Below, one piece after another: positions 1 to 25,530 of a stretch of 25,530 nt of DNA. Where the stretch lies: the NCBI GenBank assembly GCA_023145185.1, contig JAGLEG010000100.1, forward strand, positions 1-25,530. Reading direction: 5' to 3'. Source of the DNA: Thermoplasmata archaeon (lineage in GTDB: Archaea > Thermoplasmatota > Penumbrarchaeia > Penumbrarchaeales > Penumbrarchaeaceae). The notes under the pieces were generated by a model. That model saw only the letters and a program-made list of their open reading frames with translations, searched no databases and had not been told where the DNA came from. Every line of letters begins with the position of its first letter. The stretch's first letter is position 1. The translations under genes and the position numbers were made by a program.

Positions 1-400
1 GCTCCCGAAAGGCCTTCAGGGCATCCAGGTGAGAGAACTCGAAGAGGTTGTCCCCCCCGATTATCATCGTATCGTACGACAGCTGCCTCTCCCTGATCAG
101 GTAGCCCAGCCCTCCCACCGAACCCAGCTTCTGCCCCTCCTCGAGGGTGGGCTCTATCATGAGCTCCAGGTCGGCATCGGGGTAGTTATCCCTGATGAAA
201 TCCTGGAACTGCTCCTCGAATGCCCTGTTGGTCGAGATGAATATCCGACCTATCTCATCCAGCTCCAACAGCGGCTTGATGGTGTGGCAGAGCATGGGCC
301 TGCCTGCGATGTCCAGAAGGTGCTTGGGCCTATCCTTCGTGAGGGGCCACATTCTCTTTGCAAAACCGCCTGCCAGTATTATCACGTCCAATCTTCTCAT
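1..400 (-). CDS. Sugar-phosphate nucleotidyltransferase (NTP_transferase family, RmlA/GMPP-like), 5' part only; runs off the left edge
   Basis: Not in the ORF track. Manual translation from ATG at 400: MRRLDVIILAGGFAKRMWPLTKDRPKHLLDIAGRPML...GSVGGL...MIIGGDNLFEF. It has the LAGG-x-RxWPLT-x-PKxL nucleotidyltransferase signature and a GDN motif. The start overlaps the upstream stop as ATGA (397-400). Confidence 0.9.
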   Translation of the reverse strand, partial: MRRLDVIILAGGFAKRMWPLTKDRPKHLLDIAGRPMLCHTIKPLLELDEIGRIFISTNRAFEEQFQDFIRDNYPDADLELMIEPTLEEGQKLGSVGGLGYLIRERQLSYDTMIIGGDNLFEFSHLDALKAFRE

Positions 401-888
401 GGTCGATCACCTTTTCTCGCCCTGAACCCTTTCACTTTTTTCAACTGTGCACGGCTTTCAACGGACCCGGCCCTCCTCCCCCTGACGAGGGATACAGCAT
501 CATCGGGGTCCATGCCGTGGTAGATCAGGTACATGGATATCAGGGACCCCGTCCGGCCAACACCCGCAGCGCAGTGGACCATGACAACTCCCCTCTCAAT
601 GACGCTGTCCATGAGATCGATGCCATCCAGGGCCTGTTCGTCGGTGAGCGGATGCATGTCCGTGACCGGGATATGCCTGTATTGCAATCCCGACGAGGTG
701 ATCCACTCATCCGGCCAGGGCCGGCATGTGAGGTTGATGCATCCGACCACGCCCTCCTCCTCTTTCAGGTAGCGGAGATAATCAAGGGACACCGGGTAGA
801 TGGATGCGAGGATGCTCCCCTCGACGATGACATCGTACGTTCCCACGTTGAGGAACGGGTTTTGGGTCAAGAGCTCATGGGGGTCCAT
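397..888 (-). CDS. Dual-specificity/PTP-like phosphatase (CX5R family), about 163 aa
   Basis: P-loop VHCAAGVGRTG, general-acid loop HIPVTDMHP and C-terminal RAGSVESRAQ (Q-loop-like). Start moved from the track's 1074 to the ATG at 888 (MDPHELL), because the longer version overlaps the divergent gene and is low-complexity; a TTATA box lies about 25 nt upstream of 888. Confidence 0.88.
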   Translation of the reverse strand: MDPHELLTQNPFLNVGTYDVIVEGSILASIYPVSLDYLRYLKEEEGVVGCINLTCRPWPDEWITSSGLQYRHIPVTDMHPLTDEQALDGIDLMDSVIERGVVMVHCAAGVGRTGSLISMYLIYHGMDPDDAVSLVRGRRAGSVESRAQLKKVKGFRARKGDRP

Positions 889-972
889 CGGGCCCTTAAA
901 AATGGTATCAACTATAAGAAGGTGACCCGACCGGGGAAAAGGATTTATCTCCGGAGCAGATAGATAGTACCC
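889..972. promoter_or_regulatory. Divergent intergenic region with putative archaeal promoters (probably leaderless transcripts on both sides)
   Basis: On the minus strand, TTATA at 917-913 lies about 25 nt from ATG 888. On the plus strand, GAAAAGGA-TTTATC (BRE/TATA-like, 944-949) lies about 25 nt from TTG 973. Confidence 0.4.
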
Positions 973-1821
973 TTGAAACGAAGGATCGAAGTGTTTGTTC
1001 CCGGAACCGGGTATCCCTCCCTCTCCACGACCGGAACGGCCTGCATGCTCAACTGCGCCCACTGCAATGGACACTATCTGAAAGGTATGGTGGACGTTTC
1101 CGGGCCCACCTCCCTCCTGGATTTTGGCATGGAGCTGGAGAAAAGGGGGGGTAAAGGGTTTCTTCTCTCGGGGGGGTGCGATAGGGAAGGGAAAGTGGTG
1201 ATCTCCGATGCGGTCCTCGATCAGATATCACGGTTGAAAGAGACGACCTCGCTGTCGATGAACGTTCACCCCGGCCTCGTGGGCCCCGATTCGGCCAGGG
1301 CCCTCGCCGAGGCAGGTGTAGATACTGCCTCGTTTGACGTGATCCAGGACCAGGATACGATCTCCGAGGTCCTTGGGATCGACGCGTCTCCCGGGGACTA
1401 CCGGAACTCGTATCGTCACCTGATCGATGCTGGGATCCGGGTGGTTCCCCACGTTCTGGCTGGGCTCTATCACGGGCAGCTGAGAGGAGAGCAGGCTTCC
1501 ATTGACCTGATCTCCGGTTTCGAACCCGATACGGCGGTCCTGATCACATTGATACCCACCAGGGGCACCCGGATGGAGAAGGATGCCCCCCTCCCCGAAT
1601 CCGAGCTGATAGGATTGGCAGAGTACATGGTTTCCAAACTGGATTGCTCATTGATGCTGGGGTGCATGAGGCCGAGAGGTTATGATGCCCTGGAGGTCCG
1701 TTCCCTGGAGGCCGGTTTCTCCGGAATAGTATCTCCGAACAGGAGGACCCTGGAGTATATCGATGGGAGGGGATGGGAGAGGACCAGACACGAGCTCTGC
1801 TGCGCGGTATTGCCACCGTAG
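973..1821 (+). CDS. lipS1: Radical SAM protein, biotin-synthase-related, LipS1-like (archaeal two-component lipoyl synthase subunit)
   Basis: CMLNCAHC (CX3CX2C), LLSGG, HVLAGLYHG, LITLIPTRGT, GCMRP (1660-1674) and a C-terminal CC (1798-1803). GC(M/A)R plus CC are the motifs described for LipS1 of Thermococcus kodakarensis. Radical SAM membership is certain; the LipS1 call is motif-based. Confidence 0.7.
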   Translation: MKRRIEVFVPGTGYPSLSTTGTACMLNCAHCNGHYLKGMVDVSGPTSLLDFGMELEKRGGKGFLLSGGCDREGKVVISDAVLDQISRLKETTSLSMNVHPGLVGPDSARALAEAGVDTASFDVIQDQDTISEVLGIDASPGDYRNSYRHLIDAGIRVVPHVLAGLYHGQLRGEQASIDLISGFEPDTAVLITLIPTRGTRMEKDAPLPESELIGLAEYMVSKLDCSLMLGCMRPRGYDALEVRSLEAGFSGIVSPNRRTLEYIDGRGWERTRHELCCAVLPP

Positions 1822-1848
1822 AACTGCTCATGCGGGCCTTTTTCATCT

Positions 1849-1870
1849 TTGGATTGATTTAAGTATCCAA
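1849..1870. promoter_or_regulatory. Inverted repeat TTGGAT-N10-ATCCAA enclosing a TATA-like TTTAAG; possible operator
   Basis: Perfect 6-bp arms at 1849-1854 and 1865-1870 in the AT-rich gap upstream of the CorA-like gene. Confidence 0.3.
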
Positions 1871-1925
1871 TTGTCCATATAATGTACTGTACACTGTAGT
1901 AGATAGATCGTGATCGGTGAAGATG

Positions 1926-3440
1926 ATGAGGACCTTTCCGCTGTTCGACCCCAAGATATATTCCATCTCCATCTTCAAGTTGAAGAAGGGCGAGGACGGA
2001 AAGGTCCATGATGTCGTTCAGAACCTCTTCCTCAAGAGAAAGGACGTCAAGTTCAACATCATAAAGAAGGACAATTGGTCGGTCGTGGAGATCGCGATGG
2101 ACGTTCAGAAGGGAGGTCATGTGATCGTTGAGGTCACCCCGGACCTTTTCAAGATCCAGTACGACAATATGAAGCTGATGAACAGGACCTTGAAGGATTC
2201 ACTTGCCTCATACGTCGTCAAGGACTCCAGACACTACAATTTCAACCTGATGACCTGCGGAAGCAGGGATAACATCTGGATGCACAATTACTCGGCCGCG
2301 AGCCTTCTCATGGATGGTGATGATGATGTTCCCTTCATTGGAGGGGAGCAGACAACCATACAGGAGAACATCTTCCAGACCAACATCGCCTATCTCAACA
2401 GGATAATGAACAGGAAGGGCGGGGTCCTCATAAACACATTGAGGCAGAATAACATAGAGTCATTTCTGTACGCCCTCGGAACAGTGGGCCATAAGAGGGA
2501 GAGGACCTTCCCGACGGAATTTCTGCTCCAGCTGGACACCTCGCAACTGGGTGACAGGAAAAGCTATACCGGCAGCCAGCTACCTCTGATCAATAAAAGC
2601 CCATATTCCACCCCACAAAAGAAAGATAATAACGTCTACCTTGAGAAGCAGGAATATCTGATCAACCTCCTGTCGATCAAGGCCAAGATCATCGACCTCT
2701 TATTAACCCGATGTAGTATGATGGACCTTTTTGACGGTGAATATTCCTATATCCAGAAGCGGGGAAATTTCCTCAAGGATGACATCTTCGACCTTCAGAA
2801 CAGGATCAACTCCCACATGAAGGTGTACATACCCGATAAGAAAAGCAAAAAGAGGGATTCTGATTTCCTCGACAGGGAGAACTACGATAACGAGAAGGAG
2901 CTGCTCACCACCGCGTCGATTAGGTTCACCCTGATATCCGAGGTGGAGCACCGCATCATGAGGATCAGGTCACAGATCAATGGAATGAAGGGAGATATCG
3001 GTGATATGAGCGACCAGATCGCCCTGAAGGGCAAGGCCTCCACGACGGATATGAAACCCCATTCCATCAGTGACCACCAAATTAAGGATCTCAACAGCAT
3101 GGATGAATACATGACGTCCCTATCCGGAGAGCTGACCCATTCCAGGGACATCCTCTCATCCACGATCGACGTGCTGCGAGCTTTCATCGACACGAGACAG
3201 AGGGAGGCTTCAGAGGATATGAGCAGATTGATGAACCTCCTTTTCCTGGTGTTCGCCTGTATCGGGTTGGCAGATGCCCTGGGCAATTTCGTTATCTTTG
3301 CGATGGAATACTATTTCTTTCACGGAATGGACGTTTATCAGTCGATCCGGCCCGCTCTGGCAAGTCTGTTCCTTACATTCCTGCCCCTTACCATCGGAGT
3401 TGTCTTCATCCTTATATACTTCAAGAAGAAGAGGAGATAG
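1926..3440 (+). CDS. CorA-like membrane protein (large soluble domain, stalk helix, two C-terminal TM helices) lacking the canonical GMN motif
   Basis: SRDILSSTIDV resembles the CorA stalk helix (Thermotoga CorA FRDIVSGLLDV). Two hydrophobic segments follow (LMNLLFLVFACIGLADALGNFVIFAM; ALASLFLTFLPLTIGVVFILIYF), then a basic tail YFKKKRR like CorA YFKKKKWL. GGTGA at 1916-1920 favours ATG 1926 (alternatives 1917, 1923). Confidence 0.6.
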   Translation: MRTFPLFDPKIYSISIFKLKKGEDGKVHDVVQNLFLKRKDVKFNIIKKDNWSVVEIAMDVQKGGHVIVEVTPDLFKIQYDNMKLMNRTLKDSLASYVVKDSRHYNFNLMTCGSRDNIWMHNYSAASLLMDGDDDVPFIGGEQTTIQENIFQTNIAYLNRIMNRKGGVLINTLRQNNIESFLYALGTVGHKRERTFPTEFLLQLDTSQLGDRKSYTGSQLPLINKSPYSTPQKKDNNVYLEKQEYLINLLSIKAKIIDLLLTRCSMMDLFDGEYSYIQKRGNFLKDDIFDLQNRINSHMKVYIPDKKSKKRDSDFLDRENYDNEKELLTTASIRFTLISEVEHRIMRIRSQINGMKGDIGDMSDQIALKGKASTTDMKPHSISDHQIKDLNSMDEYMTSLSGELTHSRDILSSTIDVLRAFIDTRQREASEDMSRLMNLLFLVFACIGLADALGNFVIFAMEYYFFHGMDVYQSIRPALASLFLTFLPLTIGVVFILIYFKKKRR

Positions 3441-3523
3441 TGGGTTCTTTCGGGCACCCCAACACCCCTTTTTAAATTGCCCTCAATATTAACCCATCTC
3501 AGGTTTTTCCCGGAGGAACAAAG

Positions 3524-5386
3524 GTGTCGCAACCGTACGCAGAGACGATGGCGAAGAGCCAGAAGGAGATATCAATTTCCGACTTCTTCGCCAAGAACAG
3601 ACAGATACTAGGATTTGACAATCCGTCAAAGGCGATGCTTGTCTCGGTCAAGGAGGCCGTGGACAACTCGCTGGATGCCTGTGAGGAGGCGGGCATCCTT
3701 CCCACGATATTCGTCAGGATATCAAGGACCGACAACAAGGATCGTTTCCGCCTCATGGTTCGGGACAACGGCCCCGGCATCGTGAAGAAGCAGATAGCTT
3801 CGGTCTTTGGGCGTCTGCTCTACGGCTCCAGGTTCTACGCGATAAGGCAATCCAGGGGTCAGCAGGGTATCGGGATCTCGGCGGTGGTCCTCTACAGCCA
3901 GCTGACCACCGGGAAACCCGCGATAGTGACCTCCAAGATAGGCGAGGACCACCCCTGCTACAGGATGGAGGTCCAGATAAACACCAAGAACAACCGCCCG
4001 CAAATGATCTCAAACGAGGTGGTGCTATGGGATCACCCCCACGGCACACAGATCGAGGTGGAGATCGTGGGGAGGTACCACAAGGAGAAGAGGCAGTCCG
4101 TGTACGAGTATATCAAATCCACGGCGATAGTTAACCCACACGTTGAGATAATATTCGAGGACCCCGACGGGGTCGTACACTCGTTCCATCGGGTGGTGGA
4201 TAAGCTCCCGCTTCCCGCAGAGGAGATAAGGCCCCACCCGCACGGGATCGAGCTTGGCGTCCTCAAGAACATGCTGGCCTACTCCGAATCAAGGAAGATG
4301 ACCTCATTCCTGACCACCGAGTTCTGCAGGATCTCCCCTCGAGGTGCCCGTGAGATCCTGGAGAAAGCGTCCATATCGGAGAAGAAGAACCCAAAGAGGT
4401 TGAACCTGGACGAGGTCCAGGTGCTCTACAACATTTTCAACGAGATGAAGTTCATGTCCCCACCCACGGACTGCCTATCGCCGATAGGCGACCTGTTGAT
4501 AAGAAAAGGGTTGAAAAAGGAGATAGACTCCAAGTTCGCCCACACGGTGACCAGGGATCCCAGGGTCTACCGCGGCACCCCCTTCCAGGTGGAGGCGGGG
4601 ATAATCTACGGAGGGGAGCTTCCGGCTGGAGACACCGTCAAGATACTTAGATTCGCGAATCGGGTGCCTCTCCTGTACCAGCAGGGGGGCTGTGCGATGA
4701 CACACGCCATCGAGAGGATCAACTGGAGGCCGTACGGCCTGGAGCAGAGGGGTGGCAAGGGGATCCCGTCGGGTCCGGCGATGATCCTGGTACATATTGC
4801 ATCCACCAACGCCCCGTTCACATCCGAATCCAAGGAGGCCGTGGCGGACGTGGATGAGATCCTCGATGAGGTGGGCAGGGCCCTGATGGAGTGCGGGAGG
4901 AAGGTGAAGTCCCACATCAACAAGAAGGTAAAGCTCAAGAAGGTGTCCGAGAAGTACTCCATCATCAAGGACATCCTTCCCGAGATAGCCAGGAAGAGCT
5001 CAGAGATAATTGGCAAGCCGCATCCTCCTCTGGACGGCGTCATTACAAAGATAATGAACGTAACGGTGATAGACAGCGGGATCATGTACCATGAGGAGGG
5101 AGAGGAGAAGTTCACGGAGGTCACCATAAAGGTGCAGAACTACACCCAGAAGGCCAAGAAGTTCAGGCTGTTCGTGAAGGTCCCGAATGGGCTGATCCAG
5201 GGTATATTCCCCGAGAGGAACAGGATGAAGAGGGAGATAATCGAATGGGAGGTAGGGCCGATCGAGCCTGCCAGGTCAGTGCGTCTCGGCTTCACCATAC
5301 TGGGACTTGACAGGACCGATTATGATGATGTGGACGTTTACTACTCCCACCTGACCGGTGAGGTGATCGGGGCGGACCCCCTGTGA
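3524..5386 (+). CDS. top6B: DNA topoisomerase VI subunit B
   Basis: GHKL motifs KEAVDNSLDA, DNGPGI, SRGQQGIGISAVVLYSQ and GTQIEV; H2TH region; RFANRVPLLYQQGGC; FTSESKEAVA; C-terminal Ig-like extension. GGAGG RBS upstream of the GTG. Confidence 0.98.
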   Translation: MSQPYAETMAKSQKEISISDFFAKNRQILGFDNPSKAMLVSVKEAVDNSLDACEEAGILPTIFVRISRTDNKDRFRLMVRDNGPGIVKKQIASVFGRLLYGSRFYAIRQSRGQQGIGISAVVLYSQLTTGKPAIVTSKIGEDHPCYRMEVQINTKNNRPQMISNEVVLWDHPHGTQIEVEIVGRYHKEKRQSVYEYIKSTAIVNPHVEIIFEDPDGVVHSFHRVVDKLPLPAEEIRPHPHGIELGVLKNMLAYSESRKMTSFLTTEFCRISPRGAREILEKASISEKKNPKRLNLDEVQVLYNIFNEMKFMSPPTDCLSPIGDLLIRKGLKKEIDSKFAHTVTRDPRVYRGTPFQVEAGIIYGGELPAGDTVKILRFANRVPLLYQQGGCAMTHAIERINWRPYGLEQRGGKGIPSGPAMILVHIASTNAPFTSESKEAVADVDEILDEVGRALMECGRKVKSHINKKVKLKKVSEKYSIIKDILPEIARKSSEIIGKPHPPLDGVITKIMNVTVIDSGIMYHEEGEEKFTEVTIKVQNYTQKAKKFRLFVKVPNGLIQGIFPERNRMKREIIEWEVGPIEPARSVRLGFTILGLDRTDYDDVDVYYSHLTGEVIGADPL

Positions 5387-5401
5387 CGTGAGGTGATGAT
5401 G

Positions 5402-6523
5402 ATGACTGGAAAGAGAGGGGCACAGATAACGGCGGGAAACCGGGAGGCGTCTGACCGGCTGGTCAAGATCGCGGAGGCGATACACGGCCAGCTCTGCGAT
5501 GATAACATACCCTATCTGGAGGTCTCCAGCCGGACCAAGAACAACATAGTGCTCGATGAGGATCACAAGGTCTGGAAGTACGGGTCCGACGTGGTGACCA
5601 GGTCGGCAAAGGACCTCGGAGGGGCGACCAACATCCTTCGCAACCTGTACACGATAGATTTCATCCGGGAGATGATAAAGAGCGGTAAATCCTCCACCCT
5701 GAGGGAGATGTACTACATCTCCGAGGGCTGGGAGAAGGCCAAATTCCCAACACAGGATGAATCGAACAAGCTGGCGGAGGACCTGGAGATAATAACGAGG
5801 AACATGCGGGAGGATTTCAAGCTCAGGCCCGAGGAGGATGGGGCGAGGGTGATAGGGGATCTGACCATCGCGGAGAGGAACAGAAAGGGCCAGGTAAAGA
5901 GGTTCAACTGCAAGGACGACGTGGGCGAATCCGGCTACGGCATCCCGTACAACGTGGAGGAGGAGAAGCTCCAGTTCAAGTCCGTCAAGGCCAAGATGAT
6001 CATCGCGATAGAGACGGGCGGTATGTTCGACAGGCTGGTGGAGAATGGGTTCGACGAGACGCACAAGGCGATCCTCGTTCACCTCAAGGGCCAGCCAGCG
6101 AGGTCAACAAGGCGGTTCATCAAACGCCTCCACTCCCACTCGAACATACCCCTGGTCATATTCACCGATGGTGACCCCTGGTCCTATCGTATCTTCGCCT
6201 CGGTGGCCTTCGGTGCCATAAAGACGGCACATATCTCGGAATACCTCGCGACGCCGCAGGCCCAGTACCTGGGGATCACACCCTCGGATATCGTGAACTA
6301 CGAGCTCCCGAACGACACGCTTTCGGACCAGGACGTCAACGCACTGAAATCAGAGCTGACCGACCCCAGGTTCGCATCGGACCAGTGGAGGGCCGAGATA
6401 AAACTTCAGCTCAAGCTCAAGAAGAAGTCGGAGCAGCAGGCACTTGCAAAATACGGCCTGGACTTCGTGACGGACACCTACCTTCCCCAGAAGCTCAAGG
6501 AGATGAGGATAATAAGAGGATAG
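5402..6523 (+). CDS. top6A: DNA topoisomerase VI subunit A (Spo11-like)
   Basis: STLREMYY catalytic-Tyr region, [18 protein letters not shown] motifs [30 protein letters not shown] and SEQQAL. GAGGTG RBS at 5390-5395 favours ATG 5402 (track start 5393). Confidence 0.98.
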
Positions 6524-6554
6524 TTTAATAACGGCGAGATTTGTGACCGGCCAC

Positions 6555-7325
6555 ATGAAAAAGCTGTTCCTCGTTGGAATGGGCCTCTCCGATGAGAGGT
6601 CCATCCCCCTGTCGGGTTTGGATCGGGTAGAGGAGGCCGACGTGGTGTTCGCCGAGATGTTCACCTCCCTGCTCGAGGAGGGGTCCCTCGACCGCCTCTC
6701 CCAATTGACGGGGAAGGAGGTGATCCTTCTGGGGAGGAGGGAGCTGGAGGAGGGTGAGGAGGTTATAGCCGCTTTCGACGAGAACGAGAGCGTATGCCTC
6801 CTAACCGCCGGAGACCCGCTTGCGGCAACCACGCACCAGGAGCTGAGGCTGGATGCGATGCGAAGGGGTATCGATGTGGAGATCATCAACTCCGGGTCCA
6901 TTTTCACCGCCGCCGCCGCTCACGCAGGCCTTCAACACTACAAGTTCGGAAGGACAACCACGATAGGATATCCAGAGCCCAATTTTCACCCCACATCTCC
7001 TCTCCACGTGATACTGGAGAACCGGAAGATGGGCCTTCATTCATTGGTCCTTCTCGACATACGGGTCCATGAGGGCCGGTTCATGACGGCAGCCGAGGCA
7101 CTTTCGATCATTATGGATATGGACAGGAAGGATGGCCCGGGATCGATCGATCCCGAAATGAAGGTCGTTGCGCTCGCCAGGCTGGGCAGAAGGGATTGGA
7201 GGGTGGCCTACGGCCGCATTGATGAGGTTGGTTCCCTTGACATGGGCCCCCCGCCCCACTGCGTGATAATACCGGGTGACCTCCACTTCCTCGAGGAGGA
7301 GGTCCTGGAACAGTTCTCCCTGTGA
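6555..7325 (+). CDS. dph5: Diphthine synthase (SAM-dependent methyltransferase)
   Basis: LFLVGMGLSDE, ADVVFAEMFTS, LLTAGDPLAATTH, GLQHYKFGRTTTI, GLHSLVLLDI and MGPPPHCVIIPGDLHFLEEE. ATG 6555 preferred over GTG 6543. Confidence 0.95.
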   Translation: MKKLFLVGMGLSDERSIPLSGLDRVEEADVVFAEMFTSLLEEGSLDRLSQLTGKEVILLGRRELEEGEEVIAAFDENESVCLLTAGDPLAATTHQELRLDAMRRGIDVEIINSGSIFTAAAAHAGLQHYKFGRTTTIGYPEPNFHPTSPLHVILENRKMGLHSLVLLDIRVHEGRFMTAAEALSIIMDMDRKDGPGSIDPEMKVVALARLGRRDWRVAYGRIDEVGSLDMGPPPHCVIIPGDLHFLEEEVLEQFSL

Positions 7326-7335
7326 TAATTCACCT

Positions 7336-8205
7336 TCAGAGCCTATCCTGCGCTTGAAGCTCATCCAGATACTCCCTTATCATGATCTTGAGTTCCGGGT
7401 GGAGCAGCGCCATCTGCAGGTTCGCCTTCAGCCAATCCTCCAGGGATCCGATATCCACGCGAAGGCCCTTTACGACCAGCCCGTAGAGGCCTTTTGTACC
7501 TATGTATCTGGCCAGCGCGTCGGTGAGCTGGATCTCCCCACCCGCCCCTTCCTTCTGCGACGCCAGCCACTTGAATATATCCGGGTCCAGGATGTATCTG
7601 CCCATCACCGCCATCCTCGACGGCGCATCCTCCTTATTCGGTTTTTCGACGATGCTGTCAAGCTTGAACAGCCCCGGGGAAACCTCCTCCCCCAGCTCGA
7701 CGATCCCGTATCTCTCCACGTGGTCAAGGGGCACCTCCTCCAGGGCGATGACGGGAGATCTGACCTTCTTGTATGCCTCCCAAAGCTGTTTGATGGCCGG
7801 CATCTCGCCGGTGATGATATCGTCCCCCAGAAGGATGGCGAAGGGCTCGTTGTTCACGTAGCTCTCGGCGCACAGGACCGCATCTCCCAGCCCCTTTGCC
7901 TCCTTCTGCCTCAGGTAGAATATGTCGGCGAGGTCCTCGATCCTCTGAAGTTTTAAAAGCTCCTCGTCAGCGCCTTTCTTTGCCAGTGCGGCCTCCAGTT
8001 CCAGGTTCCGATCGAAATGGTCCTCCATCACCTTCTTGTTCCTCGAGGTGATGACCAGTATCTCGTCGAATCCGGAGTTGGATGCCTCCTCCACCACCCA
8101 TTGAATGGCCGGTTTGTTGAGAACCGGGAGCATCTCCTTCGGTTGGGCCTTGGTCACGGGTAGAAGCCTTGTTCCCAGGCCGGCAGCAGGTATAATCGCC
8201 CTCAT
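7336..8205 (-). CDS. galU: UTP-glucose-1-phosphate uridylyltransferase
   Basis: IIPAAGLGTRLLPVTKAQPKEMLPV, RQKEAKGLGDAV, FAILLGDD, VEKP, AVMGRY, GGEIQLTDAL and DIGS. GGTGA RBS at 8217-8213 supports ATG 8205 (track start 8226). Confidence 0.95.
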   Translation of the reverse strand: MRAIIPAAGLGTRLLPVTKAQPKEMLPVLNKPAIQWVVEEASNSGFDEILVITSRNKKVMEDHFDRNLELEAALAKKGADEELLKLQRIEDLADIFYLRQKEAKGLGDAVLCAESYVNNEPFAILLGDDIITGEMPAIKQLWEAYKKVRSPVIALEEVPLDHVERYGIVELGEEVSPGLFKLDSIVEKPNKEDAPSRMAVMGRYILDPDIFKWLASQKEGAGGEIQLTDALARYIGTKGLYGLVVKGLRVDIGSLEDWLKANLQMALLHPELKIMIREYLDELQAQDRL

Positions 8206-8239
8206 CTGAATCTCACCGGGTTCCAAGTACCTCTTTTCC

Positions 8240-8305
8240 TATATTATTATATCCCACGGCCCTTGACATATCGGTTCCAGTGCGGACCTTGAATACGTTT
8301 TTATA
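8240..8305. promoter_or_regulatory. Divergent promoter pair (galU / Zn-ribbon-DUF72 unit)
   Basis: AT-rich TATATTATTATAT at 8240-8252 (for galU on the minus strand) and TTTTTATA at 8298-8305 (plus strand) in an otherwise GC-rich genome. Confidence 0.45.
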
Positions 8306-8390
8306 GGAAAAAGGTGATGGATTTCAGCCGGCATTCGGGCGTTCGGCAGGGGTTCCTCCCCGCGCCCGTTCCCCGCGCGGAGGTGTTGTG

Positions 8391-8786
8391 ATGGCAGAGC
8401 AGAAAAAGGCGGTGGACCTGTTCCCCGATCTAGAGTATCGATTTTTCCCCCTGATCCAGAAGGAGACCTCGCTGGAAGGGATACAAGGCCCGGTCTATCA
8501 ACCCTCCGGGAAGCTTCTTGAACTGGATGACATCAAGACCGTTCAGATGTCACAGCCAACCGAGGTCTTCCACGACGGCGATGCTAAAACGTACGATATG
8601 TCCTCATCGATGTTCTCGCATGAGGGGTCCGGCGAGGTAAAGCTGTGGGACCAGATCGACAAGGAGAAGAAGGTCCTGGGCTACGTGCCATGCCCAGCCT
8701 GCAAGGCCAAGATCGCGGTCACCTCGGAGAAGCGACCGCTGGACATCCAGTGCCAGGAGTGCGGGAAGAAGGGCCAACTTCATTGA
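8391..8786 (+). CDS. Small hypothetical protein with C-terminal Zn ribbon
   Basis: CPAC-x16-CQEC at the C-terminus; GGAGGTG RBS at 8379-8385; 12 nt from the next gene, whose own GGAGG lies in the gap. Confidence 0.8.
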   Translation: MAEQKKAVDLFPDLEYRFFPLIQKETSLEGIQGPVYQPSGKLLELDDIKTVQMSQPTEVFHDGDAKTYDMSSSMFSHEGSGEVKLWDQIDKEKKVLGYVPCPACKAKIAVTSEKRPLDIQCQECGKKGQLH

Positions 8787-8798
8787 AGCGGAGGCACC

Positions 8799-9680
8799 AT
8801 GGGCACCATCAAGGTGGGAACATCCGGTTGGTCCCATGATGATTGGGTGGGCACTTTCTATCCTGCGGGAATGAAAAGGTCTGAGCTTCTGAGATATTAT
8901 TTTGCATCGTTCGATACCCTTGAGATAAACTCCACCTATCACAGCACACCAGACCGGGAGGAGATCGAGGTATGGATAGATGCTGCTCGCTCCCGTGACA
9001 ACGGAGACATATCGATAAAACTGCCTGCAGTGGCCTCGCGGGACGCCGCCATGAAGGAGGACCCCGCGGAGCTCCTTGAGATACTTCACGACTTTGGAAC
9101 GCGTGTCCTTGAGCCCCTGGACGATTCTGGGGTCCTGGGGGGCGTGCTATTTCAGGCGTCACCGTCCTTCTTCGTTCGCGGCGATACCACCTACCCTTCA
9201 AAGAGGGAGCACAAGGTCCCGGTCCCGAAATACATCTACGGGGAGGGCCGACTCAGGGAGCTGCTTGAGGTACTTCGCTCCCTCCCTGGAAAGCCGGCAC
9301 TCGAGCTGCGGAACAGCTCGTGGATCGCGGAGGATATCTCACTGGTGGACGAGGGGCGAAAGGTCCTGAGGGAGCATGGGGCCGCTCTTGTCGTAGTCGA
9401 TGCCCCCTCGTTCCCATGGATCGTGGACCATCTGAGCGATCAGTTCTACGTTCGATTTCACGGACGCAACCGCTCCGCCTGGTACAGGGACCTGGATGGC
9501 ACCTCCTCCGGTAAATACGAATACAGATACACGACCATGGAGCTGAAAGAGAGGGTCGTATCCATACGCAAGATGGCAGCCCTGGGAGATGTCAATGTGA
9601 TATTCAACAACCATCCGGGGGGAAGCGCACCATTGAATGCGCTGGAGATGAAGGAGCTGCTTGGAACGTATGACGGTTAA
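8799..9680 (+). CDS. DUF72 (YecE-like) TIM-barrel protein
   Basis: IKVGTSGWSHDDWVGTFYP, FDTLEINSTYH, GVLFQASPSF, ALELRNSSW, VVVDAP, YVRFHGRN, YEYRY and VIFNNHPGGSAPLNA. Confidence 0.93.
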   Translation: MGTIKVGTSGWSHDDWVGTFYPAGMKRSELLRYYFASFDTLEINSTYHSTPDREEIEVWIDAARSRDNGDISIKLPAVASRDAAMKEDPAELLEILHDFGTRVLEPLDDSGVLGGVLFQASPSFFVRGDTTYPSKREHKVPVPKYIYGEGRLRELLEVLRSLPGKPALELRNSSWIAEDISLVDEGRKVLREHGAALVVVDAPSFPWIVDHLSDQFYVRFHGRNRSAWYRDLDGTSSGKYEYRYTTMELKERVVSIRKMAALGDVNVIFNNHPGGSAPLNALEMKELLGTYDG

Positions 9681-9751
9681 GGTTCCGTACTCCCGTACCG
9701 GGAAAATGTTAATCACAAGAGGACATATCCATTTATCATCGGTGAGATCAG

Positions 9752-10768
9752 ATGCAACCTGGAGTTGAGGCTGAATATCAATTTCCCCACGAGGGGGTAT
9801 CCGTTCGATGTGAGCTGTGCCCCAATTCGTGCATTATCCCGGACGGAGGCAGGGGGATATGCTCCGTGAGGGTGAACCGTGGGGGGGCCCTCTTCGCTGA
9901 TGGGTACGGGATATACCCCGCCGTGCACATGGACCCGATAGAGAAGAAACCTCTCAACCATTTCCTGCCAGGCAGCTCCATATTGTCGGTAGGGTCCGTG
10001 GGGTGCAACCTGCGATGTCTGCACTGCCAGAACCACAGCCTCGCAAGGGGATCACCATTGGGATTGGAGGATAGCAGGATCCCTCCCGGGGAGATGGTGG
10101 GGATCTCCATGAAAAGGGGATCTGTCGGGATCGCGTTCACCTACAACGAGCCCACCATAAACTTCGAGTACCTCATGGACGTGCTTCCCGACCTGAGGGG
10201 ATCGGGAGCACGCGTGGTGATGGTTACTAACGGACACCTCTCCCCGGAGCCCTGGAAGAGGGTAATGTCCATGACCGATGGTGCCAACATAGATGTCAAG
10301 GGGTTCACCGAGGAGTTCTACAGGGATGTGACAGGAGGCAGCCTTCGGTCGGTCCTCGAGAACGTCAGGGCGGCCTTTGATATGGGCGTTCACGTGGAGC
10401 TGACGTACCTCGTGATACCCGGAAGGAACGATGACGGCGATCAGGTGGCCGGTTTTCTGCAGTGGGTCAGGGATCACCTCTCGACCTCCGTACCTCTCCA
10501 TTTTACAAGGTTCCATCCCGACCACAGGATGACCGATGTACCTCCCACCCCGGTAAAGACCCTGGAGAGGATCCGTGGGGAGGCGGTGGATTCGGGGCAC
10601 GAACACGTGTATATTGGAAACGCATGGGGCGACGGTTTCAACGATACCAACTGTCCCGGATGCGGGAAGGTCCTGATCAACAGGGATGGATACTCCACCC
10701 GGGTAAAAGGGTTCAAGAATGGTATTTGCAGTAGCTGTAAAAGGGAGATATATGGGGTGTGGAAATAG
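9752..10768 (+). CDS. amrS: AmmeMemoRadiSam-system radical SAM enzyme (PFL-activating-enzyme-like)
   Basis: N-terminal CELCPNSC...GICSVR, DPIEKKPLNHFLPG, GCNLRCLHCQN, IAFTYNEP, NIDVKGF, HVELTYLVIPG, PLHFTRFHP, and a C-terminal Zn ribbon CPGC...CSSC. GGTGA RBS at 9741-9745. Confidence 0.9.
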   Translation: MQPGVEAEYQFPHEGVSVRCELCPNSCIIPDGGRGICSVRVNRGGALFADGYGIYPAVHMDPIEKKPLNHFLPGSSILSVGSVGCNLRCLHCQNHSLARGSPLGLEDSRIPPGEMVGISMKRGSVGIAFTYNEPTINFEYLMDVLPDLRGSGARVVMVTNGHLSPEPWKRVMSMTDGANIDVKGFTEEFYRDVTGGSLRSVLENVRAAFDMGVHVELTYLVIPGRNDDGDQVAGFLQWVRDHLSTSVPLHFTRFHPDHRMTDVPPTPVKTLERIRGEAVDSGHEHVYIGNAWGDGFNDTNCPGCGKVLINRDGYSTRVKGFKNGICSSCKREIYGVWK

Positions 10769-11691
10769 TGTCATTGTTCCTGATCAGATATGCGGAGATA
10801 GGCCTCAAGAGCGACCGGGTGAGACGGCGGTTCATAAACAGGCTGAAGGAGGACATAGAGAACAACCTCATGGAAAACAACGTCGACCACATAGTGGAGG
10901 AGGAGAGGGGGAGGGTGTTCGTCGAGACCTCTGACCCCGATGCCACCGCGGCGGTCCTGAGGACTATCAACGGCATACACTCCTTCAGCCTGGTGGAACC
11001 CTGCTCATCCTCATGGGATGGGATCATGGAATGTTTGAAAAAGGTGGGAGAGGAGAACATCTCGGAGAACATGACCTTCGGCCTCAAGGTGAAGAGGGTG
11101 GGCAAACACCCCTATTCCAGTCAGGATATCGCCATCAACGGCGGGTCGGCGGTCCTTTCGCACCTTCCAGAAGGCGTCAATTCCGTTGATCTCAGGGATC
11201 CAGATGTCTGGTTCGAGGTGGAGATAAGGTCTAAAATGGCCTATATTTTCACGGCCCGTATACGGGGTAAGGGGGGAATGCCATCCTCCACCCAGGGCCG
11301 GTCCATCCTCTACCTTCCCGGGATCGGAGATATGGATGAGATGGAAAGGGAGAGGATCAACCTGAGGGTCCGCATCTCAAGGCTTCTGATGGAGCGGAGG
11401 GGGGTCAAGGTCATACCCTGCTGCTGGAAGGTGGACCTCGATCCCTGGATCGACCTGATGGCCGACACCCACGGGGAGAGGCCGTTCTATATCGAGGGAG
11501 AGGACCTGGAGGGCGCCTTGATGGCGACCCTGATCAAGCTGGATGCCCGGGCGGTGATATATCCAGTCCCTCTCGATGGGATCTCCTCGTATCCTCTCCT
11601 TCACGACAAGGGGGGATCGGTCGCCTCCTTCTTTCCCACCGCCGTCATGGATGATGATGAGCTGGAGACCTGGGCCGTTTTCTTCGGGTGA
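10768..11691 (+). CDS. THUMP-domain protein derived from ThiI, with degenerate PP-loop catalytic domain
   Basis: ThiI N-terminus (LIRYAEIGLKS..RRRF), THUMP core (TFGLKVKRVGKH, VDLRDPD, VEIR) and linker GKGGMPSSTQGR. The SGGIDS PP-loop is replaced by LPGIGDMD. GTG 10768 overlaps the amrS TAG (alternative start GTG 10759). Confidence 0.8.
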   Translation: MSLFLIRYAEIGLKSDRVRRRFINRLKEDIENNLMENNVDHIVEEERGRVFVETSDPDATAAVLRTINGIHSFSLVEPCSSSWDGIMECLKKVGEENISENMTFGLKVKRVGKHPYSSQDIAINGGSAVLSHLPEGVNSVDLRDPDVWFEVEIRSKMAYIFTARIRGKGGMPSSTQGRSILYLPGIGDMDEMERERINLRVRISRLLMERRGVKVIPCCWKVDLDPWIDLMADTHGERPFYIEGEDLEGALMATLIKLDARAVIYPVPLDGISSYPLLHDKGGSVASFFPTAVMDDDELETWAVFFG

Positions 11692-11717
11692 GGTCTAACG
11701 GCGTTTAAATAAAATAC

Positions 11718-11724
11718 TTATATA
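11718..11724 (+). promoter_or_regulatory. TATA box (TTATATA) with A-rich BRE-like upstream sequence
   Basis: AAAATACTTATATAG in an AT-rich gap; predicts a transcription start near 11745-11750. Confidence 0.55.
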
Positions 11725-11745
11725 GTAAAAGCTTACAATGACATT

Positions 11746-11831
11746 GGTAGGTGTGTGGCATCACCGAGACCTTCTACCTCGGGATGCGGAGATAAGGCCG
11801 CTGCCTCTTAGATGTGATCCACACGGGGTGA
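11746..11831 (+). promoter_or_regulatory. Putative structured 5' leader RNA (three-way junction abutting the RBS)
   Basis: P1 GTGTG(G) 11753-11758 / (C)CACAC 11819-11824; P2 GCATC-a-CCGAG 11758-11768 / CTCGG-GATGC 11778-11787; weak P3 AGA-taa-GGC / GCC-TCT. GGGGTGA RBS follows at 11825-11831. Confidence 0.4.
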
Positions 11832-11836
11832 TTTGG

Positions 11837-12700
11837 ATGGTAAGAGCTCTATTTGATAGATTGTTCGGAAGGAAAAAGGCCCGGAGAAGGGAGTATCAGG
11901 ACTACCTCCAGGAGGATCATTCTCCTGTGGACGAAGGGGGATACGACGATGAGAACCTCCTGATAGATCACAGGTTCCATTTCATGTCAACAGGTGACTA
12001 CGAGAGGAACATGGACAGGATGGCGTACAGGGTCACCCTGGAGAACACCACGGAATATCCGCTTGGAAACCTGAGGGCCGAGTTCCATGAGGGCAGTAAA
12101 CTTGGAAGTTTCGGCAAGGTAAATGTATCACAGGCAATGGTGGACCCGGGTGACAAGGCGGAGATAGAGGTCCAATTCGAGCCACGGTATGTCGGGGGGA
12201 AGGAGTCCTTTCATTTCGACCTGCTGTTCTTTGACTTCAAGTACAGGGTGGAGGAGCGGATCTCACTGGATACCGAACCGATAAAGGTGACCGTCCCGAA
12301 ATTCACCCCTCTGGATCTGGACGAGGACGGCTACAGGATCCTCACGTCAAACCTGTATCGATGGGCTTTCGAGACCGATATCATGAAGATACCTCCAAAA
12401 ACGCTGTTCGGCTCATTGGATGCCAGATTGGGGAAGATCGGCTTCGAGGTTGCCGACGAGATCGTCAACGATGCCATCTTCCGCGGGATCAAGAGATTTG
12501 TGGCGACGGACAAGAAAGGTAGAAAGTGGGCGGTTCAGGTCCAGGTGATCGGCGAAGGGAAGAACTCCAAGCTTCTCATGTACACCTTTGGGGAGAGGCC
12601 CCAGTTCGCCTACAACCTGACAACCAAGGTCCTGCTCAAGCTCCCCGAGAGGGAGATACTGCTCGGGTCCATGTTCTCGGGGGAGATGGAAAAGGATTGA
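11837..12700 (+). CDS. Hypothetical protein resembling an adaptin/coatomer appendage (Ig-like sandwich + platform) domain, about 287 aa
   Basis: The ORF is well supported (GGGGTGA RBS 5 nt before ATG 11837; track start 11738 is probably overextended). The fold call is a by-eye similarity to AP-2 alpha and beta-COP appendages (see findings). Confidence 0.55.
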   Translation: [287 protein letters not shown]

Positions 12701-12797
12701 GCATGCCTGCGAAATTAATTATATCTGTTTTGTCATTTACACATGCTTCCATGGGGAATGAGGTTTCCATGGAGTATAGCGGGTTGGAGGTATAGCG

Positions 12798-13745
12798 ATG
12801 TCACCATCTTTGTTCAAGAAATCCGGTGCGGCGGCCATCAAGTTCATGGAGGCCAACAAGCAGGAGATCAACAACTACTCGCAGATGCTTGCGGGTATTG
12901 GATATGCCCTCGTGGGCACCCCCATTGAGTTCAGGGCGGCTATGAGTATCTCCGGCCTCAGGGACAGCGCAAAGAAATACGCCCACGAGAACGGGTGTTC
13001 TCTTGTCGTCGAGGTGAAGGACCCAAATCCGATGGCCAATCCCTTCAACCCCTACAAGTATTACCTCTATCAGTACCAGGGGTCACCGCCTCTGCCCGAT
13101 CCCATGGAACCCCCATCCAAGGGGGGCGGTGGGGTTGCAGCCGCCGGGCAGGCTCAACAGGTGGCCGCTTTCATATGCCCTTACTGCCAGAAACAGTTCA
13201 ACGCCTACGTCCAACCAGGTCCGAACACCATCACCTGCACGGGGTGCCGTGGACAGAGTATGGTGGAGATGCCTGCTGCAGGTGCGGCAGTGGGTGCTGC
13301 GAACCAATCCTCCGATCAACTGGCCCAGATCAAATTAAGTGGGGGGTACACGACCGTTGAGGAGATGGTCGTGGATTGCTGTGAGGCGCTGGGGAAGATA
13401 ATGATGGTCGAGGGCAACCCCATCGAGTTCGAGGACACAGGTGAGTTCCTGTATCCATTTATCCTCATGAAACAACATGGCTATCAGCATATCGGCTTCC
13501 GCAAAATGGACCTGTATCTGGTCAGGGAGGCAACCCACGATTACAAGGTCTTCGGGAGCGAGGTACACACGCAGTCCCAGGCGTCCATCAATCCACTCAG
13601 GGACGATCTCTTCGCGATAAAGGTGCTGGGAGGCCTTCATTACATGGTCCTGGAGGAGTTCAAGAAACTGGAGGACGATCAGAAACGTGACATCTCCACC
13701 GCCTTCTACGAGTTCCTGACCCGGTATATCTCCGTATCCTCATGA
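12798..13745 (+). CDS. Multidomain hypothetical protein: small N-terminal domain, Pro/Gly/Ala/Gln linkers, central Zn ribbon, C-terminal globular domain
   Basis: CPYC-x16-CTGC flanked by low-complexity linkers (PPLPDPMEPPSKGGGGVAAAGQAQQ; PAAGAAVGAANQSS); GGAGGT RBS at 12786-12791. Confidence 0.8.
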   Translation: MSPSLFKKSGAAAIKFMEANKQEINNYSQMLAGIGYALVGTPIEFRAAMSISGLRDSAKKYAHENGCSLVVEVKDPNPMANPFNPYKYYLYQYQGSPPLPDPMEPPSKGGGGVAAAGQAQQVAAFICPYCQKQFNAYVQPGPNTITCTGCRGQSMVEMPAAGAAVGAANQSSDQLAQIKLSGGYTTVEEMVVDCCEALGKIMMVEGNPIEFEDTGEFLYPFILMKQHGYQHIGFRKMDLYLVREATHDYKVFGSEVHTQSQASINPLRDDLFAIKVLGGLHYMVLEEFKKLEDDQKRDISTAFYEFLTRYISVSS

Positions 13746-13770
13746 ACATCTGATCCTGTAGATACTCACC

Positions 13771-13776
13771 TTTAAG
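13771..13776 (+). promoter_or_regulatory. TATA-like box TTTAAG for a probably leaderless folD transcript
   Basis: Lies 24-29 nt upstream of ATG 13800, which has no RBS. Confidence 0.4.
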
Positions 13777-13799
13777 TGTCAGTTTGCGGATTCTCCCCC

Positions 13800-14702
13800 A
13801 TGGAGAGGCTGTTGGGGAAGCCCGTTGCAGAAAGGGTTCTTAATGAGATAGCAGGGCTGTTGGACCCATCGGACCCGCCAAAGCTCGTAATATATTTGAT
13901 AGGGTCCCACCCCTCATCGGAGATCTATGCCAGGTCCAAGGTAAGAAAAGGAGAGGGCATAGGCATCAGGACAGAGGTCCGGAAGCTCTCGCCCGATATA
14001 TCTCCCGAGGAGGTCAGGGCACTTATCCTTGTGGATGGCGGGTCCGACGGGGTGGACGGCATAATGATCGAGAGCCCGCTGCCGGGGGGACTGGACATGT
14101 CCGACCTGGTCGGTGCGATCCCCCCCGAAAAAGATGTGGAGGGGGTGACGTGCGAGAACTACGGCCTGATGTCCCTTGGCCAGCCTCGTTTCATCCCACC
14201 CACGCCGCTAGGCGCCCTACTTGTAATGCTCCACTACGGTATAGATGTGAATGGAAAGGATGTTGTGGTGGTGGGGAGGGGAAGGAATGTGGGCAGGCCA
14301 CTTTCCACCCTGCTTTCGATGAAAACGGAATGGGGAAACGGCACGGTCACCCTGGCGCACTCGGGAACGGCGGACCTCGGGTCAGTGACCCGCCGCGCGG
14401 ACGTCATCTTCACGGGTGTGGGCAGGGAGGGGTTGATAGGCAGAAATATGGTCAAGAAGGGGGCGGTGGTGATCGACATGGGGATAAATGCTGTTGATTC
14501 GGGTATCGTTGGGGACGTCGACGTGGACTCCCTGGATGGGTGGGCTTCCATGGTAACCCCGACACCCGGTGGAACAGGCCCCGTCACGGTCTCCGCAATA
14601 TTCCTGAACCTCATGATGGCCAGCATGATGCGGAGGTCCCTGGACCTCTCGTTCAACGATAAGATCATCCAGGCCCTTTACGGGCAGAGGAGGTCACCAT
14701 GA
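13800..14702 (+). CDS. folD: Bifunctional methylene-THF dehydrogenase / methenyl-THF cyclohydrolase
   Basis: LLGKPVA, SEIYARSK (YxxxK), VDGIMIESPLP, IPPEKDVEG, FIPPTPLG, VVVVGRGRNVGRPL, VIDMGIN, VGDVD and TPTPGGTGPVTV. ATG 13800 preferred over the track's 13776. Confidence 0.95.
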   Translation: MERLLGKPVAERVLNEIAGLLDPSDPPKLVIYLIGSHPSSEIYARSKVRKGEGIGIRTEVRKLSPDISPEEVRALILVDGGSDGVDGIMIESPLPGGLDMSDLVGAIPPEKDVEGVTCENYGLMSLGQPRFIPPTPLGALLVMLHYGIDVNGKDVVVVGRGRNVGRPLSTLLSMKTEWGNGTVTLAHSGTADLGSVTRRADVIFTGVGREGLIGRNMVKKGAVVIDMGINAVDSGIVGDVDVDSLDGWASMVTPTPGGTGPVTVSAIFLNLMMASMMRRSLDLSFNDKIIQALYGQRRSP

Positions 14703-15172
14703 TGAAGGTCGTAAGATGTATTGAATGTGGCCACGTTACCTTCGAGCTGTGGAAGGGGCTGGACCGCTGTCCCGAATGCTCCGGTGATATCGAACAAATT
14801 GAGGAGGATATGGGCCCGAGGGAGAGGATCCCAAGGGTCCTCAAGATGGGTGGGATACTGCTCGTAATGGTGGCTCTGGTGCTCATAGTGTTCAACAGTT
14901 TCAACGGATCGGTTCCGGAATCCCTTCTCCGCACTGCTTTTGTTATCCTCCTGGTCGCCATACTATTTCTGGGCATCTCCCTTGCATATGTGTACGTCCT
15001 GTCCAGGGAGGCCTGTGTCAAGGTACAGGGGGAGGCCCCGCCTCCAAAAAGAAGGAGAGGGAGTGCGCTCAACCGGGGTACAGGGCCCAGGCGAGGGGGT
15101 CAAAGGGATGAGGTCGTTACGGGCGGAATGCCCAGGTCCAGGGGGACCAAGATACTGCCCGAGAGGAAATAA
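14699..15172 (+). CDS. Small membrane protein: N-terminal Zn ribbon, two TM helices, basic disordered tail
   Basis: CIEC-x13-CPEC, two hydrophobic segments (GGILLVMVALVLIVF; AFVILLVAILFLGISLAYVYVL) and an Arg/Gly/Pro-rich C-terminus; ATGA overlap with folD. Confidence 0.8.
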   Translation: MMKVVRCIECGHVTFELWKGLDRCPECSGDIEQIEEDMGPRERIPRVLKMGGILLVMVALVLIVFNSFNGSVPESLLRTAFVILLVAILFLGISLAYVYVLSREACVKVQGEAPPPKRRRGSALNRGTGPRRGGQRDEVVTGGMPRSRGTKILPERK

Positions 15173-15243
15173 CTCCTGCAGAGATAGCTTCGCCCCATCG
15201 GGCCCATGAATAAATAGTTATTAATAATGAAGGCTTATTCCCC

Positions 15244-15270
15244 ATCGACTTCTACTGTGTAGAGGTCGAT
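15244..15270. promoter_or_regulatory. 27-bp near-perfect inverted repeat upstream of hppA (operator or 5'-terminal hairpin)
   Basis: ATCGACTTCTAC-TGT-GTAGAGGTCGAT, 11/12 Watson-Crick pairs plus one G-U; about 20 nt downstream of TTATTAA (15218-15224). Confidence 0.5.
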
Positions 15271-15295
15271 AAATAATATGATCTGGTGATATCCC

Positions 15296-17875
15296 ATGCG
15301 AAATGTGACGATAGGGATTCTTGTTCTGCTTGGTCTGCTCCTGGGTATGGCTTTTGTGCCTTTTTCCCAGGCTGCTCCGGGGATGGACGAGAGCGCGGAC
15401 AAGTCTATGATCACGACAGAGAACGGCAACGAGGAGTACTTTCTGGACAGCGGTGACATGAAGTTCGTCATCGACATGATCTATGATCAGGAGAGGAGCA
15501 CGGAGGTGAAGATATTCGTGGTGAACCCGGATGTTGACCCAAGGGACATGCGGATCGTGATGATGGTCGATGATGAACAGGCCGATTGGTCATTCAAGAT
15601 CATCGAGATCCAGGATGGAGACGGCGAAGACCTCATTGGGGACGGCGATACGACCGAGATCGAGAAGGAAAAAGAGTATCTGATCGGCGGGGTCGACGGC
15701 GGAAAACAGCTCACGGTCATTATCGACGCGAGGTACAAGGGCGAGGACAAGGACGCCTCCACACCGATCAGCCTTCAGGTGACGGTGGGCGGTATGACCG
15801 CCTCAAAGACCCTGGATTTCTACGTCACAGAGGGAAACTATCTGTTCATCTGGCTCTCTCTGGCCTTTTCCATGGTGGGCCTGCTCTATGCGTTCATACT
15901 GGCACGGACCGTTATGAAGAGGAAGGTTGACAACGAGGACCTGGAGAGGATATCCGGATACATCAAGGATGGTGCAAAGGCTTTCCTTTTGGCCGAATAC
16001 AAGGTTATCGCCGTGTTCGCAGGTGCCGCCGTCCTCGCATTGATCATAATGGTATTCACTCTTGGCATGGTCTGGATGGTGGTTCCAGCCTTCATATTCG
16101 GGGCGCTGTTCTCGGCCACTGCGGGGAATATTGGAATGAGGGTGGCGACAATGGCCAATTCCAAGACCGCATGGGCCTGCAAGGACTCTATCAACTCCGG
16201 CCTGAAGGTTGCTTTCAACTCCGGGGCCGTCATGGGGCTCACCGTGGTGGGCCTGGGGCTCACGGGTGTTACGGTCCTGTACGCCCTCTTCGGCAATGTG
16301 GAGATGCTCTTCGGCTTCGGCTTCGGCGCATCGAGCATAGCCCTCTTCGCCAGGGTTGGCGGAGGCATATATACAAAGGCTGCCGACGTCGGCGCCGACC
16401 TTGTAGGCAAGGTCGAGGCGGGTATCCCAGAGGACGACCCGAGGAACCCCGCAACGATCGCTGACAACGTGGGTGACAACGTTGGAGATGTGGCCGGGAT
16501 GGGAGCTGACCTCTTCGAATCATACGTTGACTCGATCATAGCTGCGATGGCCCTTGGTATCGTCGGCATTTCGGTCATGAGAGATGGTGACCTCATACAC
16601 GGTGGCTCGGTCGGCTGGGCCGTTATCCTCCCGATCCTGCTCGCAGGTATGGGGATCATATCGGCGATAATCGGGACCCTGCTCGTTGGCGGCAAGGGAG
16701 ACCCCCACAAGGCGCTCAACAGGGGGATATATGGTGCTTCTATTATCATGGCCGTTGCCACATTTATCGTCATGTTCCTGATATTCAAGGATGGTAATGT
16801 CGTGTTCCCACTGTTCCTATCCGTGGTCACGGGCCTTGGTGCGGGGATCCTCATAGGAAAGGCGACAGAGTATTACACCTCGGACAAGAAGGGGCCCACA
16901 AGGCGCGTTGCGGAGGCTTCCCAGACCGGGGCGGCCACCAATATCATCTCCGGGCTTGCTCTTGGGATGTGGTCAACGATAATACCCGTTCTTGCAGTGG
17001 TCGCCACGATCATGATCACTTACTATCTTGCTGGCCTCTACGGCATCGCCCTGGCAGCGGTTGGTATGCTATCCACGCTGGGGATAACCCTGGCCACCGA
17101 TACCTATGGGCCCGTTGCGGATAACGCTGCGGGACTCGCCGAGATGGCGGGACTTGGAAAGAACGTCAGGAAGAGGGCAGAGGAGCTGGACGCGGTGGGC
17201 AACACCACTGCGGCCATAGGGAAAGGGTTTGCGATAGGCTCTGCCGGCCTGACCGCCCTTGCTCTGTTCTCTGCATTCACGATCGCAGCGGGGATCGACC
17301 TGAGCTCATTTACGCTCGTCAACCCTGCGGTGGTCGCCGGACTGTTCCTTGGCGGCCTTCTACCGTTCGTCTTCTCTGCTCTTACCATGCAGGCGGTGGG
17401 GACCGCGGCTCAGGGTATGGTGGAGGAGGTCAGGAGGCAGTTCAGGGAGATCAAGGGAATACTTGAGGGAGAGGCGGAGCCGGACTACGAGAGGTGTGTG
17501 GAGATATCCACCCAATCGGCCCTCAAGGCGATGATCCTACCCTCGCTTATTGCGGTGCTTGCGCCGATCATCGTGGGCTCGATATCGATCGTGGCCCTGG
17601 GAGGCATGCTGGCCGGGTCCATAGTGACCGGTTTCGTGCTCGCCGTGATGATGGCGAACTCGGGCGGTGCCTGGGATAACGCAAAGAAATACATCGAGGG
17701 CGGCGCACTCGGCGGCAAGGGATCCGATCCCCACAAGGCCGCGGTAGTTGGCGACACCGTCGGCGATCCGTTCAAGGATACGTCCGGACCTTCGTTGAAC
17801 ATCCTGATCAAGCTGATGTCCATCGTCTCTCTGGTGTTCGTCCCCCTGTTCATACTCCTGAACTCGCTCATCTGA
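15296..17875 (+). CDS. hppA: Membrane-integral pyrophosphatase, K+-dependent, probably Na+-translocating, with an extra N-terminal signal peptide and extracellular domain
   Basis: [91 protein letters not shown] and [17 protein letters not shown]. Ala in GNTTAA indicates K+ dependence. Glu in DLFESY is at the position typical of Na+-PPases. Confidence 0.95.
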
Positions 17876-17898
17876 GTTTGTGTTTGAAGCGGACTATC

Positions 17899-17929
17899 GG
17901 GAGCTCCTCTGGAGCTCCCTTTTTTTTTT
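17899..17929 (+). terminator. Hairpin plus T-tract terminator after hppA
   Basis: GGGAGCTCC-TCT-GGAGCTCCC perfect 9-bp stem followed by ten T. Confidence 0.85.
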
Positions 17930-18035
17930 ATTTGATATTGCAGAGACCGAAATATTCTTTAATGGAATACCAATACTATATCATTCAGCCTCGATCAGGG
18001 GTTGATCCAGTCAGGGGGAATGACCTATTAACGGG

Positions 18036-20936
18036 ATGAAAGCTGTAATATTATCTTTGTTTTTGATCGCAAGCGGAATGTTCCTGTTCACCATGCCGGA
18101 CGATGTTGACTCGATGAGCTTCGACCCGCGGTGGGACGTTGATGGGAACAGGACCGTTGTATGCAACGCAACACTCGACCAGTACTTGCTCGGATCGATC
18201 GGCGACGGCGAGGGTGGAATGATCGTGGTTTGGGTAGATTATAGATTGGACGATTCCGCGGATACCTATGTTCAACGGTTATCCGCTGACGGAACTCCCT
18301 TGTGGGGGGAGAACGGACTGCTTATATCCGATTTTGATTTTGATCAGGAGGATTCGCAGATTGTCTCCGATGGCGCGGGCGGGGCCATAGTTCTATGGCC
18401 CGGGTCCTCCGGTTTGGGAGATGATCTCTTCGCACAGCGCGTGGGCCACAATGGAGACCTCCTCTGGGGAGAGGAAGGGCTCATCGTCTGCGGCGCCGAG
18501 GAGGGCCAGTTGTATGCAAAGATGATCAGCGATGGGTCGGGCGGAGCGATATTCACGTGGGGGGACACCAGGGACGGAGGCTATGATATCTACGCCCAGA
18601 GGATAGATGGTGACGGGGCCCTGTTGTGGGAGGAGAACGGAACGGCCATCTGTACCATGTTCGGGGATCAGGCACGGCCGGAGATAACCTCTGATGGAGC
18701 CGGCGGTGCGATCCTCACCTGGAGGGATACCAGATATGTTGCATCGGACATATTCACCCAGCGTGTAAACCGGAGTGGAGAGGTGCAGTGGACGGAGGAT
18801 GGTGTGGAGATATGCTCGGGTTCCGGACCCCACTGGTATCCCAAGATCTTCGAGGACGGATCCGGAGGGGCGGTGATAACATGGCAGGACGGAAGGGACG
18901 GGCTCAACATCTATGCTCAGCGGGTGAATGCAACCGGGGCGCCATTGTGGGGTGAGAACGGTAAAGCGGTGTGCACCGCATCAGATGATCAGGTAGAACC
19001 CATTGTGGTGGTGGATAGCTCGGGCCATTCGATCATTGCCTGGGTGGATAACAGGGAGATGGACATGGATATCTACGCCCAGAGGATGAGCCCTGAAGGC
19101 GACATCTTGTGGGAGGAGAACGGAACGGTGGTATGTACTGCTGCAGAGAGTCAGGGTAACGTGGATATGTTGGCCGATGGATCGGGAGGTGTATTTCTTG
19201 TCTGGAGCGATTACAGGGCCAAGTCCGCAAAGGAGCTCTATACTCAACATGTCGGTCCTGATGGCATGATGTACTGGATGGAGAACGGGATCAACGTTCT
19301 CATAGGACCGAACAACCTGGCCAATCCGAGGCTGGCGGAGGATGGCAAGGGGGGGATCTTCATCGCTTGGGAGGGCAACGACCCCATCTCAGATAGAGAC
19401 ATCTATGCGAGACACATCGGGATGGTGATCACATCAACGGAGCCACAGGCCGAATTCGATGAGGATTCACTACCCGTATTTGACATGACCTCTAACGAAG
19501 ATTGGAACGCCACATGGTCACTGACCTCCGATGCTGACTGCTTCTGGATAGATCCCCAAACGGGCCTGGTATCGGGGATGCCAGATAACACACATGTAGG
19601 CATCCACTGGATCAATATTCACGTGGAGAACAACGAGTGGATGTGGGACAGCCTCAACTTCACCGTGGAGGTCATGAACATACCTGCGGTGATCACCACC
19701 CTGGAACCGATAACTACGGTTGATCAGGGGGACGCTTACCTGTTCGATCTGGACAGCAGCGACGACGGTCAGGGGAACGTGTCGTGGTCCCTATCGACAG
19801 CTGGAGGGTGGCTTACCGTAAATACGACCTCTGGTGTCCTCTCGGGAGTGCCGGAGAACCAGGATGTAGGTGAATCCACCGTCAACGTATCCGTATCCGA
19901 CGGCAACGGGGGCTTCGATCACCTGATATTCAATATCACCGTAAATGACACGAACGACGCGCCCATCATCACGAACTATGACTACATGAATGTGACCCAG
20001 GATGAGCTGTTCATACTGGCCCTGAACGCGACGGATGTCGATCTCCCGGGAGATGTACTGACGTGGAACTACACCACATCCGCATCATGGCTCGGGTTCA
20101 ACGAGACAACGCTTCTGATATCCGGCACCCCTGGAAACGACGATGTGGGCGAGCATTGGATAAACATCACCGTCGAGGACGGCAGGGGAGGTGCGGACGC
20201 CATCAATATCACGTTGATCGTTGAGAACTGGAACGATGCACCAACGATACTGACCACTGAACTGCCCATGGCCACGATAGATATTCTGTACACGTTCGAA
20301 CTGGAGGCGGTGGACATCGACCCAACGAACGATACGTTGACGTGGTCCATCTCGTCAAATAGCTCCTGGCTCTCGATAAACTCCACCACCGGGGTCCTCT
20401 CCGGGACGCCGACGGAGGATGATGTGGGATTGGAGGTCATAGAGATCACCGTCTCTGACGGCCAGGGAGGGGAGGACATCATCTTCTTCTCGCTTTCGGT
20501 CCTGGGGGTCAATGAGCCTCCTGTGATCGATCCGGTCTCACCACAAAAAGGTGTGGTGGGCGAAACGTACCTGCTGGAGCTATCAGCCACCGATATCAAT
20601 GGTGATACCATGACCTGGTCCATTGTGACCGACGCGGATTGGCTCTCGATCAACGGGACCACAGGGGCCCTTTCGGGCATGGCGGTTCTGGGAACGTTCG
20701 ACGTGACCGTGACGGTAGATGATGGGAGGGGAGGTACCGATACGATGGTTCTCACCATCGAGATCGGGCCCACCGTGACAGCTGATGATGATGACGATGA
20801 GGGAGGCGACGATACGGATGATAATGCAGGCATGATGCCGTTCATTATCATGGGCATCCTGCTCCTTCTCATCGTGGTTGTGGTGATCATCGTACTGACG
20901 AGGAAGGGATCCTCCTCCGACGCGGATGAGGAGTAA
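18036..20936 (+). CDS. Large membrane-anchored surface protein: signal peptide, 8-repeat beta-propeller-like domain, 5 cadherin-like/He_PIG Ig domains, acidic linker, C-terminal TM
   Basis: Signal MKAVILSLFLIASGMFLF; repeats DGxGGxxxxW...DIYAQRxxxxG...W; Ig repeats with W-SL...WL.IN.TTG.LSG.P...DVG...V.V.DG.GG and NDAP junctions; linker DDDDDEGGDDTDD; TM PFIIMGILLLLIVVVVIIVL; many N-x-S/T sequons. Confidence 0.9.
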   Translation: MKAVILSLFLIASGMFLFTMPDDVDSMSFDPRWDVDGNRTVVCNATLDQYLLGSIGDGEGGMIVVWVDYRLDDSADTYVQRLSADGTPLWGENGLLISDFDFDQEDSQIVSDGAGGAIVLWPGSSGLGDDLFAQRVGHNGDLLWGEEGLIVCGAEEGQLYAKMISDGSGGAIFTWGDTRDGGYDIYAQRIDGDGALLWEENGTAICTMFGDQARPEITSDGAGGAILTWRDTRYVASDIFTQRVNRSGEVQWTEDGVEICSGSGPHWYPKIFEDGSGGAVITWQDGRDGLNIYAQRVNATGAPLWGENGKAVCTASDDQVEPIVVVDSSGHSIIAWVDNREMDMDIYAQRMSPEGDILWEENGTVVCTAAESQGNVDMLADGSGGVFLVWSDYRAKSAKELYTQHVGPDGMMYWMENGINVLIGPNNLANPRLAEDGKGGIFIAWEGNDPISDRDIYARHIGMVITSTEPQAEFDEDSLPVFDMTSNEDWNATWSLTSDADCFWIDPQTGLVSGMPDNTHVGIHWINIHVENNEWMWDSLNFTVEVMNIPAVITTLEPITTVDQGDAYLFDLDSSDDGQGNVSWSLSTAGGWLTVNTTSGVLSGVPENQDVGESTVNVSVSDGNGGFDHLIFNITVNDTNDAPIITNYDYMNVTQDELFILALNATDVDLPGDVLTWNYTTSASWLGFNETTLLISGTPGNDDVGEHWINITVEDGRGGADAINITLIVENWNDAPTILTTELPMATIDILYTFELEAVDIDPTNDTLTWSISSNSSWLSINSTTGVLSGTPTEDDVGLEVIEITVSDGQGGEDIIFFSLSVLGVNEPPVIDPVSPQKGVVGETYLLELSATDINGDTMTWSIVTDADWLSINGTTGALSGMAVLGTFDVTVTVDDGRGGTDTMVLTIEIGPTVTADDDDDEGGDDTDDNAGMMPFIIMGILLLLIVVVVIIVLTRKGSSSDADEE
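18204..19421 (+). repeat. Eight tandem protein repeats of about 54 aa (probable beta-propeller blades)
   Basis: DGEGGMIVVW, DGAGGAIVLW, DGSGGAIFTW, DGAGGAILTW, DGSGGAVITW, DSSGHSIIAW, DGSGGVFLVW and DGKGGIFIAW, each followed by a D(I/L/T)(Y/F)xQR-like motif. Confidence 0.85.
19422..20771 (+). repeat. Five tandem cadherin-like / putative Ig (He_PIG-type) domains of about 90 aa
   Basis: Recurring G(L/V)(V/L/I)SG(M/V/T)P..DVG, DGxGG and N(D/E)(A/P)P junction motifs. Confidence 0.85.
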
Positions 20937-20956
20937 AAAGAGAGATGCTGGATAGC

Positions 20957-20988
20957 CCCTCCCGAGGTGGTCCTAAACCTTGGGGGGG
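20957..20988 (+). terminator. GC-rich hairpin downstream of the propeller/Ig surface protein gene (possible terminator or processing stem)
   Basis: CCCTCCCGAGGT-GGTCCTAA-ACCTTGGGGGGG, a 12-bp stem with two G-U pairs; only a weak T-run follows. Confidence 0.45.
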
Positions 20989-21194
20989 ATGATCTTTCAA
21001 CCATGGCCCGAAATGCGCCATATCTGTAACCTTATGGAGGAATAAAGCTCTTCCAGCGGAATTCGGTTATCTTTTGGACCGTTCCTAATCATTAAATAAC
21101 GGAAATTCGTTCAAAATGTGGGTCGGGTCGATCGTTCTTTTGGGGAAAACGGTCAGCCCGGTGAGCACCCTGGTTGTTTATAGAGGTGAGATGG

Positions 21195-24100
21195 ATGAAA
21201 AATTCGATGTTGATAGCTTTGATGATGGCGGCTGTGATGCTTCTTGTTCCGATGGGAACGCTCTCCATGGAAGGGCCGAAAACATTCCCTGATGCGGTGA
21301 TGGACCTCTCCACCTCATCGAGCGTTTCACACGAGGGTATAGTCGGGATGTGGGCTGGTACCTTCTCATCCATCCCGAATGGATGGACCTACATTTCCGA
21401 GATGGCGGATAAGTTCGTCCTGGGAGATTCGACCTCGCAAGGAAATGGAGGGGCGACGGAACACAAGCATACCTATACCGATATGCCCACCCATACACAC
21501 ACCATACCCTCCTCAGGAGCTCACACACATGATTTCTCCCATACAGATGTGAGATGTAGATCGTCGTCCAGCACTAATGGAAGGGGAGTTGGATCCAGTT
21601 CTGGCACAAGGGTCAGAACCAGTTCTGATGGTTCTCATACACATACCGTGAATTCCACCGGCAGCAGTTCGGCGGAGACCTCATCTTCGTCCAATCTTCC
21701 TCCGTACATTGAGCTAATATACCTCCAGAAGACGGACGCATCGGAGACCATACCCGAGGGCATGATCCTCTTCTGGTCAGGCCTTGTGTCCACGATCCCT
21801 GATGGATGGGGGCTTTGCGACGGCAACAGCAGCAATCCAGACCTCCGGAGTACGTTCTACAGGGGCGCCTCCCTGGATGAGGACGCAGGAAGCACTGGAG
21901 GCACCACCTCCCACCGCCATACATACACCGAGACCATCACCCATACACATACGTTAAACTCGGCCGGCAGACACGACCATGATTATCAGTTCCGCAGGAT
22001 CAGATCGACATTTTCTGGTTCGGCGGTCAGAGGAACGTCTACGGGAGCTACCACCATCACCACGACCTCGGAAGGCTCCCATTCACACGAGCTTTCCGTG
22101 GAGGGAACCTCTGTATGTTACACGGAGGACGAGAATAACCTGCCGCCTTACTACAAGCTCGCACCGATGATCAAGGTAGATGGTGACGGACCTCTGCCAT
22201 CGAATGCCATCTTTGGATGGTGGGATGTCTCCCAGGCTCCCGGGGAGTTCGGTGCATGTGATGGAACGAAGGGGACCCCGGACCTTGTGGACGTTATGAT
22301 AATGGGAGTTGGGCCCGGTGAGGGCCCTGGAGCAACCGGAGGGTCCACCCAGCATCAACACTCCTATTCTGATGTTCCGAGGCATGGCCATGGGACGTCC
22401 ACAGATGGCGATCACACGCATACGAGCTCCTTTTCCACCACCTATGGGAATGGGGATCCTGGCCCAACCGATATGAGAGGGACCTCGACCGGCAGCTCCT
22501 CCTCTCCCACCGAGTCCGCAGGCGATCATACTCACACTGTTTCCAAAGATGGGGCCACTGACTGCAAGACCTCAAATTCGGACGATCTTCCACCATATCG
22601 GACCATGGTATACATGATGAGGTCCTCCGTTTACAATGAGGATAAAGAGGAGTGGTATTCTACCATACAGGCCGCAGTTGATGATGCAGATGCGGGAGAT
22701 GATCTCTTCCTGACCAATGGAACCTATCTTGAGAACGTGATCGTGGGCAAGACGCTTACCATGAGTGCCAATTTCACCGGACAGGCGTTGATAAACGGGC
22801 TCAATAGTGACCACACGATGGAGGTCAAGGGGAAGAATGTCCAGATCACCGGATTGAACTTCACCAATTCATGGGATTACAGCGGGTTGTATATCATCGG
22901 TGACGGCCCCATTCTCGATGAGGTCACGTGCCACGATTCCACCGACGGCCTGTGGTTAAAAGGCGTTAATGGCGCAGAGATCACAGGTTCCAATTTCAAT
23001 AACTGCACAAGTGGTATTCTGATCGATGGCTCGTCCAACATCGGAATATCCGATTCTATTTTATCGGATAACACGGCCTCCGTAAATATATCCAACGTCC
23101 AGTCGCTAACCATCCAGAATTGCACCATGAAGGACAGTGATGTTGGAGTGGGAACCTCGGGCTCAACGATCAACAGTATACTCGTAAATGGTTCCACGTT
23201 CAATGGAGATGATAGGTCCCTGGAGCTGTATGGGGATAATGTGAGCGTCACCAACAACTCGTTTTCGGACTCTTCAGAATGGGCGGTTACGGCGGGGCAG
23301 GGCTCTGATCAAAAGGTAGCTTTCAATACGTTTGAGAGCTGTGAAAAAGGCATATATTTAAACGGTGCGAGGTGGGCAGATGTTACCGGAAACGAGTTAG
23401 ATGGAGTTGGTTACGGCATGTCGATATATGACTCTTATCTGGTGGATATCAGCGGTAATATGGTCAATTCCACGGGGAAGGGTATAGTTCTAAGCTGGGC
23501 ACAAAGTGTGGAGGTTACCGATAACGGGATCGATGCTGTAGATCTCGGAATATCCATTATGAACTCCGATACCATCAATATCAGCGATAGCAGGATCGCC
23601 GTTTCCGGAGAGGGGATCACGATCTCCGATGGCATGGATCTGAATATATGGAACAATTCGATATATGCCTGGGATATTGGCATCACAGCCCTATCATCCG
23701 ATAATAACACGATCCGTGATAATATCATATCCGGGAACCAGTCCCAGGGGATCATCCTCGATGACTGCATGGGGCACAACCTCTTACGAAATGAGGTGCT
23801 CAACTCCTCCCTCTGGTCTATCAAGCTCCTGAACTCCGATAACAACACTTTATTTGACAATGTTCTAATGGAGAATTCCTATGGTGTTGTGATCGAAGGC
23901 TCCTATGAGAATCTGATCCAGGGCAACCATATCTCCGACAGCTCTGAAAATGGGATATTGGTCCGATCATCGTTTGGCAATGAGATACGTTCGAACATGG
24001 TCCTGGATAACAGGGTGGGGATCAAGCTCAGAGATACTGTCGAGAACAGTATCTATGACAACCACATCGACAGCATCATCATGAACACCGACGTATTGAA

Positions 24101-25530
24101 CAGCGATAACGACCGCTGGAACACGACCTACTCACTGGGAACCAATATCATAGGTGGAGACCACATCGGTGGAAATTTCTGGTCCGACTACGATGGCCTG
24201 GACACCGACGGGGACTGGATCGGCGACACCGCCGTCCCACACGGGCCCGGGGACATGCTTCCGCTGGCCTACGATCTTGTGGCACCGGTCATCACCGATA
24301 TCACCACCGAGACCCCGACCACCGGGGAGGTCTTCATCATATCTGCATCCGTCGGGGATGAGAGGGAGGTTGCTTCAGCCTGGGCCCATTACTGGATCGA
24401 CGATGATGACCCGGTGAACGTGAGCCTTGCCCTTTCCAGGTCCAACGTCATGTACGTGGATATCGACATCCCATGGAACAGGACGGGTTCTTTGAACTTC
24501 GTGATCTACGCAAATGACACGTCGGAGAACCTGATCAGCACATCTACCAGCGTCTTGGAGATCGTGGACAATGACCTCCCGGAACTTGTGGAGGACTCAT
24601 CCGTTCAGGTTGCGTACACGGGCGATCCGCTGACCATTACTGCCGACCTGTCCGACAATATCGGCATCGACACCGTCCGGGTCCATCTGTTCAACTCCGT
24701 ATTGAACGTCACGTTGAGCATGACCTCGGACGATGATATCACCTGGTCGGTCACCACCTATGCTCCCCTGGATTCTCTTGAGGATATCGAATACGTTATC
24801 TACGTTCTGGATACGTCAGAAAATCAGTTTGAGACTGTTGAAAAGAGCATCCCGGTGATCGATAACGATCGTCCGGTCTTCGTTGACCTCCTCTCCCCTT
24901 CCATTGGATACACCGGGGACCTGTACACCTTCGAGGTGAACATCTCGGACAATATTGAGATCGATGAGGTCTGGATATCATTTGAGGGTGGGATGGCCAA
25001 TATTACATTGTCTCCTGGAGATGGAGACGCCTGGTCCGGTGAATGGTCCGTTCCGGAGGACCTTGTGGGAGATGTGAACATCTCGTGCCACGCCCTTGAC
25101 AGCACAGGAAGCGAGATGTCCCAGTTTGAATTCGCCATAACCATCATTGACAACGACCCTCCATCGCTGTTGAACCTCTCCTATCCGGAGGAGATCGGCC
25201 CGGGAAAGGAGATAGAGATCTTGATCGAGGCCAGGGACAATCTGGGCATCGAGGCCCTGGAGATATACTACTCAATGCCTGGAGAGGCGCAGAGGAACGC
25301 CTTATTGGAACCGGTGAACGGCTCCTATTCCTTCACGATAGGGTCTGGAGATGACCTGGGAAACATCACCTTCTCACTGCTGATATCTGATGAGCAGTGG
25401 AATAATGTCACATCGGAGGAGTTCACCATCAATGTCATCGATGATGTGCTGCCGATCTGTACCATAACAGACCCCGCTGATGGTAACCTGGTCAGCGGCG
25501 TGATCACCATCGGGTTCAATATGAGCGATG
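21195..25530 (+). CDS. Giant secreted surface protein (>1445 aa, truncated by the window end): signal peptide, three phage tail-collar/HxH modules, right-handed parallel beta-helix (NosD/CASH-like), at least 4.5 Ig-like repeats
   Basis: Not in the ORF track. Manual translation is open from ATG 21195 (GAGGTGA RBS 5 nt upstream) to the end. It reads MKNSMLIALMMAAVMLLVPMG, then the collar repeats, YSTIQAAVDDADAGDDLFLTNGTYLENV, N-x-I-x-x-N beta-helix rungs, the cap GGNFWSDYDGLDTDGDWIGDT, and Ig repeats starting DLVAP, DNDLP, DNDRP, DNDPP and DDVLP. Confidence 0.9.
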   Translation, partial: MKNSMLIALMMAAVMLLVPMGTLSMEGPKTFPDAVMDLSTSSSVSHEGIVGMWAGTFSSIPNGWTYISEMADKFVLGDSTSQGNGGATEHKHTYTDMPTHTHTIPSSGAHTHDFSHTDVRCRSSSSTNGRGVGSSSGTRVRTSSDGSHTHTVNSTGSSSAETSSSSNLPPYIELIYLQKTDASETIPEGMILFWSGLVSTIPDGWGLCDGNSSNPDLRSTFYRGASLDEDAGSTGGTTSHRHTYTETITHTHTLNSAGRHDHDYQFRRIRSTFSGSAVRGTSTGATTITTTSEGSHSHELSVEGTSVCYTEDENNLPPYYKLAPMIKVDGDGPLPSNAIFGWWDVSQAPGEFGACDGTKGTPDLVDVMIMGVGPGEGPGATGGSTQHQHSYSDVPRHGHGTSTDGDHTHTSSFSTTYGNGDPGPTDMRGTSTGSSSSPTESAGDHTHTVSKDGATDCKTSNSDDLPPYRTMVYMMRSSVYNEDKEEWYSTIQAAVDDADAGDDLFLTNGTYLENVIVGKTLTMSANFTGQALINGLNSDHTMEVKGKNVQITGLNFTNSWDYSGLYIIGDGPILDEVTCHDSTDGLWLKGVNGAEITGSNFNNCTSGILIDGSSNIGISDSILSDNTASVNISNVQSLTIQNCTMKDSDVGVGTSGSTINSILVNGSTFNGDDRSLELYGDNVSVTNNSFSDSSEWAVTAGQGSDQKVAFNTFESCEKGIYLNGARWADVTGNELDGVGYGMSIYDSYLVDISGNMVNSTGKGIVLSWAQSVEVTDNGIDAVDLGISIMNSDTINISDSRIAVSGEGITISDGMDLNIWNNSIYAWDIGITALSSDNNTIRDNIISGNQSQGIILDDCMGHNLLRNEVLNSSLWSIKLLNSDNNTLFDNVLMENSYGVVIEGSYENLIQGNHISDSSENGILVRSSFGNEIRSNMVLDNRVGIKLRDTVENSIYDNHIDSIIMNTDVLNSDNDRWNTTYSLGTNIIGGDHIGGNFWSDYDGLDTDGDWIGDTAVPHGPGDMLPLAYDLVAPVITDITTETPTTGEVFIISASVGDEREVASAWAHYWIDDDDPVNVSLALSRSNVMYVDIDIPWNRTGSLNFVIYANDTSENLISTSTSVLEIVDNDLPELVEDSSVQVAYTGDPLTITADLSDNIGIDTVRVHLFNSVLNVTLSMTSDDDITWSVTTYAPLDSLEDIEYVIYVLDTSENQFETVEKSIPVIDNDRPVFVDLLSPSIGYTGDLYTFEVNISDNIEIDEVWISFEGGMANITLSPGDGDAWSGEWSVPEDLVGDVNISCHALDSTGSEMSQFEFAITIIDNDPPSLLNLSYPEEIGPGKEIEILIEARDNLGIEALEIYYSMPGEAQRNALLEPVNGSYSFTIGSGDDLGNITFSLLISDEQWNNVTSEEFTINVIDDVLPICTITDPADGNLVSGVITIGFNMSD
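21336..22628 (+). repeat. Three tandem 141-148 aa phage tail-collar-like modules, each with four His-x-His motifs
   Basis: Units start at 21336 (GIVGMWAGTFSSIPNGW), 21759 (GMILFWSGLVSTIPDGWGLCDG..PDLRSTFYRGA) and 22203 (NAIFGWW...GACDG..TPDL); each ends in LPPY. Confidence 0.85.
24273..25530 (+). repeat. Tandem Ig-like repeats of about 97 aa (stalk), last one truncated
   Basis: D-x-x-x-P starts, TG(E/D)xxT(I/F)xxx(V/I/L)xDNxxI motif, D(T/S)S(E/G)N-like turns and terminal (I/V)(V/I) strands, repeated four times plus a partial fifth. Confidence 0.8.

Follow-up and report, generated by a model that had tools for sequence, protein, structure and literature searches.

In the vesicle coats of eukaryotes, ear (appendage) domains serve as interaction hubs. 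In archaea, unfused alpha-adaptin C-terminal domains and beta2-appendage domains have been reported among Asgard proteins (Eme et al., 2023, PMC10307638), and adaptin-appendage proteins with an IG and a TBP domain have already been described in non-Asgard archaea (Makarova et al., 2024, bioRxiv 10.1101/2024.02.06.579148). The appendage domains have been placed in the last archaeal common ancestor and linked to archaeal ESCRT, with an ESCRT-0-like cargo adaptor role proposed for the Meth_adaptin proteins (Makarova et al., 2024). Further, the Thermoplasmata have been described as having core ESCRT components only, all putative ESCRT-0 analogues having been lost (Makarova et al., 2024).

We analysed a gene in a 25,530-nucleotide stretch of contig JAGLEG010000100.1 (assembly GCA_023145185.1), which is referred to in full as the window. 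The DNA originates from a cold-seep metagenome. A first-pass annotation, made from the letters of the window, had interpreted the gene at 11837-12700 as encoding a free-standing ear of 287 aa in an apparently non-Asgard host, and had regarded a eukaryote-like trafficking fold outside Asgard as novel. The ear fold and the non-Asgard host both stand, but the novelty of an ear outside Asgard does not, as such proteins are already in the literature (Makarova et al., 2024). The features of the locus are as follows.

11704..11724, + strand: A/T-rich TATA-box-like element TTTAAATAAAATACTTATATA, read from the sequence, a candidate archaeal promoter
11827..11832, + strand: Shine-Dalgarno-like hexamer GGTGAT, likewise read from the sequence, 4 nt 5' of the ATG at 11837
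11837..12700 (stop codon included), + strand: gene of the stand-alone adaptin-appendage-like protein (P0001, 287 aa), with evidence from start alignment, AF2 model and structure matches
11837..11950, + strand: residues 1-38, predicted disordered arm (pLDDT <50), a hydrophobic-basic motif and then an acidic linker
11951..12292, + strand: residues 39-152, predicted Ig-like beta-sandwich of the GAE / adaptin-C2 type
12296..12685, + strand: residues 154-283, predicted TBP-like platform subdomain, alpha-beta-alpha-beta4-alpha
12798..13745, + strand: conserved neighbour gene (P0114, 315 aa), putative partner, immediately 3' of the ear gene

The ear gene is confirmed as a real gene under conservation. 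The mechanical open reading frame that contains it runs from 11738 to 12700 (320 aa, with the stop codon at 12698-12700), and Met at 11837 is the common start in 24/24 aligned ear homologues; the coordinates 11837-12700 and the length of 287 aa given by the first-pass annotation are therefore correct, and the GGTGAT hexamer agrees with them. The TATA-like element lies within the 145-bp spacer between a THUMP gene and the ear gene, archaeal DNA to which a sigma-70 promoter scan is inapplicable. The strand opposite the ear gene holds only a 60-aa open reading frame, no RNA family of Rfam was matched within the window, and the ear gene is single-copy in the window's genome. Two metatranscriptome-labelled runs, from libraries of a kind that may contain DNA, gave contigs of close relatives over stretches of the neighbour gene (12935-13720) and over the THUMP gene's end, but none over the ear gene.

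In the genomes sampled across the phylum, nearly all occurrences of the family fall in one class. A word-indexed search returned 25 relatives at 49-94% identity, all of them unnamed or 'hypothetical' proteins of Thermoplasmatota MAGs, which places the host in Thermoplasmatota and outside Asgard. The ear family was found in 39 of the 301 genomes sampled across the phylum, including all of those from the window's own GTDB family (23/23), from the order (2/2) and from the rest of the class (11/11). Outside the class, the ~264 further genomes of the phylum gave only two weak, partial matches.

An AF2 model of P0001 was built on a 24-sequence alignment and has a mean pLDDT of 82.9 and a pTM of 0.76. 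Its core is above 90 (188 residues at 90 or higher), and pLDDT falls below 50 for residues 1-38 and 282-287 only. Nine strands at 41-151 make up the first half, and the second half consists of a helix (163-170), a strand (174-179), a helix (187-200), four strands (204-252) and two further helices (255-266 and 272-283), in keeping with the beta-rich half followed by an alpha/beta half noted by the first-pass annotation. The model supports for P0001 a two-part fold like that of the AP and COPI ears, with an Ig-like sandwich first and a TBP-like platform after it. When it was compared with the PDB by Foldseek, ranks 1-16 were taken solely by the appendages of AP-2 alpha, AP-2 beta2, gamma-COP and beta-COP, with E-values of 3e-9 to 3e-5 over ~240 aligned columns. 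In a second structure search, independent of Foldseek, the model was aligned to 48,161 representative chains, and the first five ranks were as follows.

Rank 1: AP-2 beta2 appendage, score 12.1, 203 residues aligned
Rank 2: gamma-COP appendage, score 12.0, 208 residues aligned
Rank 3: AP-2 alpha appendage, score 12.0, 199 residues aligned
Rank 4: AP-4 beta4 appendage, platform only, score 11.0, rmsd 3.0 A, model residues 154-274
Rank 5: gamma2-adaptin ear, sandwich only, score 10.2, rmsd 2.6 A, model residues 38-152

Similarly, the best 30 matches among Swiss-Prot models were all adaptin or COPI large subunits, so that adaptin or COPI appendages head the matches of the AF2 model in three structure libraries. 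A protein-language-model feature search, which is independent of structure, also returned adaptin and COPI families, at 0.83-0.87. Model residues 38-269 correspond to alpha-adaptin 719-938, and 36-271 to beta2 718-937, in agreement with the collinear, by-eye correspondence to the AP-2 alpha appendage drawn by the first-pass annotation. These are not the matches of a generic Ig domain joined to an unrelated alpha/beta fold, and the claim of an ear fold therefore stands. Two-subdomain superpositions on eukaryotic ears gave an rmsd of 13-14 A and a TM of ~0.3, which indicates that the predicted angle between the subdomains is unlike that of eukaryotic ears. In a comparison among predictions, the subdomain geometry of P0001 is shared by archaeal models, and the nearest whole-module shapes are archaeal, namely a 243-aa stand-alone cluster (TM 0.67/0.77, rmsd 3.5 A over 233 residues); a Promethearchaeota (Asgard) cluster of 329 aa gave a TM of 0.63/0.56 against the whole model.

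Family models of eukaryotic ears do not reach P0001. A Pfam search returned only Ig-like noise (E 0.1-0.3) and no adaptin or COPI model at E <=10, which leaves P0001 outside Alpha_adaptinC2, Alpha_adaptin_C, B2-adapt-app_C, Coatomer_g_Cpla and Coatomer_b_Cpla; the NCBIfam search returned nothing, and PF02883, PF02296 and PF16381 had no match at E <=10 in the whole genome. Among PDB sequences, phmmer with P0001 found nothing meaningful, the family profile found nothing, and a wider module profile found only the Ig domain of a GH20 enzyme (E 1.7e-6) and arrestin noise. Sub-threshold Pfam matches among 78 aligned modules are nevertheless collinear with the module halves. In the first half, PTHB1_GAE was matched in 18 modules (best E 6e-4) and Alpha_adaptinC2 in six (best E 0.0012); in the second half, the platform model Coatomer_g_Cpla was matched in five (best E 0.028). 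Because P0001 itself has no Pfam adaptin or COPI match, homology to eukaryotic ears rests on the fold and on these sub-threshold matches of the relatives.

Compared with the ears of AP-2 alpha and beta2, AP-4 beta4, gamma-COP and beta-COP (PDB 1b9k, 1w80, 1e42, 3h1z, 2mj7, 1r4x and 1pzd), P0001 has the same subdomain order and a similar size, but it lacks the HEAT/alpha-solenoid trunk and the clathrin-binding hinge, and identity is only 6-13%. There is no Adaptin_N gene in the window, and only the 38-residue disordered arm precedes the fold. GAE domains, as in the gamma-adaptin ear, GGA and the BBSome proteins BBS1/2/7/9, lack a platform, whereas P0001 has one. The Asgard appendage proteins (Eme et al., 2023) are likewise encoded apart from an adaptin trunk, but they are recognised by Pfam domains, whereas P0001 falls below those models and its host belongs to Thermoplasmatota.

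The closest described proteins are those of the Methanosarcinales. A phmmer search of 1.84 billion cluster representatives gave 79 matches to P0001, most of them proteins of 400-850 aa in which the region aligned to P0001 residues ~62-257, spanning both subdomains, lies near the C-terminus. The relatives have a signal peptide, variable extracellular domains (PEGA, S-layer, CARDB, PPC) and one TM helix, followed by a linker of ~60-90 residues, the module and a C-terminal CxxC...CxxC zinc ribbon. Homology to these membrane-anchored, zinc-ribbon-tailed proteins is detected at E 1e-8 to 1e-11 by phmmer, and tblastn aligned P0001 with the L016 protein at E 3e-13; the module profile also picks up proteins whose names place them in Methanosarcinales, Methanoperedens and Methanococcoides. 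The locus of one relative holds a gene for an AAA ATPase (Pfam AAA and AAA_lid_3), an SPFH and zinc-ribbon gene, a second module paralogue and a gene for a 186-aa Snf7-like protein (E 2.6e-4 over profile positions 3-157 of 171), and it corresponds to the ESCRT system named 'Meth_adaptin' (Makarova et al., 2024). P0001 therefore shares with Meth_adaptin proteins the same IG and TBP-like module, with homology detectable by sequence, and differs in architecture and setting. Meth_adaptin proteins have extracellular domains and a TM helix and end in a zinc ribbon, whereas P0001 is a stand-alone module with an N-terminal hydrophobic-basic motif, and it lacks both an extracellular part and a zinc ribbon. 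Likewise, Meth_adaptin genes lie beside Vps4, ESCRT-III and SPFH genes, whereas the gene of P0001 has another conserved neighbour and no ESCRT gene was detected.

P0001 has no TM segment, as the first-pass annotation had stated, the maximum 19-residue Kyte-Doolittle mean being 0.52, and neither P0001 nor the other stand-alone relatives have a CxxC pair or a TM helix; a zinc ribbon is present solely in the product of the separate neighbour gene. A basic and then acidic arm had also been described, and the net charge is indeed +6 over residues 1-20 and -9 over residues 21-55, with pLDDT below 50 over 1-38. The family pattern of the motif is G-[LI]-F-[DS]-R-[LF]-F-[KR]-[KR]. Motif and charged linker are kept down to 25-30% identity, examples of the motif in stand-alone relatives of 25-35% identity being GGLFSRLFKKE, AGVFDRLFKKK, GLLDFFRRKKK and MGLFDIFRRKKK, and further versions being MIAGIFDRIFKRK and MIFGIFDRFKKK. 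Short amphipathic-plus-basic N-termini are typical of membrane targeting, for example in MinE and ESCRT-III subunits. The motif is short and of low confidence in the AF2 model; its resemblance to such N-termini, together with the TM helix and linker that membrane-anchored relatives have at the same position, suggests a peripheral attachment to the membrane by way of a flexible arm, and the motif would then be a membrane-targeting device in place of the TM anchor. A reading of LFDRLFGRK as an MIT-interacting motif was also considered and is unlikely, since the family shows no detectable MIT protein.

Conservation within the fold is strongest in the platform. The most conserved motif of the family, DEDGYRxLTxxLYRWxxET (residues 162-180), lies at the platform start; Y166-R167 and W176 within it are conserved in the ear family, and the wider family consensus has W-R in place of Y166-R167. 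In addition, a basic hairpin turn of the platform, DKKGRKW (225-231), is nearly invariant. Of the motifs that are candidates for exposure at the surface, these two are the most conserved.

A survey of gene neighbourhoods among homologues, which the first-pass annotation had suggested as a way to find partners, turned up one conserved neighbour family, that of the gene at 12798-13745, beside the ear gene in five GTDB families. In the genomes sampled for the ear, the neighbour family is present in 23/23 of the family, 2/2 of the order and 9/11 others of the class. It lies directly 3' of the ear gene in the GTDB families f1, f2, f5, f6 and f7, despite surroundings that are otherwise unrelated (ribosomal protein genes with an enoyl-CoA hydratase gene, CTP synthase, and others). 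Family f3 of the class is an exception, its ear and neighbour genes lying apart. For the close family, much of the shared gene order may be due simply to genomes that are collinear overall, and the other genes near the ear in the window encode THUMP, radical SAM, FolD and H+-PPase proteins. The neighbour protein P0114 consists of a small alpha/beta N-domain, a four-strand CxxC...CxxC zinc ribbon that is missing from shorter versions of the family, and an alpha+beta C-domain with the invariant elements DTGExLYPF, H231, R235, H247-D248 and E255-x-H257. Neither Pfam nor the PDB gave a match for P0114, no clear fold could be assigned to it, and its language-model feature search gave no usable match. 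By hhalign, the ear module and the P0114 family are unrelated (probability 0.2%). A complex prediction for ear and neighbour scored 0.00 with chains folded without alignments, a result that speaks neither for nor against binding.

On these grounds, we lean, with modest confidence, towards P0001 as a free-standing archaeal appendage module that acts as a membrane-tethered docking hub, with the neighbour product as its likeliest client or co-worker. The N-terminal hydrophobic-basic motif, through the acidic flexible linker, would attach the ear to the membrane on its inner side, where other proteins would dock on it in the manner of eukaryotic ears. The product of 12798-13745 would probably be the protein that binds to it or works with it, and the docking would be independent of ESCRT. 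This docking-hub reading draws on the hub fold, the modules of the relatives being always on a flexible linker at the cytoplasmic membrane face, the conserved motif and the gene pairing.

The independence from ESCRT needs to be weighed against an alternative in which the ear is an ESCRT accessory, an ESCRT-0-like cargo adaptor for a Vps4 and an ESCRT-III that are encoded elsewhere or are too diverged. Distant relatives do occur in AAA ATPase/Snf7-like/SPFH loci, and appendage domains have been tied to archaeal ESCRT (Makarova et al., 2024). Moreover, in a 5.5-Mb genome from another family of the class (G158), a Snf7-like gene precedes a Vps4-like gene of the MIT+AAA type, and there are five ear paralogues. 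However, the window's GTDB family has no detectable Vps4 or ESCRT-III genes. In the window's genome, which is 91% complete and does contain FtsZ genes, the Pfam models Snf7 and Vps4_C gave nothing above cut-offs, two archaeal ESCRT-III queries (one from the same class) had no match, and a Vps4 query from the same class matched only the ATPase core of Cdc48/PAN-sized open reading frames, with no MIT region. Among 23 other genomes of the family, MIT was matched in one, an FrhB-like false positive, as against 23/23 for the ear, and the conserved ear neighbourhoods hold no ESCRT gene. We regard the ESCRT accessory as the least probable of the alternatives weighed here. The window's family, with ears and no detectable ESCRT genes, further shows in one class of the phylum the reverse of what has been described for Thermoplasmata, namely core ESCRT kept and ESCRT-0 analogues lost (Makarova et al., 2024).

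Two further explanations were weighed. The module may be a convergent or generic combination of an Ig domain with a TBP/KA1-like domain that binds phospholipid or nucleic acid instead of docking peptides, an explanation in line with the nearly invariant basic turn DKKGRKW, with the failure of any eukaryotic Pfam model to reach P0001 and with the presence of a TBP gene directly upstream of the ear in several relatives (a remnant of such a TBP gene was looked for upstream of the window's ear gene, and none was found). We consider it improbable, because a single chain has both subdomains in the same order as the ears, two-subdomain ears take the first three ranks among 48,161 chains, relatives give collinear sub-threshold matches to GAE/adaptinC2 and then to the coatomer platform, and the language-model feature search arrives at adaptin and COPI families independently. 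Alternatively, the neighbour product could form an enzyme and the ear could be its regulatory or targeting subunit, the pair being a two-subunit enzyme with no part in trafficking. The pairing across five families is in line with this, and the neighbour family is better conserved than the ear, with a mean column identity of 69% vs 56%; between the window pair and the L018 pair, the C-domains of the neighbours are 50% identical (E 2e-37) and the ears 27%. The invariant D213, E216, H231, R235, H247, D248, E255 and H257 would then be putative catalytic or metal-binding residues. An enzyme subunit of this kind is unlikely in our estimate, though somewhat less so than the generic fold, and the membrane-tethered docking hub is kept as the preferred reading.

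Three aspects of the ear subfamily appear to be new in relation to the described systems. The first is that it is stand-alone and present in all genomes sampled from one Thermoplasmatota class. The second is the hydrophobic-basic motif conserved at the N-terminus instead of a TM anchor, together with the lack of a zinc ribbon. The third is the pairing, in five GTDB families, with the gene of a highly conserved and unclassifiable 315-aa protein, in a lineage whose own family has no detectable Vps4 or ESCRT-III. A more far-reaching proposal, which is possible but in our judgement doubtful, is that ear and neighbour make up an unrecognised, ESCRT-independent, membrane-associated two-protein system that is universal in one Thermoplasmatota class. 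The neighbour family is itself an uncharacterised target, with invariant polar residues and no recognisable fold, and the two genes together make up a small system that could allow a test of the ear's ancestral function. Archaeal relatives of the ear have so far been discussed as ESCRT accessories, and the Thermoplasmata have been described as having lost them. An ear kept class-wide, in genomes without detectable ESCRT, would mean that it has an ESCRT-independent job in archaea. If the two-protein system is real, the ear would once have worked as a membrane-tethered docking hub without coat, trunk or ESCRT, and this would have consequences for how eukaryotic adaptors came to be put together from parts that already existed.

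Upstream of the ear gene (window 9752-11691), genes for a radical-SAM protein (AmmeMemoRadiSam-like) and a ThiI-ferredoxin/THUMP protein adjoin in all close relatives. In several relatives, the space separating the THUMP and ear genes contains a gene for the TATA-binding protein, 17-28 nt upstream of the ear gene:

L013/L014, 5431-5973, TATA-binding-protein gene
L015, 5437-5973, TATA-binding-protein gene
L020, 4442-4984, TATA-binding-protein gene

This gene is absent from the THUMP-to-ear spacer of the window (11692-11836), where a remnant was looked for and none was detectable. The platform of the ear protein itself has a TBP-like fold, and no evidence was seen that the proximity of the two genes is anything beyond coincidence.

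The 315-aa protein encoded directly downstream of the ear gene (window 12798-13745, forward strand) belongs to a family with a mean column identity of 69% and invariant His, Asp and Glu residues, in which a zinc ribbon is inserted between two domains. The family lacks a Pfam counterpart, and searches of the PDB, AFDB clusters and the ESM Atlas yielded no structure that matches it convincingly. Contigs with 90-99% likeness, from two marine-sediment libraries labelled metatranscriptomic, match parts of this neighbour gene (12935-13720) and the last stretch of the THUMP gene (11600-11685); libraries of this kind may also contain DNA. The ear gene is not covered by the contigs of these two libraries. 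Further downstream, the position after FolD is filled by a gene for a 151-169 aa protein in all syntenic relatives, as it is in the window (14699-15172). The 157-aa protein encoded there carries a CxxC...CxxC zinc ribbon at its N-terminus along with hydrophobic segments, and is without a Pfam family.

Elsewhere in the same Thermoplasmatota class, ear-related genes are grouped within a single 16-kb cluster in one genome (L047, G186:C168:1-16000), which encodes the following:

TM-anchored ear protein, 397 aa
Two proteins of 839 and 664 aa, each with an ear module at the N-terminus fused to an FGE-sulfatase domain at the C-terminus
Two Double-GTPase-like P-loop proteins
SPFH and zinc-ribbon protein
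HEAT-repeat protein, 584 aa, with a weak Adaptin_N match

Ear, HEAT-trunk-like and SPFH genes are found together here, outside Asgard archaea.

Also in this class, a 5.5-Mb genome carrying five ear paralogues contains a gene for a 192-aa Snf7-like protein, followed by a Vps4-like gene with MIT, AAA and lid domains (L049, G158:C175:5762-8394). With this pairing of a Snf7-like gene and an MIT+AAA+lid gene, part of the class thus has an ESCRT-like module.

Follow-up and report, generated by a model that had tools for sequence, protein, structure and literature searches.

Among obligate homotrimers with intertwined chains, the tips of phage tail fibres are the classic case: three identical chains with one tip unit each are arranged around a common axis. 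In the tip of T4 gp37, the chain turns round and returns to the collar, and Fe is coordinated by the HxH motifs (PMC12609058). For the virophage DSLV2, heterotrimers of three paralogous gp37-like chains have been reported on the basis of modelling, molecular dynamics and biochemical characterisation (PMC12724248). A search of the open-access literature for pseudo-trimeric or single-chain collar modules returned no relevant description. The protein of an uncultured Thermoplasmata archaeon presented here carries three tip units in one chain, and its first ∼480 residues are probably a single-chain pseudo-trimer of these fused units, borne on a stalk and serving as a cell-surface adhesin or recognition device.

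The gene for this secreted surface protein was identified from the ORF list and its translation at 21195..25529 on the + strand of the window (the whole analysed stretch of 25,530 nucleotides, which is the complete contig). It encodes at least 1445 aa, with its 3′ end cut off by the contig end, and the database copy of the protein (P0002) has 1448 aa. Alternative upstream starts on the same strand are GTG at 21186 and TTG at 21174. The protein begins with a probable Sec signal peptide (aa 1 to ∼25, 21195..21269, +), judged from a basic n-region and a hydrophobic stretch, namely a Lys followed by 15 hydrophobic residues with a Kyte-Doolittle mean of 2.69. Most of the archaeal homologues examined have a similar N-terminal layout. 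The signal peptide is followed by three units of ∼145 aa, a NosD-type β-helix and Ig-like repeats. A stalk of β-helix and Ig-like domains had been proposed in the first-pass annotation and was confirmed: the right-handed parallel β-helix of the NosD/CASH type (∼aa 500-1010, 22692..24224, +, ends approximate) scored above the Pfam thresholds with 175 bits for NosD (PF05048) and 128 bits for Beta_helix (PF13229). The repeated Ig-like domains (∼aa 1085-1445, 24447..25529, +) reach the contig end and were assigned from weak, below-threshold Pfam matches (Big_7, E 0.012; DUF4625, E 0.0099) together with a 'VxDNDxP' pattern that recurs in the translation. The absence of phage genes nearby was likewise borne out, as none of the ten other window ORFs scanned matched a Pfam phage family. 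Three of the ten had no Pfam match at all, and the matched families were all cellular: Topo VI A/B, H+-PPase, radical SAM, nucleotidyl transferase and DUF72, along with a He_PIG surface protein.

The three units are R1 (aa 44-186, 21324..21752, +), R2 (aa 187-334, 21753..22196, +) and R3 (aa 335-483, 22197..22643, +), joined by linkers of about 7-8 aa. A motif scan of the translation reproduced four HxH motifs per unit at identical offsets and an LPPY end, as had been claimed. R1 contains HKH, HTH, HTH and HTH in this order (aa 90, 100, 110 and 148) with LPPY at aa 168; R2 contains HRH, HTH, HDH and HSH (aa 240, 250, 260 and 296) with LPPY at aa 316; R3 contains HQH, HGH, HTH and HTH (aa 387, 397, 407 and 445) with LPPY at aa 465. 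All three thus possess the LPPY of the C-terminal PPY/IMK strand that is typical of the tail-collar superfamily. The motifs are separated by 7, 7 and then 35/33/35 residues, with exactly 17 residues to LPPY. This spacing within R1-R3 is as stated earlier; across the family it is not strictly locked, and the units of one module differ by 1-2 residues. Every one of the 12 HxH motifs lies within the first 480 of the 1445 residues, as do 26 of the 36 His. R1, R2 and R3 align with 28-38% identity and 27 invariant columns, among them all 8 motif His, GG, LPPY and the collar Trp/Pro. The collar motif (general form PxGxIxxW..IPxGWxxCDG..TPDLR) is canonical and complete in R2 (PEGMILFW..IPDGWGLCDG..PDLR), nearly complete in R3 with CDG..PDL, and degenerate in R1, where CDG..PDLR is lost.

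The unit alignment also agreed with the earlier observation that only the stretch between HxH3 and HxH4 diverges while its RG core is kept. This variable loop is Arg/Ser-rich in R1 (aa 113-147, 21531..21635, +), Arg-rich in R2 (aa 263-295, 21981..22079, +) and Gly/Pro/Asp-rich in R3 (aa 410-444, 22422..22526, +). By analogy with the gp37 topology (PMC12609058), the R1 loop is presumed to be a distal tip loop. When two congeneric orthologues were compared, the tip loops did not vary more than other parts of the module.

The three units are phage tail-fibre tip domains according to Pfam, PHROG, PDB sequence and fold matches. The whole protein matched Gp10_C (PF21939) with 32.3 bits at a cut-off of 27, which the single units R1 (24.2 bits) and R3 (19.5 bits) did not reach. 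The collar/fibre-tip identity proposed beforehand is upheld by Gp10_C, phrog_5795, the PVC, Pa223 and C24 fibres and the gp37/gp12 fold, but not by the Collar family (PF07484) itself, which scored 13.3 bits in R2 and thus below its threshold of 24; nine close homologues reached 28-42 bits with it. All eight PHROG matches were tail proteins, with phrog_5795 at E 5e-37 over 3 stretches. The PDB sequence matches were the PVC fibre 9qgo, the Pa223 fibre 9nxk and C24 6ov6 (E 7e-8 to 6e-3), all centred on R2. In the fold search (VIA) with the triple model against 48,161 chains, just six reached Z ≥ 2 and every one was a fibre tip: 6ov6, T4 gp37 2xgf, PVC 8on5, T4 gp12 1ocy and 5iv5, and A-1(L) 8kec. 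These matches were weak with Z 2.9-5.1 (best 6ov6, Z 5.1), and the gp37 chain 2xgf_A was aligned to model residues 145-290. Foldseek against the PDB gave weak matches to 6ov6 as well (best E 0.3). In the AFDB clusters, all entries found were tail-collar, MdpB or tail-fibre proteins; two of ∼500 aa span the whole module at a TM of about 0.4, which is not informative on geometry. Close homologues are annotated as 'microcystin-dependent protein' (MdpB-like).

Phage tailspikes join trimeric right-handed β-helices with binding domains, and a homotrimeric fibre has to be considered here, in which three whole proteins would associate, like units would pair across chains and the resulting knobs would be stacked on one axis. 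It would be in line with the solved relatives 9qgo, 9nxk and 6ov6, all of which were deposited with three chains of identical sequence, and with the β-helix of the protein, which trimeric tailspikes also have. However, NosD-type β-helices and Ig domains are usually monomeric, and the copy number of the units speaks against it, since trimeric beads could occur in any number. Among 255 homologues scanned, proteins with 1 (36), 2 (37), 3 (147), 6 (14) and 9 (1) units were counted, in a sample biased by a representative search ranked by summed score and by another search restricted to proteins of 795-2530 aa. None of the 255 had a clear 4 or 5 units; apparent counts of 4, 5 or 7 were mostly split hits and in a few cases ambiguous. 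In the proteins with 6 and 9 units, spacers of 140-280 aa part the triplets. Beyond copy numbers of 1 and 2, which do occur, the relatives thus keep to multiples of three. In 34 of the 36 single-unit proteins, the unit ends ≤4 residues from the C-terminus, which fits the return of the gp37 chain to the collar, whereas 92 of the 147 triple modules have more than 50 aa downstream. For a chain that returns to the collar and continues through linkers of only 7-8 residues, co-axial stacking of the units appears sterically implausible.

In four out of four cases with DNA inspected, 2-unit genes adjoin a 1-unit gene, so that these pairs sum to three: three are phage 1+2 pairs and one is a bacterial 2+1 pair with a separate signal peptide on each gene. 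Copies with 1 or 2 units being just chain-terminal tips or halves of such adjacent pairs, they strengthen the idea of a pseudo-trimer. Gene gp196 of Synechococcus phage Sf-FR1, considered as a multi-unit gene from a named cultured phage, turned out to encode one collar with a needle of 15 HxH motifs and was rejected.

The number of HxH motifs per unit agrees within modules (3/3/3, 4/4/4, 6/6/6 and ∼7/7/7) with r between 0.85 and 0.92, although matching numbers could also stem from independent triplications of different ancestors instead of constraint. HxH1-3 are near-invariant in all three unit positions of 72 homologous triple modules, which shows that the HxH pattern is not due to chance. 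One or two motifs are often absent from R3 in the ∼7-HxH subfamily, so full hexa-His sites are not obligatory. For 164 of 216 units, the nearest neighbour was the unit at the same position of another protein, which indicates an old triplication that was retained. The unit tree contains position clades at the level of subfamilies and does not fall into a global three-clade split by position.

AF2 modelled the triple module (447 residues) with a pLDDT of 82.8 and a pTM of 0.78, the HxH regions reaching 97-98. R2 alone was modelled with a pLDDT of 65 and a pTM of 0.43; its collar part was still at 92-94, but its HxH region fell to 46-56, with an alignment of 45 rows in this single-unit control that was shallower than the 72 rows of the triple module. 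The HxH3-HxH4 loops are the sole low-confidence part of the triple model, with the R1 loop below 50-60. The pTM of 0.78 shows confident predicted packing between the units and says nothing of their symmetry, and the units are predicted, by modelling only, to need one another to fold. A complex prediction with R1, R2 and R3 as separate chains and 4 Zn gave a score of 0.26 at a mark of 0.32 and yielded no verdict. As AF2 confidently packs the units of one chain together and folds a lone unit poorly, the models argue against a homotrimer of whole proteins too, and this explanation is considered unlikely.

The 12 HxH motifs within 360 residues could alternatively point to extracellular capture or storage of metals (Fe, Zn or Ni) by 24 clustered His as the main role of the module, instead of ligand recognition. 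The HxH motifs of phage fibres bind Fe, and iron-binding fibres have been discussed for marine phages (PMC11705849). The first-pass annotation had named a 'metal trap' as an option, which found no support: the Pfam scan of the window ORFs detected no metal-transport genes adjoining the gene, the module is borne on a long stalk in the manner of an adhesin, and in relatives it occurs together with a variety of stalk domains that are unrelated to each other. Moreover, the metal ions of gp37 are buried, structural and non-exchangeable. A main role in metal capture is thus regarded as improbable. Least likely, and very much so, are three independent lectin-like or metal-binding beads repeated in tandem for avidity without mutual packing, for which the frequency of tandem repeats among surface proteins and the confidently modelled collar of the lone unit could be adduced, but three domains of ∼150 aa that move freely against one another would not give a pTM as high as 0.78, the HxH half loses its confidence outside the triple context, and neither a copy number fixed at three nor split 1+2 genes would be expected from avidity repeats.

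That the triplet forms one obligate module, a single-chain pseudo-trimer, is accordingly well supported, if indirectly. The rule of three, the 1+2 genes, the co-variation of the HxH numbers and the mutual dependence of the units in AF2 all favour the intramolecular pseudo-trimer suggested at the outset; its threefold geometry we infer from the known fibres. Each unit would consist of a collar, a short HxH 'needle', a tip loop and a strand that leads back to the collar and closes with LPPY. Since the chain doubles back, a unit would start and finish at the collar, and linkers of 7-8 residues could thus allow a single Sec-exported chain to provide the knob with all three of its 'chains'. As in T4 gp37, the HxH motifs, 12 in total, would be stacked around the axis as four levels of six His, and these putative levels probably contain metal ions with a structural role. 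The distal face would be asymmetric, being formed by three different loops of 33-35 residues; the 'asymmetric receptor-binding head' of the first-pass annotation is suggested by the divergence of these loops alone. A virus-derived module domesticated by the cell, also suggested there, may be regarded as a conjecture.

The knob would be located at the N-terminal, cell-distal end of the stalk. Among the Asgard and Bathyarchaeota relatives examined, many combine a signal peptide and an N-terminal triple module with a C-terminal PGF-like motif, a TM helix and a basic tail. PGF-CTERM-like motifs were found in complete relatives such as P0005, P0015, P0115 and P0120. As complete archaeal relatives have this anchor at the C-terminus, the stalk is probably attached to the cell surface and bears the knob at its distal end. 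By analogy, PGF-CTERM-like anchoring may also apply to the product of the gene at 21195..25529, whose C-terminus runs past the contig end. The single-chain pseudo-trimer would then most likely belong to a cell-surface adhesin or ligand-recognition device, and its putative ligand is probably a glycan.

The known fibre tips could be arranged as a fusion series leading from the homotrimer via the three-gene heterotrimer and the 1+2 gene pair to the single chain. A fully fused tip would be freed from threefold symmetry and from its placement at the chain end, and an asymmetric head with three loops could then be mounted anywhere in a monomeric, Sec-exported and membrane-anchored surface protein of archaea or bacteria. 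It is conceivable, though put forward tentatively, that the archaeal protein described here is a cellular adhesin with such a head, metal-stapled, and that its three tip loops together recognise a single asymmetric ligand.

The unit profile matched 16,273 representative proteins at E ≤ 0.001, and many of the best-scoring matches contain triple modules in surface proteins of uncultured archaea and bacteria. Within the Thermoplasmata, the triple module was found in 2 of 61 genomes searched. Judging from sequence data, the single-chain triple fibre-tip design appears to be widespread. A natural single-chain fibre tip would mean that the symmetry of these tips can be broken by gene fusion. If this is true, three binding loops could evolve independently of one another, and a large domain that lacks annotation would be explained. 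The single-chain module would be a practical starting point for fibre-tip binders that are monomeric and easy to express, and the 'rule of three' a simple annotation rule for spotting split (1+2) fibre genes in phages. In the Thermoplasmata archaeon, the triple module marks a probable cell-surface recognition protein.

In comparison with T4 gp37 (2xgf) and gp12 (1ocy), which matched the fold of the triple model with Z 3.9 each, the archaeal protein has the collar, the HxH ladder, the distal loop and the return strand with its PPY-like end in common. It differs in having four HxH motifs per unit vs seven in gp37. The T4 proteins are homotrimers with one C-terminal unit per chain and are located on the virion, whereas in the archaeal protein, which is cellular and secreted, a single chain carries three diverged, fused units at its N-terminus. 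The tips of Photorhabdus PVC Pvc13 (9qgo, 8on5), Pseudomonas phage Pa223 (9nxk) and Bizionia C24 (6ov6) share the collar motif and the C-terminal PPY strand with it; they are homotrimers with a single unit per chain, and this unit ends the protein. The DSLV2 tail (PMC12724248) is comparable in that its single tip is reported to be built from three gp37-like chains that differ from one another, so the parts need not be identical. In DSLV2, these are separate chains on the virus particle encoded by three adjacent genes, while the units are partly fused in the phage 1+2 pairs and fully fused in the archaeal protein. Counterparts are the single-chain triple modules of archaeal and bacterial surface proteins such as Promethearchaeota MFX1500174.1, Lokiarchaeota MBD3354156.1 and Bathyarchaeota MBD3186057.1, with 29-38% identity over the whole module. 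In their layout, a signal peptide and the triple unit at the N-terminus are likewise followed by a variable stalk and a PGF-CTERM-like anchor; from these counterparts the protein described here is set apart by its NosD β-helix stalk and its Thermoplasmata genome.

The ORF at 21195..25529 (+), whose 3' end lies beyond the contig, encodes a protein (P0001) with an N-terminal Sec-type signal peptide and three successive units: R1 (aa 44-186), R2 (aa 187-334) and R3 (aa 335-483). Each unit carries four HxH motifs (at aa 90/100/110/148, 240/250/260/296 and 387/397/407/445, respectively) and one LPPY (at aa 168, 316 and 465). The first third of P0001 holds all twelve of its HxH motifs and 26 of its 36 His. 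In the unit alignment, R1, R2 and R3 are 28-38% identical pairwise, with 27 invariant columns. A NosD-type β-helix was matched C-terminal of the triple module with 175 bits in Pfam, and Ig-like repeats, also downstream, gave weak Pfam matches.

Several independent searches agree that the units are tip domains of phage tail fibres. Pfam Gp10_C passed its threshold of 27 with 32.3 bits on whole P0001. The Collar match that had been expected stayed below threshold in P0001 but exceeded it in nine close homologues. All eight PHROG matches were tail proteins, with phrog_5795 (E 5e-37) on three stretches of P0001 and phrog_1800 'tail collar fiber protein' at E 5e-21. In the PDB, the sequence search matched the fibres of PVC (9qgo) and Pa223 (9nxk) as well as Bizionia C24 (6ov6); each of these entries consists of three chains with identical sequence. 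Of 48,161 representative chains compared by fold, only six reached Z≥2, all of them fibre tips, namely 6ov6 (5.1), T4 gp37 2xgf, PVC 8on5 and T4 gp12 1ocy/5iv5 (3.9 each) and cyanophage A-1(L) 8kec (2.9). Although the Z-scores are low, this list is specific to fibre tips.

The profile of the three P0001 units matched 16,273 representative proteins at E≤0.001. After 216 units had been used to rebuild the profile, it was applied to count units in the 255 homologues retrieved; 147 proteins contained three units, 36 one, 37 two, 14 six and one nine. Counts of 3, 6 and 9 thus occurred without a clear 4- or 5-unit protein among the 255 homologues. Apparent counts of 4, 5 and 7 were mostly due to one unit broken by long insertions, and a few were ambiguous. 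In the 6- and 9-unit proteins, spacers of 140-280 aa divide the triplets. A lone unit lies ≤4 residues from the C-terminus in 34 of 36 single-unit proteins, while >50 residues follow the triple module in 92 of 147. Both fit the topology of gp37, whose chain turns round at the head and runs back to the collar (PMC12609058); by this topology a lone unit has to be chain-terminal, whereas three units joined collar-to-collar need not be. The only single-unit proteins with a unit that is not C-terminal, P0079 (928 aa) and P0088 (822 aa), also have C1q (PF00386) or collagen-repeat (PF01391) domains, which themselves form trimers. In the homologue P0028 (963 aa; units at 13-136, 146-283 and 292-312 + 670-781), the third unit appears to contain an insert of ~350 aa with intein and LAGLIDADG families (PF14890, PF03161), which would make it a fibre-tip unit with an intein. 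In four proteins (P0190, P0194, P0216 and P0238), the profile match covers no more than the initial ~60-80 positions, which correspond to the collar, and occurs three times per protein; these may be triple-collar modules with another distal part.

The triple module (aa 40-486; 72 alignment rows) was predicted with a mean pLDDT of 82.8, a pTM of 0.78 and a pLDDT of 97-98 in the HxH region; values <50-60 were confined to the three HxH3-HxH4 loops. R2 alone (45 rows) reached a mean pLDDT of 65 and a pTM of 0.43, and its HxH region 46-56 compared to 92-94 still observed for its collar. The His half is therefore confident only with both neighbours, in keeping with a single needle shared by all three units, as in the proposed single-chain pseudo-trimer.

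All four 2-unit genes with readable DNA adjoin a 1-unit gene, and the 2-unit class is consistent with the rule of three. Three of these pairs are siphophage tail loci with the 1-unit gene (184-202 aa) directly upstream of the 2-unit gene; in one siphophage pair, the genes overlap at an ATGA junction. In a bacterial locus (L010:1546-3170), a gene with two units (343 aa) precedes one with a single unit (193 aa), both with separate signal peptides; this is a secreted 2+1 form of the knob outside the phage context. The virophage DSLV2 reportedly builds a heterotrimer from the gp37-like chains of three genes (PMC12724248). Together, copy counts, gene pairs and DSLV2 form a fusion series of 1x3, 1+1+1, 1+2 and 3 in one chain. 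In SfFR1_196 of Synechococcus phage Sf-FR1 (L091:1844-3385), one collar precedes 15 HxH motifs, which mostly repeat every 13 residues (eight up, a gap, seven down); its needle is gp37-like and unusually long.

Within the family, sub-architectures with 3, 4, 6 or ~7 HxH per unit occur, each with specific spacing. All three units of a module share one sub-architecture (4/4/4 in 24 modules, 3/3/3 in another ten), and the HxH number correlates between unit positions of one module (r = 0.85-0.92). HxH1-3 are near-invariant at every unit position in 72 triple modules. The spacings that the first-pass annotation had called invariant (7, 7, 35/33/35 and 17 aa) were exact in P0001 in a motif scan; family-wide, the invariance is not strict, as differences of 1-2 residues between units of the same module are frequent. 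P0114, the closest relative of P0001, has the identical 10/10 register. For 164 of 216 units, the nearest unit was the same-position unit of another protein and not its own neighbour, so the triplication is old and maintained. Independent triplications in different subfamilies are possible, as positional orthology did not resolve across subfamilies.

The source MAG comprises 2.77 Mb in 594 contigs (91% complete), one entire 25.5-kb contig being the window. Its archaeal origin is confirmed by Topo VI A and B in the window, the former 95% identical to those of uncultured Thermoplasmata MAGs. In line with the claim that no phage genes lie nearby, the Pfam scan of the window matched no phage families among the neighbouring ORFs, and all neighbours with a match belong to cellular families. 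The upstream neighbour (18036-20936, +) encodes a secreted protein of 966 aa that carries repeats of the He_PIG, Big_9 and cadherin-like types as well as an Asp-rich stretch and ends in a TM anchor; with the P0001 gene, it forms a small surface-protein cluster. G+C is 0.467 at 23001-24000, inside the β-helix region, compared to ~0.55 elsewhere on the contig.

The gene is rare in Thermoplasmatota (2 of 61 genomes searched, the source genome and one congener). The congener orthologue is 58-74% identical in the module and 44% in the β-helix, and no tip-loop hypervariability was seen between the two. It has an in-frame TGA in R1 (L006:127-129; genome G001, contig C232), aligned with the Gly of P0001 just before HxH4 (SLD*SHTHTV vs SDGSHTHTV), and the remaining frame is open for >830 aa; the TGA may mark a pseudogene, be a recoded stop or stem from a sequencing error. 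The module has its closest relatives, with 29-38% identity across its full length, in MAGs of Promethearchaeota, Lokiarchaeota and Bathyarchaeota, where they are annotated as hypothetical or 'microcystin-dependent' proteins. In many of the relatives that were examined, a signal peptide and the triple module at the N-terminus are joined to stalks of various kinds, and the protein ends in a PGF-like motif, a TM helix and a basic tail. By this layout, the knob of P0001 would sit at the distal tip of a membrane-anchored stalk. We favour, by analogy, a surface adhesin or ligand-recognition protein; its ligand is probably a glycan, given the known fibre-tip ligands and the attached CASH-type β-helix.

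With the knob at the distal tip, the orientation would be opposite to that in a phage fibre; only a module that is free of the chain-end position allows it. Homotrimeric and heterotrimeric fibre tips are already known; a search of the open-access literature turned up no description of triple modules fused in a single chain. The present analysis contributes the Thermoplasmata triple-module protein with its NosD stalk, the rule that single units terminate their chain, the 1+2 and 2+1 gene pairs and the predicted single-unit folding control of R2 alone against the triple module.
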